This document shows, piece by piece, positions 1 to 64,000 of a DNA stretch of 64,000 nt (position 1 is the first letter of the stretch; every line of letters begins with the position of its first letter). The stretch comes from a virus. The notes below the pieces were generated by a model. That model was not told the DNA's origin, ran no database searches, and worked only from the letters and a program-made list of their open reading frames with translations. The position numbers were made by a program, and so were the translations under genes. The DNA is taken from UHGV virus genome UHGV-1484817; one strand, given 5' to 3'.

Positions 1-124
<124 letters not shown>

Positions 125-211
125 TCATGAGGTGATTTCAGGGATGAAACGAGTGAATATCGATAGCATTCTGAATGTTCTTACAAGTTTGGTGAAAAAG
201 GGAGGCGGGAA

Positions 212-655
212 ATGATTGGCTGGGGTGTATGCGTTCTTGCGTTAGCCTTAGCCGATCGCTATTTGCTAAAACGCAAGGACATCACGCATTTAGAACTTGG
301 TGATGTGGAAATTAAACCGGGTTTCATCCGGGTGCCGTTCAAATACCGGTCTAAATTCCCGTTTTTGCGCGGCGCAACGGTCAGATATTGGATCCGCGAT
401 GTTCAGAAGCCGACGACAGTGATTGAAGGCGAACAACGTTGTTTGACGTCGGCTGAACAGGGCGAAAACAGTGAATGGTTGTACATACCCACTGAATATA
501 TGGGTAAAGGAGAGCGACTGTGGCATTTCAACGTCATGGTTACGCATGGCGACTCGTTCATTAACCCGTTGTATCGGATTTTCCCTGTTACTCAGCAAAT
601 CCGCAGAAGTTACGTAATAAATCTCGCACAGGATGTGTCAGATGACGAAAAATAA
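212..655 (+). CDS. lydB: LydB-like holin antagonist
   Basis: 147-aa ORF directly upstream of the hdf/darA block; position and size fit P1 lydB; no motif check possible. Confidence 0.5.
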   Translation: MIGWGVCVLALALADRYLLKRKDITHLELGDVEIKPGFIRVPFKYRSKFPFLRGATVRYWIRDVQKPTTVIEGEQRCLTSAEQGENSEWLYIPTEYMGKGERLWHFNVMVTHGDSFINPLYRIFPVTQQIRRSYVINLAQDVSDDEK

Positions 656-1244
656 GTATGCAACGGTCGATTTTGACCAGGTTAATGAAAAGGGGCTGAA
701 ATCCCTTATCGCGGCGATCAATAAAACCGGTGTTACGGTAATTGAGGTTGACTCCAGCAACCGCGCAACAACGAAAGATGGCGTTAAAGTTAAAACCGCA
801 AAGCTGGTTCTTAACGATGGACAAATTCTTGCCATACAGGTAAACGATACTGGCGATATATCGTCTGTGAAGCTGAATGGAAAAGCTATTCCTAACGCTC
901 AGTCGCCGGATATCAAGACGCTTGGTACCGTCATGGGGCAAGCGGCCCGCAAAAACTCCGCAAAATTCCAGAAATCACTGATCGCCAAAGCGAAACGTGT
1001 TGCCAATCCGGTAGACAAGAAACCGGCAGTAAAATCCAACTTTCAGCGCCTGCAAGAGGCAAAACAGCGGAATGTTCAGGTGGTTGCCGCTTATAAATCA
1101 GCGCAGAACTCGGTGTCTTTCAATCAACAGCAGATCACTGATTTGCGGGCGAAGCTGGATAAGGAGACAGGCCGACTCAATAACGAAAAGGCCCGAAATG
1201 GCGAACTCAAACGCCGTCTTAAGCAACTGAAAGCAGGAAATTAA
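642..1244 (+). CDS. hdf: Hdf-like protein of the darA operon (Lys-rich, coiled-coil C-terminus)
   Basis: ORF 633-1244; ATG at 642 has AGGA about 8 nt upstream; ends 2 nt before the darA ATG; synteny with P1 hdf-darA-ddrA-ddrB. Confidence 0.45.
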   Translation: MTKNKYATVDFDQVNEKGLKSLIAAINKTGVTVIEVDSSNRATTKDGVKVKTAKLVLNDGQILAIQVNDTGDISSVKLNGKAIPNAQSPDIKTLGTVMGQAARKNSAKFQKSLIAKAKRVANPVDKKPAVKSNFQRLQEAKQRNVQVVAAYKSAQNSVSFNQQQITDLRAKLDKETGRLNNEKARNGELKRRLKQLKAGN

Positions 1245-1245
1245 C

Positions 1246-3165
1246 ATGGAACAGTTCAATATCAATAAAGGGGTGACGATCAAACCTGGGCTTGACGCGC
1301 TTCCCCCGCCAGTGACTGATGATGAATATCGCGCATTAATGGCCGGTGAGGACCGCTATCTGATGACGGAATCCAACACCCTGGAGGAAATCGAGGCTAC
1401 GTTCTTCTATGACACGCCGATCCACTGGTGTGCTACGGATTTACTGGAGGCGATTAGTTCTACTCGTTTGCAGTTACACCGGACCATGCAGGCATTTGTC
1501 CGGGCATTGAACCAGAAGCTGAATGGTACCGGAATCTCTGCGGGGAGTGATAAAACGGGCGATGTGGCCCAGAGCGGCGCGCGCGCGATCGGCGGCGCTG
1601 AAATTGGTCGGGCACGTAACGTTAACGGGCTGCCGGTCCTGCCAGCCATTATTCCGCTCAGTGATGGTCAGACTATCAGCATTCTGTTTCATAGCCCGAC
1701 AGCGGAAAACCGGATCACCAATAGCGATACGCTGGTTGCTTTCCAGTTCTTACTGAATAAAAAAGACGTTACTCACACCGTTGCTCCGATGAGTGGACGT
1801 GATATGACGCTGGCGCAGGTCACCATGAAACTTGCCAACCTTGCAGAGAAAAACTCGGCAAAATTCCAGCGTGCGCAGAAGAAGAAAAAAGCCCTTGTTG
1901 ATGAAATAACCCAACTACAGGCTGACAGTGACCAGAAAGAGGATGCCATGAGCGACCTCGCGGATCAGGTGGCAGCGGTAGAAGGGCAGAAGGCAGATCT
2001 GGAGCAGAAAATTAACGCTGTTGCATCGGAAGCGGATTCTCTTTATGAAGAGAATGAGCGTTTGCAGACGGAGATTGATCAGCTCAATCGCACTGGTGGG
2101 CGCGATACCATTGCTCCTGCGGGGATGACTGGTGGGTACTCTCGCGCGCTGACGGATCGCCTTGCCAGTATCAAAAATCGTATGCATATGAACGGGGAAG
2201 TGACGCTCAGTAATGGTGCATCAATGAAGCAATTCATTGAGGACGGCGAAGGGTATATCCAGTTAACCGATTCGGATGGCAGCGTGTACATGATCAAGGC
2301 TAAATCCATACAGGGTGTGGACATGGCAGATGCGATCGGCAAGCTGTTTAAAGCCTATAAAGCGGGTAATGTATCGGAATATCTGGTCCAACCAGAAGAA
2401 CATAAACCGGAAAACGTCGAACCTGAACCAGCGGAGGATACCGGTAGCTCTTCGCCTGAACCAGAAGTCTCTGTAGGTGCATATCGATATGCCCTGCAAA
2501 TGCGTCCGGCGGCCCCTGGCGCAATACCTGAAGGTAACAAAGCAATTCTGCCGCGCCCTGATGAAGGTGACCCGTATTATGAATATGCACGCTACGGCAT
2601 TGTTACTTACGATACCCCGCTTTCTGATCAGCAAATGAGTGAGTACGACCTGAAGTTATTGCCTCGCGAGGATTCTTTCGACTTCCTGGCGAAGACACTT
2701 ACTAATGGTCCGTTTGGCAAATATGCACAAAAAGCTCTGGAGCTGGCCACCAGCTCACCAGACGAGTTCCGCGTAATGCTGAAAACTCAGTTTCAAAAAA
2801 CTTTCCCCAATATTGCGTTTCCTGGGGGCGCTGGCATCGAGAAAATGGTGCAGAGCATGATCAATGCATTGCAGGCCGAAGTCGGTGAGATTACTCAACC
2901 AGAACCGGTCCCGGCACAGCCTGATGAAACGGTTAGCGAAGCAGATGCAGAGGCTAATAAAGCCATTGAATATCTCAATAGCGTGATGGATATGCAAAGC
3001 ACTGACATGGCGGAGATCCGTAACGCCCGGGGCAATGTCCGGGAAGCGATTGCTGCCCTTCAGGCTGCCGGACGTTTTGAGGAAAACGAAGAGCTGGTTA
3101 ACGGTGCTGCTCGCCACCTGGCTGATCTGCTGGTAGCAATCCAGAAAGCGGGGGTAGCGGCATGA
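1246..3165 (+). CDS. darA: DarA-like antirestriction / head internal protein precursor
   Basis: 639-aa ORF, size as recalled for P1 DarA; first large gene of a lydB-hdf-darA-ddrA-ddrB array; TGA overlaps the ddrA ATG. Confidence 0.75.
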   Translation: MEQFNINKGVTIKPGLDALPPPVTDDEYRALMAGEDRYLMTESNTLEEIEATFFYDTPIHWCATDLLEAISSTRLQLHRTMQAFVRALNQKLNGTGISAGSDKTGDVAQSGARAIGGAEIGRARNVNGLPVLPAIIPLSDGQTISILFHSPTAENRITNSDTLVAFQFLLNKKDVTHTVAPMSGRDMTLAQVTMKLANLAEKNSAKFQRAQKKKKALVDEITQLQADSDQKEDAMSDLADQVAAVEGQKADLEQKINAVASEADSLYEENERLQTEIDQLNRTGGRDTIAPAGMTGGYSRALTDRLASIKNRMHMNGEVTLSNGASMKQFIEDGEGYIQLTDSDGSVYMIKAKSIQGVDMADAIGKLFKAYKAGNVSEYLVQPEEHKPENVEPEPAEDTGSSSPEPEVSVGAYRYALQMRPAAPGAIPEGNKAILPRPDEGDPYYEYARYGIVTYDTPLSDQQMSEYDLKLLPREDSFDFLAKTLTNGPFGKYAQKALELATSSPDEFRVMLKTQFQKTFPNIAFPGGAGIEKMVQSMINALQAEVGEITQPEPVPAQPDETVSEADAEANKAIEYLNSVMDMQSTDMAEIRNARGNVREAIAALQAAGRFEENEELVNGAARHLADLLVAIQKAGVAA

Positions 3166-3527
3166 CACTATCAGCTATTGAGTTAATGGACCTCAGCGAT
3201 AAGTTGGATGCTCTGATGTCCAAAGCGGCTACCGCGAGTGGCATGGAGTTGCTGGATATCAGCGATGAAATTGACCAGATCATGCAACAGATGGGGTACG
3301 GCGCGTCCGGCGGCAGTAGTGGCGAGGAAAAACAACCTTCGGTACATGATGGTGTGCCAAAACTGGTTGCTGATTTCCTGGCTGATAAATTCGTCGATCA
3401 GAGCACTGATGCATTTATCGGTACGTTACAGGACTTGAGTCAATATGTTGGCACATACATCGACCTGGACCAGGTTAAACAGCACACGGCGGCATGGATA
3501 GCCGCCAACATTAAAGAGGCAGCGTGA
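3162..3527 (+). CDS. ddrA: DdrA-like protein
   Basis: 121-aa ORF translationally coupled to darA (ATGA overlap); synteny. Confidence 0.55.
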   Translation: MTLSAIELMDLSDKLDALMSKAATASGMELLDISDEIDQIMQQMGYGASGGSSGEEKQPSVHDGVPKLVADFLADKFVDQSTDAFIGTLQDLSQYVGTYIDLDQVKQHTAAWIAANIKEAA

Positions 3528-3720
3528 CATCCTCCACGCCCCGAAGGGCGTGGATTCCTGCTACGTTCAGGCTGTCGCCTGAATCATTTCGGTGGGTTCC
3601 TGCTTCAACGGGCGGCCTGACTGCACCATCCCTCCACAGGCAAGTACGGCGTGCCCCGCCGCTAAAATGTTACGAGCGCCGTTTACATCGGCGTTCGCTG
3701 TATATCCACATACCTGGCAT
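3528..3720 (-). ncRNA. Candidate TnpB-associated right-end RNA (omega/reRNA)
   Basis: By family precedent the guide RNA overlaps the 3' end of tnpB and the right end; this stretch includes the stable hairpin at about 3534-3553; not demonstrable from sequence alone. Confidence 0.3.
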
Positions 3721-4775
3721 CTGAATTTACTTTGTGACAGGCGATTTTCTTTCGCTGTATGACCACAGCACGCGCAACGCTGGCTTGTGTACGCTGGCGG
3801 AACAGCAAGCACCTGACCGCCACGCCAGAGCTGCTTGTACTCAAGCTGGCGGCGCATTTCATACCAGCCCTGATCCAGTATCGAACGGTTTAAACCTGAT
3901 TTTGCCCGGACATTGCGACCCGGATGACTTATCGTTCCCGCCGCTGACTTTGACATGTATTTAACCTTCAAATCCTCAATGACAATCATTGCGTGGTTTT
4001 TGCTGACGGTCGTTGTGACTTTGTGAAGGTAGTCCCTGCGGATATTTGCGATACGGGAATGCAGTCGCTGTATTTTGCGTTTCTGCTTCTGCCAGTTGTT
4101 GCTGAATTTGACCTTGCGGCTTAACTGTCGCTGAAGTCTCGCCAGCTTCTTCTGGTTTTTCTGAAAACTATTTACAGGTTCAAAGACTGTGCCATCTGAC
4201 AGCGTGGCGAGTTTAGCCACGCCAGCATCCAGTCCGACCATTGATGCTGAAGGGTGAACAGGAGTGGATACCTCTCTTTCTGTCTGAATACTGATGTACC
4301 ACTTACCGCAGGACTGGCTGACAGTAACATTTTTCACAATACCCGTGACCTGACGGCTATTCCGGTAGCGCATCCAGCCAAGTTTCGGCAGAAAAATACG
4401 GCTGTTTTCCTGATCGAGCTTAACACCCTGCGGGTAGCGGAATGCATCATTCTGTCCCCGCTTTTTGAATCGGGGAAAAGCTGCCCGATTCTGGAAGAAG
4501 TTTTTGTAAGCCCGCTCAAGGTCTTTCAGTGACTGTTGCAATGGCTGTGAGGGAGAATCTTTAAGCCATTCGGTTTCAGTGTCTTTTTTCCACTCAACCA
4601 ACCAGGAAGCCATTTTCGTGTAAGGGATGTATTTTTTACCGGCCTCATGATTCTCATTCTGAAGCGCCAGAGCACGGTTGAAAACGAAACGACAAGCTCC
4701 GGCAAAGCGCCTCATTTGACGCTCCTGTTGACCATCTGGTTTTAACCGGAATTTGAATGACACCTGTTGTTTCAT
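3567..4775 (-). CDS. tnpB: TnpB (OrfB) RuvC-like transposon-associated protein
   Basis: 402 aa; C-terminal CxxC...CxxC zinc finger (CACCGH...CQVCGY) followed by ADVNGARNI, typical of IS605 OrfB/TnpB; no tnpA (Y1 HUH) ORF nearby. Confidence 0.9.
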
Positions 4776-4874
4776 GTCACTATTTTAAGCAAAAATAGCC
4801 GGGAGGAAAACTGTGCCTTATATCCCCACTATGAGGAGCGTAGGGGGCGGCACATTGGATAAGGCGTAACAGGG

Positions 4875-7862
4875 ATGAGCTTAAGCGATCAGGTGGTAAT
4901 GGCCACCAGCATAGAAACGCTGATCGAGCTGCTAAAGAACCTGCCCGATTATGGGCGGGTTTCGTATGTGGTGACAGCGAAGGGAGACGAGGTAAAAACA
5001 GCGTTTGATATCGTCGATGCCTCAGCTCTTTTGGTATCCAATACTCTGGATGGGAAAATTAATCCTGACTATCCCCAGGAACTTCAACCGCGCGACCGGA
5101 CCCGCGCATCCAGCCTTCTTCAGGTTAACCAGATATCCAAGGATTTGCGGCCTGCTCAGCTTACCGATTCCGGTCTATCCAGCCATGGCGCGCCGATAAT
5201 TGGTGAGGACAATGCCGTTGAGTCAGGTAATGGACGGACCATGGGGATCATTAAAGCCTATCAGGACGGCAATGCGGATCGGTATCGTGAGTACCTGATT
5301 GATCATGCGACCGAATTCGGCATACGACCTGAAAAGGTTGAATCAATGACGGCTCCGGTACTGGTGCGCCGCCGGTTAACTAAGGTTGACCGCGTTCAGT
5401 TTGCCAAGGACTCAAATATTTCTGATCTTCAGGAAATGGCAGCCAGTGAAAAGGCTTTTGTTGATGCCGACAGCATAACACCGGCGATGATGGCGCTTTT
5501 TAACCCGTCAGAAAGCGGAGATCTGCTTAGCCGCAGTAATGACACGTTTATTCGCGGATTTATGACGCAAGTTGGTGCCACACAGGCGGCTGGCCTTGTA
5601 ACTGAAGATGGGCGACCAACACGGCAACTTGTAGACCGTATACAAAACGCGATCTTTGCCAAGGCATATAAGGATGCGCGCCTGGTAAGGATGGTTGCAG
5701 AAGAACCTGATCCGGATATGCGTAATGTTCTGACGGCGCTTAATGCGGCAGCCAATGATTTTGTCCAGATGCAGGCTTTGTCAGGAGAAGCGCACAAGCA
5801 GGCTGTGACAACTATTGTTGATGGCATTGAGACAGCGGATAGCCTCGATAAAAAGGCGCTGGCGGCATTGAAAGATGCGGTAGACCTGGTAAGGCAATCG
5901 AAGGAGTTAGGCCAGCATATTACCGATGTTATTGCTCAGGGGGATATGTTCAGCGAAACGGCCCCGGAAGTGAAAGCACTCGCGTTGTTCATCGTCGCGA
6001 ATAACCGTAGCGCGAAGCGTATGGCCACCGCCTTTAAGTTGATGGCGCAACGTATCAATGATGAGTTACAGCACCAGGGCCAGGCGCTCGGGGATATGTT
6101 TGGCGGCGGCGATGTGTCGTTACAGGATATCCTTCGCCAGGTGTCTCAGGAACTGGAAAACGAAGGCATGCAAGGGATATCCGGCGGTCTTTTCGAGTCC
6201 GTTTCCGGCGGTAGTTACAACGGTGTTGCTCCGTATACCAGTTTGCTATTACATCGGGCATCCGGCATCAAAGACATTATTCATCTGATCAGGCTGCTTT
6301 CCCGCACAGATCCCCAGGATGAACAGCTTGTACAAGTGCTTGCGCATTTTGTTCGAATGCCTGTTGCCGACGTGAATAAATGGTGCCGATTATTCGGTAT
6401 CAGCAATTCGTTACTTCGCGGATTGTTAAATCACGCATCCTCCCTTGGGCGCGACGGCTTTGATGAGATAGCGCAGGCGATACAAAACGGAGATATGCCA
6501 CCAGCTATTGACTGGTTTTCCATTCGCCCAACCAGGGTGAAAGCATTCCTTAGCGCGGCGCATTCGGCATCACCATTGGCAGAAATGGTTCAGAGGTTGT
6601 CGCTCATATTCACAGACCATACCGCGTTGGGTGATCTGACTCTGGACGAGATGAAAGAAGCCTCCATTCAGTGGGCCGATCAACAAAATGAGGTTAACTC
6701 AGACTTCTTGCCAGCATTCAGGAAGGCCGTTAGTAAAGCGGATGATTCCCGTGGAATTCTGAAGGCATTTAAGGCATTGCAAAGTCGGGTTAATAAACAT
6801 GTCGGAGATATCGATGGGGTAACGGCGGAAGGCAGGGATATCCTTAAAGAGCACGGCATAACGCCAGAGTTTATTGATGAGATCAGGACGGATATGCAGC
6901 GTGAGGTCGTATCGTCCCTGCAAATTGTAGCCAGAGCGTTGGCGGATGCTAATCCGAAGAGTGCGGCCATTGTTAACCGGGTTATTGGTGATATTGAAGC
7001 ATCGGAGGGCATGGGGGCGCTGAAACTCTTCCTTTCGCGAGCGTTTAATCCTAACGGCAATATTCTCCCTGGCATTATTGGTGAGGCTAAAAAGTATGTC
7101 AGTGAAGAAGAACTTGAGCAGCTTGACCAACTACTTAAGCGATTCTCATATAACCCGCAGACACGCTGGCAAATGAATCAGCGAAGTATGGGTTCGGTCC
7201 ACGAGAAAGTGTTATCTGCCATGAACAGTGCGATCGCAAACTCATCCGTATCTGAAGAAAAAGCTCTTGAGTGGGCCGACTCTTTTATCACAGAAGAAGT
7301 GGAAGAAGCCCGCGCTGGACAGAATGGTGGGATAGACCTGCGCAAGGAACTTGCTGATATTTATCGCCTGACCGGCGGGAAAATATCGACCTTATCAAAG
7401 GTAGTTCACCACCAGGGAAGGGCATATGCAAATCTAAATGGTGTTGTTGCTGTCAATTTGAACGATGAAAATGCAAGTGCACTGTGGCACGAGCTGGGTC
7501 ATCATCTTGAGTACAGTAACCCCGGTTTGTTAGAGAAAGCCCGGTCATTCCTGAAGGCCAATGTTGAAGGGGATAAGCCATCTTTCGTCAATATCGGTGG
7601 GCGTGGCAAGCCTGAATGGTGCTTCAGATCTCGATTGAGTAATATTTATATGGCGAAGGTATACCCGCCAGCCTCAGTAAGTAACACCGGGAAAATTCGG
7701 CAGAAATCACCGACTATTTCCAAAACGTCAGCAACGGAAGTATTCTCTATGGCTCTTCAGTTGTATCATGACAAAGAGGCCGCTGCCGCATCACTGATGA
7801 ATGGTGACGGATTGCTGGAACTGTTATTAGGTGTGGCAAAGGAGCTAAATAATGCAGATTAA
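4875..7862 (+). CDS. ddrB: DdrB-like large protein with an HExxH motif
   Basis: 995-aa ORF after ddrA; HELGH at about aa 872-876 (nt about 7488-7502); synteny with P1 ddrB. Confidence 0.55.
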   Translation: MSLSDQVVMATSIETLIELLKNLPDYGRVSYVVTAKGDEVKTAFDIVDASALLVSNTLDGKINPDYPQELQPRDRTRASSLLQVNQISKDLRPAQLTDSGLSSHGAPIIGEDNAVESGNGRTMGIIKAYQDGNADRYREYLIDHATEFGIRPEKVESMTAPVLVRRRLTKVDRVQFAKDSNISDLQEMAASEKAFVDADSITPAMMALFNPSESGDLLSRSNDTFIRGFMTQVGATQAAGLVTEDGRPTRQLVDRIQNAIFAKAYKDARLVRMVAEEPDPDMRNVLTALNAAANDFVQMQALSGEAHKQAVTTIVDGIETADSLDKKALAALKDAVDLVRQSKELGQHITDVIAQGDMFSETAPEVKALALFIVANNRSAKRMATAFKLMAQRINDELQHQGQALGDMFGGGDVSLQDILRQVSQELENEGMQGISGGLFESVSGGSYNGVAPYTSLLLHRASGIKDIIHLIRLLSRTDPQDEQLVQVLAHFVRMPVADVNKWCRLFGISNSLLRGLLNHASSLGRDGFDEIAQAIQNGDMPPAIDWFSIRPTRVKAFLSAAHSASPLAEMVQRLSLIFTDHTALGDLTLDEMKEASIQWADQQNEVNSDFLPAFRKAVSKADDSRGILKAFKALQSRVNKHVGDIDGVTAEGRDILKEHGITPEFIDEIRTDMQREVVSSLQIVARALADANPKSAAIVNRVIGDIEASEGMGALKLFLSRAFNPNGNILPGIIGEAKKYVSEEELEQLDQLLKRFSYNPQTRWQMNQRSMGSVHEKVLSAMNSAIANSSVSEEKALEWADSFITEEVEEARAGQNGGIDLRKELADIYRLTGGKISTLSKVVHHQGRAYANLNGVVAVNLNDENASALWHELGHHLEYSNPGLLEKARSFLKANVEGDKPSFVNIGGRGKPEWCFRSRLSNIYMAKVYPPASVSNTGKIRQKSPTISKTSATEVFSMALQLYHDKEAAAASLMNGDGLLELLLGVAKELNNAD

Positions 7863-8163
7863 AATCGCAGCGCCATTAGGCGGAGATGCCATTATCGAAT
7901 TTGATGATAATGAAGAAGTTTCCGGGCGTTTAAGCATTATCTCCGGTGACATTACCGAGGACATGATCGCTGAAGCCATAGCTGGGGCAAATCCCAATAG
8001 CTATATGGGATTCGTTAACACCCTTGATGCTCCCGCAAGTGATGTTCTCCGAACGCTGCATCTTTACGCTGGCTGGTTTGTTGATTGGCCAGCAGTAGAT
8101 GGTGGCGATGAGGACGACGACGACGATGATTTTGGTGATCATGTAGACCAGATCGTATATTGA
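7852..8163 (+). CDS. Small acidic protein with poly-Asp C-terminus (last gene of the dar operon)
   Basis: 103 aa; C-terminal GGDEDDDDDDFGD; 11-nt overlap with ddrB; lies where P1 has hxr but shows no HTH, so left unnamed. Confidence 0.4.
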   Translation: MQIKIAAPLGGDAIIEFDDNEEVSGRLSIISGDITEDMIAEAIAGANPNSYMGFVNTLDAPASDVLRTLHLYAGWFVDWPAVDGGDEDDDDDDFGDHVDQIVY

Positions 8164-8165
8164 AG

Positions 8166-8192
8166 AAATCCCGCCAATCGGCGGGATTTTTA
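8166..8192. terminator. Bidirectional intrinsic terminator between the convergent dar operon and ssb operon
   Basis: Hairpin AAATCCCGCC-AATC-GGCGGGATTT followed by TT, with A-run on the other side. Confidence 0.55.
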
Positions 8193-8194
8193 CC

Positions 8195-9289
8195 TCACGA
8201 GAAGCTTTTTTCTGATGTCAGCCAACAGTGCTCGTGCAAATCTCTTGGTGGTTTTTCGACAAATGCCTCTTCAGCCACATCCTGCCAGGGGATTTGTTTA
8301 GCCCATTCAGTTATAGCGTTATGGTTTGCCGAGAATAACGGTATTGTATAGGCCTTCAGCCAGTCTAATGTGCTGGAGTTGTGTTTTTGAGCGTGATGTT
8401 TCGCATGGTGTTTGGCGATCACGATCGTAGGCACTACCCATTTACTACCGTCAGTCATTGTGAAGTGCATATTACGGGGAACAGATGACTTTTCCATCAA
8501 CTCCCGAATCCCGGGGAATTTCCCCAAGATCAATCGGCGATATTCATCGCTATTGCGCCCACCAAACTCTTTGGCTTTGAATTCAAGATATGCTTCAGAA
8601 ACGAGAGGTGAATCCTCTGTGTTTAGAGTTATCGCCGTGAAAAAACCAGCAGGATTGTTTTTACTATGGGCCAACCGGTGATGCGAATCATAAAAGTACC
8701 CTTTCTCGCGTTCCGATGGTTTCGACAGCAACAGCAGGCGCGAGTCATAATTGGTTAAATTGCCAGTTATCACTGCATGAGCGCGATCGCTGATTTCCGC
8801 CGAGTTAATAACGATGAAAAGATCGTGCGGTCCAGTAAAACCAGCCAGAGACTCTTCGTTATTCAGACAATAGGTTATATAGACGCATCCCCATGTTTCA
8901 CTGATATGCACCAACCCTTTGTCAGGGTGTATTCTGAAATAATTGCCAAGAAAAGGGTGTTTTTGGGTAACTCGCTCCCAATAACGGAACATATAGTCAA
9001 TTATTGTTTTTCGACTATCGTTAATAGCAGGAGAAACAACCACTGTACGGGAACACGAATACAGTATTGTTTGCAGGATGCTAATCACTGCCACAATAGA
9101 GGTTTCCCCAATACCATGTGGTGTGGTGGCAGTGACTTTGGCTCCGGTGTTCTTTATCGCGTTAATAATTTTTGCTTGATGAGGTGTTAACTCAATATCA
9201 AGCAACTCTTTCGCTGCCAGTTCCCAATTGTCTTTATACTGTTCTATCAGTGCTAACCAGGCAGATTCATTCTGTATACGATTAATCAC
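8195..9289 (-). CDS. Paralog of terminase large-subunit (PacB) ATPase domain with degenerate Walker A and B
   Basis: 364 aa; aligns to the N-terminal half of the PacB encoded at 28868-30352 (ITGNLT...LLLLSKP...GYFYDSHHRLA...TAITLNTEDSPLV); Walker A is HGIGETS instead of HGTGKSD; Walker B is IVINSAE instead of YIIDEAS; no C-terminal nuclease domain. Confidence 0.7.
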   Translation of the reverse strand: MINRIQNESAWLALIEQYKDNWELAAKELLDIELTPHQAKIINAIKNTGAKVTATTPHGIGETSIVAVISILQTILYSCSRTVVVSPAINDSRKTIIDYMFRYWERVTQKHPFLGNYFRIHPDKGLVHISETWGCVYITYCLNNEESLAGFTGPHDLFIVINSAEISDRAHAVITGNLTNYDSRLLLLSKPSEREKGYFYDSHHRLAHSKNNPAGFFTAITLNTEDSPLVSEAYLEFKAKEFGGRNSDEYRRLILGKFPGIRELMEKSSVPRNMHFTMTDGSKWVVPTIVIAKHHAKHHAQKHNSSTLDWLKAYTIPLFSANHNAITEWAKQIPWQDVAEEAFVEKPPRDLHEHCWLTSEKSFS

Positions 9290-10076
9290 TTTCCACCTCT
9301 TCCGTGGTGTTTTCTCGCAGTTCTGTTAATGCAGCACGACACAGGTTCCGGGCTTTGGCTATAGCCACACTTTTTACCTCATCCGTCATTGTGCAGGTAA
9401 TGTACTGATCGAGTTCTTCAGCTCGGATGATGCTTTTCCCTATCATAAACTCTATTTGCCAGAGCAGATCGGCATCCATCGCCAGTATTTCAGCCTGGCC
9501 TTCTGGGCCTGCGGGGAAGCAAACATAAGACTGTTTGCCCAGGCCGATAACTCGACAACTTGCTTCAAGAATTGCACGCTTGAGGTCTGACTTTGTAACT
9601 GAAACAGGTTGATTTTCACCTGTGATTACGCCGTTGACATGGACGTGGAAGGGCATGTAGCTTGAAATTCGCTCTACTTTCCATACGCCAGCAAGCGATC
9701 CTTCATGCAGCACGATGGGGGTAACCGCGAGTTTCATCTCACCATATAACTGCTGGCAGATAACTGGATTACTGAATACATCCAGAGGTTCACACTCAAA
9801 CAGCGGCGCAATCTGCATGAGGTCCATCATGGTCATACCAGGGGTACGAGCAGTAATGAATTTGCGCATACCAGTATCCATTGCGCTCCAGATTGCTACA
9901 CCATGCTTTTTGCTCACTTCTTCAGTAAAGCCAAGGTGGCACATGATGGTTTTTTCGATAGCCAGATCGGAGATAGAAACCTTTTCGCCAGGTACACCAT
10001 CATTATTGATGGTCACTTCGACACTCTGGCCATTACGCAGGCGGTATTGAATTGCTTTAGTATTTTGTGCTGCCAT
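9282..10076 (-). CDS. Hypothetical protein in ssb operon
   Basis: ORF 9282-10196 trimmed to the Met at 10076 (MAAQNTK) because the longer frame overlaps the upstream small ORF; 8-nt overlap with the terminase-like gene. Confidence 0.45.
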   Translation of the reverse strand: MAAQNTKAIQYRLRNGQSVEVTINNDGVPGEKVSISDLAIEKTIMCHLGFTEEVSKKHGVAIWSAMDTGMRKFITARTPGMTMMDLMQIAPLFECEPLDVFSNPVICQQLYGEMKLAVTPIVLHEGSLAGVWKVERISSYMPFHVHVNGVITGENQPVSVTKSDLKRAILEASCRVIGLGKQSYVCFPAGPEGQAEILAMDADLLWQIEFMIGKSIIRAEELDQYITCTMTDEVKSVAIAKARNLCRAALTELRENTTEEVESD

Positions 10077-10090
10077 AGTCTTTTCTCTGC

Positions 10091-10273
10091 TTAAAAACTG
10101 ATGTATTGCGCCTTCAGGTGGGTCAGGAATGTTTTCCCACCAGCGAAAGCAATATCTCGGGGTGTTCTTTTCGTGAAAAGCGCGTTCCATTGCCAACTTT
10201 GGCGTTTTTTAGCGAGTTCGTGCTTTTGTTGGCGTTTGGACCACCGCTTTTCTTTCAGTCGTTTTTTACTCAT
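10091..10273 (-). CDS. Possible small basic protein directly downstream of ssb
   Basis: 60-aa ORF, highly basic (KKRLKEKRWSKRQQK), starting 6 nt after the ssb stop; could be non-coding. Confidence 0.25.
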   Translation of the reverse strand: MSKKRLKEKRWSKRQQKHELAKKRQSWQWNALFTKRTPRDIAFAGGKTFLTHLKAQYISF

Positions 10274-10278
10274 AAACT

Positions 10279-10767
10279 CTAAAACGGAATATCGTCTTCA
10301 AAGTCCATTGGAGGTTCGTTATTGGCGCTGCTCTGAGGTTTGCCGCCACCGCTGTATTGCTGGTGGTTTTGAGGTTGGTTTGACTGCCCCCAGCCATTTG
10401 AGGACTGTGAATCGTCGCGGCGAGCGCCGATCATTTGCATGGTGCCGCCCTGGCTGACGATAATTTCCGTCGTGTAACGTTCTACACCGGCGTCATCTGT
10501 CCACTTACGGGTTTTAAGTTTCCCTTCGATGTAGACCTGAGAACCTTTTCGTAAATACTCACTCGCGATTTCAGCAAGTTTTCCGAACAAAACGACTTTA
10601 TGCCATTCTGTTTGCTCTTTCTGTTGGCCTGTTTGCTTGTCGCGCCATGATTCATTCGTTGCGATGCTGAGTCTTCCGACTGCTCCGCCATTTGGTATAT
10701 ACCTGATATCTGGGTCTTGTCCCAGGGTACCTATCAGGATGACTTTATTTACACCGCGTTGTGCCAC
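10279..10767 (-). CDS. ssb: Single-stranded DNA-binding protein
   Basis: 162 aa; N-terminus [23 protein letters not shown] close to E. coli SSB; Gly/Gln-rich linker; C-terminal acidic tip DDIPF. Confidence 0.95.
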
Positions 10768-10786
10768 TTATCTCACCTAATAAAAT

Positions 10787-10803
10787 AAATTAATTAGAGC
10801 AAT
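10787..10803. promoter_or_regulatory. C1 operator-like site in the ssb/lyz divergent region
   Basis: AAATTAATTAGAGCAAT, 16 of 17 matches to the reverse complement of the C1 operator consensus. Confidence 0.55.
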
Positions 10804-10936
10804 AATGTATATCTTTGAAACGTAGCTAACAAGTGATTTGCATTATCCTGTACCTTCTAAAGGGATCGAGTCAGTCGGTATTGGCTGTGAATGGGTGTTT
10901 GTCCTGGAGCGTAAAAAATTCGCTTATGAGGTCTTT

Positions 10937-11494
10937 ATGAAGGGAAAAACAGCCGCAGGAGGCGGTGCAATTTGCGCTATCGCGGTGATGATTACCATCG
11001 TGATGGGTAATGGCAATGTGCGAACCAACCAGGCGGGGCTTGAGCTGATTGGTAACGCTGAAGGTTGCCGACGTGATCCATACATGTGCCCGGCGGGTGT
11101 ATGGACTGACGGGATTGGTAATACACACGGGGTAACGCCAGGCGTGCGAAAAACCGACCAGCAAATCGCCGCTGATTGGGAAAAGAATATCCTGATCGCT
11201 GAACGCTGTATTAACCAGCACTTCCTGGGCAAAGACATGCCCGATAATGCCTTCAGCGCAATGACAAGCGCGGCATTCAATATGGGATGCAATAGTTTAC
11301 GGACCTACTACAGCAAAGCGCGAGGCATGCGAGTAGAAACGTCCATCCACAAGTGGGCGCAGAAAGGAGAATGGGTGAATATGTGTAACCATCTCCCTGA
11401 TTTCGTGAACAGTAACGGCGTGCCCCTGCGAGGTTTAAAGATTCGCCGTGAAAAAGAACGCCAGCTTTGCCTGACGGGACTGGTCAATGAATAA
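10937..11494 (+). CDS. lyz: SAR endolysin (T4-lysozyme-like) Lyz
   Basis: 185 aa from MKGKTAAGGGAICAIAVMITIV (Gly/Ala-rich signal-anchor-release segment) followed by a lysozyme-like domain; the longer ORF from 10838 was rejected. Confidence 0.9.
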   Translation: MKGKTAAGGGAICAIAVMITIVMGNGNVRTNQAGLELIGNAEGCRRDPYMCPAGVWTDGIGNTHGVTPGVRKTDQQIAADWEKNILIAERCINQHFLGKDMPDNAFSAMTSAAFNMGCNSLRTYYSKARGMRVETSIHKWAQKGEWVNMCNHLPDFVNSNGVPLRGLKIRREKERQLCLTGLVNE

Positions 11495-11522
11495 ACTCCG
11501 GCAGCTCCGCCGACTTTCGACA

Positions 11523-11741
11523 ATGAAGTTATCGCTGGCGGCGATAGTTTTCGACTCGATTTTCATGGCGGTATATGTGCTCAATGAGACGTGGCCACTG
11601 GAACCGCTATTATATGCCGGGCTTCGGCTGTGCCTGACATTTTTGAGCATGGCTGCAAGATTGATGCAGCAGAAAGAAACCGCTTCAGATTGCCCACGTC
11701 GCGCGGTGCGAAAATATATGGCACGCAGACGAAGGCGATAA
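11523..11741 (+). CDS. Possible small membrane protein downstream of lyz
   Basis: ORF 11487-11741 overlapping the lyz stop; hydrophobic segments and an Arg-rich C-terminus; no homology evidence. Confidence 0.25.
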   Translation: MKLSLAAIVFDSIFMAVYVLNETWPLEPLLYAGLRLCLTFLSMAARLMQQKETASDCPRRAVRKYMARRRRR

Positions 11742-11753
11742 TAGTTAACGAGA

Positions 11754-11780
11754 ACCCCGGCAGCCGCCGGGGTTATTTTT
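11754..11780 (+). terminator. Intrinsic terminator after the lyz unit
   Basis: CCCCGG-CAGCCG-CCGGGG hairpin followed by TTATTTTT. Confidence 0.5.
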
Positions 11781-11785
11781 GATGG

Positions 11786-12835
11786 TTATTTAAACGGATT
11801 GATTGAATTATTAAACGTGATGATGCTTGTCTCACGCGGTGCCTGGACGTTAGCCGCTTGCGGAACCTCCTTAATTTTCTTGGTGACAGGCAAGTTGCGT
11901 GCGCCAACTTTGATCAGAGATTCGAAAAGTGTGGCAACGATTTTTGCATCACCAGGTTCTTTGAGGCGGAATGCGTCTTTTTGGGCGGCGGAGACGAAAA
12001 TCGGGAGGTTATCCAGTTCGTCTTGCATTGCTGCCAGCACATCGTCGCGGATACCCGCTGTTTCCTCCAGCAAAGCGATTCGCGCTTCAGCATCTGCGAT
12101 CTTGGCCATTGCTTCGAGGTGGCGGCCCTGGCTTTCGAGTAGTGCGGTTTCCAGTTCTGCCGTACGCTCTGTCGCCTCCACCATCATTTCCAGTTCAGCC
12201 ATTTTGCCGTAATGGGATATAACGGCCTGCACTGACTCGTCGGAGTACCCATGCGCCGCCAGGGACTCTGCCAGTAAAGATTTAGAATCCGCGCTTTCAA
12301 ACATTCCGGCGCTGGCAGGATGATCCAGACTGATATAGTTCGGCGTTGTCACATAATCCACACCATGGAAGCTGGTGGTTACAGCGATTTTCCCGGACTC
12401 ACGCCCGCCAGTGGCCCAGCTCCAGCCACCAGCTCGGCTTTCGATCATCGCGGCGACAATTTTACCCGGCTCTGTGTTAAGAATTTCCTGTGTATGGGTA
12501 ACGATGCCGTTGTCGTCAACGGATATAGCTACTGTGCGGCAAGCTGGAACATTGTCGATAACGACCGGGCGACCTTCCACCATGATCACGCTGGTTTCTG
12601 GTACTTCCAGTTTGCCGGTCAGCTGTCGGCGACCGTGACCGTAATAGCCGAAAAGCTCACCAAGGCGTAAACCTTCCTGAGTTTCCTTGCTTTCAAGCAT
12701 GGTCTTTACCGCGCTTAATACATACTGTCGCCCGTTCTGGCGACCTTTTCTAGCATTACTATAGAGACAAAAGCGGTCAGTGACCGTTTTCAAAACATCA
12801 GTCATTCTCGTTTCCCTCTTTAAAGACCGATTCAA
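11786..12835 (-). CDS. pro: Head processing protease Pro-like
   Basis: 349-aa ORF directly downstream of the portal-like gene on the same strand; coiled-coil C-terminal half; synteny with P1 prt-pro. Confidence 0.7.
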   Translation of the reverse strand: MNRSLKRETRMTDVLKTVTDRFCLYSNARKGRQNGRQYVLSAVKTMLESKETQEGLRLGELFGYYGHGRRQLTGKLEVPETSVIMVEGRPVVIDNVPACRTVAISVDDNGIVTHTQEILNTEPGKIVAAMIESRAGGWSWATGGRESGKIAVTTSFHGVDYVTTPNYISLDHPASAGMFESADSKSLLAESLAAHGYSDESVQAVISHYGKMAELEMMVEATERTAELETALLESQGRHLEAMAKIADAEARIALLEETAGIRDDVLAAMQDELDNLPIFVSAAQKDAFRLKEPGDAKIVATLFESLIKVGARNLPVTKKIKEVPQAANVQAPRETSIITFNNSINPFK

Positions 12836-12851
12836 GGATTTGCGCCAGTTC

Positions 12852-14516
<1,665 letters not shown>

Positions 14517-14582
14517 TTAATTAGAATAATTCGCATCGTGTTTGAACGGAATTTAACACTAGTCACTTGTTAAGGATTACCA

Positions 14583-17500
14583 ATGAACAAGCTATCTATG
14601 GGTGTGTTTCGCTGTTCAAGTGTCAGCGAAATATTGAAATACATTAGGGCAATAACATCTCACCGAGCGCCGATTAAATACGGCGTGGAAAAGGTGGAAG
14701 GCAAAAGCTATGACCGACTGCGCCGGGAGGCGAATCAGAAGGCGATAGATTTGCTTAATTCGCTGGTGGACGGCGCGACACTGACAGATGAACAGCGCCA
14801 GATCCTGGCCGGGTACACTGGTGAAGGCGGCATTGGCGGGTCCGTCTCCGAATATTACACACCAAAGCCTATCGCTGAAGGTGTCTGGGAGATCATGAAG
14901 CTCTACGGCGCGGACGTAGGTAACACTCTGGAACCATCGGCGGGAACCGGCGTTTTTAATGAGACAAAACCGGTTGGTACGGTGATGACCGCGACTGAGA
15001 TCAGCAGTGTTTCCGGTCGTATAAACCAGTTGTTACACCCGGAAGACAGCGTACAGATTTCCCCGTTCGAACAGCTGGCTATAAACACGCCTAACGATTC
15101 ATTCGACCATGTTGTGGGTAACGTTCCGTTCGGCGGTCGTGATAACACACGCAACATCGATAAGCCTTACGCAGAAGAAACGGACATGGGGTCTTACTTC
15201 ATGCTCCGCATGCTGGACAAGATAAAACCTGGCGGATTCATGTGTGTGATTGTGCCGCCGTCCATTGTTTCAGGTTCAAACATGAAACGGTTACGCCTGC
15301 GCCTATCACGGAAAGCTGAATTTCTTGGTGCCCACCGCTTGCCTACCGGTACTTTTGACGCAAACGGGACCAGTACAGTTGTTGATGTGGTGCTGATGCG
15401 CAAACATCCGGCAGAGATGGCTGAGAAAATCCCCCTGGTGGATGAAAGCACTCTCGAATCGGCAAATGTGCTTTGGCCAACGTTTATTTCTGGCAAGTGG
15501 TTTGAAAAGGACGGCCGCCGGTTTGTTCATGGCACCCAGGAAAAGGGCTTCCAGGGGCGTATTGAGGTTCGTGCCGACGGTCAGATTGATAACCAGGCTC
15601 TTAAAGCGAAGCTGATTCATCGTTTCGAAAGCCGTATCGACTGGTCTTTGCTCGATATGGCTGAACCGTCACCGACCGCAGACGTTGTTGGTGAAGGGGA
15701 AATGCGCCTGATTAATGGCGTATGGCAAAAATATGCTGGTGGTCGCTGGATTGAAGCTGATGCCGGGAAGGAACTTAAGATCGATGCTGCCAGTTATGGC
15801 GCGGATAGCTGGGAGGCTCTTCAGCGTAACCTGACTACAACAGAAGGCCGTCTCGGCATGACATTTACCCAGATGGCAAATGTCCGCGATAAGTACACCA
15901 CATCAATCAGCGACGATATGGTGCAGCTGGTGGACTGGATTAACAGCCAGCCTGAAAAATACCGTGAACGCTTGTATCGCGGGGCGATGATTGGCCGGAT
16001 GTTAATTGAATATCAGGACATGAAGGCCGCCGGGCATAGTGCTGAACAAATCGAACAGCAGCGCCTTTCTCTGGTATCCCGTTTGCAGGCAGAGATTGAC
16101 CGTTTTGGTAACCCCGGTCGCGGTCCGATAGCGAAATTGTCGGGGAGCGGTGCGCGCGCCTGGTTTGCTTTCCGTGGTGCAATTAAGCTGGATGGCACTA
16201 TTTCTGACGAGCTGACAGGGAAGCTGGTTACGCATGATTCCAGCGCAAGTTATGACTCCACCAGCTATCAGGACACCCTGCGTTATCTCTATAGCGATCT
16301 CACCCGCGATCCAATCCAGCTCGATGATTTCCGCCTTGCGTTTACCGGCGAACTGCCAGCCAGTGATGAAGAGTTGCTTAATTTATTGGCCAGCACCCCT
16401 GGTATTGCGGTTTCACCGTATGGCGGGATTGTTCCGTTCGCCCGCGCCACCAGCGGCGACATTAACGAGATAGTGGCTCCAAAACAGGAATTCCTCGCCA
16501 CACTCCCCGACGGTCCAGTAAAGAACAACGTCCTTAATCAGCTGGCAGCTATCGAAGAGAAGCGCATCAAGACGCCAGCAGATAATATCCGGTTTAAGCT
16601 CAATAGCCGTTGGTTCGACCGTTCCGTCATTCTGGAATTTTTGCAGGAAAACGGCTATCCGGATCTGCGCTATGTGCAGTCAGTGCAGCTGGAAGGCGAC
16701 GAAATGGTTTCTGACACCTATCACGGTGGTGATGGTCTGTTCGTCGGGCACCGATACGGTGTCGTCCAGCGCAAGGATAAAGAAACAGGTGAGATTCGCT
16801 ACGAGTGGGACCGTAAATCAGGTGAAAACGCGACCGGGTTCCCGGCACAGCTGGAAAAGTATCTCAATGGTGCGCGTATCGGTGGCAAAGATAGCGCGAC
16901 GGCGAACGGCTACCGCGAGCAGATGGCACTGCTTGAGGACCAGTTCAATAAGTGGATCAAGACGCACGATCGCTACGATGAGCTGGTTGCCAAATACAAC
17001 GATGTGTTCAATAGCAATATCCCGTATGAACACTCTGGCGATCCGCTTGGGTTGAAGGGATTAAGCGGTAAGCGCCAGCCATTTGATTACCAGAATAGCG
17101 AGGTGCGCCGACTGTCCGAAGATGGGCGCGGCATCCTGGGCTTCGGCACCGGGCTGGGTAAAACTACGACCGCGCTGGCGCTTGAGGCGTTCAACTATGA
17201 GAACGGTCGCTCCACCCGTACTGCGTATGTAGTGCCTAAATCAGTGCTGGAAAACTGGTATTACGAAGCAAAAGAATTCCTGAGTGAAGAGGCATTCAGT
17301 AACTACCTGTTCGTCGGTCTTGATGTGCTGATGGATGGCGATCAGATTCGCCAGGTGCAGGTGCTCGATGAGAACGGTAAACCTGTTCTTGGTACTGATG
17401 GCACTCCAGTTATGCGCGATGCTCTTAAGCTGGCAGATGAAGCCACTATCACGGCGCGGATGAACGCGATCCCGCACTCAAATTACCGTGCAGTCGTGTT

Positions 17501-20500
17501 TACCAAAGAACAATACGCCCGCATTCCGCTACGTGATGACACCGTAGATGAGCATGCACAGGATATGCTTTATGACTTCGTTGCCGCCGGACGCGTAGCC
17601 AGCGCAATGGACTCCGACTCCCACCGCAAAGAGGCCGCGCGTCGCCGGGTATTGTCGGAGTATTCAGATACCGGCACCGAAAAAGCAGAGAAGTATCCGT
17701 ACTTTGAGGATATGGGCTTCGATAGTGTGATCGCTGACGAAGGTCACAACTACCGCAATAGCTATAAAAATGGTCGCGAAGCGTCACAACTGGCCTATCT
17801 GCCCACCAGCGCGGTGGCGCAATCGGCGCGAGATATGGCAATTAAAAACGCGTACCTGATGAAAAAGAATGGTGGGCGCGGGCCGGTTCTCCTGACTGCA
17901 ACGCCAGTCGTTAACACCCCGATCGATGCATACAACATGCTTTCTCATGTTCTGCCGAAGGAATACTGGCAGAACATGGGGATCTACGGTCCTGATGACT
18001 TCGTTAAATTCTTCGGCAAGACCAGGCTGGAAACGGTACAGAAAATTAGCGGTGAAGTTGAAGAAAAAATGGCGCTGGTGGGCTTTGAAAACCTTGATGC
18101 GCTGCGCGGTATATTCCATCGCTGGGTAACGCTTAAAACGGCGGAAGACGTTAAGGATACCGTGGAGATCCCGGAGCTGGACGAACACCAGCAGGATGCA
18201 CCACTTACTGAAGAACAACTGGCGGCGTATGAAGAATTGCGTCAGCAGGCGGAAGCGGCGGCCAAAGCCAACAATGGCGTAACGACCTCGGTCAATGAAG
18301 ACGGCGTGATTGAGCACGAGAAAGCCCGTCCGATCTTCTCAATAATCAGGGATATGGACCGCGTATGTACTGACATGGACCTGTACTATCGCCGGATCAC
18401 CTATCGTTTCCTGCCGGAGTACGCCGATGCGGTGCAGCAGCTGGCGGACAGTTTGCCTAAACAAGCCACCAGCGAAGACGACGACAGTGATGATTCAATC
18501 ACGCAGCAATCGCAATACTCCCTGATAGATAAGGGCGAGTTTATTCAGTTGCAGGTTCCGGAAGCGTTCGAGCAGGAAGTGAATAAGCGCCTGGCCAGGT
18601 TTGGCATTGACGAACAGACCGTAACTCACCCCGTTACGCCCAAATACGCGAAGCTGATTGCCACGCTGAAGGAGTTTTTCCCGGAAGGTAAGCAAATCAT
18701 CTTCACCGATGAAAAAACGCAGCACCAGAAGCTCAAGCGCATTATCTGCAATGCTCTTAACCTTGAACCTTCAAAGGTGGGGATACTGAATGCTCAGACG
18801 GTTGCCGAGGCAGGTAAAACCGGTAAGAAACTGAAAGCGGTTAAACCGCCGAAAGAGTTACCGGATGAACCAACAGATGCACAGATAGCGAAATACAACG
18901 AGCAAATGGCTCTGTATGACGCCTATATCGCGCAGCAAAATGAAATGTCGTTGGGCGGTCTGGAAAAGATTGCAGCCGACTTCCAGGAGGGCCGGACTCC
19001 GATCATCATCTGCAACAAAAAGGCAGAGGTGGGTATCAACCTGCATCGAGGAACGACTGACATCCATCATCTGACGTTGCCATGGACTCCAGCCAGTATT
19101 GCGCAACGAAACGGTCGCGGTGCCCGAGTTGGCTCCAACCGTGCAAGCGTTCGCGTTCACTACTACTGCGGCAAGGGGTCTTTCGATGAATACCGACTGA
19201 AGACGCTGAAGCGTAAAGCAGGCTGGATCTCCGATATCCTCCGTTCAGATAAGTCAGAAATGGAGAACGCCGACGCCAACGATATGATCGAAATGCAGAT
19301 GTATACCGCGAAGGATGACGGCGAACGTCTGGCAATGATGCAGGTTCAAATGGATAAGGCGAAAGCTGCGAAACGCGCTCGCCAGAAAGAACAGGCTACT
19401 ATCGACCTTCAGAACTACATCAAGGCGCAGCACGCAGCTGGTGAGGATGTGGAGGTACTTACCGCTGAATTGGAGCGAAGCAAAGCGGAACTTGAAAAGA
19501 CCACCGCCGACGTCGCCAAATTCAAACAGGCGGTAATGGCCAAAGCAGCTGATAACGCAGACTGGAAAGCCCGCTGGGGTAGCGTCCATCACACAGACCG
19601 TATGTTGTTAGCACAGTATCGCGCGTCGTTGAAAAGCGCCATTCAGCGCAAGGCTAATATCTCTCAGGCCATCTCCCGCTATGAGAAATTATTGAACCGT
19701 ACTCAGAAGGCCGCGACGGATATCAAACGCCTGCGCCCGCTGGTGGAGGATGCAATAAATAAAGGCATTCTGGATGTTGATCCTGATCTGGTTAACCATG
19801 CGAATGAGTTCCTTGTTATCGGCGATCGCTCATGGCGTGTAGGCCAATACTATGATTGTGCCGGTGATATCGTTCGCATTAAGTCGCTGGACTTCGACAG
19901 CCAGCGCGCAGACGTGGAGATCATCTTTACCTTCAAAGGCACCAAATCGGGTAACTGGGATGTGAAGACGCTGGATAAACAGGTTGATGTAACTCCCGAT
20001 GAAGATGCTGTTATGCAGAAAATCAGTGGTGGCGTCTCCATCGCCGGGATTAACGACATCGTTTCCTGTGACGATTTCTACCGTTTCCAGCAGCGCGGCA
20101 TGATCAAAATCACTGACTCATACGGCGTTCAGACTACAGAGTCAGGCTATAGCATTGATTTTGTTGGTACCTATACGGACCCACTGAAGCATGCGGTTTA
20201 CCCGGATCGCCGTGACGGCGCGCTGAAGTCGTCAATTGCAAAATGGGTGCTTGGTATGATGTCGGAAGGGAATAACCGCCAGATCCGTTCGGCAGAAGCA
20301 TTCCTGGTTGAACTGTTTGGCTCCAATTATGGCGATGTAATCGCGTCATACGGAGATACGCTATCCCCTGAAGCAATTCAGGAGAAAATAGCGGATGCGA
20401 TCGCCAGAATGCCGGAGAAAACAAGCCAGGGGGCTACTCGTAACGGGGATTCTGAACTTGAAGTCACCAATGCCATTTTCGGTACCAATGAGTTCCGGGC

Positions 20501-21350
20501 GTCAGATTATGAGATCACCACAGCACAGTTTGGCACCATTGGCATTTACAGCAATAAAGCCGAGATCAAGCAGGCAATGGACGCAGCAAGCGCGCGCATC
20601 GCAGCAGAACGGGAAGCCAATCTGAATCATGCAGTCGCCGCGCTGACTCAATCGTGGGTAACAGCAATCAGGGAGGCCGCCACCACAGGGAAAATCACAC
20701 CTGCAATTGCGGATGTCGTAAACGACGGCTCTAAATTTATGGATGCCTATCAAATGGATGCGGTGAAGTTGCCATCAGCCTATGGTCAACTCAGCTATCG
20801 CATGACCTACAACCTGGTATCAATGTTTTCCGACCTTGCCATCCTTGGGCTGGTGGATCTTAACGAGGTTACGCCGGAATTGCTCAGCATGCGCAAGAAT
20901 CATGTGGAGATATTGCAGAGAGTTAACACGGTTCTTGCCGGACGCACCGATGAAGAGAAACAGGCCGACGCTGATCGGATAAACCTGGCCCTTGGCAACA
21001 TCACGGAGGAAGAAATTGCCGCCAGAAACGAGAAACAAGAAGAGTTATCATCAATACAGGGTGATGCCACCAGCATAGCTCAGTCTCTTGGTCTGAATTA
21101 TCGCGTATCCACCGCCGACCTGAAGATGATGTACGCACCAAAATTCGCCGCTGGCGAGGTATTTGGGCTTCAGGAAGCCTCAGGCATGAAAGGCGTTCTT
21201 TTCCGTGCGAAAGACGCAATCAAGGCGAAATTCGGCGCTCGCTGGCTGCCAGCGAAGGCGAAGAACAGCGATTTCCCGGGTAACTGGTGGATTATCGAGA
21301 CAAAACACAACGTGGCGGACGTTCTGGCCGTCATCCAACAATACGCATAA
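14583..21350 (+). CDS. darB: DarB antirestriction protein (N6-adenine methyltransferase plus DExH helicase, 2255 aa)
   Basis: 2255 aa, the size recalled for P1 DarB; N-terminal methyltransferase motif VGNVPFG; helicase Walker A GFGTGLGKTT and DEGH box; long coiled-coil C-terminal region. Confidence 0.95.
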   Translation: MNKLSMGVFRCSSVSEILKYIRAITSHRAPIKYGVEKVEGKSYDRLRREANQKAIDLLNSLVDGATLTDEQRQILAGYTGEGGIGGSVSEYYTPKPIAEGVWEIMKLYGADVGNTLEPSAGTGVFNETKPVGTVMTATEISSVSGRINQLLHPEDSVQISPFEQLAINTPNDSFDHVVGNVPFGGRDNTRNIDKPYAEETDMGSYFMLRMLDKIKPGGFMCVIVPPSIVSGSNMKRLRLRLSRKAEFLGAHRLPTGTFDANGTSTVVDVVLMRKHPAEMAEKIPLVDESTLESANVLWPTFISGKWFEKDGRRFVHGTQEKGFQGRIEVRADGQIDNQALKAKLIHRFESRIDWSLLDMAEPSPTADVVGEGEMRLINGVWQKYAGGRWIEADAGKELKIDAASYGADSWEALQRNLTTTEGRLGMTFTQMANVRDKYTTSISDDMVQLVDWINSQPEKYRERLYRGAMIGRMLIEYQDMKAAGHSAEQIEQQRLSLVSRLQAEIDRFGNPGRGPIAKLSGSGARAWFAFRGAIKLDGTISDELTGKLVTHDSSASYDSTSYQDTLRYLYSDLTRDPIQLDDFRLAFTGELPASDEELLNLLASTPGIAVSPYGGIVPFARATSGDINEIVAPKQEFLATLPDGPVKNNVLNQLAAIEEKRIKTPADNIRFKLNSRWFDRSVILEFLQENGYPDLRYVQSVQLEGDEMVSDTYHGGDGLFVGHRYGVVQRKDKETGEIRYEWDRKSGENATGFPAQLEKYLNGARIGGKDSATANGYREQMALLEDQFNKWIKTHDRYDELVAKYNDVFNSNIPYEHSGDPLGLKGLSGKRQPFDYQNSEVRRLSEDGRGILGFGTGLGKTTTALALEAFNYENGRSTRTAYVVPKSVLENWYYEAKEFLSEEAFSNYLFVGLDVLMDGDQIRQVQVLDENGKPVLGTDGTPVMRDALKLADEATITARMNAIPHSNYRAVVFTKEQYARIPLRDDTVDEHAQDMLYDFVAAGRVASAMDSDSHRKEAARRRVLSEYSDTGTEKAEKYPYFEDMGFDSVIADEGHNYRNSYKNGREASQLAYLPTSAVAQSARDMAIKNAYLMKKNGGRGPVLLTATPVVNTPIDAYNMLSHVLPKEYWQNMGIYGPDDFVKFFGKTRLETVQKISGEVEEKMALVGFENLDALRGIFHRWVTLKTAEDVKDTVEIPELDEHQQDAPLTEEQLAAYEELRQQAEAAAKANNGVTTSVNEDGVIEHEKARPIFSIIRDMDRVCTDMDLYYRRITYRFLPEYADAVQQLADSLPKQATSEDDDSDDSITQQSQYSLIDKGEFIQLQVPEAFEQEVNKRLARFGIDEQTVTHPVTPKYAKLIATLKEFFPEGKQIIFTDEKTQHQKLKRIICNALNLEPSKVGILNAQTVAEAGKTGKKLKAVKPPKELPDEPTDAQIAKYNEQMALYDAYIAQQNEMSLGGLEKIAADFQEGRTPIIICNKKAEVGINLHRGTTDIHHLTLPWTPASIAQRNGRGARVGSNRASVRVHYYCGKGSFDEYRLKTLKRKAGWISDILRSDKSEMENADANDMIEMQMYTAKDDGERLAMMQVQMDKAKAAKRARQKEQATIDLQNYIKAQHAAGEDVEVLTAELERSKAELEKTTADVAKFKQAVMAKAADNADWKARWGSVHHTDRMLLAQYRASLKSAIQRKANISQAISRYEKLLNRTQKAATDIKRLRPLVEDAINKGILDVDPDLVNHANEFLVIGDRSWRVGQYYDCAGDIVRIKSLDFDSQRADVEIIFTFKGTKSGNWDVKTLDKQVDVTPDEDAVMQKISGGVSIAGINDIVSCDDFYRFQQRGMIKITDSYGVQTTESGYSIDFVGTYTDPLKHAVYPDRRDGALKSSIAKWVLGMMSEGNNRQIRSAEAFLVELFGSNYGDVIASYGDTLSPEAIQEKIADAIARMPEKTSQGATRNGDSELEVTNAIFGTNEFRASDYEITTAQFGTIGIYSNKAEIKQAMDAASARIAAEREANLNHAVAALTQSWVTAIREAATTGKITPAIADVVNDGSKFMDAYQMDAVKLPSAYGQLSYRMTYNLVSMFSDLAILGLVDLNEVTPELLSMRKNHVEILQRVNTVLAGRTDEEKQADADRINLALGNITEEEIAARNEKQEELSSIQGDATSIAQSLGLNYRVSTADLKMMYAPKFAAGEVFGLQEASGMKGVLFRAKDAIKAKFGARWLPAKAKNSDFPGNWWIIETKHNVADVLAVIQQYA

Positions 21351-21383
21351 CAGGAGCGCCCGGTTCGCCGGGCGTCGCATAAT

Positions 21384-21824
21384 ATGGCCACACTATCTGA
21401 TACAATAAAACCGAATAAAACATATCTTGAGGCGGTACTGCGTACGGCATTGTTAGGAAAGACAGAAGACGAATACGTTGATTTCTTCCTGTCAGGGCTA
21501 CGCGGGCGATTACTGAAAAATCCCCGCCTGTACCGCAGCTATGGCCCATACTGGCCGGAAATTAAAAAATTATTACTGGAGCGCGGTTATGGTAATTTCG
21601 GTCGTCTCGTTGACCGTGACGTTCGCAAAATTTACCGTTATGACCGCCCGGCGCTAACACTCATAGCCGCGACGCTCTACAGCCAGGAGCGTTTTGATAA
21701 TGGTCAGATATACTCAGCCTGGCATTTACTGCCAGTGCCTGAAGAAGTTGACGACCAGGACTATGAGTTTGAGTCTTACGATTTGGAAGTTGAAGCCTTG
21801 GCACAGGCTGGAGAGAAAACTTGA
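21384..21824 (+). CDS. ulx: Ulx-like protein
   Basis: 146-aa ORF directly downstream of darB; overlaps the next gene by 4 nt; named by P1 synteny only. Confidence 0.45.
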   Translation: MATLSDTIKPNKTYLEAVLRTALLGKTEDEYVDFFLSGLRGRLLKNPRLYRSYGPYWPEIKKLLLERGYGNFGRLVDRDVRKIYRYDRPALTLIAATLYSQERFDNGQIYSAWHLLPVPEEVDDQDYEFESYDLEVEALAQAGEKT

Positions 21825-22069
21825 AAAAGCGATACTACACAGTAAAGCATGGGACGCTACGAGCATTACAAGAGTTTGCTGACAAGCATAACGTTGAGGT
21901 GCGCAGGGAAGGGGGAAGTAAAGCTCTGCGCATGTACCGTCCGGACGGGAAATGGCGTACGGTCGTCGATTTCAAAACTAACAGTGTTCCCCAGGGCGTC
22001 CGCGATCGGGCATTCGAAGAATGGGAGCAGATCATCATAGATAACGCATTGCTCCTGAATGCTGATTAA
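21821..22069 (+). CDS. lxc: Lxc/Bof-like modulator of C1 repression
   Basis: 82-aa ORF, the size recalled for P1 Bof/Lxc; position after ulx. Confidence 0.45.
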   Translation: MKKRYYTVKHGTLRALQEFADKHNVEVRREGGSKALRMYRPDGKWRTVVDFKTNSVPQGVRDRAFEEWEQIIIDNALLLNAD

Positions 22070-22084
22070 ACTTTCCGCCCTTTT

Positions 22085-22103
22085 GCCCGGTCTGTCGCCG
22101 GGC
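22085..22103. terminator. Hairpin between convergent lxc and mat
   Basis: GCCCGG-TCTGTCG-CCGGGC in the 39-bp gap between lxc (+) and mat (-). Confidence 0.4.
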
Positions 22104-22108
22104 ATCTT

Positions 22109-22750
22109 TCAGAGATAATTACCTTTACCCGTCAATTCCCCTCGTGGTACTTGTTTTTGCGCCAGTGTTTGGGTTCCGCGAATTATGTTAATCAGAGGGC
22201 TTAGTAACGATGGTTCCTGGCGGGCCTCAACTTCTCCAGCCATTGCCCTGATGTAGTCGGCGCTGGCAACGTTGTTGTATTCCGTCGCAAAGCAACATAG
22301 TAACGTCAGAACATGCTCTGTCGTTATTTCACTCCAGTTGATGTTGAAAAATTCATCGCCTTTTTTATCGTGTTCGGAATCGAAGATGCTTTGGTGGAGG
22401 ATGTATTTGCCGGATTCCTTGCGCGGTAACTTGATCGCTTTCTGGCGTTCCAGCTCCTTGTAAATCTGCATTGCTTCAATCAGTACCGGCCTGCCGTTCA
22501 TGAAGGGATCGCGCAACCTTACACGCTGGCCAACTCGACCAGTAATAAAGCTGTTTTCCTCTTCCACCAGCACGATAAAACCCTTTTCCTCTTTTTCTCG
22601 CAATTCGCGCAGCAGCTGGAGTTCCATGTCGCGGCGGCGTTCAGGGTAGCTGGTCCGCTCAGCCATTATCAGCTCGTTGTTGATCCATGCAGCAGTCATT
22701 GACGCCGGTTTGCCGACGCTCATTGAAACAACGCATATTTTCTTATCCAT
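22109..22750 (-). CDS. mat: Mat-like particle maturation protein
   Basis: ORF 22109-22897 trimmed to MDKKICVV at 22750, which is preceded by a GGGGG RBS; position between ref and lxc as in P1. Confidence 0.45.
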   Translation of the reverse strand: MDKKICVVSMSVGKPASMTAAWINNELIMAERTSYPERRRDMELQLLRELREKEEKGFIVLVEEENSFITGRVGQRVRLRDPFMNGRPVLIEAMQIYKELERQKAIKLPRKESGKYILHQSIFDSEHDKKGDEFFNINWSEITTEHVLTLLCCFATEYNNVASADYIRAMAGEVEARQEPSLLSPLINIIRGTQTLAQKQVPRGELTGKGNYL

Positions 22751-22939
22751 AGCGCCCCCTACAAAAAAGAAAAGCCACCAGCGGCGGCTTAGCAATACAA
22801 CTGAAGGTAGCGCCCGGTACTCAGACTGTGCCGTCCATGGAATATTTGAAAAGGGATCCATCCGTACCGGGCATGTGATGATTCTGACTGAAGTCACTTG
22901 TCAGTTGTCAATTATTTCAGATTAAAAATAATATATTTA

Positions 22940-23500
22940 TTAGTGCATGATGTTTGCCATCTCATAGGCGTCAGCCAGCAACTCCATCTCTGACTTGTTC
23001 AGCAAGGTGAATTCTTTCTTGCCTCCAACCACACCATCGGCATGAACAGGGACCAGCCAGGGGTATTTTTCTCTTACTTCAGCCGGTGCTGCATGCTGGT
23101 GGTGCCATCTACAAAGGGGCAATTGCTTTTTGTGACAACCCGGCGCGGTACGACCGGAGATATGGTGCAGAGATACCTCTTCAGATATTACTCCATGCAT
23201 GTAGCAGGCAATGCAGGGGAGAGCGCCAAGAGCATTGGCGATGCTCCGTTCCTCCGCTGTCGATGTTCGCCCCTTCAAGCCACGAGATTTTATCTTTACC
23301 GCACTTTTCCGCGTTTTGCTGGCTGGTGGGCGCTCTTTCTGTTTAGCGATACGGCGGTCGATAGAATCCCGCATTTTCTGATATTGCGATTCTCGCCAGG
23401 CGGGGTCAGCCAACTTTTCCCGTTGCCGAGCGATCGCTCGTTCTCTGGCTGCCTTCTGCCACTCGCGGCGCTGTTCAAGTTTTTGTTCGATTGTTTTCAT
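22940..23500 (-). CDS. ref: Ref recombination enhancement function (HNH endonuclease)
   Basis: 186 aa from MKTIEQKLEQRREWQ; HNH-type motif LHHISGR...CHKKQLPLCRWHHQ; lies between cre/cra and mat as in P1. Confidence 0.9.
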   Translation of the reverse strand: MKTIEQKLEQRREWQKAARERAIARQREKLADPAWRESQYQKMRDSIDRRIAKQKERPPASKTRKSAVKIKSRGLKGRTSTAEERSIANALGALPCIACYMHGVISEEVSLHHISGRTAPGCHKKQLPLCRWHHQHAAPAEVREKYPWLVPVHADGVVGGKKEFTLLNKSEMELLADAYEMANIMH

Positions 23501-23586
23501 ATGGCAAAAAAAAGGCGGCCTAATGGCCGCCAATGATGTCAAGGAGTTAAGTAATGGCAACGTCTTCGTAGTTGACAAAAACTTCG

Positions 23587-23615
23587 GCTTAATTATAGCA
23601 ATCAATTAGAGCAAT
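23587..23615. promoter_or_regulatory. C1 operator-like sequences upstream of ref (Op2-like)
   Basis: AATTATAGCAAT followed by CAATTAGAGCAAT, partial matches to the operator consensus, 90-110 nt upstream of the ref start. Confidence 0.45.
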
Positions 23616-23746
23616 GGTAGATATTTTGTTAATCGCGAATCACATTTTTTCACTTCAGTACCTGTGTGCTATACTCCTTCTTGATTGATTGGATGCGGAA
23701 TACAAACCCGCTCTTTTGTGCAGCCTGGCTCCTTGCCAGGCTTTTT

Positions 23747-24058
23747 TTATTTCATCATGGAAGCTGTTAACGCTTTGGATCTTGCTGAACTGATTGAAAG
23801 GGCATTGTTTACCTTACCCAGGAGTTCGCCAAATTCCGCCATCACTCTAGTAAGCCCGCGCCGCGCTTCCTCCTCCGTTGCATTCATCACAAAATGTTCA
23901 GCACTCCGCATACTTTTAACGGGGAACGCAACAGATATCGAGTCGATATCAGGCATCCTATCGCTCAACTTTACGGTGACAATGACAGATGGTGACTGAA
24001 TTTGAGAGCTTACAGACAGCACCACATATTTTCCGTCTATTTTGAAATCCTTCCGCAT
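23747..24058 (-). CDS. cra: Cra-like (cre-associated) protein
   Basis: 103-aa ORF directly downstream of cre on the same strand; synteny. Confidence 0.45.
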   Translation of the reverse strand: MRKDFKIDGKYVVLSVSSQIQSPSVIVTVKLSDRMPDIDSISVAFPVKSMRSAEHFVMNATEEEARRGLTRVMAEFGELLGKVNNALSISSARSKALTASMMK

Positions 24059-24074
24059 GTGTCACCATAAATAT

Positions 24075-24091
24075 CAAATAATTAGAGCAAT
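24075..24091. promoter_or_regulatory. C1 operator-like site between cre and cra
   Basis: CAAATAATTAGAGCAAT, 14 of 17 matches to the operator consensus. Confidence 0.4.
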
Positions 24092-24108
24092 CAAGAGTAA
24101 ATAAACGG

Positions 24109-25140
24109 CTAGTCGCCATCTTCCAGCAGGCGCACCATTGCCCCCGTTTCACTATCCAGGTTACGAATGTAGTTCATGACAATATTTACGTTGGTCCAGC
24201 CACCAGCTTGCATGATCTCCGGTATTGAAACTCCGGCGCGGGCCATATCTCGCGCGGCACCGACACGGGCACTATGTCCAGACCAGGCCAGGTATCGCTG
24301 ACCAGAGTCATCTTTTGCCCCGTAAATCAATCGGTGAGTTGCTTCAAAAATCCCTTCCAGGGCGCGAGTTGATAGCTGGCTGGTGGATGATGGCGCGGCA
24401 ACACCATTTTTTCTGACCCGGCAAAACAGGTAGTTATTAGGATCATCAGCTACACCAGAGACAGAAATCCATCGCTCGACCAGTTTAGTTACCCCCAGGC
24501 TAAGTGCCTTCTCTACACCTGCGGCGCTAACCAGCGTTTTCGTTCTGCCAATATGGATTAACATTCTCCCACCGTCAGTACGTGAGATATCTTTAACCCT
24601 GATCCTGGCAATTTCTGCTATACGTAGCAGGGTATTATAAGCAATCCCAAGAAATGCCAGATTACGTATATCCTGGCAGCGATCGCTATTTTCCATGAGT
24701 GAACGAACCTGGTCGAAATCAGTGCGTTCGAACGCCAATGCCTGTTTTGCACGCTCACCGGCATCAACGTTTTCTTTTCGGATCCGTCGCATGACCAGTG
24801 AAACAGCATTGCTGTCACTTGGTCGTGGCAGCCCGGACCGACGATGAAGCATATTTAGCTGGCCCAAATGTTGCTGGATAGTTTTTACTGCCAGACCGCG
24901 CGCCTGAAGATATAGAAGATAATCGCGAACATCTTCAGGTTCTGCGGGAAACCATTTCCGGTTATTCAACTTGCACCATGCCGCCCACGACCGGCAAACG
25001 GACAGAAGCATTTTCCAGGTATGCTCAGAAAACGCCTGGCGATCCCTGAACATGTCCATCAGGTTCTTGCGAACCTCATCACTCGTTGCATCGACCGGTA
25101 ATGCAGGCAAATTTTGGTGTACGGTCAGTAAATTGGACAT
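24109..25140 (-). CDS. cre: Cre site-specific tyrosine recombinase
   Basis: 343 aa beginning MSNLLTVHQNLPALPVDATSDEVRKNLMDMFRDRQAFSEHTWK, recognised as Cre; starts about 420 bp from loxP. Confidence 0.98.
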   Translation of the reverse strand: MSNLLTVHQNLPALPVDATSDEVRKNLMDMFRDRQAFSEHTWKMLLSVCRSWAAWCKLNNRKWFPAEPEDVRDYLLYLQARGLAVKTIQQHLGQLNMLHRRSGLPRPSDSNAVSLVMRRIRKENVDAGERAKQALAFERTDFDQVRSLMENSDRCQDIRNLAFLGIAYNTLLRIAEIARIRVKDISRTDGGRMLIHIGRTKTLVSAAGVEKALSLGVTKLVERWISVSGVADDPNNYLFCRVRKNGVAAPSSTSQLSTRALEGIFEATHRLIYGAKDDSGQRYLAWSGHSARVGAARDMARAGVSIPEIMQAGGWTNVNIVMNYIRNLDSETGAMVRLLEDGD

Positions 25141-25466
25141 TTAACACTCAGATAATGGTTTTAAGTAAAGTGTACAGGATCGGCTCTGCCTTTACCTGTT
25201 TATGGTTCTCGTCATAGAAACGCCAGCGACCGCGCGTGCGTTCTATTTTCTCTTCACCGCGCGATAATGACAGTTGACAACTATCACGATCAAACCCTTT
25301 TGCCCGCCAGTAACCACGGTTTTTCTCAAGCTCAATATGAGTGGACACTTTAGCAGCTGAATATCCCATTTTTCACCTCTGATTGATTGGTGGTGCTAAG
25401 TGCGCTACGCGAAATCTGGAGCACTAACACTGCCAACATTTCGCAGATTTTACGTAGCGCAACCTT

Positions 25467-25538
25467 GATCAAATGATCAAGTGATCACTATTTGACCTGA
25501 TAAGGTATTGAACTGTATGGATTTACAGGTAAATTGAT
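25467..25538. promoter_or_regulatory. Dam GATC cluster in the cre promoter region
   Basis: Four GATC sites (three within 20 bp) between the cre start and loxP; matches the known Dam-sensitive cre promoter. Confidence 0.5.
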
Positions 25539-25558
25539 CATGTTCAATAACCCTTAAG

Positions 25559-25592
25559 ATAACTTCGTATAATGTATGCTATACGAAGTTAT
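25559..25592. other. loxP: loxP recombination site
   Basis: Exact ATAACTTCGTATA-ATGTATGC-TATACGAAGTTAT. Confidence 0.98.
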
Positions 25593-25635
25593 TAGGTCTG
25601 AAGAGGAGTTTACGTCCAGCTGCGCATAAAAATCA

Positions 25636-25652
25636 AGAATTATTAGAGCAAT
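25636..25652. promoter_or_regulatory. C1 operator-like site (Op99 cluster)
   Basis: AGAATTATTAGAGCAAT, 15 of 17 matches. Confidence 0.5.
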
Positions 25653-25712
25653 AAATTTTGAGAGAAAAATCCCACTCCACCAGCCAAAAACTGGATTGTT
25701 TTTCATAGTTGT

Positions 25713-25741
25713 TTGACAATTGCTCTAATAAATTATAGTTT
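25713..25741 (+). promoter_or_regulatory. coi/c1 promoter with embedded C1 operator
   Basis: TTGACA -35, then the 17-bp ATTGCTCTAATAAATTA (16 of 17), then TATAGT -10; reads toward coi and c1. Confidence 0.65.
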
Positions 25742-25973
25742 TGCCGCCGTTTCGTAATACGACTTTGGATTCACTATTTAATGTGTCTTCAGCGTTGTAG
25801 AGCGGCTCAGAAGGAAATGAGCAAACAGGGAAACCTTATACAACGGCATTACAGCTATGCATTGCTCATCTTACACACAGCGCAATGTTGTTAGATTACC
25901 CCAGCATGGATCATGGGTGAAACAGTAGGTCAGAGCTTCAGGCTCTGTGTTGTCAATACAGTGAGGCATAATT

Positions 25974-26183
25974 ATGGCTTTCATTCCACCAACCATCGAC
26001 GACGTTAGACATTGCTCTAACGCTTTATCTGTAGACCCCGCCGAAACCGACGCTGCCCGCGCCATTGCTGAACACTACTCAAAGATATCCAATCAGGAGT
26101 ACCGCATCACCCAAGACGACCTGGATGATCTCACTGACACAATCGAATATCTCATGGCCACTAACCAGCCAGACTCACAATAA
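25974..26183 (+). CDS. coi: Coi, C1 inactivator
   Basis: 69-aa ORF directly upstream of c1, with the size recalled for P1 Coi. Confidence 0.85.
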   Translation: MAFIPPTIDDVRHCSNALSVDPAETDAARAIAEHYSKISNQEYRITQDDLDDLTDTIEYLMATNQPDSQ

Positions 26184-26293
26184 ATGCACTAATAAATCTA
26201 TTATTTTCGTTGGATCCTTCTATAATGGTGGCCAACAACTCCCAGTGTAATCCGCTGTGAGTTGTTGGCCATGTCAATTCTGGAGGAGGATCA

Positions 26294-27145
26294 ATGATAA
26301 ATTATGTCTACGGCGAACAACTGTACCAGGAGTTCGTCAGCTTCAGGGATCTCTTTCTAAAAAAAGCTGTTGCACGCGCCCAACACGTTGATGCCGCCAG
26401 CGACGGTCGTCCTGTACGCCCGGTTGTCGTTCTGCCGTTCAAAGAAACTGACAGCATTCAGGCTGAAATTGATAAATGGACTTTAATGGCGCGGGAACTG
26501 GAACAGTACCCAGACCTCAATATCCCAAAGACTATTTTATATCCAGTGCCTAACATCCTTCGCGGTGTGCGTAAGGTTACGACTTATCAGACAGAAGCTG
26601 TGAACAGCGTCAACATGACTGCTGGCCGCATTATTCATCTGATTGATAAGGACATTCGCATCCAAAAAAGCGCGGGGATCAATGAGCACAGTGCGAAATA
26701 CATAGAGAACCTGGAAGCAACAAAAGAGCTAATGAAGCAGTACCCGGAGGATGAAAAATTCCGTATGCGTGTACACGGCTTTAGCGAAACAATGCTGCGC
26801 GTCCACTACATTTCCAGTAGCCCTAACTACAATGATGGTAAATCAGTTAGTTACCATGTGCCACTGTGTGGCGTGTTTATCTGCGATGAAACTCTCCGTG
26901 ATGGAATTATCATCAACGGTGAATTCGAAAAAGCAAAATTTAGCCTTTATGACTCCATAGAACCGATCATCTGCGACCGCTGGCCGCAAGCAAAAATATA
27001 TCGCCTGGCAGATATTGAAAATGTAAAAAAACAAATTGCCATCACTCGCGAAGAGAAAAAGGTTAAGTCAGCCGCATCAGTTACGCGCAGCCGTAAAACC
27101 AAGAAGGGGCAGCCAGTAAACGACAACCCCGAAAGCGCGCAATAA
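26294..27145 (+). CDS. c1: C1 repressor of lysis
   Basis: 283 aa, the size of P1 C1; sits beside loxP/cre and the operator cluster; sequence recognised as C1. Confidence 0.95.
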   Translation: MINYVYGEQLYQEFVSFRDLFLKKAVARAQHVDAASDGRPVRPVVVLPFKETDSIQAEIDKWTLMARELEQYPDLNIPKTILYPVPNILRGVRKVTTYQTEAVNSVNMTAGRIIHLIDKDIRIQKSAGINEHSAKYIENLEATKELMKQYPEDEKFRMRVHGFSETMLRVHYISSSPNYNDGKSVSYHVPLCGVFICDETLRDGIIINGEFEKAKFSLYDSIEPIICDRWPQAKIYRLADIENVKKQIAITREEKKVKSAASVTRSRKTKKGQPVNDNPESAQ

Positions 27146-27148
27146 ATT

Positions 27149-27170
27149 ATGCCCGGCATCAACCGGGCAT
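27149..27170. terminator. Bidirectional hairpin between convergent c1 and the ant-like gene
   Basis: ATGCCCGG-CATCAA-CCGGGCAT in the 32-bp gap. Confidence 0.5.
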
Positions 27171-27177
27171 TCTTCCA

Positions 27178-28290
27178 TTATTCAGCCGCCACCGGTTTTA
27201 ACAAGCCAGCATCGAGCAGTTTACGCGTCAACCACTGCTGGCCTTTACCCGTTAATTGAGGCGTCAACCGTATCTGGTAGCCATCTTCATCATCCAGCAC
27301 CACTTCTTTCACCGTGAAATACCCCGCGTTGATGTACTGCTGGAACGGCACATTTTTACGTCCACCGGACGCTATCAGGATGCCGTTCTCCCGTAACCAG
27401 GCAAACAGCGCGTTTTGCTTAAGTCCAACAACCTTTGCAAAATTCCCAATCAGGATCCCTTTAGCTACTGATACCCGGTCGGCAAAATCGACCTTAGGAG
27501 CGGCGGCTACCAGCTGCTGATTTAGCTGGTGGGCTTTCTGTTCCAGAAGCTGCTTTTGTTCAGCCAGTTCGGCAGCCAGGCGTAGGGCTTCTGGTAATGT
27601 TTGGGGGATTGCAACCGGTTGCTGTTCTTTTTGCCGGAAGTAGCTGTCTTCCAGTTTTTCAAAGAATGCCCATGCTTCATTTGTGTCCACGATCTTAGAC
27701 ATGCGTGCAGCGCCGCGCTCTGTCCAGAGTGTAAGGCTTCTGGCGTTCTTACCAACAGAGTAACTTCCGGTTACTCTGTTCTTAAATTCTCTTAATTTTA
27801 AACCAGTTAGAAGAAAGTAATGCTTACCTTCTTCAAAGCGGTCAAGGTTGCGAGACAAATTGTTGCGAATATTGGCTTCATCGACCCCATACCCTCTAGC
27901 AAGAGTTTCGGTTGTCACGACACGTACTCCCTGCCATTCCAGAACGGGAATTTCATCCGGCTGATTCTGAACAACCACCAGTTCCGATTCCTGAACTGAA
28001 GGTGCATAAATTTTTTCTGATTTAACGTTAGTTGCTTTCATTCTGTGTGCCTCCTTGCGTGCTTCGGCTGCGACGGTTGCGTAATTCAGATGACCCTGTT
28101 CGAGCAGGTATTCACGGATATCGGTTAGCAGAATGCGGTGAACCGCGTGTTTGTCCTTTCTCCGGTAAAGTTGTTTGGTGATCATGAAGTAGTTGGCAAT
28201 AACGCCCGGTATATCCCTGGTACTGATACAGGCAGTGTGCTGTTCAATTGCCTCGATCATCTCTTCACGGGTGACTAATGACGTTCTCAT
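27178..28290 (-). CDS. Antirepressor-like protein (ORF6N-type region plus KilA-C/Ant C-terminal domain)
   Basis: 370 aa; middle region VVTTETLARGYGVDEANIRNNLSRNLDRFEEGKHYFLL; C-terminal FAKVVGLKQNALFAWLRENGIL...GYF typical of phage antirepressor C-domains; AGGAGGG RBS; ATG overlaps the stop of the upstream small ORF. Confidence 0.75.
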   Translation of the reverse strand: MRTSLVTREEMIEAIEQHTACISTRDIPGVIANYFMITKQLYRRKDKHAVHRILLTDIREYLLEQGHLNYATVAAEARKEAHRMKATNVKSEKIYAPSVQESELVVVQNQPDEIPVLEWQGVRVVTTETLARGYGVDEANIRNNLSRNLDRFEEGKHYFLLTGLKLREFKNRVTGSYSVGKNARSLTLWTERGAARMSKIVDTNEAWAFFEKLEDSYFRQKEQQPVAIPQTLPEALRLAAELAEQKQLLEQKAHQLNQQLVAAAPKVDFADRVSVAKGILIGNFAKVVGLKQNALFAWLRENGILIASGGRKNVPFQQYINAGYFTVKEVVLDDEDGYQIRLTPQLTGKGQQWLTRKLLDAGLLKPVAAE

Positions 28291-28508
28291 AGTCCCTCCT
28301 GAGCAGAAGCGTTAACAGGGAGGCACCAGTAACTGAGAGAATTGCGCGAATCGATAGAAAAGCGGGCAGAGAAAATACAGGGAGCATCCGGAAGCTGAGA
28401 ACGTGCCTCATCTTCTGTCGGTGCAATAACGAAGTGATAGTGACGTTTTTGGCAGGAGTAAAAGCGCCAGATAAATTCAGAATGAGCAGGGGTAGGGATA
28501 GTAGCCAC
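28287..28508 (-). CDS. Icd-like small ORF translationally coupled to the ant-like gene
   Basis: 73 aa; GTG start 8 nt after GGAGG; TGA overlaps the ant ATG (ATGA). Confidence 0.4.
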   Translation of the reverse strand: MATIPTPAHSEFIWRFYSCQKRHYHFVIAPTEDEARSQLPDAPCIFSARFSIDSRNSLSYWCLPVNASAQEGL

Positions 28509-28589
28509 AATGGCAGCCTCCTTTTGCTAATTTAAGGAGCTACCGCGTGAGGTTCCAATCTCAATGGCGGTAGCACTGACTGGGTTGGA

Positions 28590-28670
28590 ACTACCGGCGC
28601 AAAAGGGAACCGGCCTGCCTTTCGGCAGCCCAGCCAGCACTACCATTGATCTCTGAGCTAAACGCTACGT
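28590..28670 (-). ncRNA. Candidate c4-like antisense regulatory RNA in the leader of the icd/ant-like operon
   Basis: Two predicted stem-loops whose loops carry CCCUUUUGC (complement of the downstream RBS GCAAAAGGAGG) and CAAUGG (complement of CCAUUG spanning the GTG start); boundaries are guesses. Confidence 0.35.
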
Positions 28671-28691
28671 ATGGCTGTGCGATGGCATGAC

Positions 28692-28716
28692 ACAAAAAAA
28701 GACGCTTTTGGCGTCT
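28692..28716 (-). terminator. Hairpin plus U-run in the leader (possible attenuator)
   Basis: On the minus strand AGACGC-CAAAA-GCGTCT followed by TTTTTTT, about 130 nt downstream of the promoter. Confidence 0.4.
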
Positions 28717-28848
28717 GTGTCGCCTTTTGCATTATCCGGGGTCTCAATCCCGGCACCCGTTTTAATGAGGTGCCTGATAAGCATAAACCGAAAATGCCTC
28801 AAGGCGCAAGAGGTCAGGTTCAATGTAACATCGGTAGTTAAAAAACAC

Positions 28849-28865
28849 AATTTATTAGAGCAAAT
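28849..28865. promoter_or_regulatory. C1 operator-like site overlapping the promoter of the antirepressor cassette
   Basis: Minus strand ATTTGCTCTAATAAATT with flanking TTGCTC (-35-like) and TAACTA (-10-like), just downstream of the pacB stop. Confidence 0.55.
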
Positions 28866-28867
28866 AT

Positions 28868-30352
28868 TCATTCGTTAAGCCATGCCAGAGCTTCATCAAC
28901 CTGCGCTTCGTCTTCGACGCTAAGCACTTCATCCTGGGGAACATAATCCGCCAGCATAGCGAAACAATATGTATCCCAATGGTCTGGTGAGTGCAGGTTG
29001 AGTTTTTTCTTCATATCCTCCTTACTCATCACCTTCCATTGACCTGCGGAGTTAATCCCTACAGGGATTTTCGACGCTTCCTCAATAGTTTCATTACCCT
29101 TATCCAGTCTCATACGACCAGATTTTACGGCCTCTGCGGCTTGAACGTTGGCATAAGCACGTTTATCAAAGTACAGGCTCTTATCTTCACGGCTATGCAT
29201 CTTTTTACCCCAGCGTATACGCTGTACGGTAATACCATAATACTCGTACATCAGATCCGCCGTTGCTTTACCCAGGCCATCGCCGTCTATCGCTATGGTG
29301 ATATTTGGGAATCGCTCAGGATTACATTCTGCGAAAATTTTGGCGGCAAGCTGCGTTTCTGTAACGTCTGTGTATTCCAGCATTCGATAGTTGATTACAC
29401 GGCGTTTATTTCGCTGGCCGGACACCATCATGATATTGATAACGGACTTATCCCGTCCCGTACCACCAGCAACGTCCACACATGCAAGCCAGCCCCATCC
29501 TTTTGCAATCTTGACTTTCCGCCGCGTTGCACGTTCAACCTCATCACGTCCAAGAAGGAAGCCATCCTGTGATTTAGGGAATAGGCCGCGTACCTTAATC
29601 ATGTACATAGGGTTATCACGCCCGCCGTACTCCGCCAGCTTCATTTTGATAAATGCTGGCGTTACCAACGGTGATTCCTCACTGTTAAGCGTGATCGCCG
29701 TATAAACGCCATCAGGGTTACCAGGACGCTTGGCCAGTTTATGGTGTGTATCGTAGAAATAGCCGCTTGGGCGTGTAGGCTGTGACAGCAATAAGATGCG
29801 GTTATCCTGTCCGGTAAGAGCACCGGTGATGATACCGAAAGCTCTATCACTGACACCGGAGGCTTCATCGATAATATACAGAAGATGATCTGCGTGTTCA
29901 CCGGCGAGAGCTTCTTCACTTCCCAGACGAAAGCCCTTCGGTACTACAGTCCATACACCTTTACCAGTAATCTCATAGAAAGCGGTTTCTGTCAGAACAA
30001 AATAATCAGCAAGCCATGGGAAACGGCTGGTGGCAGTAGCCCAGTTTATCTTGATGTACTTGAATATACCGGTCATTACCTGCTGAATTTTGTTCGCAAC
30101 GATAATGGCACGGGCACCTGGATACATGATTATGAACAACATGATCATGATAGAAGTCATGTCTGATTTCCCGGTACCGTGACCAGACGAAACAGATGTC
30201 TTGCTACCCTGTTCCTGCACAGACTCAATAATCAGATCCTGCTGCCAGGTAGGTGTTTTGCCGAACAAAACATCAGCGGCAGCAATCCAGTCATAACGAT
30301 ATAGCGCCACCAGCTCGCGCCAACGTGGATCCGTTACGCAACTTCTGGCCAT
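28868..30352 (-). CDS. pacB: Terminase large subunit PacB
   Basis: 494 aa; Walker [11 protein letters not shown], Walker [12 protein letters not shown]-terminal nuclease-like region; overlaps the pacA stop. Confidence 0.9.
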
Positions 30353-31545
30353 TAATCATCATCCCCGTATAGCTTGCGGGTAACTTCTTCGTCTTCCTCC
30401 TCGTCTTCGTCCAGGTCTTGTTCCAGCCATGGGTCGTTTGATACACCTTCAGTATCAACATCTCCATAACCGCCTGTATCAACGATATCGGCGATTTCTT
30501 CCCTACGCTGCTCAATCCACAATGCGGCATCGGCGCGGCGGTTGGCGGCCCGTTCTCGCGCAACTTTGTCCAGATCTTCAAGAGAAGGGCCACCGACGGC
30601 TGTTTGCCTTTCCTCATCATCGGTATTGGTCTTAGGAGCACGCAGATCGGCTTTGATTTGCTCCAGCATCAGGGGCGGCACTTTTCCGCCATGCGCCTCG
30701 ATGAATTCAGCTGCTTCCAGCACTGACCAGTTATTTTCACGCTTTCGTTCGTATGCCAGCTTAACAATGCCAGCTTGCCCCATAGATAAAGCGTGCTTTT
30801 CCGCCTCCCGGCTTTCTTTTCGATAGTTATTCCGGATGCTGTAAATGGTGTTGATCAGGCTGCTTATCTGCGCGGAACAGCTGTTTAGCATGCTCGCGAT
30901 ACGATATTCAGGCGGAGTCCCTTCATCATCGTCTTTTTGCTGATCGCGCATTTCCTGCACCAGACGAATACACGTATCCCTGGCATTCTCCAGCATAAGG
31001 AGATGAGAAAGAGACTTTTCCAGAAGAGTGGTTTCCAGAACATCGGCCCCGGACCGACGCAACATAGCGCGCGCAGCCTTCCGCGCTTCAACGTTATCTA
31101 TCAGGTAATCGCCAGCTTCGAATTCAAAGCGTTCACCATCATCATCCAGGGTGTCGCGTTCCAGGCGATCACGTAAGGTCCGGTGGGCGCGGGTGATCAC
31201 GTCATGATCATCAGAACGATCATTTATGCGCTTATTTTGGCGCTTCGCATTCTCGACTGCGGCACTGACAACGGCATTAACCCTTTGTTTTTCCGCTATT
31301 TCAGCCGCAATGTGATCACCTGCATGTTGATCATTAGAGTGATCAATGATCATGCTTTTTAGTGGCTTCCTGACTGGCTTATTTGGCTTGCGGCTGTCCG
31401 CTGTCCTGGTGTCTTCTTTGAAGGCACGGAGATAACGACGTGCAGTATTAGGGTTAAGATTAAACTCGGCGGCATACTGTGCGATGGTGTAACCACCATC
31501 TCGCGCCAGGCGAGCAAAATTCTTCTTGTGATCGTCCCAGGTCAC
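30352..31545 (-). CDS. pacA: Terminase subunit PacA (contains the pac site)
   Basis: 397 aa; N-terminal DNA-binding-like region, acidic C-terminus; GATC-rich pac repeats inside the coding sequence; start appears to be GTG. Confidence 0.9.
31190..31355. other. pac: pac packaging site
   Basis: Three TGATCA-type hexamers at about 31194-31221 and four at about 31313-31352, separated by about 90 bp; matches the published P1 pac architecture of seven hexanucleotide elements. Confidence 0.7.
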
Positions 31546-31630
31546 TTATGCTTCCTTTCGTAAAAACTCTTTTTGACGCGAGGGTAACGAAAGTCACATG
31601 TCAAAAGGCCCGGAACGGGCAAGCAATCAA

Positions 31631-32083
31631 TCAGATACGTGCGGATGTGGCATTACCGTAATGACGGTGCTGACGGGCCACCTTATTGAAAAGTTGACGC
31701 GCCATTACCCAAGGCTGGTGCTCCCGGCGTTCCTTTTCGTCCTGCGTCATATAGAGTTCGTTCTGGAGTTTTTCATCAAACCGGCGCGGAGCGCGGCTAC
31801 GGCGAAAGAATTCAGGATTCAGAGAGTGGATCTGAAATCTACGTGGGCGTGTACTGTCATCAATCAAAACAGACGAATACTTAGACACAGCGATAGCCTT
31901 TAAGCGCAGATAAACATCGCGCTTATCGACATCCAGATGCGGGTATTCCTTTTCAAGAATTGCTGCGAGTTCTTTCGCTGATAGAAGAGATTTAGTGCGG
32001 ATCATGTAATCCGCAATCTCGTACGATGTTATTCGTGAGTGATTTATTTCCATGAAGTGGCGTCCCTGCCAGTTAAGTAACAT
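31631..32083 (-). CDS. lpa: Lpa-like late promoter activator
   Basis: 150-aa ORF between the pdc genes and pacA with an operator-like site upstream; named by synteny and size. Confidence 0.5.
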   Translation of the reverse strand: MLLNWQGRHFMEINHSRITSYEIADYMIRTKSLLSAKELAAILEKEYPHLDVDKRDVYLRLKAIAVSKYSSVLIDDSTRPRRFQIHSLNPEFFRRSRAPRRFDEKLQNELYMTQDEKERREHQPWVMARQLFNKVARQHRHYGNATSARI

Positions 32084-32153
32084 CCTGTCACCTACTGATT
32101 AGCCCATGTCAACTAATCAACGTGGAATATAATACCCTCGATTAAAGAAATAG

Positions 32154-32170
32154 CAATACATTAGAGCAAT
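32154..32170. promoter_or_regulatory. C1 operator-like site upstream of lpa
   Basis: CAATACATTAGAGCAAT, 14 of 17 matches. Confidence 0.45.
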
Positions 32171-32171
32171 T

Positions 32172-33215
32172 TTATCTAACGCTCGACGAGTGACTTGTGA
32201 TAGCGCCGACTCCAAGCGCGTAATCAAAGAACAATCGTTGATGCATCGCCAGCCTACCGTGCGTCTTCTCCCAATTATCGCGGTCACGCTCAATATCACG
32301 CTGGCATGACTGGCACAGAGGAATTGCGTAAATGTCATGCGCGCATAATCGACTATGACGAACGATATAAGGCGTAATGTGAGCGCCAGCTCCCGCCGCT
32401 CCACACCCACAGCATGGACGGGAAGCAACAAAGTCCATGTACTCAGGTAATTTTAGCGATTGCAGTTTTGGTATTTTGAAATGCGCCATGCCAGGGTCGG
32501 AGTCAACATCCACAGGGCATACTTTTGCACGCATCGGCGCGGCGCGTTCTTCCATCATCTGAACATATGCTGTAGCGCGATCGTCATACGGGCGAATATC
32601 CGCCTCTTTCAGAGGTCCGCTATCCTGCGTTGCGGCTTTCATCTTATTTATTGATATACGGCAAACTTCTTCCGGCATCAGGTGCATCATGTTGCGCATG
32701 AAAGCCCACCAGCACAGTTCCTGAATACTTAAATCATGGCCATCTGAAAGCCCCATTTCCTGACGGGCGACATCCAGTATCCAGTTAACGCGATTATTAT
32801 GCAGCGTTTCTTTCAGCTCATTAAAACCACGCATCCGGTAATGGTTATCGTGATGCCAGCACAACAACACCGCGCTATTGTCTCGTTCTGCGTGGACAAT
32901 ATGGTTGTCACACCAGCTACGATCTGCGGCCTGGCATTGCCCCTCTTTCCTGCGCAACCACGCCACCAGCGCGTCAATTCCACCAATACGGCGAAACAGT
33001 TCATCGCTGTTAAAAAACGGCTGCAACGCCTCATTTGTTGCCATAGTTTGCTCGGAAACAACGAGGCCGTCGTCCATGTGCTCGATTAACTCACGCGGCA
33101 CCGGCTCCATAATAAATTTACGGCCAGCCTCCACCAGCTTTCTGACTTCCTGATCCACTTTGAATGTGGCGACGCCAAGCTCTTTTTGTACAAAGGGAGT
33201 AATTATGGCTTTCAC
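32172..33215 (-). CDS. pdcB: PdcB-like protein with Cys-rich C-terminus
   Basis: 347 aa; C-terminal [14 protein letters not shown]...CAHD...CQSCQRD cluster; second gene after doc. Confidence 0.4.
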
Positions 33216-33242
33216 ATCACACCTTTAATCACTGATTGGGCT

Positions 33243-33443
33243 TTATCTGCTGCCCGGCATTCTCTGTTTAAGCACAACCATTTCCTGACGGCATAACACA
33301 GCAATAGCGGTCCTGACTCCAATTTGCTTACCAACCAGGTATTGCTTTACCTTGCGGCGGCTCACGCCATCAAGAAGCATCTTTAACGCTTCACGGGACA
33401 ACTTGTTGTATTTACGTGCCATTAATCTACTCCGCAGAACCAT
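33243..33443 (-). CDS. pdcA: PdcA-like small protein
   Basis: 66-aa ORF directly after doc, overlapping its end; synteny only. Confidence 0.3.
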
Positions 33444-33807
33444 ACAATCTACGTAACGTGTCGGCGACAGAAGATACAGATATCTCGCCAGTCGCAGCGC
33501 CTACGGTAAGGTCTGCCAGTTCAGGTGAATCAAATACCTGCACCCCGTTACGGCGTAGAAATAGCAGCGCACTGTTTAGCGCGGTACGCTTATTGGCATC
33601 ATTGAATATATGCCCTCTCGCTGTAGCCACCAGGTAGGTGGCGGAGACTTCGAAAAGGTCGGTGATCTCTTCGTAGGCAACTCTGGCCTGAACTCTCCCG
33701 ATAATGGCCTCTGCCCTACCCGGATCAGACATTCCCGGCAGGCCGCCGTAGCGGCTTATATTCGCATCATGAAGCGCAACAAGTTCTTCCGGTGATATAT
33801 GTCTCAT
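33427..33807 (-). CDS. doc: Doc toxin (Fic-family) of the phd-doc addiction module
   Basis: 126 aa beginning [25 protein letters not shown], containing [23 protein letters not shown]; recognised as Doc. Confidence 0.95.
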
Positions 33808-34028
33808 TATCGGTTAACCAGTTCCTTGTTGGTGGAGTCCAGGGTGTCAAACAGGGATGCAAATTCAGCATCCAGCGCCGCTTTTTTGTAGGCTTCGAAA
33901 GTAGCCTTGCTGACAATTACTGCTGGCTCACGGCCTCTGCGGGTGATTTCAACCTCTTCCCCGGCTTCAACATTGTTGAGCACTTCAGAAAGGTTGCCGC
34001 GCGCGGTACGGAAGTTAATGGATTGCAT
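33807..34028 (-). CDS. phd: Phd antitoxin
   Basis: 73 aa from [39 protein letters not shown]; stop overlaps the doc start. Confidence 0.9.
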
Positions 34029-34100
34029 AAACACCTCGTGTACTCGTTATGTGTACACAATTATAAACTTCACAGGCATAAAGCACCAGCACTTTGCAGC

Positions 34101-34490
34101 TTAAATAACCGGACAATCATCAAATTCCCCACTTCGGGCATCATTGATGACATGAGTGATCACACCAAAAACAGCATTACTGCCCGTGTATCCATCGTCA
34201 TCTACTGGTAACGCCTCTTTCTTCCCGGTGCTTAAGTCCTCCAGGTGCTGGCGCGGATACTTCCTGTATCTCTTTATGCGATATTCACCCTCCATAGCGC
34301 ACACAAGCAGAGAACCATCAACCGGAGTAAGCGAGGAATCAACCACCAGCAAAGCTCCCTGCAATATTCCCTCACGGTGATGGCTATCAGCTGCCCGCAT
34401 GAAGTAGGTCGCTGAAGGATGTCTAATTATCTGCTGATCAAGAGAAATTCGGCTTTCAACATAATCCGCCGCAGGAGAAGGGAAGCCCAT
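34101..34490 (-). CDS. humD: HumD, UmuD'-like protein
   Basis: 129 aa; UmuD-like core (LLVVDSS...GSLLVCAMEGEYRIKRYRK); LexA box directly upstream. Confidence 0.85.
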   Translation of the reverse strand: MGFPSPAADYVESRISLDQQIIRHPSATYFMRAADSHHREGILQGALLVVDSSLTPVDGSLLVCAMEGEYRIKRYRKYPRQHLEDLSTGKKEALPVDDDGYTGSNAVFGVITHVINDARSGEFDDCPVI

Positions 34491-34508
34491 AGCGTTTTAC
34501 CTCAATGA

Positions 34509-34528
34509 TACTGTTTATTCATACAGTA
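34509..34528. promoter_or_regulatory. LexA (SOS) box upstream of humD
   Basis: TACTGTTTATTCATACAGTA, a CTGT-N8-ACAG palindrome 19 nt upstream of the humD start. Confidence 0.65.
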
Positions 34529-34613
34529 TACATTGAAAAGGCATAGTTTGTGAAAGCGGGGTTTGTAGGCGCGCCACGCTGGGGGCTAATCACATTTCTC
34601 CCCCATCTTGCCG

Positions 34614-34865
34614 TTATTTTTTTGGTGCATCCTCGTTCTGATACACCGGATCGCTCCCTTTTGGCAACTGGAGGCTTAACTGCCGGTAGTGCCGTAGCCG
34701 TTCCATGAAATAGGCGCGCAGGTTTTCCGGTTGCTCACGGGCCACCTGCTCTGCAATCACAGGTATATTCAGCCGTTCTTTGTAAGCAACGCCGCTGGCG
34801 GCAAGGTCTACGTTCACCTTGTCTCGCTCTTCCTGGCTTTTAGCTGCTATATTTCGATCTGACAC
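34614..34865 (-). CDS. hot: Hot, homolog of DNA polymerase III theta subunit
   Basis: 83 aa; [43 protein letters not shown] parallels E. coli HolE. Confidence 0.8.
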
Positions 34866-35232
34866 AAGAAACCTCCAGGAGTTAGTGGATCAGGCACATG
34901 CACAATAACGTTCTCAATGTTAGCCGTTCAATTCAGACAATCAGAGACTGCACCAGTGTGGTGGCATCAATCCCATTGCGAAACAGCATAGACGAACTGC
35001 AAATTCGTGTATTGAATCCGAATCAGGCTAATAAGCAATTGCGCTTTATTTTGACGCTGAAAAGTGAAACAGAGGGGATAAAGCACAGCGTAAAAGTGTT
35101 TTCTGAGGCCATTCTGCTTAATGGGAAGCTCCGGCATCTGGTAAGGCCAGAACGTCAATATCCTGACGTCCTGGCGCGTGAAAAAGACCTTCTTTCTGAA
35201 GTTCAGGATAGGGTGATCGATTTCGTCAAATG

Positions 35233-35517
35233 CTATCCCCTGCATTGAGGGCAGGTGTTCCCTTCCGCAAAGTAGGGAAAATTGCTATCAAGTTCATCAC
35301 ACCATCTGCGATGGTCGTAGCACCAAAACGCCTCCCACGGTGCACGGAAATACTTCATCCACCAGGACACTCGATCAGGTATATCTGCTGGTGGCAGTTC
35401 TTCTGGCAATAATTTGCCTGATAATTCCCTTTCCGCCCGCGACAGCATTTTTTTGAGGCTCGCGTTCTCTTTTTCAAGCTCATCTACGCGCACCTGTAAT
35501 TCAGCTTTCGTTGGCAT
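35233..35517 (-). CDS. Hypothetical protein with C-terminal CPQCRG
   Basis: ORF 35233-35598 trimmed to MPTKAELQ to avoid overlap with the upstream gene; coiled-coil N-terminus. Confidence 0.3.
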   Translation of the reverse strand: MPTKAELQVRVDELEKENASLKKMLSRAERELSGKLLPEELPPADIPDRVSWWMKYFRAPWEAFWCYDHRRWCDELDSNFPYFAEGNTCPQCRG

Positions 35518-36583
35518 GGTCCACCTCATGCTTTTCAGCCACCAGCGGCAATAAAGCCCTGGCCATCTTATGAACCAATAGTGCATCAATAATGCCAAGC
35601 GTATGCCCCGGCTTAATGTTTAATGCCGCCTCAAGGCGACACCTTTCCAGGCCACTTTTCTCGGCTTGTTTATGATGATCTGGTGTAATAACGTCGCCCA
35701 AAACACGGCTAATTCTTTCTCGTAATTGCTGGGTGCCAGCACACTTGATCGCTGTATCGTGGAGACGGTTAACCAGTTCGCGATAAACATGCGGCTTAAT
35801 TCGGATACGTTCACCGGTGACGCCCTTTCCTGGTGCTGGCACCGAACTATCCGGAATATCCGGATAGTTGCCAGCCAGTCTACGCAAAACAGCCTTAACA
35901 GCCTCAATACGGTCATCATCGCAACTTTCCAGCGTATCTATGCGATCGAGCATGATGATGGCGTTATCAATATCAGGATTGCCGGTCCACTCATTACCGC
36001 GATTGGATTCGGCAGTCTGGTTGCCGCGTACTGGTTGATTCTCGGCTTTACCCTGTCTGTCGTTGCTGCATGAATGCCCTTCCAGCCAGACCAGTGCTTG
36101 TCGCATGAAATACGCAATATGCTTGCCGTGGTAATCGTCTTCATCGATGTGAAAAGCGATACTGCGGATATATTCAATTGCGTTTTCAATGGCCTCTAAC
36201 GCTATCGGTGCTGGCGGAGTGGTATATAGTTTTCGACATTTGTTTATCCAACCGGCATGGTCAGGCGTGTCTGTAAAGCGCAAATCGTCTTCGTAGCACT
36301 CACGACTTCGTTCTTTCCATTCCGTCCACGGAACACCGCTATTCCAGGTGGGACGAGTGCAGGACTGATACAGAACAGGCTCTGCTTCCAGTGATGCCAG
36401 TGCAATCCGTGCCAGCTCACGCACAACTTCCGGCGGCGCGTAACGGTCATTCAGGTCATCCCACAGGCGTAGCATGTTATCGCTACCAGGGTGAACATCC
36501 TCGTTAGTTCCGGCCAGCGCACTAATAACCTCATCGGCTGCTTCAATAATTTTCTGTGCCTGTTCTCTGGTAATAGTGGTCAT
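35501..36583 (-). CDS. Hypothetical protein, member of a local paralog family
   Basis: 360 aa; N-terminal MTTITREQ and ELARIALASLEAEP motif shared with the ORFs at 37016-37411 and 37619-38083. Confidence 0.5.
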   Translation of the reverse strand: MTTITREQAQKIIEAADEVISALAGTNEDVHPGSDNMLRLWDDLNDRYAPPEVVRELARIALASLEAEPVLYQSCTRPTWNSGVPWTEWKERSRECYEDDLRFTDTPDHAGWINKCRKLYTTPPAPIALEAIENAIEYIRSIAFHIDEDDYHGKHIAYFMRQALVWLEGHSCSNDRQGKAENQPVRGNQTAESNRGNEWTGNPDIDNAIIMLDRIDTLESCDDDRIEAVKAVLRRLAGNYPDIPDSSVPAPGKGVTGERIRIKPHVYRELVNRLHDTAIKCAGTQQLRERISRVLGDVITPDHHKQAEKSGLERCRLEAALNIKPGHTLGIIDALLVHKMARALLPLVAEKHEVDHANES

Positions 36584-36593
36584 TTGTTATGCC

Positions 36594-36791
36594 TCAATAC
36601 ACGAAATCTGTTTTAAATTCATGGTTACATTCTGGACAGCATGTTTCGTAACCTTTTATTTCTTCACATGCCTGTTTAGCTCCAGAAAACTCCCAGAAAT
36701 CAGCATCACAAAGCAGATCGAAATTGTGACCGCATTTTGGGCATTCGGTATCAAGTGACAGATTCCAGTAAGCAGTGGTGTTTTTATCCAT
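36594..36791 (-). CDS. Small zinc-ribbon protein
   Basis: 65 aa from MDKNTT with AAGGAG RBS; CPKCGH...CCPECNH. Confidence 0.45.
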   Translation of the reverse strand: MDKNTTAYWNLSLDTECPKCGHNFDLLCDADFWEFSGAKQACEEIKGYETCCPECNHEFKTDFVY

Positions 36792-36792
36792 A

Positions 36793-37056
36793 TCAGTCTC
36801 CTTTACCCGCTGCTTTCTCCTGCTCTTTAGCAAGCCGCTCCGCTTCTCTGAAATCCCAGTCAACTCGACGTGCTATATCAATTGCAGAACGCACGGTACG
36901 TTCAATTAGCGTATCCAGATTATCGATTGTCATTGCCATATCTGGATTGCGAGATAAAATCTCCGCCCTCTGAATCTGCCAGTTGTTGCAGGTTTCAAGT
37001 AATGAGTTAGCCATATCACTTTCCTTTCCCATGAAGCATAGCCGCGCGGCAGGCAT
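36793..37056 (-). CDS. Hypothetical protein
   Basis: 87-aa ORF packed tightly in the operon. Confidence 0.35.
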   Translation of the reverse strand: MPAARLCFMGKESDMANSLLETCNNWQIQRAEILSRNPDMAMTIDNLDTLIERTVRSAIDIARRVDWDFREAERLAKEQEKAAGKGD

Positions 37057-37411
37057 TCCAGCCTCTCACCTCTGCAATAGCGGCAACAGCATCAACCGCG
37101 TACATGCTAAGAGGATTAGGCATTGGTTTTTCTTCCGGTACTACTGGCGCTGGAGGGGCGGCGTAAATACCCTCTATCACTAAATGTTTGCGCTCAAAAT
37201 CATCTGGCTCTCGATGATATACGTAACTCCAATCACCAAGGTTATCATTGCGCCTGCAACGGAAACCTATCGGCTCGACTTCCAGCGCTGCCAGAGCAAT
37301 TCGTGCCAGTTCTTCCGCTTCTTCTGCTGGCAGTACAACGTTGCTACCAGGTCCGTATGTTTCGCGCCACTGCTTGATTGTCAGCAGTCGCTCTTTGGTT
37401 ATAGTGGTCAT
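37016..37411 (-). CDS. Hypothetical protein (paralog family)
   Basis: 131 aa; MTTITKERLLTIK and ELARIALAALEVEP shared with the 360-aa ORF. Confidence 0.45.
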   Translation of the reverse strand: MTTITKERLLTIKQWRETYGPGSNVVLPAEEAEELARIALAALEVEPIGFRCRRNDNLGDWSYVYHREPDDFERKHLVIEGIYAAPPAPVVPEEKPMPNPLSMYAVDAVAAIAEVRGWNACRAAMLHGKGK

Positions 37412-37617
37412 TTGTTAATCCTCAAAACTTTATGCCCGGGCGCAAAAGCACGCGTTTTGTCTTTGCTTATTCGCCAGCCATCCTTGCGCGCCTCTTTTGC
37501 ACAGCCAGCCCATGACGTACCGATATACTCACCGAAGTCTGGCACTGGATATACACCTTCCGTACACTGGCGGCAGTCACAATAGAGATGCATTGTGTAA
37601 CTTGCGGCAATAGCCAT
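37408..37617 (-). CDS. Small Cys-rich hypothetical protein
   Basis: 69-aa ORF; CDCRQC...C. Confidence 0.35.
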   Translation of the reverse strand: MAIAASYTMHLYCDCRQCTEGVYPVPDFGEYIGTSWAGCAKEARKDGWRISKDKTRAFAPGHKVLRINK

Positions 37618-37618
37618 A

Positions 37619-38083
37619 TCACCCTCCTTTACCCTGAAGCATGGCGTCGCTCCGCTCTATACTATCCAGCGCGATTCGCAGTGCCTGAATTGTGGTAGTG
37701 CTATCGTTTGGGGCTATTCCATATCGCTCGAATACAGCTAAATGGTTGCGCATAATCTCAGGCGTAAGCTCTTTGTAAGCATAAGCAAGAGGCTCTGATG
37801 CATTATCCGGCACAACCGACGCAGGCGCGGCAGCATAAACAGGAATAACGTCCGCTTGCTCTTTATTGCTTTCATCCGTTAAAGCCCAGAATAATTTCCC
37901 GGCCGGATGTTTGAAAATATAAGCAACTGGTTCTGCACTATCAGCTTCGCGCCGCTTCTGTAGCTCTGCTGCCATTGCTCTCACGACTTCAACTGGTGCC
38001 CTTGCAGCAAACTCTATGTTGGTGATCAGCTCATTAAGATATTGCTCGCTGGGATACTGTTTCTTATTGGTAATAGTGATCAT
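37619..38083 (-). CDS. Hypothetical protein (paralog family)
   Basis: 154 aa; MITITNKK N-terminus related to neighbouring paralogs. Confidence 0.45.
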   Translation of the reverse strand: MITITNKKQYPSEQYLNELITNIEFAARAPVEVVRAMAAELQKRREADSAEPVAYIFKHPAGKLFWALTDESNKEQADVIPVYAAAPASVVPDNASEPLAYAYKELTPEIMRNHLAVFERYGIAPNDSTTTIQALRIALDSIERSDAMLQGKGG

Positions 38084-38595
38084 GCCGCGTTTCCTTCTTT
38101 CTTATTAACAATTACACCGTCATATATTTCATTAAGGTGCCCTCTCAACTCCATGCGCCTTAATGCAGATAACATGTAATCGCATTCAACCTGCTTATTT
38201 CCAGTAAATGGCTTATCGTCAGGATTACCCCAACAGCAATTACCCTTGGGCCACCCATGTACTTTCCGTACTCTTCCGTTAACAACGTGAAGTAATCCCC
38301 AGCCAGGTGGTAAATCCTCAATTGAAATAATTCCCGGCTCACTAATAAAGAATCGCCAGTCGCCCATTCCAAGAGACGGATTTTTACGGAAACGCTTTTT
38401 TCTATCTGCCAACAAGTCAGCACGAGAACACTTCGCCTCTATCAAGCATGATGCTGAACTTCTGAATCCCATAGCATCTGGCTGTTCTCCGGTGCTGGTT
38501 ACAGCTATAAAGCGGTCATGAAAGCAAACCTTGAACCCGTTGCGCTTAAGGAACTTGTACGCAATCTGACAGAGTTCGCGGTGTGTTAACGCCAT
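38080..38595 (-). CDS. Hypothetical protein, possible PD-(D/E)xK-type nuclease
   Basis: ORF 38080-38673 trimmed to MALTHRELCQ; segment D...CLIEAKCSRADL is compatible with a restriction-endonuclease-like fold; weak. Confidence 0.35.
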   Translation of the reverse strand: MALTHRELCQIAYKFLKRNGFKVCFHDRFIAVTSTGEQPDAMGFRSSASCLIEAKCSRADLLADRKKRFRKNPSLGMGDWRFFISEPGIISIEDLPPGWGLLHVVNGRVRKVHGWPKGNCCWGNPDDKPFTGNKQVECDYMLSALRRMELRGHLNEIYDGVIVNKKEGNAA

Positions 38596-38963
38596 CTCAC
38601 TCTCCTTTAGTGCGCAGATAACAGTGGTTTTTCCAGCGGTTTTGCGCCGCGCTGGGCTTTTTGCAAAAACCACAATCCATCATCCCGTAATATTTCATCA
38701 ACCCCATCCGTCGGTTGCTGAGTCTCACCCACTGCCAGACGCCAGGAGCGTTTCTACGAACTAACAGAATCTTTGCTTTACGGTTTTTCATCGCTTTGCT
38801 CTCCTGCGTCTCTTTGCTGCTCGTCGTGCCGCTGCAATACCGGTATGGCGGCGCTTTGGTGCCGGGATGATGTTGTCAGCCATCAGGACATGTGGCTTTG
38901 CAATTAGCGCAGAAGCCCAAAAACGAGTCGGGTACGGTAACAAGCCGATACATGCCACACGCA

Positions 38964-39716
38964 TTACTCACCTCCTTTGATGCGAATGCCTGCGGCGCGG
39001 ATTGCAGCGATGACTTCAGAAACTTTGTATGCCATTACCGTTTGGTAATCATCGTGAAAATCTGTTCGATGAAGCATGCTGCTACGTTCCGGGAGCGATA
39101 TTTCCCGAGCATCCAGTTCCTTAACGCGTTCCTCCAGTTCGTAGACCCTGCATTGTTCTCTATCATCAATCAGATATAACCCAAGACATTCGCTTTCTAC
39201 CCAACCGCCAAAATCATGATCGTAACGCTCACATGAAAACTCACCGTCACCGTCCTTTGTTGGAATGGTGTAACTATCTAATGGGCCACCATATGTCGGC
39301 ACATTTCCCAATGTTGGATGCTCAATCCACATGAAAAATGCACGTCCGGTTATTGGGCAAATATCTGGCCGCCATTGGTTACGAACAGCCTTGGTTTCGG
39401 ATAATTCTTCAGCGTGTTGTTTTACTTCCTCAAGCTCAACTCTCAGCTTCCCTACCGTTAGCGCAATATCCTCGTTCTCCTGATCGCGGCGTTTTATGTA
39501 TTGCTGGTTTCTTTCCCGTTCATCCAGCAGCGCCAGCACGGTTTCTGGTCCGGTCAGAAATTTGAAGGCGTTGAGCGCATCAATATCCACACCGTAATCT
39601 TTAAGTTCCTGTTCACTTAACAAATCATCATCAGCTGGCAACATTAACAGGCGTTCCATTGCTGGAATTGCACGTTCCGCCGCCTCACGCAGTGCCTGGT
39701 AATTAATTTCGCTCAC
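38964..39716 (-). CDS. Hypothetical protein (N-terminal INYQALREAAERA family)
   Basis: 250 aa; shares its N-terminal motif with the adjacent 221-aa ORF. Confidence 0.5.
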   Translation of the reverse strand: MSEINYQALREAAERAIPAMERLLMLPADDDLLSEQELKDYGVDIDALNAFKFLTGPETVLALLDERERNQQYIKRRDQENEDIALTVGKLRVELEEVKQHAEELSETKAVRNQWRPDICPITGRAFFMWIEHPTLGNVPTYGGPLDSYTIPTKDGDGEFSCERYDHDFGGWVESECLGLYLIDDREQCRVYELEERVKELDAREISLPERSSMLHRTDFHDDYQTVMAYKVSEVIAAIRAAGIRIKGGE

Positions 39717-40378
39717 TGGTTGCCTCCTTTGCGAAGCTGGGCAGCAAAGTCAACTAACCACTCAGTCATTTCAACCTTCCCTACCAGGTCTGAACCAGGG
39801 TGCATACAGCAATCACTCTGCGCCGCTTTGAAATCCTTATACTCATATTCTTGGGCCACCAGATTTTTTGCAGCTTCTATAGCAGCATCCACCCCCTGCG
39901 CCCGCACTTCAGACAGGAAAGCATCGGTAGCTGGAGTTTCGCTGTGGTGCAGGGCATCGTTGATAATCATTGCAGCAACTCCGGCCTGCCCTGCATCCGT
40001 GACCGACACATGCTCAAGAGTTACGGCCATTGCGTGTTTCAGCCCAGCGTTCTCCGCCACCAGCGCCGCGAGATTAGTCTCAAGCTCTGCAATTCGACAC
40101 ATAGCATCAATATTTGTGTCCTCCAGGCGCTTAATTTCATCCAGTAGAGCCAGCACAACTTTGGGTGGGATAGCCGCGATATAACGGGCATTGGCACCAG
40201 CGTTTCTCTGTCCATCAATGCCAGGCCAGTCAATAAAGTATCCGCAATGCCTACCCTCAGACGTATGCGCAGGATAAGTGCCGTTTTGCCCCGGCAAAAT
40301 ATATGCTACCCATTCATCTTGCGTTGCCTGTTCCGCCGCCTCGCGCAGTACCTGATAGTCAATTGTCATTCTCGCCAT
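39713..40378 (-). CDS. Hypothetical protein (N-terminal IDYQVLREAAEQA family)
   Basis: 221 aa; paralog of the downstream ORF; 4-nt overlaps on both sides. Confidence 0.5.
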   Translation of the reverse strand: MARMTIDYQVLREAAEQATQDEWVAYILPGQNGTYPAHTSEGRHCGYFIDWPGIDGQRNAGANARYIAAIPPKVVLALLDEIKRLEDTNIDAMCRIAELETNLAALVAENAGLKHAMAVTLEHVSVTDAGQAGVAAMIINDALHHSETPATDAFLSEVRAQGVDAAIEAAKNLVAQEYEYKDFKAAQSDCCMHPGSDLVGKVEMTEWLVDFAAQLRKGGNQ

Positions 40379-41010
40379 CCTTCACAGTTGTAATCACTAC
40401 AGCCTTCAAAATCATATGGGCTGTACTGCCAGGTGATTTTTCCGCAATGCGGACAATTCCAACGCACCTTCCCGCTTCGCGACTTCTTTCTTCTGTTCTG
40501 CTCTTTCAACCAGTCAGGCATGACCAAACCTGCGCCCTGAACCATTGTTCTGCGGTTAAAGTTATTGATATTGAACGTCCGGCGCTTTGCTGCATCAGCA
40601 ATGGAAAATGGCAACCAAACTATTCCTGGTTCGTTTTTGTTGGCGACGCTAAAGATGGTCGCTTTACTGAAGTCATCTGTTGGCAATCCACCGTGTTGAA
40701 GCCAGTAAACATCGTTGCCGTTCCAGCTACCTTTTTTGTAGGCCACATACGCAGTGCAATCTGACTCAATCAGGCTTTCTGTAGGGATGTACTGGCAATC
40801 AACGTGCCACACAGCCATTGCATCCACACTATCGGCACAAACAGGCTGATCGATATCTCGCCCACAACTCCAGGCTTTTTGGGCTTCTTCCAGCGTGTAA
40901 ACATGAGCGCGATCGATATCAGAACTGTAACCATTGCCGTTATGGCAATGGAATGAGGCGTTATTACCCACAGTTTCACGCAAGCACATCATGTAAAAGC
41001 GGTTATTCAC
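40366..41010 (-). CDS. Hypothetical Cys-rich protein
   Basis: 214 aa; C-terminal CPHCGK...CSDYNCEGW. Confidence 0.5.
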   Translation of the reverse strand: MNNRFYMMCLRETVGNNASFHCHNGNGYSSDIDRAHVYTLEEAQKAWSCGRDIDQPVCADSVDAMAVWHVDCQYIPTESLIESDCTAYVAYKKGSWNGNDVYWLQHGGLPTDDFSKATIFSVANKNEPGIVWLPFSIADAAKRRTFNINNFNRRTMVQGAGLVMPDWLKEQNRRKKSRSGKVRWNCPHCGKITWQYSPYDFEGCSDYNCEGWRE

Positions 41011-41287
41011 TGGTTGCCTCCGCTTCCCACGTTTTCAGACTTTCACCACAGAACGGGCAAAATGAAACTCGAATAGGCGATTTAGAAAATTCACCAGACC
41101 GCAGCATGATCAGGTCTTGTGAATGAATTAATTCATGGTTATAGATTTTGTATTTCAGCAGACCTTTTCGCGTCGTGTATTCAGCGTCATGCTCCAGGGA
41201 TTGTGCCAACGCCGCGCACGGTTCTATCTTGTTGCCATTAATTTGGCATTTTGACTCACTCACTGGTTGCCCCCTGAATACGCTCAA
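41003..41287 (-). CDS. Hypothetical protein with C-terminal CPFCGE
   Basis: 94-aa ORF. Confidence 0.4.
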   Translation of the reverse strand: MSVFRGQPVSESKCQINGNKIEPCAALAQSLEHDAEYTTRKGLLKYKIYNHELIHSQDLIMLRSGEFSKSPIRVSFCPFCGESLKTWEAEATSE

Positions 41288-41996
41288 ACTCGATTACCCA
41301 CACCCAGGGATTAGCGTTCCAGCTTTCTTCACCATAGATGGATTCCCACAGGCGCTGGAACGCAACCTTGGCCATTGCGAAATCTCCCTTGGGAGTTAGG
41401 AATGTTCCCGGGTGATCAGGAAGCAAACTTCCAGCAGGCTGAACGCCCTCATCCCTTGCATCGCATTCGCTGATATCGTTCAACCGCTCAACGCGCACGT
41501 TGGTAATTTCCAACAGAATGCGTGATGCCCATCGCGGCATGTGAATTGATGGACGCCACCCACCATCAAACTTTTCATTCACAGTGTGAGGTTTCCAGTC
41601 GGCATCATCGGGTATCGACCATAAACCGTAATCACCAGGCTTTTGCTCACAACTGGCCCGATAAATCCTTGCTGCGTTCTTCTCATCGCCACGACAAAGG
41701 TTGTCGTTCCAGTCCACACTGCAACCATCTTCATTGCCTAATATCGCCCATGTTTCACGAACCCAAATTCGATCGCCGACGATACCAAAGGGGCAATTGA
41801 AAACACTGCTTACACCATCAGCCCCGTACCACTGAAAACCTGCACCAATTTTTCTAACCATCACTGGTGCTTCTGGACCAACTTCCGCAGGCTGATTTTT
41901 CATTATCCGCCGCGTCTGCGTTTTCCTTCCTTCGAGGATGGCCCGGACCATCTCATCGTTGAAAATCATGCCGCGCTCTTTCACTTCGCCTTTCAT
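41256..41996 (-). CDS. Hypothetical protein
   Basis: 246 aa; N-terminal MIFNDEMVRAILEGRKTQTRR; AAGGGGG RBS. Confidence 0.5.
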   Translation of the reverse strand: MKGEVKERGMIFNDEMVRAILEGRKTQTRRIMKNQPAEVGPEAPVMVRKIGAGFQWYGADGVSSVFNCPFGIVGDRIWVRETWAILGNEDGCSVDWNDNLCRGDEKNAARIYRASCEQKPGDYGLWSIPDDADWKPHTVNEKFDGGWRPSIHMPRWASRILLEITNVRVERLNDISECDARDEGVQPAGSLLPDHPGTFLTPKGDFAMAKVAFQRLWESIYGEESWNANPWVWVIEFERIQGATSE

Positions 41997-42005
41997 GCAT
42001 CCCCC

Positions 42006-42092
42006 TTACCCATGCGCGACGATGCCGCCAAAAGTGATAGAGAACAGCCAGAAATAGATCGCGGCCATAATGATTTTGAATGCCGTGTTCAT
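42006..42092 (-). CDS. Candidate 28-aa hydrophobic peptide
   Basis: MNTAFKIIMAAIYFWLFSITFGGIVAHG; AGGAG RBS 8 nt upstream; not in the ORF track because it is below the length cutoff. Confidence 0.35.
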   Translation of the reverse strand: MNTAFKIIMAAIYFWLFSITFGGIVAHG

Positions 42093-42174
42093 ATTTTCAG
42101 CTCCTGTGATTGATTGGATACATGCCGCGCCTTGCGGCATGTTTTTATTTTCACTTTCTCTGTTTTAAAAATCA

Positions 42175-42191
42175 AGATTTATTAGAGCAAT
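42175..42191. promoter_or_regulatory. C1 operator-like site
   Basis: AGATTTATTAGAGCAAT, 16 of 17 matches, at the 3' end of the HAD phosphatase gene. Confidence 0.55.
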
Positions 42192-42697
42192 TATTGTTGA
42201 TGAAGAAGCGCATTTTCATATTCCCTGACCATTAACGTAAGTACGCCGTGACTCCTGAAAACACGCGCCACTTCAATCTTATCTTCCAGCGCGAACGCAA
42301 TTTTACTTAGACCAATTTTCTTCAGGAGATCAATCTTTGCAGGGCCGTCATTTCTGTCATCGGTGGCAGGACGCATAGATAGCAAAGGCTCAGCCCCATT
42401 TGTTACGTGCTTACGCAACCAAGCTCGTGTTTTATCCCTGGCTATCTCACAGCGCCCGGTTACAAACCAGAGCGTGTAAATGCTGGACAACTGGCGCACC
42501 ATATCAATAACTGGAGTGATGGGAGCATCAGTGTCACAGGCAAGGTTAAACTCGTTCCAGTGCTCTGTTAATGCACCTTTGCCAGGTGGTGGAAGTAAAT
42601 GCAGCCTGTCTTCCGTTGCCTCTGATATCGTCCCATCAATATCTACTATGACGATGTACGGACGTTCCTGGTGTGCGTGTTTATTGAAAATACTCAA
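42191..42697 (-). CDS. HAD-superfamily phosphatase (polynucleotide 3'-phosphatase-like), Pap-like
   Basis: 168 aa; HAD motif I IVIVDIDGTIS near the N-terminus. Confidence 0.6.
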   Translation of the reverse strand: MSIFNKHAHQERPYIVIVDIDGTISEATEDRLHLLPPPGKGALTEHWNEFNLACDTDAPITPVIDMVRQLSSIYTLWFVTGRCEIARDKTRAWLRKHVTNGAEPLLSMRPATDDRNDGPAKIDLLKKIGLSKIAFALEDKIEVARVFRSHGVLTLMVREYENALLHQQ

Positions 42698-42769
42698 ATG
42701 CCCTCCTCATTGGACGAAAAAAATGCTGGTGGGCGCACTCCACCAGCATTAAAAGTGACACTGTAACTA

Positions 42770-44032
42770 TCAGCGAACGTAAATAGTGCCGCCGTTCTCT
42801 TTTTCCCATGCATCGCTACGTGCATAGCAAACATCGAGAAGTCTTCTTGCCGCAGTTTCCTCTAAACCCAATTCGACAACCAACTGCTCATGACGGCGGG
42901 TAACCACATCAAACAGGGTATGCAGCCCTTTAGTTGCCAGATCATCAATGAATTCCGGTTCGAACGGCAGCTCTGCCTCTGCCAACATAACCTCTTGCGC
43001 CCACTCAACTCGACGGACCAGTTCCGGGCGGCGGCTTTCCATCTCTTTACAGATCAATTCATGGAAGAACTCTACCCAACCTTCCGGCTGGAACTCGCGG
43101 AAAATGGCCAACGGCTGGAAGTTTGGCATCAACCATTCGTTGATCCGGATATCAATGGCATAGCCCATGTCGCAGCAGAACTGATAAGCAAAGTCCAGCT
43201 TAGAAACGATATAAGGACGCTCGTTATTGAACTCTTTAGGCGATGAGATCCCATAAGCCAGGAGGCGCGGGAAGAAGGAGATTTGCCCTAACGTCGGATG
43301 AAGTTTTCTTGCAGGGAAACGGCGCTCAGTAATGCCATACATTTCCTTCTTGAGCGTCGCAAATTTGGCATTCTCATTAACCAGCGCGGTAACCTCTGCT
43401 TTTTTATTAGCAAATGCCACGCGCGCTTCGCTTGCATCTTTAATAGTTTTTTTGAGCTGTTGGTTAAGGTCGGCGACCTGCTTACGCAGTTCCTGTCGCT
43501 CGCTTTTAGCTTTGTTATAGCGTTTCTCAAGGTTAAAAGGATCAAGTTTCATGATCTCTTTATATTGAGATTTTAGCGTTGAAATCTGTGAGTTCCGCAG
43601 TTCAACCATCGCGGTCATTTCATTGAGCTTTGTTTCCAGCTCAATGCTTATACGTTCGGCATTATCAGCACGCTGGTTGGCGTCATGCGTCGCATCGTCG
43701 ATCGCGTCCTGTTGCTGGCGTTTCAAATGTTCAATTTGCAGCTGAAGCTCTTCAATTTCTTTACCCTTCAGACCGAGATCCAACTGCATATTTTCAGCTG
43801 CATCTACCAGGGAGTTATGGCTATCAGCTTCTGCGTTATAAACATCAATAAGCTGTGCGTGAAGCATCTCCGCTGACTGAACCGCATTATCAAAAAAACG
43901 CGCTGTGAGGTCATCACAAATAACGCGGCGTTGCGCGGCCCGGATGTTCTGGATAATGGCCGGGATACCGGCATTCAGGACGTCAGGGATAGATACATTT
44001 TCGATTGATTGGTTTTGTGCTGAAGTGCTCAT
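42770..44032 (-). CDS. Hypothetical coiled-coil protein
   Basis: 420 aa with a long heptad-rich central region. Confidence 0.5.
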   Translation of the reverse strand: MSTSAQNQSIENVSIPDVLNAGIPAIIQNIRAAQRRVICDDLTARFFDNAVQSAEMLHAQLIDVYNAEADSHNSLVDAAENMQLDLGLKGKEIEELQLQIEHLKRQQQDAIDDATHDANQRADNAERISIELETKLNEMTAMVELRNSQISTLKSQYKEIMKLDPFNLEKRYNKAKSERQELRKQVADLNQQLKKTIKDASEARVAFANKKAEVTALVNENAKFATLKKEMYGITERRFPARKLHPTLGQISFFPRLLAYGISSPKEFNNERPYIVSKLDFAYQFCCDMGYAIDIRINEWLMPNFQPLAIFREFQPEGWVEFFHELICKEMESRRPELVRRVEWAQEVMLAEAELPFEPEFIDDLATKGLHTLFDVVTRRHEQLVVELGLEETAARRLLDVCYARSDAWEKENGGTIYVR

Positions 44033-44266
44033 TTCAAAGTTCCGTATTAGCTTGTGCTTCGGTCATTTTTCCTAAGTATGAAGGAGGAAGGACTACGCAA
44101 TTTGTATCCAGTCCCTCACCTATGGCAGCCTGTAAAATTCTGGCTAAGGTGAGTCTCTTGTTGCGATACCTGGTGATGACATGCCTGATACCGCCGGTCG
44201 GCGTAACAAAGGCGATCAGCCAGTAGTGATATTTCCGTCGGAATGGCCACATAGTGCACCTTGTAG

Positions 44267-44333
44267 ATTGCTCTAATAAAAAAACGTGATGAGTGTACAT
44301 CACGTTTTAAAAATATGGAATTATTAGAGCAAT
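44267..44333. promoter_or_regulatory. Pair of C1 operator-like sites flanking a hairpin
   Basis: ATTGCTCTAATAAAAAA (14 of 17) and GGAATTATTAGAGCAAT (14 of 17) either side of ACGTGATG-AGTGTAC-ATCACGT. Confidence 0.45.
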
Positions 44334-44334
44334 A

Positions 44335-45036
44335 TTATTCTGATTCTTGCTCAAAAAATGAGCTGATAAGGGGAAGCCAATCCTCTGACACTTCGCGAGG
44401 TCGCGGTTTGCCGTGGAAAAAGATTATTCGGCAGTCTTTTGGTAATGCCCCATTCCCCCTGGAGTAACGCGCGCTCGCATATTTTGAACCAGGTTCCACA
44501 ACATCGGCCTTGTAACTTACAAACCATCCTGGATACAGATCCTGAAATGCTGGTGTATCATCGCCCATAACCTTTCGTAAGAACCCCTGGTCACCCCAGC
44601 ACTCAGTAGTGACACAACGAGAAATCCAACCTTCCGGATCTTGCCAGAATGAACTCCAGATATGCGCTTTAACACTATTTGGTATCCACAGGGCACCGCT
44701 GCCACGATATTGTGGATGGTAAAAATCCCTAAGCATGGTGAAGCTGGTTGGTGGATGCTCTAGGATTGGGCGTATATCACCGGCAATAACCGTGTCCAAA
44801 TCCAGATAGAACAGATCATCGGTTATATCCGGTCGGAACAACTCTATTTTCGCCCACCAGCCACGGCACTTTTGCCACTGGTTGATCAATGGGACAACTT
44901 TGACGCCAGGTACATGTAAACGCTTCAGGTCTGTCAGGCAAATAATTTCATAGCCTTTTGGCAGTTGATTAACCAGCCACTGCACATCGGAAGCGTTATA
45001 GTCACCACCAGAGCGAAAAACTAAAGCAATCTTCAT
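44335..45036 (-). CDS. Hypothetical protein
   Basis: 233-aa ORF overlapping ppp by 4 nt. Confidence 0.5.
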
Positions 45037-45725
45037 GCTGCACCATCACCTTTCACTTTCATCAATGTCAGGTTTCCGCAAAATACGGCACCAGTGTCGA
45101 TATACTGCTGATTCCAGAATGTCTTCGGGCTTTTCACCGGAGTGTGACCAAAGATAAAACGATCTGCGCCCGAAATTTCGCCACCAATATCATCCATCGA
45201 ATCACTGATACGCTCGCGCGCCCAGACAACGTTGAAAAGCGGCACCTCCTTACCGAATTGGTATTCATTATCCGGATAGTCGGCATGGGCTATAACGATA
45301 GTTTCTTGCCCGGTGTTCAACTCAATGATATAGGGCAGACGCTTTACCAGCTCCACCAGCGCCCAGGCTAATATTTCCTGATCAGTGTCCAGCATGAAGA
45401 ACCATTGTCCGCCATTCATTAGCCAGTTATTCACGTTGCCATCTGGACTTAACGCATCAATCATCAGCCGCTCATGGTTCCCCATCACTGCCCTGAACCA
45501 GGGCATCTGCAATAGTTCAAGACATTCGACATTTTCAGTACCGCGATCGATAAGGTCGCCGACCGATATCAGTAAATCCTGCGCCGGGTCAAAATCCACA
45601 CGATGGAGTTCGGACATCACTCTGGTGTAGCAACCATGCAGATCACCAACAACCCAGACATTCCTGTATTTGGTACCGTCGATACGGTGATAAATTGTGG
45701 GTGCCATCATGTATTCTTCAGCCAT
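45033..45725 (-). CDS. ppp: Ser/Thr protein phosphatase (calcineurin-like metallophosphatase), Ppp-like
   Basis: 230 aa; metallophosphatase motifs GDLHG, GDLIDRG and GNHE. Confidence 0.8.
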
Positions 45726-46333
45726 TCTTTAAGAGTCATCTGCGGAATACCTCCCATTTTCCCGCATGAAACAACGTCAATCCGTTCACGCGCAGACTGG
45801 AATAACAAAGGCAGGTGACTTAGATTTTTTGGCGTGCCGCCGGAGTGAACGCGTGGTTCTTGTGTAGCGTCAACGCCCACCAGGGCGACATGTTTGAATC
45901 CGATATGGAAAGCCAGGTTCAGAGCGCCATATGCACTATTGCCGCTGGCAATTTCATTCTCATCTTCGCAAAGTCCGAAATGTGCGGACCAGCGCCACGC
46001 CCACCACTCGGGAGAATTCGTATTTTTTGGCTCCATGCCACGTTCAGCCACACGACGGAAGCACAGAACGCCGTCTCTGACTTCACGTTCTTTAACATCG
46101 GGTAGTGCCATGCAATAACAAACACCACGGCGACGGCGGCCACGACCAACGCGCCGCATATTGTCTGGCGATGGATCAAGTGTGAAAAAATAAGAAGCGC
46201 GGTTCAGCCAGTCGATGGCCCCATTGACCGCTATAATCGGCACTCCGCGCGGCGCAACAAAGTTTGCGGCGCTTGGGCCACTGCCGACGATAATAACGCG
46301 ATCACTGCCTCTAAATTTATTCTTGGGAAACAT
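45707..46333 (-). CDS. Hypothetical protein, tandem paralog A (GSGPS...IAVN motif)
   Basis: 208 aa; [14 protein letters not shown]...[10 protein letters not shown]. Confidence 0.5.
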
Positions 46334-46854
46334 TGAATTGCACTGCTCCTACTTGCATTCAAAATATGTAAATCTGCGTGTTTTTTGCGGGTATCCAGGA
46401 ACTGCTGTTGCCATTTTGAAATAGAAACCTGCGTTGGATTCCGTAGGGCTTGAGGGTGCGCGCCATGCCAATGAAGGCCGTTTTGCAGAGAACAGTCATA
46501 GCCGACTAATACCACTACTTCAGCCCCTGATTCAGCAGCCAGACTGATAGCCTGCGCGCCGCTATTTACCCCTTCCGCCGGTCCACAATATCGCCTGTAC
46601 TCCAACGAAAATGATTTCGCCGCCGCCAGGTTGGCTGTCACTTTGCGGAATCTCCCTCCCGGTATGGTGGATCCGTATTGCTTCCACCATGACAAATCAC
46701 CGGCGTATAAGGCATAAATGTCATCGAACATCTGCCAGGAATTGTTAACCGCTATGATTGAACAGCCAGTTTTTTCTATAGCAGCACAGTCCTCACGAGT
46801 GAGTGACGGACCGCTACCGACACAAAAAACAGTCCTAGTCGCCCTGGGTGGTAT
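46231..46854 (-). CDS. Hypothetical protein, tandem paralog B
   Basis: ORF 46231-46893, start probably MNIPPRATRTVFCVGSGPS; 3' end overlaps paralog A by about 100 nt. Confidence 0.5.
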   Translation of the reverse strand: MPPRATRTVFCVGSGPSLTREDCAAIEKTGCSIIAVNNSWQMFDDIYALYAGDLSWWKQYGSTIPGGRFRKVTANLAAAKSFSLEYRRYCGPAEGVNSGAQAISLAAESGAEVVVLVGYDCSLQNGLHWHGAHPQALRNPTQVSISKWQQQFLDTRKKHADLHILNASRSSAIQCFPRINLEAVIALLSSAVAQAPQTLLRRAECRL

Positions 46855-47056
46855 GTTCATTCTCAGCTGCAAATTCAGCCTCCAGGCGAGCATTCATTTC
46901 AGCGATTACAGGGTCCACTACAGCATCTGTTTCCTGTTCATTACGCGGCATGACCGATGCCAGCGACTCATAATTAACCTTGGATGACACGATTATTCTC
47001 CCGATGTTAAAGTGCGCTACCACAAAGAGCGTAAATGCACTAATTAATTTATTATT

Positions 47057-47635
47057 TTAAGCAGCATGCAACCACTTATCGCCGTTCAATACATGCTCAA
47101 TAGCCTCACCCTTTTTAAGACTTATGTATTCCAGGATGGCGGTAATCGCTTGTTCTGCACCATACGCAAGAACAACGTAGTAGCCTTCCTCTCTAAGCCT
47201 GCGCATCCAGGCGATCTGCTCTTTCGTCGGGGCTTTACCATTTGGTTCTTTAAGCTCAATTCGCATGCCGTGATAAATACCGCATGCTTTATCGAGACTC
47301 ATGTCCGGATAACCTTTTTTCTGCCCTTCAGCCTTCATTTTCCCGGCGGTTGCTTTTGAACGCTTCCCTCCGTTAGGCGTTGCATGCAACAGCTCATAGA
47401 TGTCAGGGTGCTTGCGTTCGAAGTAATCAAAAATGAAAACCTGCTCGAAGTGCTCGCAATTTCCGTCGCGCAGGTCTGGGTTCTTTGCCAGTGCTGCAAG
47501 TGCCTTCGCATGTGGAGAAACTTCTTTTACCGGCGCAAGCGATAAGAATGGATCCTTTTTGGTTTTTGGCCTGGACCGCCCCTTATTTCGACGCTCACTA
47601 AAAGCCTGAAACTCTTCCTCAGTAAAGCGCAACAT
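47057..47635 (-). CDS. VRR-NUC domain nuclease-like protein
   Basis: 192 aa; GYPDMSL...GMRIELKEPNGK...QIAWMRRLREEGYYVV fits the VRR-NUC pattern. Confidence 0.6.
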   Translation of the reverse strand: MLRFTEEEFQAFSERRNKGRSRPKTKKDPFLSLAPVKEVSPHAKALAALAKNPDLRDGNCEHFEQVFIFDYFERKHPDIYELLHATPNGGKRSKATAGKMKAEGQKKGYPDMSLDKACGIYHGMRIELKEPNGKAPTKEQIAWMRRLREEGYYVVLAYGAEQAITAILEYISLKKGEAIEHVLNGDKWLHAA

Positions 47636-47637
47636 AA

Positions 47638-47883
47638 TCAGTCAAATCCTGCCGGTCGCATGCCATATTTACGCTGTTTTGCGGCCTGCTCTTCCCTGTG
47701 CCATTGCGCACACTCAGCGTCACAATAGATGCCTGATTCGATCGGTTCATTGCAGTAACGACACTTCCCTGTAAATACCTGGCTCACGACCTGTGCCTGC
47801 TTTCTGATGTTATCGATGGCCATGTCTTTGAGAGCTTCTAATTGATTCATGCTCAGCTCTGCATCATCAACACGTTCTGCCAA
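47638..47883 (-). CDS. TraR/DksA-type C4 zinc-finger protein
   Basis: 81 aa; CRYC...CDAEC. Confidence 0.5.
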   Translation of the reverse strand: MAERVDDAELSMNQLEALKDMAIDNIRKQAQVVSQVFTGKCRYCNEPIESGIYCDAECAQWHREEQAAKQRKYGMRPAGFD

Positions 47884-47944
47884 TTTTGTTTCCTCGTGAA
47901 GAACCTACTTAAGGGCAGAATGATACATTTCACAATCTAAATTG

Positions 47945-47961
47945 CACTAATAATTTTCTTT
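47945..47961. promoter_or_regulatory. C1 operator-like site upstream of the + strand tail/baseplate block
   Basis: ATTGCACTAATAATTTT, 15 of 17 matches. Confidence 0.4.
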
Positions 47962-48029
47962 TATTGAGTTAAATATTCAACAAATGACTAGCGATAGAAT
48001 CACCATCATCTATTTCTGGCAGGCTGACT

Positions 48030-48407
48030 ATGGCTACATCAATCACTACAACCCAAAGCACCCGGCAATATCCTCTGTCGCGGTATGACGACCGCAACAT
48101 AGCCGATCCAATACTCAGGGCAGAGCTGCGCAAAGAGGTGATGCTTATGTGTGAATCGAACGACAAGAATCTGACGATTTATTACGTTCTTCCCGATGAG
48201 CAATATCGCCCGGATTTGCTGGCTTACCGTATGTGGGGCATAGCAGAGCTACGCTGGGTTGTGACGCTCGCCGCCGGGCTTGAGGATGAGTCTCAGGGTA
48301 TGACTGTTGGCAAAAAATTAAAACCCCCCCCTGCCACATGGATCCGCGAAATGATTCGCCATTTCCAATATGACGGCCAGGTGATAGGGACATTATCCAT
48401 TGCGTAA
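48030..48407 (+). CDS. Hypothetical protein (first gene of the + strand morphogenesis block)
   Basis: 125-aa ORF. Confidence 0.45.
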   Translation: MATSITTTQSTRQYPLSRYDDRNIADPILRAELRKEVMLMCESNDKNLTIYYVLPDEQYRPDLLAYRMWGIAELRWVVTLAAGLEDESQGMTVGKKLKPPPATWIREMIRHFQYDGQVIGTLSIA

Positions 48408-48416
48408 GGGAAATGA

Positions 48417-49634
48417 ATGCCAACTGAATATGCTCGCGACAACCTTGGTCGCTATCAGACTGATGGATTAAGTGCAAAAGACTTTAACAAGGTCTTCGAT
48501 CTTATCCGTAAACAGCAGCGTCAGAATCGGCGAAACGCGCGACGTACACTCACCCCAAGGATTATGGGGATGCGTAACCGCGAACTTGAGGCATTCCTCA
48601 GCCTTGGGAAAAAGAAAGATGGCACCTACTTTACGCCCGAAGATATACGCAGTTTCAACACCTCAAGGCAGGCTCATAAAACCAAATTCAAGAGCACGGT
48701 ACCCGGCATTACCTATGCTCAGCTGGTGGCGCAGTCCACCAGCATTGATATAAAACGCGCTAACAACAAGGTTTCTGATGGCACAGGGATCAAAGCCGCG
48801 ACATTTCTCGGGCTAAAACACAACCTTGCATTGATATCTGTTAATGCCTCGGATGAGTCGGTCCACCAGCATCACCGTGTCAGAATTCGATTTGAGGAAT
48901 GGGATAAAGCCGTTGAGGATATTGCTGAAGACGGTGCGAAAAAAGCTCGAATCGCTGCCGATCTCTGCAAGGGCCGGGTATCTTTCGACTGTGATTGTGG
49001 ACGCCATCAATACTGGTATCGTTATATGGCCACGGCTGGTAACTATGCTGTCGCGCCGCCAAAAGAGTATGCATTCCCCAAAATCCGCAACCCTGATCTG
49101 ACTGGTGTGGCTTGCAAACATGTTTTGCACGCTATGACGCGTTTTCAGTCTCCCACATGGCACAAGGCCATCATTATTGCCCTGGAAAAAGCAGCTGAAC
49201 AGGTGGCCTTCGGCGATGACAAGCGGAAGACAACAACCTATTTCAAAGGCGAACTGGCTAAATCGCTCGCGCGCAACCGGACAACAACGACGGATCAGGC
49301 TAAAGCGGCGCGTGAGTATGAGTTATATCTGAAATCTCAGGATGCATTAGGCAAAAAACTACGCGCCAAAGATAGCGCCACGGACAACGTTCGCCGGTTG
49401 TTAAAAAAAGCTCGCACCACGGCAAACAGGAAGAATGCCGAACTAAAAGCCTCGCGGGTGAGGGAGGCCCAGGCTCGCGCTGAAGCCGACGCTCTCAAAA
49501 AAGCCCTGCAAACGCAGGCGAACAACCTCATAAAGTTTTTCATGAGTCAGGGAATGGACAAGGCCGCTGCCACCGCGCAGGCGCGAAGCATTCTTGAGAC
49601 ACAAATTAACGAAGCCCGTAAACGGAAAGGATAA
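48417..49634 (+). CDS. Basic protein with SWIM-like CxC...CxH motif
   Basis: 405 aa; DCDCGRHQYW...ACKHVLH; Lys/Arg-rich termini. Confidence 0.5.
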   Translation: MPTEYARDNLGRYQTDGLSAKDFNKVFDLIRKQQRQNRRNARRTLTPRIMGMRNRELEAFLSLGKKKDGTYFTPEDIRSFNTSRQAHKTKFKSTVPGITYAQLVAQSTSIDIKRANNKVSDGTGIKAATFLGLKHNLALISVNASDESVHQHHRVRIRFEEWDKAVEDIAEDGAKKARIAADLCKGRVSFDCDCGRHQYWYRYMATAGNYAVAPPKEYAFPKIRNPDLTGVACKHVLHAMTRFQSPTWHKAIIIALEKAAEQVAFGDDKRKTTTYFKGELAKSLARNRTTTTDQAKAAREYELYLKSQDALGKKLRAKDSATDNVRRLLKKARTTANRKNAELKASRVREAQARAEADALKKALQTQANNLIKFFMSQGMDKAAATAQARSILETQINEARKRKG

Positions 49635-52781
<3,147 letters not shown>

Positions 52782-52783
52782 GA

Positions 52784-52808
52784 AAAGCCCGGCGTTCGGG
52801 CTTTTCTG
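52784..52808 (+). terminator. Intrinsic terminator after the baseplate block
   Basis: AAAAGCCCG-GCGTT-CGGGCTTTT followed by a T-run (plus or minus 1 nt). Confidence 0.55.
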
Positions 52809-52827
52809 TTATGACGGGTTCAATTTT

Positions 52828-53826
52828 TTATCCGTTACCGCGCGACGGTTTCTGCGTGACAAACGTCTCAAGCATCTTTTCCGCAATTGCCGACCAGGTG
52901 TGACACTGGACCTTTTCAGCATTTTTCACGCGATCAACGCGAGCAATAACCTCATCCCAATCAATCCGCGACTTGATAACCATATGGTTCACCAAAGCCA
53001 GGCGATCTGGCGGAAGGCAATCGGGAGGCGTTAATACCAACGCCCCGCACATTGCCGCCTCAAGTACAGTTAATCCAAGGCTTTCGGGATGCGTAACGAT
53101 AAACACGTCACTCTTACGCAATTCAGCTGCAAATTCGGTTGCTGGCACCGGCGTCCGTCTGTATGGAGTTACCGAAATATTCCCCGGATCAATGGTAACC
53201 AATCCGTCATCAGTCAACGTTCTGGCCTCATACGGAACGGTCAGACGCTGAAGGTTCATAAGGATACTTAAGGAGTGATCAAAACCACTAACATCAAATG
53301 CAGCGTGGTCTACAAAAATACGCAGAACATCGTCTGTTTTGGTTTCCAGATGGAACAGATCCTGATTCGCTGCCCATCCAACATGTTTGTTAAAACGATT
53401 ATGACGCTCTAACCTGCCTGGATTATCCAGGTACCGCCAGGTATCATCGCGGACAGTAAAAGTAATATCGACTGGTGCCGAATCCAGCATAGAACCGTCG
53501 TATACCTGGGCTACCCATCCAGTGAATCGACGACGCAGTTGCACGCCTATTTCCCTGGGCACCGTAGTAAAATACCGCAATCCTGGCGCTAAAATGGCTT
53601 TCGCAGAACACGAGGTCGCAGCGGTCAACACAGCTTCAACATAATCCTCCGGGCTTTCGACGCCGGGGGAATATGGACGATGGTATTGCAATGTTACCCC
53701 TGCCTCACTAAAGGCGCAGGCCAGGTTGTAAGCCCACATTTCCGTATATGTTTTCACATCACTGATAGCTTCAAATTTTCGCCCAATGATCAGGATGTTC
53801 ATCGGCTTTTCCTCATTCCATTGCAT
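52828..53826 (-). CDS. dbn: Dbn-like protein (downstream of ban)
   Basis: 332-aa ORF whose start overlaps the ban stop; synteny only. Confidence 0.4.
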   Translation of the reverse strand: MQWNEEKPMNILIIGRKFEAISDVKTYTEMWAYNLACAFSEAGVTLQYHRPYSPGVESPEDYVEAVLTAATSCSAKAILAPGLRYFTTVPREIGVQLRRRFTGWVAQVYDGSMLDSAPVDITFTVRDDTWRYLDNPGRLERHNRFNKHVGWAANQDLFHLETKTDDVLRIFVDHAAFDVSGFDHSLSILMNLQRLTVPYEARTLTDDGLVTIDPGNISVTPYRRTPVPATEFAAELRKSDVFIVTHPESLGLTVLEAAMCGALVLTPPDCLPPDRLALVNHMVIKSRIDWDEVIARVDRVKNAEKVQCHTWSAIAEKMLETFVTQKPSRGNG

Positions 53827-55196
53827 TAATAATCCTCTTGCCAGTCAGCACCAGCATAGTTATCAAACCGTGAGTATTGGCCGTTAAAAGCCAATCTCAC
53901 CGTGCCAATTGGGCCATTTCGTTGCTTTCCGATAATTACCTCGGCAATGCCCTTCATTTCGCTATCCGGGTGATAAACTTCGTCGCGATACAGAAACATG
54001 ATCAGGTCTGCGTCCTGCTCAATTGCTCCTGATTCACGTAAATCTGAATTTACCGGTCGTTTGTCCGCACGCTGTTCAAGCGATCGATTAAGTTGTGACA
54101 ATGCCACCACCGGTACTTGTAATTCCTTCGCCAAAGCCTTCAGTGAGCGAGAAATCTCGGCAATTTCCAGCGTTCGGTTATCTTGCAGCTCGGGGACGCG
54201 CATAAGTTGCAGGTAGTCGATCATAATCATGCTCAAACCACCATTTTCTTTATAAACACGACGAGCGCGGGAACGAAGCTCTGTAGGTGTCAGGGCGCTT
54301 GAGTCATCAATAAAAATATTCTGCTTGTCCAACAGAATCCCCATTGCGCCAGAAACCCGCGCCCAATCCTCGTCGTTAAGTTGCCCTGTTCGAATACGAG
54401 TCTGATCAACGCGTGCAAGAGAAGCCAGTGAGCGCATCATCAGCTGGTGGCTCGGCATCTCAAGGCTAAAAACCAATACGGGCTTATCGTTACGGACTGC
54501 GGCATTTTCGACGAGATTCATCGCAAACGTAGTCTTCCCCATCGATGGGCGGGCGGCGACAATAATGAGATCGGACGCCTGAAGTCCTGCCGTCTTCTTA
54601 TTGAGATCGGTAAATCCGGTATCAAGCCCCGTTACACCATCATGCGGTCGCTGAAACAACTCTTCTATGCGAGATACCGTTGCATCGAGAATGCTGGCGA
54701 TATCTTTTGGACCACTACCGCTCTTTTGTCGTTTTTCAGCTATTTCAAAAACGCGGCGCTCGGCCATATCCAGCAATTCATTGCTGCCCCTGCCATCCTG
54801 CGCATATCCAGCTTCAGCTATTTCATTTGCGACGGAAATCATTTCACGAACAACCGCGCGTTCACGAACGATATCCGCATAAGCACAAATATTTGCCGCG
54901 CTGGGCGTGTTCTTTGACATCTCCGCAAGGTACGCAAAACCACCGGCGCGTTCTAATTTACCGTTCTGTTCAAGTGCTTCAGCAAGTGTTATCAAATCAA
55001 TCGGTTTGCCATGACTTAATAACCTCTCCATCTCACTGAAAATTTCACGATGAGCACTGGTATAAAAATCATCAGCAACTATACGATCTGCAACTTCATC
55101 CCAGCGGCAGTTATCAAGCATTAAGCCACCAAGTACAGCTTGTTCTGCACTAAGGGAATTTGGCATGGATTCAAGAGGGGATGCAGACATTAGCAC
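53826..55196 (-). CDS. ban: Ban, DnaB-like replicative helicase
   Basis: 456 aa; Walker A GKTTFAMN, DnaB signature regions and N-terminal DnaB-type domain. Confidence 0.95.
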   Translation of the reverse strand: MLMSASPLESMPNSLSAEQAVLGGLMLDNCRWDEVADRIVADDFYTSAHREIFSEMERLLSHGKPIDLITLAEALEQNGKLERAGGFAYLAEMSKNTPSAANICAYADIVRERAVVREMISVANEIAEAGYAQDGRGSNELLDMAERRVFEIAEKRQKSGSGPKDIASILDATVSRIEELFQRPHDGVTGLDTGFTDLNKKTAGLQASDLIIVAARPSMGKTTFAMNLVENAAVRNDKPVLVFSLEMPSHQLMMRSLASLARVDQTRIRTGQLNDEDWARVSGAMGILLDKQNIFIDDSSALTPTELRSRARRVYKENGGLSMIMIDYLQLMRVPELQDNRTLEIAEISRSLKALAKELQVPVVALSQLNRSLEQRADKRPVNSDLRESGAIEQDADLIMFLYRDEVYHPDSEMKGIAEVIIGKQRNGPIGTVRLAFNGQYSRFDNYAGADWQEDY

Positions 55197-55475
55197 TCCA
55201 CCCAGGCGTGCTGAATGTCAGATATAATCGGCATACTCAAATCACTCCTAACGATATGAGTCATCACCAGAAAATCAGGATTAATGCGCCGGACTCTTCC
55301 CGGCTGTCACACCGAATCGCCAGGATGGTGAGTCCCTGTATCCGCTATCCCTCCAACGGTGACTTGCACATTTCGGCTACCTGGTTTGTTGCCTGAGCTA
55401 GGGGAAAAGGTAACCCCTTTAACGTCACCAGACCGCTAACGACGCATGTGCCAGACGCCGTGTTACAACCAAATA

Positions 55476-55551
55476 TGGTGGCCCCTACCGGACTTGAACC
55501 GGTGACCGTGCGATTATGAGTCGCCAGCTCTAACCACTGAGCTAAAGGGCC
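55476..55551 (-). tRNA. trnI: tRNA-Ile (anticodon CAU, ileX-like)
   Basis: 76-nt cloverleaf GGCCCTTTAGCTCAGTGGTTAGAGC...CTCATAA...GGTTCAAGTCC...CCA, near-identical in pattern to E. coli tRNA-Ile2. Confidence 0.85.
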
Positions 55552-55578
55552 GGATTACTGCCAATTTTGCTTACGCTT

Positions 55579-64000: not shown

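Follow-up and report, generated by a model that had tools for sequence, protein, structure and literature searches.

A tnpB-only IS609-type element at the ddrA-ddrB junction of P1-like phage-plasmids and its possible spread by RNA-guided homing

The darA operon of Escherichia phage RCS47 is interrupted between ddrA and ddrB by an IS609-type element of the IS200/IS605 family, 1,335 bp in length. The element has lost tnpA and is made up of tnpB, which is intact, between a left end (LE) and a right end (RE) with its hairpin, an assignment that we regard as practically certain. The element is found at this one site in about one in seven P1-like phage-plasmids, and its nuclease gene is under purifying selection there; this population picture is what we consider worth keeping. 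Taken as a whole, the data are probably best explained by a non-autonomous IS609-type element that is kept and spread by TnpB/ωRNA homing.

Identity, ends and site of the insertion

The window analyzed here is a stretch of viral DNA of 64,000 nucleotides. Its region 3400-5000 is 100% identical to phage RCS47 (NC_042128/FO818745), a P1-like (Punavirus) phage-plasmid with blaSHV-2 aboard. DdrA and DdrB are among the components of the Dar antirestriction system of P1 (PMC12810830). Both genes were identified, one on either flank of the element (Table 1). In P1 (NC_005856), they are separated by a gap of only 12 nt and the interval is missing, so that an earlier note on this DNA was correct in placing the element between ddrA and ddrB, in taking the two genes as neighbors in P1 and in stating that canonical P1 does not carry the insertion.

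Table 1. Features of the ddrA-ddrB region of the RCS47 window
Feature	Position	Strand	Remarks
darA	1246-3165		Pfam DarA_N/DarA_C
ddrA	3162-3527	+	last base (3524) and TGA stop (3525-3527) supplied by the IS
Predicted guide (~16-20 nt)	3504-3523	-	5'-GCUGCCUCUUUAAUGUUGGC, antisense to the last ddrA codons; placed by its position 3' of RE
IS609-type tnpB-only insertion, complete, 1,335 bp	3524-4858	-	excision in silico gives the P1 junction
RE, 43 nt, after the tnpB stop	3524-3566	-	aligned with K-12, pWCHEC p1_000837 and SJ46
Predicted ωRNA scaffold (tnpB 3' end + RE)	3524-3700 (5' limit approximate)	-	Rfam, fold and conservation
RE subterminal hairpin, 9-bp perfect stem, 4-nt loop	3533-3554		TCCACGCCC-TTCG-GGGCGTGGA
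tnpB (insQ), 402 aa, intact	3567-4775	-	matches to Pfam and ISDra2 structures
LE, 83 nt, without tnpA remnant	4776-4858	-	inner hairpin diverged from K-12-type LE
Target motif of 4 nt: element strand TTAT, plus strand ATAA	4859-4862	-	contains the displaced ddrA TAA stop; predicted TAM
ddrB, 995 aa, intact	4875-7862	+	Pfam ddrB-ParB

Alignment of the ddrA-ddrB junction with P1, which the note had proposed, defined the exact ends of the element at 3524 and 4858 and its target as TTAT. When 3524-4858 is deleted, the P1 junction GAGGCAGC|ATAAGGCG is restored apart from one SNP, and no duplicated bases are left behind. The interval 3528-4874, which had been taken as the element, turned out to be the gap between the ddrA stop and the ddrB start, whereas the inserted DNA lies at 3524-4858. 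The minus strand of the window is the top strand of the element, which is thus antisense to the darA operon. Read on the element strand, TTAT is followed by LE (from CCAATG...), tnpB, RE (to ...GGATGTCAC) and the flank GCTGCC. The ends were identical in all nine filled loci sampled, and the nine sampled empty junctions all read GCAGC|ATAAGGCG. The insertion is directly 3' of TTAT without target duplication, at the ATAA that holds the ddrA stop codon. TTAT stands 5' of LE in four contexts (RCS47, K-12 IS609, pWCHEC p1_000837 and pJIE250-3), and Venturini et al. (2019, PMC6906374) give TTAT as the left and TCAA as the right cleavage site of IS609. The right cleavage motif is TCAC in RCS47 versus TCAA in K-12 IS609.

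The insertion turned the last codon of ddrA from GCA into GCG, a silent change, and RE adds an in-frame TGA for the displaced TAA. Since RE contributes (G)TGA in the reading direction of ddrA, the DdrA protein is still 121 aa long with an unchanged sequence. Upstream of ddrB, the native 12-nt leader is kept with one SNP compared with P1, and the dN/dS of ddrB is 0.05-0.10 in comparison with SJ46 and P1. Alternative ends at 3525-4859, which would make the GCG codon a polymorphism of ddrA, were ruled out by the nine empty sites, all with GCA TAA, and by the K-12 and pWCHEC copies, which read TTAT|CC... and ...TCAA|.

Subterminal hairpins, a trait of the IS200/IS605 family, are found at both ends, the one in LE being weak in RCS47. 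The RE hairpin folds as DNA with -12.2 kcal/mol (z = -3.8), a value equaled in none of 200 shuffles; it is also conserved in K-12 IS609, and its loop is inverted in some copies. LE combines an outer stem with an inner hairpin, and folds less strongly in RCS47 (z = -0.96) than in SJ46 (z = -2.4). The outer part of LE is homologous to that of K-12, with compensated changes in the outer stem (GCGCC/GGCGC versus GTGCC/GGCAC). The inner hairpin is a near-copy of the RE hairpin in K-12-type LE, a resemblance lost in RCS47. A perfect hairpin had been noted at the ddrA-proximal end, where the guide RNA was thought to be encoded: the 9-bp perfect stem is indeed there, as part of RE and of the predicted scaffold, but the predicted guide is placed beyond the end of the element.

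The region of tnpB and RE is 95% identical to K-12 IS609 at the nucleotide level over 1,235 nt; the first ~107 nt (LE and the start of tnpB) did not align to the K-12 copy in megablast, so this figure covers tnpB and RE. LE shares just 73% of its positions with that of the pWCHEC-type tnpB-only copy. There is no Y1 transposase within the element, where 83 nt separate the LE tip from tnpB, and a tblastn search with the K-12 IS609 tnpA remnant against the 64-kb window gave nothing credible. The lone match (E=0.006, at 14037-14168) is spurious and lies inside blaSHV-2. Since tnpA is absent from the element, it is a tnpB-only (IS1341-type), non-autonomous derivative. With IS609 tnpA found in 4,994 of the 5,426 complete E. 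coli genomes, most hosts could supply a potential helper in trans. The description of the insertion as a tnpB-only, non-autonomous IS200/IS605-family element without a Y1 transposase is thereby borne out by the TnpB domains of its ORF, the lack of target duplication, the subterminal hairpins and the tblastn result.

The insertion was already known and is not novel, as can be seen from the GenBank record of RCS47, in which the gene is labeled insQ / transposase IS605, and from the IS609-like sequence reported at 25,544-26,881 of the P1-like pSvP1 (MN510446) (Venturini et al. 2019, PMC6906374). In the record MN510446, the ddrA-IS junction is the same as in RCS47. TnpB, guide RNA and homing are not discussed in that paper.

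K-12 IS609 (insQ/ydcM; NC_000913 1503161-1504908) resembles the RCS47 element in tnpB and RE, the RE hairpin, TTAT and the outer LE. However, it is 1,748 bp long and keeps the divergently oriented tnpA pseudogene yncK, whereas the RCS47 element has no tnpA; its RE ends in TCAA and its LE inner hairpin matches the RE hairpin, whereas RCS47 has TCAC and a diverged inner hairpin. The pJIE250-3 copy (MN510445) is likewise a tnpB-only IS609 of the same size, antisense to its surroundings and overlapping the stop codon of the neighboring gene by 4 nt. It differs in its site, which is the end of a head-processing gene, and in having a K-12-type LE; its cleavage sites are TTAT and TCAA. The end of the head-processing gene of RCS47 differs in sequence from the insertion site in pJIE250-3, and the empty form of that site is not reconstructible from the window.

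The TnpB gene and its predicted ωRNA

The ORF on the opposite strand encodes TnpB, as had been proposed from the DNA alone: it matches the Pfam domains HTH_OrfB_IS605 (1.6e-16), OrfB_IS605 (1.5e-34) and Cas12f1-like_TNB (2.4e-24), and solved structures of ISDra2 TnpB at E=9e-52. We located G181 together with D183, E267 and D363 of the RuvC D-E-D triad, and the two CxxC motifs at 334-337 and 353-356 (C334/C337 and C353/C356). These residues coincide, with an offset of +2, with 10 critical residues of PMC12781874. The ORF is intact in nine of nine sampled copies, one of which has an in-frame 15-nt deletion. Purifying selection acts on tnpB in situ, with a dN/dS of 0.19 between the RCS47 and SJ46 genes at the same site. 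In the literature on the TAM and activity of IS609 TnpB, we found this protein only in a screen for trans-cleavage, where it was one of nine orthologues purified and no IS609-specific result is given.

The 3' end of tnpB and RE could together form the scaffold of an ωRNA. No Rfam family reached its gathering score in this region, and the weak matches are co-located at the tnpB 3' end: HgcC at 3511-3634 (22.6 bits, gathering score 50), sot0042 at 3533-3694 (17.8 bits, below the gathering score of 88) and RAGATH-18 at 3597-3640 (28.1 bits, below the gathering score of 44.9). HgcC and sot0042 are families described at tnpB 3' ends (PMC4615843). The 227-nt 3' RNA has a minimum free energy fold with z = -3.3, and the 3' region is 98.7-99.3% identical to a distant copy compared with 86-92% for the 5' part of tnpB. 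The Rfam matches, the fold and the conservation of the 3' region are compatible with an ωRNA, although they do not prove it. In the TnpB/ωRNA model, the guide is the DNA directly beyond RE and the TAM is the target motif of the transposon (PMC10055086, PMC10097598), which would make TTAT the TAM and the antisense of the last ddrA codons the guide.

Distribution among P1-like genomes

The ddrA-ddrB junction is polymorphic. Among complete E. coli genomes it is filled in 64 and empty in 389 (64/453, ~14%); PLSDB holds 75 filled junctions, Salmonella among them; and of the phages on record, RCS47, vB_EcoM-813R1 and SJ46 have the insertion, whereas P1, P7 and others have the empty junction. The RCS47-type LE (at least 95% identity) was detected in exactly 64 records of 5,426 complete E. 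coli genomes, all of them P1-like plasmids. Outside filled junctions, these genomes contained no RCS47-type LE, and none was chromosomal. The LE variant is thus known from one site only, and no donor copy is visible elsewhere.

We aligned nine filled and nine empty loci (18 loci) with flanks of 700 nt on each side (1,400 nt). The mean number of differences per 1,400 nt was 29.0 between filled loci, 33.0 between empty loci and 31.0 between filled and empty loci, with zero fixed differences, and the filled and empty flanks were intermingled. SJ46, for example, differs from one empty plasmid at 7 of the 1,400 flank positions. In RCS47 and three other plasmids, the IS copies are 0-2 nt apart with flanks 8-31 of 1,400 apart. 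The comparison of RCS47 with pSJ_98 gives one difference in the 1,335 nt of the IS, where ~17 would be expected by our arithmetic at the rate of the flanks. There, the first differences appear at a distance of 117 nt on the left side and 170 nt on the right, and the divergence is ~1-2% over 3.5 kb per side. The identity block centred on the IS is the longest in 8.3 kb, and difference-free runs of 590-763 nt are found in the flanks too. SNPs next to the IS are co-inherited with it over ~100-400 nt. Near-identical IS copies in diverged and intermingled backbones indicate that the element and short flanks moved between them, or that it was precisely lost from some.

The IS copies of RCS47 and SJ46 differ at 51 of 1,335 positions, and a divergence of up to 3.8% among copies at this site argues that the insertion is old. 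The differences among IS copies are patchy (positions 188-199, 395-461 and 484-534), which suggests gene conversion from chromosomal IS609 copies as judged from their distribution along the element. IS609 is present in 5,015 of the 5,426 E. coli genomes. Seven of the nine empty sites have TTAT and a perfect 24-nt match to the sequence adjacent to RE. Each of the other two carries one mismatch, at position 11 (T>C) or 12 (A>G), and one of the two variants occurs in the backbone that comes nearest to that of SJ46.

Homing and alternative explanations

Following the established model of TnpB, we infer ωRNA expression, the role of TTAT as TAM, cleavage and homing. An ωRNA would arise from RE and the 3' end of tnpB, with the adjacent ddrA-antisense sequence as its guide, and TnpB with this ωRNA would cut the uninterrupted TTAT-GCTGCCTCTTTAATGT junction in any co-resident P1-like genome. 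Since the guide target is the uninterrupted ddrA|ddrB junction and is matched in empty sites, cutting is predicted both in IS-free P1 relatives and at the element's own site after excision. Repair from an IS-bearing copy would then reinstate the element, which amounts to homing, with the effect of a gene drive or of an action against competitors. Whether the element works by such ωRNA-guided cutting of empty junctions and repair-based homing is, in our estimate, an even question. The population pattern is compatible with TnpB-stimulated homing and a plasmid gene drive, and is not proof of them. Homing by TnpB has a precedent (Meers et al., PMC10055086), and a TnpB gene drive and plasmid 'anti-self' defence have been shown experimentally (Mears et al., bioRxiv 10.1101/2025.02.20.638934). 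Some observations speak against homing. A strong drive would predict something other than ~14% filled junctions; P1-like genomes are mosaic, and ordinary recombination could yield the same intermingling; and conversion from chromosomal IS609 could preserve the ORF without selection on the phage copy.

These observations lead to a rather unlikely but serious alternative, in which the element is an inert passenger that descends from a single old insertion, is inactive and has been reshuffled by homologous recombination, with tnpB kept intact by gene conversion from chromosomal IS609. Such conversion would have plentiful donors, as IS609 is so widespread in E. coli, and the patchy differences among IS copies, the diversity of up to 3.8% at the site, the intermediate frequency of filled junctions and the mosaic flanks would all be expected of a passenger. 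It accounts less well for a dN/dS of 0.19 in situ and for nine of nine ORFs that are intact with their catalytic motifs. Nor does it readily explain why the IS shows 0-2 differences across four backbones that differ at 8-31 of 1,400 flank positions, and only one of the ~17 differences expected between RCS47 and pSJ_98.

Another possibility, which builds on the polarity suggested in the note, is that the insertion is selected for a polar or regulatory effect, the 1.3 kb of untranslated antisense DNA or its hairpins lowering the expression of ddrB/hxr and thereby tuning antirestriction. The element does lie inside a late operon between co-transcribed genes, and the 1,335 nt contain no plausible ORF on the sense strand, so that Rho-dependent polarity would be allowed; one weak terminator-like site was found on the plus strand at 4141-4156. 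However, three terminator-like sites were found in total versus 2.3 expected in shuffled sequence, the RE hairpin is without a T tract on the plus strand, and a weak promoter-like site on the plus strand at 4757-4786 could read toward ddrB. Intact ddrB, with a dN/dS of 0.05 between two IS-bearing phages, also speaks against polarity, but this is a weak argument since the flanks recombine with IS-free lineages. We consider a selected polar effect improbable. The prospect that TnpA inserted the element repeatedly and independently into the same TTAT of different P1-like genomes is slighter still, even though most E. coli hosts have IS609 tnpA and another IS609 insertion is known at a second site in a P1-like plasmid, pJIE250-3, where it struck the end of the head-processing gene at its stop codon. 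The RCS47-type LE occurs at one site in 64 of 64 records and never on a chromosome, leaving no visible donor, and its inner hairpin is no longer like the RE hairpin; moreover, the co-inheritance of flanking SNPs over ~100-400 nt points to recombination rather than transposition. The slimmest chance of all we give to a domesticated, nuclease-dead TnpB of the TldR-like kind, which would repress the dar operon under RNA guidance. In its favor, the predicted guide would pair with the dar operon where ddrA ends, but the catalytic residues of RuvC and those of the zinc finger are all intact, the protein is full-length and its DNA is 95% identical to an ordinary IS609 tnpB.

Homing by TnpB and its ωRNA is thus the explanation that we prefer. 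The TnpB-ωRNA systems of ISDra2 and IS608, which are reportedly the subject of Karvelis 2021 and Altae-Tran 2021, share with the RCS47 element the domain architecture and catalytic residues of TnpB, an RE-adjacent guide and an ωRNA, predicted here, at the tnpB 3' end and RE. In contrast to them, the RCS47 element has no tnpA, and its predicted TAM is TTAT instead of TTGAT (ISDra2) or TTAC (IS608). The systems of Mears et al. likewise have a TnpB-bearing IS that is located in a conserved part of a plasmid with a low copy number and can target IS-free versions. They concern F and multicopy plasmids with IS605-type elements, whereas the present evidence comes from comparisons and concerns a temperate phage-plasmid as the carrier.

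The absence of tnpA, the diverged LE hairpin and the single locus might further mean that the RCS47-type derivative is in practice no longer a transposon but an RNA-guided homing cassette specific to P1-like phage-plasmids, a reading that we put forward tentatively and with some doubt. If it were true, TnpB and the ωRNA would cut the uninterrupted junction of IS-free P1 relatives and in this way bring the cassette into them; competitors of the incompatible IncY group and P1-type phages arriving by superinfection would be attacked as well. Targets with a single mismatch, as in some empty junctions, might then represent drive-resistant alleles. With its easy genetics, and with both filled and empty isolates at hand, P1/RCS47 would be a convenient system for testing TnpB homing between phage-plasmids and its effects on their competition.

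Stop codons at two P1-like insertion sites

In the complementary strand, the right end (RE) of IS609 reads (G/T)TGA and the target motif reads ATAA, and therefore antisense insertion at an A-TAA stop remakes an in-frame stop codon. The tnpB-only IS609-type element between ddrA and ddrB in RCS47 shows this arrangement, with a 4-nt overlap, and in pJIE250-3 (L022) IS609 likewise overlaps the stop codon of the upstream gene, a head-processing gene, by 4 nt. The insertion in pJIE250-3 represents a second, independent P1-like site. Coordinates of the features are collected in the table.

Coordinates of features in the RCS47 window and in pJIE250-3
Feature	Coordinates	Strand	Context
Terminator-like hairpin and T run, TGGCGGCTATCCATGCCGCCG TGTGCTGTTT	3487-3507	-	inside ddrA
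Window equivalents of guide mismatches	3513 and 3512		guide position 11 or 12; L015 and L019
RE complement (G/T)TGA, overlapping the upstream stop codon	3524-3527		RCS47 window
RE complement (G/T)TGA, overlapping the upstream stop codon	1575-1578		pJIE250-3 (L022)
RE hairpin loop, 4 nt	3542-3545		columns 719-722 of alignment A3
ORF, 364 aa	8195-9289	-	downstream of hxr; RCS47 annotation "DNA binding protein / transposon functions"
IS26-bracketed segment	~10422-20058		blaSHV-2; interrupts isaA, per RCS47 annotation

Predicted guide and its targets

The terminator-like hairpin begins ~17 nt past the RE, a position at which a transcribed ωRNA carrying a ~17-20-nt guide would be expected to end. 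Terminator-like sites in the region were no more numerous than in shuffled sequence. In alignment A3, which contains sampled P1-like ddrA-ddrB junctions with and without the element, two of the nine empty junctions (L015 and L019) differ from the predicted guide at one position each. Of the empty backbones, L019 lies nearest to the IS-bearing SJ46, with 7/1,400 flank differences. These mismatches could be alleles resistant to the proposed homing of TnpB/ωRNA into empty junctions of IS-free P1 relatives, or they could have arisen by chance.

Variation among IS609 copies

Among the copies inserted at the same site in alignment A3, the loop of the RE hairpin is found in inverted orientations. The plus strand reads CGAA in RCS47, L006, L007, L008, and L010 (UUCG on the element strand) and TTCG in SJ46, L009, L011, and L012 (CGAA on the element strand), which looks like a palindrome-mediated flip of the loop. 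The tnpB gene of L010 (pLH10-b-1-B) has a 15-nt in-frame deletion, and this copy also has 12 substitutions clustered in one patch, suggesting gene conversion from another IS609 copy.

A different phage-like plasmid, p1_000837 from E. coli (92.5 kb, with phage-like genes), also bears a tnpB-only IS609, located 3' of TTAT between phage genes. Its tnpA-deletion junction is identical to that of the RCS47 element, its left end is of the K-12 type, and its right end is TCAA. In fragmentary or nearly complete form, IS609 tnpB is also present at 95-97% identity in unrelated phage records, namely the filamentous phage If1 (U02303/NC_001954), Morganella phage IME1369_01 (KY653118), and Aeromonas phage AP1 (MT713136).

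Elsewhere in the window, the IS26-bracketed segment combines its resistance gene with the chromosomal-type genes ygbL, ygbM, a recF-like gene, and a lacY remnant.

Follow-up and report, generated by a model that had tools for sequence, protein, structure and literature searches.

Similarity of the ssb operon protein to the large terminase PacB

The ssb operon of UHGV virus genome UHGV-1484817, a P1-like phage-plasmid, encodes a second terminase-like protein besides PacB, which raises the question of what this protein is and what function it might serve. The window is the whole stretch of DNA that was analyzed, 64,000 nucleotides in length. The protein, designated dTerL (pseudo-terminase), comprises an ATPase-fold domain (about residues 1–262) and a C-terminal domain (Table 1). 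In BLASTP comparisons with PacB of the same genome, dTerL showed 36% identity over 266 aa (E=6e-55), with residues 11–272 paired with PacB residues 11–274, a similarity that is far above chance. This significant pairwise alignment, combined with the motif columns described below, substantiates the sequence-only reading in which dTerL was viewed as a paralog of the PacB ATPase domain devoid of catalytic residues. PHROGs searches matched dTerL to phrog_5902 and to phrog_2 (terminase large subunit, E=5.5e-9), and the large terminases of D6E, T4 and P74-26 were the best Foldseek matches of the dTerL model. The AF2 model was of moderate quality, with a pLDDT of 74 overall and <50 in the P-loop. In a tree, the dead proteins formed a monophyletic clade whose sister clade comprised PacB from P1, D6 and Vibrio P1-like elements. 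Among all terminases PacB is the nearest relative of dTerL (35–36% identity in the ATPase domain), and the two proteins have in common the N-terminal helices, Q motif, C-motif region and lid subdomain, of which the N-terminal ~45 residues and the lid are the best-conserved regions. PDB sequence searches gave zero matches, and nothing informative was found for dTerL, IsaA or the C-terminal domain in Pfam, NCBIfam or PADLOC, with PHROGs otherwise returning only uncharacterized families. Overall, these comparisons indicate that dTerL very probably is a non-catalytic pseudo-enzyme derived from the ATPase domain of a PacB-type large terminase.

Table 1. Features of the dTerL module and the pacB comparator (positions in the window).
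Feature	Position	Strand	Basis or remark
dTerL (pseudo-terminase), 364 aa	8195..9289	-	PacB-like ATPase fold and C-terminal ~95-aa domain
Degenerate Walker A remnant, T55-T-P-H-G-I-G-E-T63	9101..9127	-	PacB alignment
Degenerate Walker B remnant, L157-F-I-V-I-N162	8804..8821	-	PacB alignment
C-terminal ~95-aa domain, residues 270-364	8198..8482	-	C-terminus of phrog_17928, E=1.4e-13
isaA ortholog, 264 aa	9282..10076	-	95% aa identity to P1 IsaA
ssb-isaA spacer/leader	10077..10278	-	Matches P1 IsaA N-terminal extension; in-frame TAA here
60-aa ORF, other frame, probably not a gene	10091-10273		Within ssb-isaA spacer
ssb, first operon gene	10279..10767	-	ORF and P1 comparison
C1 repressor operator ATTGCTCTAATTAATTT, Ossb/Op21 equivalent	10787..10803	-	1 mismatch to consensus
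GC-rich hairpin, 10-bp stem, GAUU loop	8166..8189	-	Between convergent dTerL and hxr
pacB, catalytically intact large terminase; comparator, outside module	28868..30352	-	Sequence comparison

Loss of catalytic residues in dTerL

The Walker A sequence HGIGETS of dTerL lies opposite HGTGKSD in PacB, so that the catalytic lysine is replaced by Glu62 exactly as first noted. Moreover, the Ser-Gly pair that is conserved in the P-loop of terminases is Thr-Pro in dTerL. Ungapped alignment at Walker B places FIVINSAE of dTerL opposite YIIDEASG of PacB. The acidic pair is absent as had been proposed, but the original assignment of Asn-Ser in its place was one residue out of register: Asp is replaced by Ile161 and Glu by Asn162. 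Other dTerL lineages possess R, Q or H in place of the Walker A lysine. At Walker B, four lineages have I/V/T/M at the Asp position and N/D/E/D at the Glu position. The invariant columns (n=35) defined on five catalytically competent terminases were compared with these four lineages. The dead family retains 16 of the 35; S56, G57, K62, Q91, H153, D162, G166 and R194 are lost in all four lineages. Fold-defining residues are kept in dTerL, the conserved arginine after the C-motif is lost, and the catalytic glutamate is mostly lost. Set against functional TerL/PacB proteins, dTerL possesses homology to ASCE terminase-type ATPases, but lacks the lysine of G-K-[ST], the Asp-Glu pair, the nuclease domain and a location beside the small subunit gene.

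Sequencing errors that mask intact Walker motifs are excluded because the same motif losses recur in ~120 plasmids and 100 complete E. coli genomes, and also in an allele of 93.7% identity. As the active-site residues are lost, dTerL cannot be an ATP-driven translocase, and the absence of the nuclease domain means that the protein cannot cut DNA.

The C-terminal domain of dTerL

The C-terminal domain of dTerL is situated where PacB has its nuclease domain, and dTerL ends at residue 364. Residues 270–364 do not align with PacB residues 275–494. The nuclease domain is missing as previously described, but the further description of an unrelated His/Lys-rich tail does not hold: the region folds confidently (AF2 pLDDT 87) and belongs to a large family of ~100-aa phage domains. 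The possibility that it is a remnant nuclease domain was rejected because it fails to align with the PacB C-terminus and is a member of this stand-alone domain family. Family searches yielded 149 phmmer matches and 597 profile matches, all hypothetical, and none of the 597 was assigned to a Pfam family. Structure and PDB sequence searches produced no solved structure matching the domain. The family consensus is MPDGSxWxVP...TLPLF...DWAxNNMNW...GW.

The domain is widespread among prophages, whose early accessory regions encode it as a stand-alone ~100-aa protein. These stand-alone proteins, related to the C-terminal part of phrog_17928, have a strongly acidic character, with a median pI of 4.3. 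The dTerL domain differs in being neutral, with a His/Lys-rich helix 1. The stand-alone genes have Lar, Ead/Ea22 and DUF551 as neighbors in accessory regions of the nin and early-left types; in lambdoid and P1-like phages they are located behind helicase genes (dnaB or ban-type). The domain also is fused to DUF1351-type proteins. Furthermore, a second, independent fusion (P0021) has the reversed order and a PacB-like ATPase that likewise lacks the lysine (GSGTGTTT). Intact relatives of this reversed fusion were sought in viral contigs, among which only stand-alone domains were found.

Organization of the ssb operon and comparison with P1

The sequence-only reading described dTerL as co-oriented and overlapping with a 264-aa gene, and as located downstream of ssb under a site resembling a C1 operator. 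Both descriptions proved accurate. The isaA stop and dTerL start overlap by 8 nt (GTGATTAA), an arrangement that is consistent with translational coupling, and the operator is positioned directly upstream of ssb where the chance expectation is 0 matches. The equivalent site in P1 is annotated with Ossb and the promoters P1ssb and P2ssb. A consensus promoter and terminator scan detected no internal minus-strand promoter and also missed the hairpin downstream of dTerL (MFE -21.4 kcal/mol, z=-4.05). Judged by its sequence, this hairpin probably acts as an intrinsic terminator in both directions and would mark the end of the ssb-isaA-dTerL transcript. On the basis of this layout dTerL is expressed from the C1-controlled early ssb operon and not from the late pac operon. 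The pacB gene is part of the late operon beside pacA. dTerL is optional.

The earlier reading left open whether the two genes downstream of ssb are intact forms of P1 isaA and isaB, and the answer differs between them. The product of the 264-aa gene corresponds to residues 57–320 of P1 IsaA (95% aa and 96% DNA identity; phrog_2326) and is the IsaA ortholog. P1 IsaA is annotated as 320 aa, but its N-terminal extension is not conserved. The leader peptide sequence of the ssb-isaA spacer also precedes a Tad2-like ORF in SJ46. No recognizable fold or family was found for IsaA in Pfam, NCBIfam, PADLOC or PDB sequence searches, and PHROGs returned phrog_2326. IsaA displayed no similarity to PacA in BLASTP or hhalign, and accordingly the proposal that IsaA-dTerL is a duplicated PacA-PacB pair was rejected. 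dTerL is unrelated to P1 IsaB (201 aa, phrog_30162), with which there was no BLASTP or BLASTN match and which belongs to a different PHROG; dTerL therefore was rejected as the intact form of isaB. Instead, the slot between the isaA and hxr stops holds dTerL here and IS1 plus isaB in P1, and isaB is a separate, alternative cassette for the same slot that is present in ~25 plasmids. The IS1 copy beside isaB in P1 arrived by simple insertion and is flanked by a clean 9-bp duplication of its target, and the notion that IS1 insertion caused the loss of dTerL in P1 was accordingly rejected. The slot falls in a region that is known to vary among P1-like phage-plasmids (PMC9603915, PMC6906374).

Distribution of dTerL and evidence of selection

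The dTerL family was defined by a degenerate Walker A/B ATPase and a phrog_17928-type domain with an overlapping isaA directly upstream. Full-length dTerL is present in 100 of 5,426 complete E. coli genomes and in ~120 plasmids. The same architecture and motif losses are shared by the genome under study and by L002, L012, L025, L003, L004, P0002 and P0004, and sister lineages that are ~50% identical also have lost the catalytic residues, albeit with different replacements. The IsaA-dTerL pair in rep_cluster_1704 plasmids is 45–48% and 50–52% identical, again with the overlap; thus, IsaA and dTerL are inherited together across lineages that have diverged by ~50%.

The absence of catalytic residues could signify a decaying pacB duplicate that is passively carried, and it fits such a relic that dTerL is optional, being found in ~1/3 of IsaA-bearing elements and absent from P1, and that it has been interrupted repeatedly by insertion sequences or transposons. 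However, the reading frame is intact in at least 100 genomes and initiates at a GTG codon behind a strong ribosome-binding site (GAGGTGG), structural residues are strictly retained, and pairing with IsaA and the overlap are maintained across the divergence noted above. Moreover, dN/dS was 0.32 between dTerL and the intact 93.7%-identical allele and 0.29 between two rep_cluster_1704 lineages; values were 0.2–0.3 in the lid and C-terminal domain and <1 everywhere. A non-functional relic is effectively refuted by this selection and conservation and retains only a very slight probability. As judged from the substitution ratios, dTerL is under purifying selection and is not a decaying gene.

Relationship of dTerL to the packaging motor

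The pattern of similarity to PacB bears on whether dTerL modulates packaging. The N-terminal region and lid mediate small-subunit or inter-subunit contacts in terminases elsewhere, and these regions are the best conserved in dTerL. The protein might thus keep surfaces that bind PacA or motor subunits and form inactive complexes, for example in early restraint of pac cleavage or in tuning of headful packaging. Its production before that of the late pacAB operon fits this scheme, as does a phage satellite that is reported to inhibit packaging by manipulating the motor (PMC11417361). Nevertheless, packaging is normal without dTerL in P1 and most P1-like elements, dTerL is only ~35% identical to its own PacB, and its presence does not co-vary with the PacB allele, as SJ46, RCS47 and JL22 have the same PacB type without dTerL. 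Additionally, IsaA is not a PacA relative, and the gene is located in the early ssb operon near anti-defense genes instead of in the pac operon. A role in modulating packaging consequently is considered somewhat unlikely.

A motor-subunit fold without activity also could act as a dominant-negative subunit that poisons the motors of co-infecting P1-like elements, making dTerL a weapon against competing phages or satellites. dTerL evolves faster than PacB, with the most variable patch at residues 91–150, in line with such antagonism. Exclusion functions usually act in the lysogen, but dTerL is not expected to be produced there because its promoter is C1-repressed. Furthermore, its own PacB would be poisoned as well unless dTerL were specific for foreign motors, and dN/dS does not reach 1 in any part of the protein. 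This explanation therefore is improbable.

Genomic neighbors and possible roles of dTerL

The operon layout and C1 operator imply that dTerL is co-transcribed with ssb, which suggests a replication or recombination accessory in which the pseudo-ATPase and IsaA form a scaffold that binds DNA or SSB. The IsaA-dTerL pair of rep_cluster_1704 follows dut, and the helicase-linked positions of stand-alone C-terminal domain genes and the DUF1351-type fusions point in the same direction. However, those positions are generic hot spots for accessory genes, dTerL is dispensable and patchy, no DNA-binding motif or family was detected, and P1 isaA is non-essential by CRISPRi (PMC10695390). An accessory function of this type is rather doubtful.

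Other genes near dTerL have links to anti-defense. A Tad2-like gene (PF11195, E=2e-22) is directly upstream of IsaA in L003, SJ46, Ro157c2 and L025, and ddrB of the Dar antirestriction system adjoins the isaA-dTerL region. Anti-defense genes are reported to co-localize in phage genomes (10.1101/2023.05.01.538930). Tad2 (DUF2829; anti-Thoeris) and the Dar genes are optional cargo of the same variable early/accessory region, and have no sequence or fold relationship to dTerL, the link being one of position. By association, these neighbors, the early operon and the patchy distribution would favor counter-defense over packaging.

Few phage proteins are as strongly conserved as the large terminases, and bacterial innate immune sensors count these proteins among their major targets. 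EcAvs2 recognizes the terminase ATPase domain, including the ATP in the active site, and is engaged by T4 vs.8, a terminase-ATPase paralog (PMC13601566). Like dTerL, vs.8 is a second stand-alone terminase ATPase domain that exists besides the real terminase of the phage, but it keeps Walker A and B (PMC13601566) and differs from dTerL in having no extra C-terminal domain and no known partner gene. A general literature search on terminase decoys or paralogs uncovered nothing relevant, and dTerL had no homology to any named family in Pfam, NCBIfam or PADLOC. To our knowledge, the sequence relationship between vs.8 and dTerL is limited to the shared superfamily.

The preferred reading, which is advanced tentatively, is that dTerL may be an early non-enzymatic binding protein with a role in counter-defense or host interaction. 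The protein would bind rather than catalyze, probably in complex with IsaA, early in lytic growth. In one version, dTerL, as an imitation of the terminase that is produced ahead of the genuine enzyme, would occupy or misdirect host sensors of the ATPase domain (Avs1-3, Upx); in a second version, dTerL would be a scaffold that brings its C-terminal domain to such a host target. The more specific proposal by analogy, that dTerL, possibly with IsaA, might mimic the phage's own packaging ATPase and blind or pre-empt Avs1-3 and Upx, is distinctly unlikely. Avs2 and Avs3 sense bound ATP and features of the active site, so that loss of the nucleotide site may be adaptive in this setting, and if dTerL is such a mimic the loss would uncouple binding from receptor activation. 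Several observations temper the counter-defense reading. By analogy with vs.8, a terminase-like fold should trigger Avs-type sensors instead of blocking them, and the known anti-Avs proteins (a ligase and an Smf-like protein) are unrelated to dTerL. The neutral C-terminal domain contrasts with its acidic stand-alone relatives, the ATPase part of the AF2 model is only moderate, especially in the P-loop, and IsaA is without a recognizable fold or family. Moreover, a role in DNA metabolism suits the context about equally well because ssb is in the operon and stand-alone C-terminal domain genes often are behind replication genes.

Whichever role applies, existing database labels for dTerL, either "terminase large subunit" or "hypothetical protein", are corrected by this analysis, as is the merger of dTerL with PacB in PHROGs, and the natural relatives reveal what the isaA-IS1-isaB region of P1 looks like. 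The analysis also defines a large family of ~100-aa acidic phage domains, for which the two independent fusions to dead terminase ATPases provide the first functional handle. If the mimic proposal were true, dTerL would be the first case in which a phage inhibits bacterial NLR-like immunity by encoding a mimic of a viral protein that is sensed. A conserved, selected, dead and early copy of the terminase ATPase, found in the best-studied phage-plasmid family, is a candidate for a new regulator that may act either as a decoy in terminase sensing or as a non-enzymatic modulator of the packaging motor.

An inactivated relative of PacB

The 364-aa protein, referred to here as the pseudo-terminase, aligned with the PacB of the window at 36% identity over 266 residues (BLASTP, E=6e-55), which bears out the sequence-only reading of it as a paralog of the PacB ATPase domain. 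Both proteins share phrog_5902, with a weaker match to phrog_2, terminase large subunit, in PHROGs, and the best PDB matches of the AlphaFold model of the 364-aa protein (pLDDT 74) were large terminases. Glu62 occupies the position of the Walker A lysine and, in ungapped alignment, Ile161 and Asn162 occupy those of the Walker B aspartate and the catalytic glutamate. The loss of the Walker A lysine to glutamate and of the Walker B acidic pair noted in the earlier reading therefore stands, as does its conclusion, but the Walker B register had been set one residue off.

Four pseudo-terminase lineages were aligned with five terminases that are catalytically competent: P0003, TerL of Xanthomonas Rb1 and the PacBs of the window, D6 and a Vibrio P1-like plasmid. 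The competent enzymes have 35 invariant columns of which 16 are kept in every pseudo-terminase lineage. Two glycines of the P-loop are among the columns kept; the others are the Q motif, the lid motif G-x-F-x-D-x-H-H, S-P and residues W134, G151, G244, Y250, G256 and F258. No lineage retains the P-loop Ser-Gly, Q91, H153, G166 or the Arg that directly follows the C-motif; the Walker A Lys has been replaced by E/R/Q/H and the Walker B Asp by I/V/T/M, and the catalytic Glu position reads N/D/E/D across the four. As judged from this alignment, the fold is kept and the active site is dismantled, with replacements that differ by lineage. This combination is the signature of a pseudo-enzyme and rules out sequencing error as the cause of the missing Walker residues. 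On its sequence, the protein is incapable of acting as a translocating ATPase or nuclease.

In a neighbor-joining tree of ATPase domains, the lineages with degenerate Walker motifs formed a monophyletic dead clade (100% bootstrap) whose sister was the PacB clade of P1, D6 and Vibrio (100%), and the two grouped against the Xanthomonas Rb1 terminase (78%). PacBs are 59–62% identical among themselves and dead proteins 44–54%, with ~35% between the groups. The pattern is consistent with an ancient event in the P1-like lineage, either duplication or acquisition, after which evolution was faster.

Gene order and the variable slot downstream of ssb

Positions of the pseudo-terminase gene, its neighbors and the packaging genes
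Feature	Position	Strand	Remark
ddrB	4875-7862	+	beside hxr
hxr	7852-8163	+	convergent with pseudo-terminase gene
pseudo-terminase gene, 364 aa	8195-9289	-	
isaA ortholog, 264 aa	9282-10076	-	
ssb	10279-10767	-	upstream of isaA ortholog
pacB	28868-30352		far from pseudo-terminase locus
pacA	30352-31545		far from pseudo-terminase locus

The window is a P1-like phage-plasmid. Two of its stretches, 7800-8161 (hxr) and 9281-10900 (isaA, ssb and the lyz promoter region), have counterparts in P1 DNA, and the interval 8162-9280 gave no match in this comparison. Whether the two genes are intact forms of P1 isaA and isaB had been asked previously. The 264-aa protein is the IsaA counterpart, being 95% identical to residues 57–320 of P1 IsaA; the 364-aa protein is not an intact IsaB, to which it has no similarity in sequence comparison. 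The P1 reference IsaA comprises 320 aa with a GTG start and a 56-aa N-terminal extension that is broken in the window by an in-frame TAA (10077-10278) and that in SJ46 is fused to a different, Tad2-like ORF (L001:4369-4536). The extension is therefore probably leader sequence and not protein, with IsaA starting at the conserved ATG, and the 60-aa ORF at 10091-10273 is probably not a genuine gene. In P1, IS1 separates isaA from isaB as a simple insertion flanked by the 9-bp direct repeat CAGAGGGCA, and is not the cause of a deletion.

The region downstream of ssb is a modular slot with an optional Tad2-like DUF2829 gene, IsaA, and then the pseudo-terminase, isaB, a 95-aa ORF or nothing, and is a recognized variable region of P1-like phage-plasmids (PMC9603915, PMC6906374). 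The isaA and isaB genes of P1 are non-essential (PMC10695390), and isaB is an alternative cassette that is full length in ~25 plasmids. The 95-aa ORF, a further and unrelated cassette without a Pfam family, follows isaA in phage Ro157c2YLVW (L021:1077-1364). Many relatives carry between ssb and isaA a ~220-aa gene with a C-terminal Tad2-like domain (DUF2829, PF11195; L003:2557-3219, L020:1683-2528, L021:2400-3077, L025:3083-3495), a candidate Thoeris-signal sponge that is absent from the window and P1 where the ~200-bp leader alone remains. IsaA was found in 474 plasmids (336 P1 type, 138 divergent type) and is followed by the pseudo-terminase in roughly a third of each type, ~120 for the P1 type and, by extrapolation from hits sampled at even intervals, an estimated ~40 for the divergent type.

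A strong ribosome-binding site precedes the pseudo-terminase gene, whose GTG start overlaps the stop of isaA, the gene upstream, by 8 nt. Plasmids of rep_cluster_1704 carry dut, a Tad2-like gene, an IsaA-like gene and the pseudo-terminase gene in that order, then doc/phd on the opposite strand; the stop/start overlap recurs, and the proteins are 45–48% (IsaA) and 50–52% (pseudo-terminase) identical to those of the window. This equal divergence and conserved coupling indicate that the genes are a co-inherited two-gene unit. Database searches detected neither a family nor a PDB relative for IsaA, which has no similarity to PacA.

Distribution and selection

Full-length pseudo-terminase was present in 100 of 5,426 complete E. 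coli genomes, on plasmids in all but one, and ~120 PLSDB plasmids carry it at ≥80% identity. Comparison with an intact allele of 93.7% DNA identity yielded a dN/dS of 0.32 (31 synonymous and 38 non-synonymous changes), and the value between two divergent rep_cluster_1704 lineages was 0.29. By region, dN/dS was 0.20 for residues 151–262, 0.24 for the tail and 0.56 for residues 91–150. The pseudo-terminase is an optional but live gene under selection, and the reading of it as a relic, ranked last, is highly improbable.

Residues 91–150, the region of dN/dS 0.56 versus 0.2 elsewhere, correspond to 8840-9019 and may form a diversifying or recombining surface patch. Substitutions between close alleles concentrate at residues ~92–146, which hold 17 of the 34 relative to the L025 locus. 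Mobile elements repeatedly interrupt the gene or the isaA-hxr interval (L005:4001-6399, L013:1694-2398, L001:2712-3479): in E. albertii the gene is divided at residue ~259 by ISEc60, in pDETEC72 IS26 lies upstream of it with isaA removed, and a transposase-like ORF truncates the reversed fusion P0021. The isaA-hxr interval holds IS1 in P1, and RCS47 has an annotated ISSod13-family transposase close by.

The tail domain

The C-terminus had been described as an unrelated His/Lys-rich tail. It is instead a folded domain of a family, and no low-complexity tail is present. The last 108 residues matched 149 proteins in phmmer searches of 1.8 billion representative proteins, mostly ~100-aa stand-alone proteins, with the consensus MPDGSxWxVP..IA..RA..YA...TLPLF...DWAxNNMNW.DV...GWxNG. 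A profile search added 597 matches, all "hypothetical" and none with a Pfam domain. The domain also forms the C-terminus of phrog_17928, the N-terminus of which is DUF1351-like, and modeling from 119 sequences gave a small alpha/beta domain (pLDDT 87). The family spans at least 597 clusters of phage and prophage proteins (P0153-P0270; loci L006-L011, L014, L018).

In lambdoid prophages the stand-alone genes occupy early accessory regions, including between a dnaB-type replication gene and ninB and in the early-left operon beside integrase, with neighbors such as DUF551, Ead/Ea22, dATP/dGTP pyrophosphohydrolase and Lar; in Cronobacter phage JK004 and a related 90-kb viral contig one follows a DnaB-type helicase gene. 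Their products are strikingly acidic (median pI 4.3, net charge ~-12), whereas the copy fused in the pseudo-terminase is neutral. Neither Pfam nor NCBIfam yielded a model for the family, and structural comparison found no counterpart. A new domain definition may thus be warranted for this large, acidic, model-less family, which is typical of nin-type and early-left accessory regions.

In P0021 a tail-type domain is N-terminal and is followed by a PacB-like ATPase that again lacks the Lys, its Walker A reading GSGTGTTT. The two fusions of opposite order argue that the tail domain and the dead PacB-like ATPase work together. P0021 (L015:10001-10741, a GCA_024867085.4 contig) lies in P1-like surroundings (Ref, RdgC) and is cut short by a 548-aa reverse-strand ORF, a putative transposase by appearance; no intact relatives of this reversed fusion were found among the viral contigs searched.

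Expression

Directly upstream of ssb is a C1 operator (10787-10803, one mismatch), in the region to which the P1ssb/P2ssb promoters annotated in P1 map. The window contains nine matches to the operator consensus versus zero expected, among them an overlapping inverted pair at 58359-58386, in keeping with a P1-type immunity network. A promoter scan revealed no convincing internal minus-strand promoter in the ssb-isaA-pseudo-terminase unit, which is closed by a hairpin (8166-8189, -21.4 kcal/mol, z=-4) between the convergent pseudo-terminase and hxr genes. From these features we infer that the three genes would form one early, C1-repressed transcript.

Possible roles

The pseudo-terminase gene is labeled "terminase large subunit" (MH422554, MH445380) or "hypothetical protein" in databases, and a literature search found no paper describing it. 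The product, which presumably acts through binding, is a pseudo-enzyme of large-terminase origin whose domain partner is new and whose partner gene is conserved. A role as a packaging modulator, ranked second, is unlikely: the protein is absent from P1 and most relatives, its timing is early, it has no PacA-like partner and it does not co-vary with the PacB allele. Less likely still is an accessory function in replication or recombination, ranked third, and action as a motor poison against competitors, ranked fourth, is improbable.

Counter-defense genes neighbor the locus, namely the Tad2-like gene in relatives (PF11195, E=2e-22) and ddrB of the Dar system next door. Tad2 itself, a member of DUF2829, sponges Thoeris signals (10.1101/2023.05.01.538930). 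Avs1-3 and Upx bind terminase ATPase domains directly as ligands, EcAvs2 reads the active-site ATP and a bridging ATP, and T4 vs.8, another terminase-ATPase paralog, engages EcAvs2 (PMC13601566). Counter-defense or host interaction is tentatively ranked first: an early mimic without a nucleotide site could bind terminase sensors (Avs1-3, Upx) unproductively. Alternatively, the pseudo-terminase might have shed the site to escape triggering sensors while doing something else. As the anti-Avs proteins known so far are unrelated to the pseudo-terminase, a counter-defense role would, if true, be new.

Follow-up and report, generated by a model that had tools for sequence, protein, structure and literature searches.

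Between c1 and pacB in a 64,000-nt stretch of viral DNA (hereafter, the window) lies a cassette that represents a complete and probably functional second immunity/anti-immunity module of the immI type in a P1-like phage-plasmid. What was computed here is the anatomy of the cassette, its homologies, the complementarity and covariation of its antisense RNA and targets, purifying selection on both of its genes, and the coexistence of a canonical immI in relatives; the mechanism is proposed by analogy with P1 immI. The cassette is genuine, though no novelty: many P1-like elements have the insertion, it is already in print, and a preliminary description of this DNA, made from the sequence alone, overstated how new it is. 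Venturini 2019 noted the same insertion in one sentence; our literature search on second immI regions in P1-like elements returned, beyond that, one remark on duplicated c4-icd regions in the D6-like pYU39_89, and no functional study.

In the window, c1 (26294-27145, plus strand) and pacB (28868-30352, minus strand) converge on a gap of 1722 bp. Comparison with the P1 reference shows that 24 bp separate the two stop codons in P1, with nothing between. The gap in the window is filled by a minus-strand unit, and every element that the preliminary description had listed for this unit was recovered in its place. That description had given canonical P1 as having pacB next to c1 and immI elsewhere, beside sim and kilA-repL; the reference agrees, with immI at 48-51 kb and none of the cassette genes between c1 and pacB. 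It had also stated that no kilA-repL follows, and tblastn across the whole 64,000-nt window indeed found no kilA N-terminal region, repL, simC or rlfA. A single icd/ant (tblastn) and a single C4 are present in the whole window, and they map to the c1-pacB gap rather than beside sim and kilA-repL. C1 itself shares 283 of 284 aligned positions, stop counted, with the product of P1 c1.100. The unit is closed by a terminator (27149..27170, minus strand), a G+C-rich hairpin with a 9-bp stem containing 6 G-C pairs, followed by AATTTATT, which sits between the stop codons of ant and of the convergent c1.

At the other end, a C1-operator-like 17-mer, TTTGCTCTAATAAATTG (28848..28864, minus strand), begins 4 nt past the pacB stop codon. 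Of its 17 positions, 15 agree with the C1 operator consensus, ATTGCTCTAATAAATTT, and the two at the ends deviate; together with its 3' flank, the element aligns with P1 Oc4/Op51 and OrepL. Sites of this kind with three or fewer mismatches number 17 in the window, versus 0.23 expected by chance. The 17-mer is unchanged in RCS47, 673R5, JL22 and Escherichia albertii p2RM10705; among IMG/VR loci, part of its invariance comes from the search itself, whose pattern contains the operator.

Two candidate promoters follow. The upstream one (28822..28850, minus strand), putatively controlled by C1, has a -35 element (TTGTGT) overlapping the operator, a 17-nt spacer and the -10 element TACATT. By positional alignment, it is collinear with the annotated P1 promoter P2c4/P51a (TTTGTAT ... 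TATCTT), and its match to the sigma-70 consensus, 7 of 12 positions, equals that of the P1 promoter. The second, putatively constitutive (28780..28809, minus strand; -35 TTGCGC, 18-nt spacer, -10 TATGCT), precedes the 5' end of the isrK model by 7 nt. Phage D6 has matching hexamers at the same spacing (TTGCGC-N18-TATATT) upstream of its own isrK/C4, and the downstream promoter may well be the equivalent of P1 P1c4/P51b. Both candidates are weak, and a generic promoter scan of the minus strand of the leader flagged nothing; the assignments rest on collinearity with D6 and the annotated P1 promoters, not on consensus strength. The overlap of a C1-operator-like 17-mer with promoter elements, as originally proposed, holds at the sequence level (15/17 match, collinearity with Oc4/P2c4) and suggests that the cassette is under C1 control, with C1 predicted to bind the operator and the promoters predicted to be active.

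The leader, from operator to GTG, spans ∼340 nt. It had been described as a structured leader of ∼330 nt, yet it holds Rfam isrK and C4 elements and so is more than structured. An isrK-type leader RNA (28695..28773, minus strand) matches RF01394 with 59 bits (gathering score 50). In its predicted fold, the a1 element UUGAGAC (28741-28747, minus strand) occupies a hairpin loop and b1, GCAAAAGG (28723-28730, minus strand), is single-stranded; a terminator search placed an intrinsic terminator of this RNA at 28694-28716 (minus strand). Downstream lies a C4 antisense RNA (28563..28650, minus strand), a full-length match to RF01695 (76.7 bits, gathering score 45, E=3e-13), which folds with −46.4 kcal/mol (z-score −5.25) and ends in a tRNA-like GCCA tail. 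Its two recognition elements are b', CCUUUUGC (28599-28606, minus strand), in a hairpin loop, and a', GUUCCAA (28585-28591, minus strand), in the single-stranded 3' junction. By analogy, C4 would be processed from the cassette transcript.

Both C4 targets are found on the mRNA. The a2 element UUGGAAC (28552-28558, minus strand) forms 7/7 Watson-Crick pairs with a', and b2, again GCAAAAGG (28520-28527, minus strand), forms 8/8 with b'; b2 overlaps the Shine-Dalgarno sequence of icd, AAGGAGG (28517-28523). In the window, b1 also pairs with b' at 8/8 positions, and a1 shows one mismatch and one wobble against a'. The a1 element is perfect against a' in the other 37 of the 38 copies compared. Upstream of C4, where this leader has the isrK-type RNA, P1 instead has RF03163 (c4-a1b1). 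By sequence, the leader and C4, together with the 5' end of icd, belong to the D6/isrK type rather than to that of P1. Two further open reading frames were considered and rejected as genes: one of 68 aa (28665-28871), which overlaps the isrK-type leader RNA, and one of 81 aa (28265-28510), which overlaps icd. Both are without family matches.

The icd-like gene (28287..28508, minus strand) encodes 73 aa from a GTG start. The preliminary description had called it an icd-like ORF with a GGAGG ribosome-binding site, and its product indeed matches P1 Icd (80% identity, E=5e-38) as well as NCBIfam NF033153. The icd stop overlaps the ATG of the ant-like gene (27178..28290, minus strand) in the sequence ATGA. 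The ant product, 370 aa, had been credited with antirepressor-type motifs; it is 57% identical overall to P1 Ant1 (E=3e-131), and Pfam searches place ORF6N at residues 116-200 and ANT/KilAC at 258-359, so that both the Ant1 and the KilAC homology are strong. Homology to Ant1 is not full-length, however. The ends are homologous, with 64% identity for residues 1-83 and 81% for residues 216-370, and residues 84-215 are only 23.5% identical. In the same Pfam search, ORF6N was absent from P1 Ant1. By these alignments, the central domain of Ant is swapped for ORF6N. An internal Ant2-like start, ATG (28039-28041, minus strand), is preceded by the Shine-Dalgarno sequence AAGGAGG (28050-28056) in a context nearly identical to that of P1.

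Selection on the two genes was assessed by dN/dS. For icd, it is ∼0.06-0.09. For ant, values are below 1 in every segment; the conserved parts give 0.06-0.12, and the central domain ∼0.4. This domain shows 68-71% identity between cassette types and is 47-64% identical to Stx, lambdoid and Salmonella phage antirepressors.

Operator, promoter, C4, a2/b2, icd and ant correspond one by one to the P1 immI layout, to which the preliminary description had likened the operator, leader, icd and ant; a1/b1 may correspond as well, given the imperfect a1 of the window and a match to isrK rather than c4-a1b1. Cassette and P1/P7 immI share the order of these elements, a C1-type operator overlapping the upstream promoter, an RNA of the same Rfam C4 family, two-site a/b antisense pairing with b2 over the icd Shine-Dalgarno sequence, the ATGA coupling of icd and ant, and the Ant1 termini and Ant2 start. 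They differ in several respects: the cassette sits between c1 and pacB and is a second copy in relatives, its leader is RF01394 with a strong intrinsic terminator rather than c4-a1b1, its C4 recognition sequences are unrelated, and the centre of its Ant is ORF6N.

Phage D6 (orf83 icd/orf82 antirepressor; MF356679, 74.0-75.5 kb) is 94% identical in DNA to the cassette from the promoter through the isrK-type leader and C4 into the 5' end of icd, and its b specificity is the same (GCAAAAGG/CCUUUUGC). In contrast, D6 has no P1-type C1 operator upstream, its a'/a2 elements are GUCUCAA/UUGAGAC, its antirepressor is a Rha/Roi/KilA-like protein of 313 aa, and its genomic context is another one. The isrK-orf45-anrP region of Salmonella prophage Gifsy-1 is also similar, in that a small ORF and an antirepressor follow an isrK-family RNA that has a rho-independent terminator of its own; unlike the cassette, this region has a small ORF of 45 aa and no C1 operator. 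On the Gifsy-1 read-through mRNA, translation of the antirepressor is coupled to that of the small ORF (Hershko-Shalev 2016, PMC4825925). A processed stable RNA downstream of isrK, STnc1160, was likened by the authors to P4 CI (PMC4825925); we take it as the probable counterpart of C4. What the system produces is AnrP, and this leads to AntQ and the induction of Gifsy-1 (PMC4825925).

The same site and gene order, with 88-99.7% DNA identity, are seen in RCS47, JL22, vB_EcoM-673R5, pTZ20_1P and hundreds of P1-like plasmids. The arrangement occurs in 270 of 804 matching PLSDB plasmid records, about a third of P1-like elements, and in 251 of 5426 complete E. coli genomes. Across PLSDB, INPHARED and the complete E. 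coli genomes, the closest matches to the 2.2-kb junction are 99.7% (E. albertii p2RM10705) and 99.5% identical; the p2RM10705 backbone is just 94.5% identical to the window. JL22 is 99.3% identical over a 1.8-kb query. The cassette genes of relatives carry the annotations ant, Roi, Icd-like or 'ash family protein'. A candidate link between the 370-aa protein and HK022 Roi, whose name is used in the JL22 annotation, lies in shared ORF6N and ANT domain content.

We compared the C4 and target sequences of 38 independent copies of the cassette. They fall into four fully complementary C4/target types, in which a1-a'-a2 and b1-b'-b2 change together. None of the four can pair with canonical targets of the P1 or P7 type, and the canonical modules of P1, P7, JL22, RCS47, 673R5 and Ro157c2 carry other a/b sequences. 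Because its C4 cannot pair with the P1/P7-type canonical targets, the cassette would be an independent, orthogonal switch alongside canonical immI. The window copy differs from the JL22-type copies by four compensatory bases, and it alone among the 38 combines a type-A a1 with a type-D a' and a2.

The preliminary description had left it undecided whether the cassette is extra or relocated. The former applies to checked relatives, since JL22, RCS47 and 673R5 each have the cassette between c1 and pacB plus a full canonical immI-kilA-repL, and phi456 has the full canonical region plus a cassette remnant of 333 bp; the window covers no canonical site of its own replicon. That the cassette is the only copy in this replicon, with the one beside sim, kilA and repL lost, is improbable. 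Such a loss would fit the window, in which the canonical site is not covered and one icd, ant and C4 are visible, and some P1-derived plasmids, e.g. pE102651_87, do have this copy only. Against it, the canonical region is retained by each of the four sequenced phages that have the cassette, and 38 of the 40 best plasmid matches have at least two matching places. We rejected pE102651_87, with its single matching place, as a case of relocation: it is a defective, IS-riddled derivative from which the whole canonical region is gone. Alternatively, the cassette might have no function today and be a duplicate carried along passively, a scar left by recombination. Its ant is shortened in 7 of 26 surveyed copies (full length in 19), phi456 retains nothing beyond its remnant, and laboratory P1 and P7 are without it. 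We nevertheless give this reading very little credence, as icd is intact (73 aa) in all 26 copies, icd and the ends of ant have dN/dS values far below 1, RNA and targets covary in a compensatory manner across the four types, and Shine-Dalgarno sequences, icd-ant coupling and terminators are all conserved, in a cassette carried by about a third of P1-like elements.

A further alternative accepts the RNA switch and questions its output. Because the central third of Ant is non-homologous to P1 Ant1 and variable between types, its target could differ from P1 C1; the ORF6N centre would direct it to a repressor of another resident prophage (lambdoid, Gifsy or D6 type) in a form of inter-prophage warfare, or the protein would be a Roi-like DNA-binding protein. 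The relatedness of that centre to Stx, lambdoid and Salmonella phage antirepressors points this way, as do its being the variable part between cassette types, with a dN/dS of ∼0.4, the annotation of the gene as 'Roi' in JL22, and the 94% identity of leader and C4 to those of D6, which is outside the genus Punavirus and in whose leader no P1 C1 operator sequence occupies the corresponding position. On the other hand, the N-terminal 83 and C-terminal 155 residues are those conserved with P1 Ant1, and the internal Ant2 start is kept. The cassette has, moreover, acquired a P1-type C1 operator and promoter, which ties its predicted expression to the C1 regulon, and it directly adjoins c1 in hundreds of P1-like elements. 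We therefore regard a target elsewhere as unlikely and favor a second immI-type module acting on C1.

In P1, C1 together with C4 controls icd-ant, and Ant1-Ant2 binds C1 (PMC8198154). By analogy, in a lysogen, C1 on the 28848-28864 operator would shut the upstream promoter, and the weaker downstream promoter would keep transcribing the leader. Most transcripts would stop at the isrK-type terminator, and those that read through would be processed to a C4 RNA of ∼80 nt, whose single-stranded a' and b' would base-pair with the mRNA targets a2 and b2. We propose that Icd then goes untranslated, because b2 covers the icd ribosome-binding site, and that the Ant1/Ant2-like antirepressor is also not made, as its translation is coupled to that of icd and polarity acts on ant as well. 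On entry into a cell without cognate C4, including a lysogen of a P1-like prophage with another C4 type, Icd and Ant would be made; Ant, as its homology to Ant1 suggests, would bind and inactivate C1, shifting the balance towards lytic growth. In its details, the regulation may depart from that of P1, because an isrK-type leader precedes C4 and short IsrK acts as an activator in Gifsy-1, where it stimulates translation of the read-through mRNA in trans (PMC4825925). By the same analogy, we hypothesize that the cassette leader RNA could activate translation in trans.

A bolder reading, which we put forward tentatively and consider doubtful, is that P1-like phage-plasmids carry two, sometimes three, orthogonal C4/icd/ant switches whose shuffled a/b modules make up a population-level 'immunity code'. 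The C1-controlled promoter would then serve mainly to produce a terminated, IsrK-like decoy. As C1 falls, this a1/b1 decoy RNA would titrate C4 and free Icd and Ant, and the resulting positive feedback would lock in lytic growth. The window copy would be an intermediate in a change of specificity, with a' and a2 already switched and a1 still unswitched. Such a code, if true, would set which element superinfects and induces which lysogen.

P1-like phage-plasmids occur widely in E. coli and Salmonella and frequently bear resistance genes such as CTX-M, SHV-2 and mcr-1. Which of them can invade or induce which others is settled by immunity and anti-immunity. At one locus, the four covarying C4/target types amount to a ready natural collection of compensatory mutants on which two-site antisense recognition can be tested. 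The cassette extends a known mechanism and does not change it. In the textbook picture of P1 and P7, a single immI exists in two specificities. A second antirepressor module, predicted to be RNA-controlled and with a specificity orthogonal to the canonical one, is carried by about a third of natural P1-like elements. If this module is functional, the textbook picture understates the system, and heteroimmunity between natural isolates would be combinatorial.

The window comes from a phage-plasmid of the P1-like type (Punavirus). Its C1 protein matches the P1 c1.100 product at 283 of 284 aligned positions, stop counted, and c1 (26294-27145, plus strand) lies between cre (24109-25140) and pacB (28868-30352, stop codon 28868-28870), with pacA (30352-31545) beyond; these last three genes are on the minus strand. 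In the P1 reference, pacB (end 93206) and the convergent c1 (end 93231) are adjacent, and the immI operon (Oc4, c4, icd, ant1/2) is found at 48.1-49.7 kb, adjoining sim and kilA-repL, in agreement with the preliminary description. The pacB-c1 gap is 1722 bp in the window, compared to 24 bp in P1. The heptamer TGAATAA occurs both at the P1 pacB stop and at the window ant stop (window 27146-27185, 28860-28873; P1 segment L004 2700-2740), and ATGCCGG-N8-TATTGCGCGC, just 5' of the c1 stop, is common to P1 and the window. Speculatively, P1 could have reached its layout by deletion from the cassette-bearing form, in which case the P1 state would not be ancestral. Since P1-like genomes carry tRNA genes, we took the three in the window (55479-55551, 57555-57627, 57633-57704 (-); Rfam, 65-75 bits) to be ordinary.

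The gap holds a genuine immI-type module (27146-28866), all of whose features are on the minus strand. The operator, leader, icd-like and ant-like ORFs proposed in the preliminary description are all present there, and the ImmI-like reading is supported by homology to Icd and Ant1, an Rfam match to C4, and an operator and promoter collinear with those of P1. The C1-operator-like 17-mer TTTGCTCTAATAAATTG (28864-28848) shares 15 of its 17 bases with the C1 operator consensus; across the window, 17 such sites with three or fewer mismatches were observed versus 0.23 expected. Its 3' end is overlapped by a putative promoter, TTGTGT-N17-TACATT, collinear with annotated P1 Oc4/P2c4 (P51a) and with a modest consensus match equal to that of P2c4. 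About 40 nt downstream is a putative second promoter, TTGCGC-N18-TATGCT (TTGCGC-N18-TATATT in phage D6), which ends 7 nt 5' of an isrK-type leader RNA (28773-28695; Rfam isrK, 59 bits). In the predicted fold of this RNA, a1 (UUGAGAC) occupies a hairpin loop and b1 (GCAAAAGG) is single-stranded, and an intrinsic terminator (28716-28694) ends it.

The C4 RNA follows (28650-28563; Rfam C4, 76.7 bits, E=3e-13, fold z-score -5.25), with b' (CCUUUUGC) predicted to lie in a hairpin loop and a' (GUUCCAA) in the 3' single-stranded junction. The downstream targets a2 (UUGGAAC, 28558-28552) and b2 (GCAAAAGG, 28527-28520) are perfect complements of a' and b', respectively, and b2 overlaps the AAGGAGG Shine-Dalgarno of a 73-aa ORF (28508-28287) that starts with GTG. 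Its product shares 80% identity with P1 Icd (E=5e-38) and gives a hit to the NCBIfam phage_ICD_like model. The stop codon of the 73-aa ORF overlaps, as ATGA, the start of the 370-aa ant-like ORF (28290-27178), and a G+C-rich hairpin (27170-27149) separates the latter from the c1 stop. In related plasmids such as pS51_2, a CDS that PGAP labels as a 39-aa 'ash family protein' (window ~28527-28646 (-); segment L047, 1928-2047) covers most of the C4 RNA, so that the RNA gene is hidden in database records.

By sequence, the Ant-like protein is a mosaic. Overall identity to P1 Ant1 is 57% (E=3e-131), made up of 64% for residues 1-83, 23.5% for 84-215 and 81% for 216-370. The middle part is a Pfam ORF6N domain, for which a Pfam search gave no hit in P1 Ant1, and is 47-64% identical to antirepressors of Stx, lambdoid and Salmonella phages; the ANT/KilAC domain is common to both proteins. 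The Ant2 start, in frame within the ORF, and the AAGGAGG ahead of it are nearly the same, base by base, as in P1. The cassette as a whole is likewise mosaic, with P1, D6/isrK and ORF6N parts. Operator and first promoter are of P1 type; second promoter, leader, C4 and icd 5' end are 94% identical to D6; and the ant 3' end has 85% DNA identity to P1 ant. Leaders of P1, Ro157c2 and the canonical JL22 module match Rfam c4-a1b1 (RF03163), while those of the cassette, RCS47 and D6 match isrK at the same place.

The preliminary description left open whether the cassette is extra or relocated. The window, which contains one C4, one icd and one ant, is equivalent to JL22 ~1-25 kb and 59-99.6 kb, and the canonical immI site falls outside it. 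The c1-cassette-pacB arrangement is found in phages JL22 (99.3%), RCS47 (95%, annotated 'ant') and vB_EcoM-673R5 (88%), and phi456 has an IS1-truncated remnant. Because all four retain a full canonical c4-icd-ant1/2-kilA-repL module, the cassette is additional in these relatives, not relocated. pE102651_87, a defective, IS-riddled derivative, has the c1-pacB copy only. In phi456 (segment L009, 4079-5194), the last 333 bp of ant remain beside c1, followed by IS1, with pacA and pacB deleted; what survives here is a decayed c1-pacB insertion. In Escherichia albertii plasmid p2RM10705, the c1-pacB cassette is accompanied by a third icd-ant module, which lies close to cre, between res/mod genes and cre (segment L046, 14990-16605); in this region (RD-1), icd-ant homologues are reported for pSvP1 (Venturini 2019, PMC6906374). 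Phage D6, too, carries a pair of icd-like loci (segment L007, 4117-4327; MF356679, 20806-21177), and a second c4-icd region was remarked on in the D6-like plasmid pYU39_89 (PMC6799933); hence duplicated immI-type modules are not confined to Punavirus.

Scanning IMG/VR with an exact pattern yielded 36 loci; with the phage loci included, the alignable leaders number 38. C4 segments and targets fall into four classes, within each of which a1/a'/a2 and b1/b'/b2 are mutually complementary, with G-U wobbles in the commonest class only. These are a 673R5-like class (UUGGCCU in a1, UUGGUCU in a2; b, GUCUAAGG; 22 copies), a D6/JL22-like class (UUGAGAC; GCAAAAGG; 8 copies), an RCS47-like class (UUGAGAC; GUCAAAGG; 5 copies) and a fourth type (UUGGAAC; GCAAAAGG; 2 copies). 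Changes in C4 RNA have their counterparts at two or three distinct target sites, a pattern that is difficult to account for unless pairing is under selection. The window copy is the sole case among the 38 in which a1 (28741-28747, UUGAGAC) is mismatched to a' (28585-28591, GUUCCAA) and a2 (28552-28558) is matched. Over the 420-nt leader, exactly four bases distinguish it from the JL22-type and E. albertii copies, and these form two compensatory pairs in a'/a2. The pattern suggests either conversion of a short patch by fourth-type sequence or a copy midway through a specificity change.

Canonical immI modules have a/b sequences unrelated to those of the cassette, and hence the two modules in one genome should not cross-regulate. 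P1 has UUGACAG/GUUAGUG and P7 UUAGCAG/GAUUGUG. Recognition modules are shuffled here too: canonical JL22 combines P1-type a (UUGACAG) with P7-type b (GAUUGUG), and 673R5 and Ro157c2 pair P7-type a with ACGAAUG and GUACAUG, respectively.

Cassette icd is 73 aa in 26/26 copies, and ant is 370-372 aa in 19/26. Between types, dN/dS is 0.06-0.09 for icd, 0.06-0.10 for the Ant N-terminus, 0-0.12 for the C-terminus and ∼0.4 for the ORF6N centre. That centre (27646-28041, codons 84-215) is the variable part, with 68-71% protein identity between types, against 95-100% for the N- and C-terminal parts. This points to exchange or diversification of the centre, which may determine target specificity. Judging from these sequences, the cassette is probably functional.

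The cassette is not new, being annotated in hundreds of records and touched on in the literature. When records are counted that cover ≥80% of a 2.2-kb query running across both junctions, the whole arrangement is present in 270 of 804 matching PLSDB plasmid records and in 251 of 5426 complete E. coli genomes (any match in 771). Records carry the PGAP labels 'phage antirepressor Ant', 'Icd-like protein' and 39-aa 'ash family protein', and Venturini et al. mention the arrangement in passing, naming RCS47 (PMC6906374). In the literature searched, whose scope left out the RCS47 and P1 genome papers, we found neither a paper on the cassette's C4 RNA, operator or orthogonal specificities nor a functional test of it.

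In P1, ant stays silent under the joint control of C1 and C4, Icd prevents cell division, and Ant1 together with Ant2 binds to C1 (PMC8198154). The simplest reading, following P1, makes the cassette a second immI that is orthogonal to the canonical one: C1 is predicted to bind its operator, its promoters to be active, its RNA to be processed and its Ant to bind C1. In a lysogen, the cassette's own C4 would silence its icd-ant, and upon entry into a cell without cognate C4, Ant would be made and C1 counteracted. In Gifsy-1 of Salmonella, the short IsrK RNA activates translation in trans (PMC4825925). In the cassette, if C1 fell, a C1-controlled promoter could raise the short isrK-type RNA bearing a1/b1 and so titrate C4, an idea we offer as hypothesis only. 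The cassette is of interest because its C4 specificities are orthogonal and combinatorial, and because antirepressor switches number more than one in a large fraction of P1-like elements in nature. Two orthogonal modules would make an element less easily excluded through RNA immunity, and a resident with two could silence incoming modules of either type.

Follow-up and report, generated by a model that had tools for sequence, protein, structure and literature searches.

On the minus strand of the 64,000-nt window (the whole stretch of DNA that was analyzed), the segment 28650–28563 encodes what is, judged by its sequence and predicted fold, a genuine c4-family antisense RNA, a regulator of a known type. 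[quoted passage not shown] This reading draws on family membership, the fold, the complementarities of short recognition elements together with their co-variation, and the gene order.

The c4 RNA and its gene neighbourhood

The preliminary description of this DNA had proposed a c4-type antisense RNA upstream of an icd-like ORF, and had suggested a search with the Rfam c4 model and folding of the region. The proposal was borne out by both. The Rfam C4 family (RF01695) matches 28563–28650 (minus strand) with 76.7 bits (E = 3e-13; gathering score, 45), over the full length of the model (positions 1–87) and with zero non-canonical pairs. The predicted mature RNA comprises 79 nt (28644–28566, minus strand), its ends being derived solely from the alignment to the misc_RNA annotation of the 77-nt P1 c4. 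The minimum free energy (MFE) of this RNA is −46.6 kcal/mol (z = −5.3), and the MFE fold is the same as the Rfam consensus: a 17-bp outer stem surrounds a tetraloop hairpin and a large-loop hairpin, the latter referred to as hairpin 2 hereafter; 3′ of hairpin 2 comes a single-stranded junction that ends with AACCC. A GCCA motif is found directly after the c4 stem, as in P1. Among four sequence scaffolds, compensatory double-sided changes were found in 12 of the 22 c4 pairs. Further downstream lies a second stretch that is complementary to the 3′ strand of the c4 stem and co-varies with it, a sign that the transcript may fold in alternative ways before it is processed. The P4 RNA families in Rfam gave zero matches in this region.

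The window is, to judge from its genes, part of a P1-like phage-plasmid. Its pacB shares 99.6–99.8% identity with the pacB genes of JL22, SJ46, phiW39 and phages related to them, whereas the identity to P1 and P7 drops to 81%. The order on the minus strand is pacA (31545–30352), pacB (30352–28868, with the stop codon at 28870–28868), a C1-repressor operator-like site, the leader, c4, icd and ant, and then the convergent c1 gene follows. The icd-like gene (28287–28508, minus strand; 73 aa) matches NF033153 with 49.6 bits against a cutoff of 25, and its product is 79% identical to P1 Icd (50 of the 63 aligned residues); its start codon (28508–28506) is GTG in the window and ATG in many relatives. 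The ant antirepressor gene (27178–28290, minus strand; 370 aa) carries the Pfam domains ANT/KilAC (109 bits) and ORF6N (66.6 bits), and its start is joined to the icd stop by an ATGA overlap, as is also the case in P1. The encoded Ant is 57% identical to P1 Ant1, the C-terminal third being near-identical. The c1 primary repressor gene (26294–27145, plus strand) matches NF041318 (phage_rep_C1) with 611 bits.

In P1 and P7, c1 comes directly after pacB, and the immI operon is found elsewhere, between sim and kilA. Because the immI of P1 and P7 sits there, the pacB–c1 block of the window is regarded as an additional module of the immI type, placed outside the canonical site. A tblastn search of the window for a second icd, ant or repL gave the single module only, and the synteny with JL22 indicates that the canonical immI would fall outside the window. 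JL22, RCS47, D6 and 673R5 each carry a canonical c4–icd on the P1 scaffold plus a second module of the window's type, and the b′ element (see below) is always different between two modules in one genome. An ant gene inserted between pacB and c1 has been reported (PMC6906374), as has a D6-like plasmid with a second c4/icd region (PMC6799933). The second immI-like module is already known in RCS47-like and D6-like plasmids, where it lacks RNA annotation; at the second module, no RNA annotation was present in the fetched records of the relatives JL22, RCS47, D6, pTZ20_1P, pYU39_89, p2RM10705 and pSZL38.1.

Recognition elements and their co-variation

The recognition elements were mapped by carrying over the P1 GenBank annotation of c4, a1, b1, a2 and b2 through the alignment to the Rfam models; all of them lie on the minus strand. 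The Rfam consensus and the MFE fold agree in placing the b′ element CCUUUUGC (28599–28606) within the 12-nt loop of hairpin 2, and 7 of its 8 positions have unpaired probabilities of approximately 0.8–1.0; the stretch CCCUUUUGC occupies 28607–28599. The b2 element GCAAAAGG (28527–28520) overlaps the icd Shine–Dalgarno sequence GGAGG (28521–28517), and GCAAAAGGAGG at 28527–28517 lies directly 5′ of the GTG start of the icd-like gene. A same-sense copy of b2 in the leader, b1 (GCAAAAGG, 28723–28730), is an exact complement of b′. The calculated duplex energies are −12.7 kcal/mol for b′–b2 and −13.3 kcal/mol for b′–b1. The a′ element GUUCCAA (28585–28591) is placed in the single-stranded junction that leads from hairpin 2 to the outer stem, before AACCC, and its unpaired probability is about 1.0. 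Its exact complement, a2 (UUGGAAC, 28552–28558), is found just 3′ of c4 and about 30 nt upstream of the icd Shine–Dalgarno sequence, and the a′–a2 duplex has an energy of −8.8 kcal/mol. The sequence at the a1 position, UUGAGAC (28741–28747), lies in the loop of the second leader hairpin; it matches its own a′ GUUCCAA at 5 of the 7 positions and is the perfect complement of another allele, GUCUCAA. The duplex that it would form with its own a′ has a calculated energy of −4.7 kcal/mol, as against −11.5 kcal/mol for the duplex with the JL22-type a′.

Much of what the preliminary description had read from this region agrees with the map. The element that it had placed in a hairpin loop as the complement of the icd ribosome-binding site was found at the same coordinates and is the CCUUUUGC loop element of hairpin 2, and the same-sense upstream GCAAAAGG (28730–28723) does stand beside a hairpin followed by a U7 run (28716–28694). 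Its a and b labels are, however, the reverse of the P1 nomenclature, in which b′ denotes the loop and a′ the junction. The P1-like layout a1/a′b′/a2b2 holds as an arrangement, but the upstream a1 is mismatched to its own a′. Likewise, the specificity does differ from that of P1, as had been supposed, but it is not unique, the pair of b′ CCUUUUGC and a′ GUUCCAA being found in at least 11 other IMG/VR loci. For comparison, the P1 elements are b′ UCACUAAC, b2 GUUAGUGA, b1 GUUAGUGC, a′ CUGUCAA, a2 UUGACAG and a1 UUGACAG, and the P7 alleles are b′ UCACAAUC and a′ CUGCUAA; the predicted specificity of the window c4 differs from both.

The frequency with which such complements arise by chance was estimated from 200,000 shuffles. 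An 8-nt complement between the loop and the downstream region, as for b′–b2, occurred in 0.46% of them, and an 8-nt complement between the loop and the leader in 0.96%. The a′–a2 match occurred in 0.79% of the shuffles, and its joint occurrence with b′–b2 has a chance of 2e-5.

The co-variation was examined using 80 loci obtained by an IMG/VR search with the Icd protein, to which P1, P7, D6, JL22 (both modules), RCS47 (both modules), two plasmids, the Stx2 phage F039 and Gifsy-1 were added; three IMG/VR loci, in which the upstream region is cut or divergent, were left unscored. Ten b′ alleles and seven a′ alleles were found on several scaffolds. At every scorable locus, a2 is complementary to a′ over 7 nt and b2 to b′ over 7–9 nt; the pairing is exact or, in one scaffold, includes one G·U pair. 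Matching copies of a1 and b1 were likewise found across the loci scored, the a1 of the window being mismatched. To avoid circularity, all variable column pairs were also scanned within each scaffold (666 and 630 pairs), with at least 90% Watson–Crick or G·U pairing and high mutual information as the criteria. The top column pairs fall within the antiparallel runs of a1–a′, b1–b′, b′–b2 and a′–a2 in 8 of 9 cases for the D6-type scaffold and in 14 of 15 for the P1-type scaffold. A count at fixed columns across scaffolds was unusable, because MAFFT offset the P1-type against the D6-type sequences by 1–2 columns inside c4. A third scaffold, characterized by an AACUCC junction, was represented by 26 loci, which were collected with blastn-short and a relaxed pattern. 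In a cross-reactivity matrix computed with duplexfold, the cognate pairs were the best; this calculation ignores intramolecular structure, and its numbers are not relied on. Taken as evolutionary evidence, the co-variation argues strongly that the short a and b pairings are a selected function.

The leader, the proposed silencing and the alternatives

The operator-like site TTTGCTCTAATAAATTG (28848–28864, minus strand) has 2 mismatches to ATTGCTCTAATAAATTT and is a positional analogue of P1 Oc4/Op51: it begins 4 nt past the pacB stop codon, and the annotation of P1 puts Oc4 at the corresponding place. In the window, 17 C1 operator-like sites were found, against 0.23 expected by chance. A sigma-70 consensus scan of the minus strand of the leader gave no strong match. 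Putative tandem promoters (28780–28850, minus strand) were placed solely by positional homology to P1 P2c4/P1c4, namely TTGTGT-17-TACATT (28850–28822) and TTGCGC-18-TATGCT (28809–28780), both on the minus strand; the −10 hexamer TATGCT lies 7–12 nt upstream of the 5′ end of the isrK model match (28773).

The leader itself (28695–28773, minus strand) is of the IsrK type, with two hairpins, a single-stranded b1 and an intrinsic terminator, and is homologous to the a1/b1 leader of P1. The Rfam isrK model (RF01394) matches 28773–28695 with 59 bits against a gathering score of 50; the fold of this leader taken alone is not significant (z = −1.9). The Rfam c4-a1b1 model (RF03163) gave 22.3 bits at 28786–28733, below its gathering score of 46.7, and with this sub-threshold score the assignment of the window leader to that model was rejected: the region is homologous by position but diverged. 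The same model scores 51.0 bits in P1 and 48.1 bits in Gifsy-1, and in P1 the isrK match and the c4-a1b1 match cover the same hairpins. To the 3′ portion of the isrK match belongs a terminator-like hairpin of 6 bp, AGACGC-CAAAA-GCGUCU, followed by U7 (28694–28716, minus strand), which a separate terminator search also called. Because this predicted intrinsic terminator lies upstream of c4, the expression of c4 and icd–ant would depend on read-through.

In the P1-type silencing that we favor, transcription would begin just 3′ of pacB, beside the C1 operator-like site. Many transcripts would stop at the leader terminator and yield an IsrK-like RNA of about 78 nt that contains a1 and b1, and the c4, icd and ant sequences would be carried on read-through transcripts. 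From these, an RNA of about 79 nt would be cut out as c4, its long outer stem enclosing the two hairpins; in P1, the 5′ end of c4 is cut by RNase P, and the mature RNA is about 77 nt long. The excised c4 would pair in trans with the icd–ant mRNA, through b′–b2 at the Shine–Dalgarno sequence and through a′–a2 about 30 nt upstream, and the pairing would block the translation of icd. Because ant is predicted to be translationally coupled to icd through the ATGA overlap, the synthesis of Ant would also be prevented. When Ant, the antirepressor that would inactivate C1, is absent, lysogeny would be maintained, and the outcome would be a sequence-specific immunity channel orthogonal to those of P1, P7 and co-resident c4 modules. 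In this model, the processing, the action in trans, the translational block with polarity, the promoter use and the control by C1 are taken over from P1 and Gifsy-1. The model predicts that repression is lost if b′ is changed to CCUUUGAC or a′ to GUCUCAA. Because a1 is mismatched to its own a′, one of the four canonical interactions appears to be impaired.

The mismatched a1 bears on an activator or decoy role of the terminated leader, which would be a serious, non-exclusive rival. In such an IsrK-type activation, the long transcript would be folded in cis into an inactive form that includes an a1–a′ helix, and the short leader would open this form or titrate c4. In that case, the c4-like segment would chiefly serve as a structure of the mRNA and not as a diffusible repressor, and this role may coexist with the repressor model. 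We take it seriously because the compensatory pairs published for Gifsy-1 are a1–a′ pairs: G28–C162 and G31–C159, which were validated by compensatory mutation (PMC4825925), map to a1–a′ base pairs. In that prophage, the short IsrK raised anrP translation more than 100-fold (PMC4825925). The IsrK of Gifsy-1 is the one such RNA for which Hfq binding and trans-activation of the antirepressor gene downstream are known. The isrK match of the window at 59 bits points in the same direction, as does the co-varying downstream complement of the 3′ strand of the c4 stem, with the alternative folds that it suggests. On the other hand, the two central mismatches between a1 and a′ would weaken both the cis helix and the trans activator (−4.7 kcal/mol, against −8.8 kcal/mol for a′–a2). 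Moreover, a2 and b2 co-vary as tightly as a1 and b1 do, which a pure a1 switch does not need, and in P1, c4 is established by genetics as a repressor acting in trans (GenBank annotation; reviews). We consider the activator reading unlikely for the window.

The arrangement of targets also recalls that of phage P4. The P4 CI RNA is a processed small RNA derived from the leader of the operon that it controls, is flanked on that transcript by copies of its target on both sides, and works by terminating transcription prematurely. By the same token, the processed window RNA might pair with a1/b1 and a2/b2 on nascent transcripts and directly cause premature termination. The succession of target, RNA and target on one transcript, with processing from a leader, does parallel the seqA–CI–seqC of P4, an analogy that was raised for Gifsy-1 (PMC4825925), and an intrinsic terminator follows b1. 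However, b2 overlaps the Shine–Dalgarno sequence in every scaffold, as is expected for translational control. Polarity in P1 is, moreover, described as secondary to the block of icd translation. A direct termination mechanism is therefore judged to be very unlikely.

It is highly improbable that the segment encodes a small protein, instead of or besides an RNA regulator. A 39-aa ORF starting with ATG (28646–28527, minus strand), which PGAP calls an 'ash family protein' and which corresponds to orf45 of the Gifsy-1 paper, is annotated by RefSeq in hundreds of plasmids, and start-codon mutations in Gifsy-1 lowered the activation of anrP (PMC4825925). That start codon, however, lies inside the outer stem of the Gifsy-1 c4, so that the mutations also change the RNA. 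The length of the ORF is 14, 31, 37, 39 or at least 60 aa depending on the allele, and the NCBIfam and Pfam searches with the 39-aa ORF gave no match. The changes of specificity are radical in the protein (C/D, S/L, G/E), and the substitutions keep the RNA pairing instead; a review also describes orf45 as conserved in nucleotides and variable in amino acids. To judge from this pattern, the 39-aa ORF is not a conserved coding sequence.

Finally, the preliminary description had taken CAAUGG (28648–28643, minus strand) for a second, loop-presented element of the c4-like RNA, pairing with CCAUUG (28513–28508, minus strand) across the GTG start; although the two hexamers are exact complements at these positions (−6.3 kcal/mol), this reading has hardly any probability left, since CAAUGG lies in no loop but runs from the unpaired 5′ flank into the beginning of the 17-bp outer stem (its cis partner being CCAUUG at 28567–28562), four of its six bases (CAAU) fall outside the mature RNA by homology to the 5′ processing of P1 c4, 6 nt of complementarity to the 23-nt start-codon window turn up somewhere in c4 in 23% of the shuffles, and relatives with CCAUUA or CCAAUA in place of CCAUUG keep CAAUGG unaltered. 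The true second pair is GUUCCAA/UUGGAAC, that is, a′–a2.

The four-base switch and comparison with known systems

The 401-nt leader of the window differs at exactly four positions from its nearest relatives, which are Escherichia albertii p2RM10705, Salmonella enterica pSZL38.1 and one IMG/VR locus (L010). Two of the positions are in a′ (28589 and 28588) and two are in a2 (28555 and 28554); over 1,401 nt, just two more differences from p2RM10705 were found. Therefore, a′ and a2 have switched together, from GUCUCAA/UUGAGAC to GUUCCAA/UUGGAAC, and the a1 of the window, UUGAGAC, is the old allele that was kept. The a′ GUUCCAA is present with a matching a1 in other backgrounds (e.g., the loci L030 and L056), and because of this, a short conversion patch spanning a′ to a2 would be the most economical origin of the switch. 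Elsewhere in IMG/VR, an unmatched a1 was found in one contig, which is a simple recombinant. A leader of 100% identity was absent from PLSDB, with a best match of 99.0%, and from the 5,426 complete E. coli genomes searched, with a best match of 98.7%. The hybrid, in which a′ and a2 are switched and a1 is not, is rare, and it is the sole unusual feature of the element.

Because a1 is unswitched, the leader RNA of the window, with a1 UUGAGAC and b1 GCAAAAGG, is a perfect two-site match to c4 RNAs of the JL22/D6/p2RM10705 type; its match to the window's own c4 is imperfect. If IsrK-type leaders act as sponges or activators, as the results for Gifsy-1 point to, the window leader could preferentially titrate the c4 of a competitor and derepress the competitor's antirepressor, and spare its own repression. 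The window would then be an intermediate in the evolution of RNA immunity specificity, produced by a conversion of about 40–120 nt, and the leader an offensive anti-immunity decoy as opposed to a neutral leftover; we hold this whole reading to be speculative and decidedly improbable. In any case, the four-base compensatory swap offers a natural experiment on the evolution of heteroimmunity and on the need for the a1 site.

Matches to the leader were found in 433 PLSDB records and 435 E. coli records, and of the 5,426 complete E. coli genomes, 421 contain the same leader type. The present assignment corrects how a very common module is annotated, because the RNA gene is labelled there as an 'ash family protein' or a 'hypothetical protein'. 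The comparison also implies that P1-like phage-plasmids commonly carry two orthogonal c4–icd–ant channels, and that c4 specificity is a small set of interchangeable 7–8-nt alleles, in perfect co-variation with as many as three copies of their targets. The basic picture is unaltered: both the regulator and the way it works belong to a known kind, and the module type is common.

Among the known systems, the c4 of P1 and P7 (RF01695) shares with the window the fold, the covariance model, the order of C1 operator, leader, c4, a2, b2 and icd/ant, the 7-nt a′ in the junction and the 8-nt b′ in the loop of hairpin 2. The recognition sequences and the stem scaffold of the window are different, and its leader has diverged, P1 and P7 being absent among the phage matches listed by megablast and blastn. 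In contrast to the immI of P1 and P7, which lies between sim and kilA, the window module is located between pacB and c1; its Ant has an ORF6N domain, its leader scores with the isrK model and not with c4-a1b1, and its a1 is mismatched to a′. The closest likeness is to the second modules of JL22, RCS47, D6, pTZ20_1P, pYU39_89, p2RM10705 and pSZL38.1, whose scaffold is 94–99% identical, and the pacB–c1 position in the P1-like carriers of second modules equals that of the window. The second modules of the JL22/RCS47/D6 type, however, have a′ GUCUCAA with matching a1 and a2, whereas a′ and a2 of the window are switched. The P4 CI RNA, with its seqA, seqB and seqC, belongs to a different RNA family from c4.

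In the IsrK/orf45 (STnc1160)/AnrP system of Gifsy-1, the counterparts are a leader sRNA with a1 in the loop of its second hairpin and a terminator, a match to the C4 model, and an antirepressor-like gene. The Rfam C4 match there (69 bits) is located 25 nt downstream of isrK, inside the orf45/STnc1160 region, and the c4-a1b1 model overlaps isrK. Gifsy-1 differs from the window in that it is a lambdoid prophage, icd is absent, and the elements are a′ ACGCCAA and b′ CGGUGAU. It was described as an activator sRNA with a translated orf45, and P1 c4 was not referred to; its authors favored a translated orf45 and a structural switch of the mRNA, not a trans-acting repressor (PMC4825925). A processed RNA of about 80 nt, STnc1160, was detected from the orf45 region (PMC4825925). 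Two literatures are linked by this correspondence: the IsrK of Gifsy-1 corresponds to the a1b1 leader and its orf45/STnc1160 to C4, which brings experimental support for the a1–a′ pairing.

Recognition alleles and a possible alternative pairing of the c4 outer stem

The recognition sequences of c4 were found to reassort among the compared loci; those concerned are JL22 (L094, 43.5 kb), RCS47 (L095), L015 and L071/L081. The canonical c4 of JL22 at 43.5 kb, for example, is composed of the b′ of P7 and the a′ of P1, and within the D6-type scaffold all four b′ × a′ combinations are present. One genome holds four or more modules whose alleles differ from each other, whereas in L015 the same c4 occurs twice, at a distance of 1.6 kb.

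Another feature concerns the outer stem of c4. Its 3′ strand, GCUACCGC (28567–28574, minus strand), has a second exact complement, GCGGUAGC (28539–28546, minus strand), located between a2 and b2. This pair co-varies between scaffolds: the Stx scaffold and the third scaffold have CCACCGC/GCGGUGG, the Gifsy-1 prophage has UCACCACC/GGUGGUGA, and the pairing is weaker in P1 and P7. In the unprocessed transcript, the predicted GCUACCGC/GCGGUAGC pairing would give an alternative hairpin that places a2 in a loop of about 20 nt.

Start codon of icd and protein calls over the RNA

The icd start codon (28506–28508, minus strand) is GTG in the window and its closest relatives, but many of the other loci with this scaffold have ATG at that position (CCAUUAUGG). 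An ORF starts at the AUG of c4, and in some scaffolds it continues in frame into icd.

Several protein calls overlap this region. RefSeq/PGAP places a 39-aa CDS, the "ash family protein", directly on the c4 RNA (28527–28646 on the minus strand of the window; 735–854 in the compared locus L093), and this call recurs in hundreds of plasmids. Depending on the allele, the ORF over c4 can be as short as 14 aa or reach 60 aa or more, and it had no match in NCBIfam or Pfam; the "ash family protein" is probably a spurious call over an RNA gene. Two further minus-strand ORFs have counterparts annotated as hypothetical proteins in JL22: an out-of-frame 81-aa ORF over icd (28265–28510) and one of 68 aa that covers promoter and leader (28665–28871). 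In view of the reading frame of Icd and of the RNA features, both annotations are probably erroneous.

C1 operator-like sites and tRNA genes

The C1 operator consensus ATTGCTCTAATAAATTT has 17 matches with three or fewer mismatches in the window, as compared with 0.23 expected; examples lie at 58370–58386, 25719–25735, 42175–42191 and 61892–61908. These putative operators constitute the scattered C1 regulon that P1-like phages typically have. The three tRNA genes (55479–55551, 57555–57627 and 57633–57704, all on the minus strand; Rfam, 64.7–74.9 bits) are expected in a P1-like genome.

Leader families and the Gifsy-1 IsrK locus

Two Rfam models, isrK, which belongs to no clan, and c4-a1b1, a member of clan CL00128, overlap on leader hairpins that are evidently homologous (28695–28773 for isrK and 28733–28786 for c4-a1b1 on the minus strand of the window; 318–412 in L006). 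The P1 and Gifsy-1 leaders match both models, whereas the window passes isrK only. This overlap is a curation point.

The study of the Gifsy-1 IsrK/orf45 (STnc1160)/anrP locus (L096, 34131–34329, minus strand) likens it to P4 CI/seqA only (PMC4825925), and among the papers searched none was found that connects IsrK with P1 c4. This locus is a c4-type module: an Rfam C4 match of 69 bits lies 25 nt 3′ of isrK, a c4-a1b1 match of 48.1 bits overlaps isrK, and the AUG of orf45 is that of the AUGG at the 5′ end of c4. The validated pairs G28–C162 and G31–C159 (PMC4825925) map onto the a1–a′ pairing.
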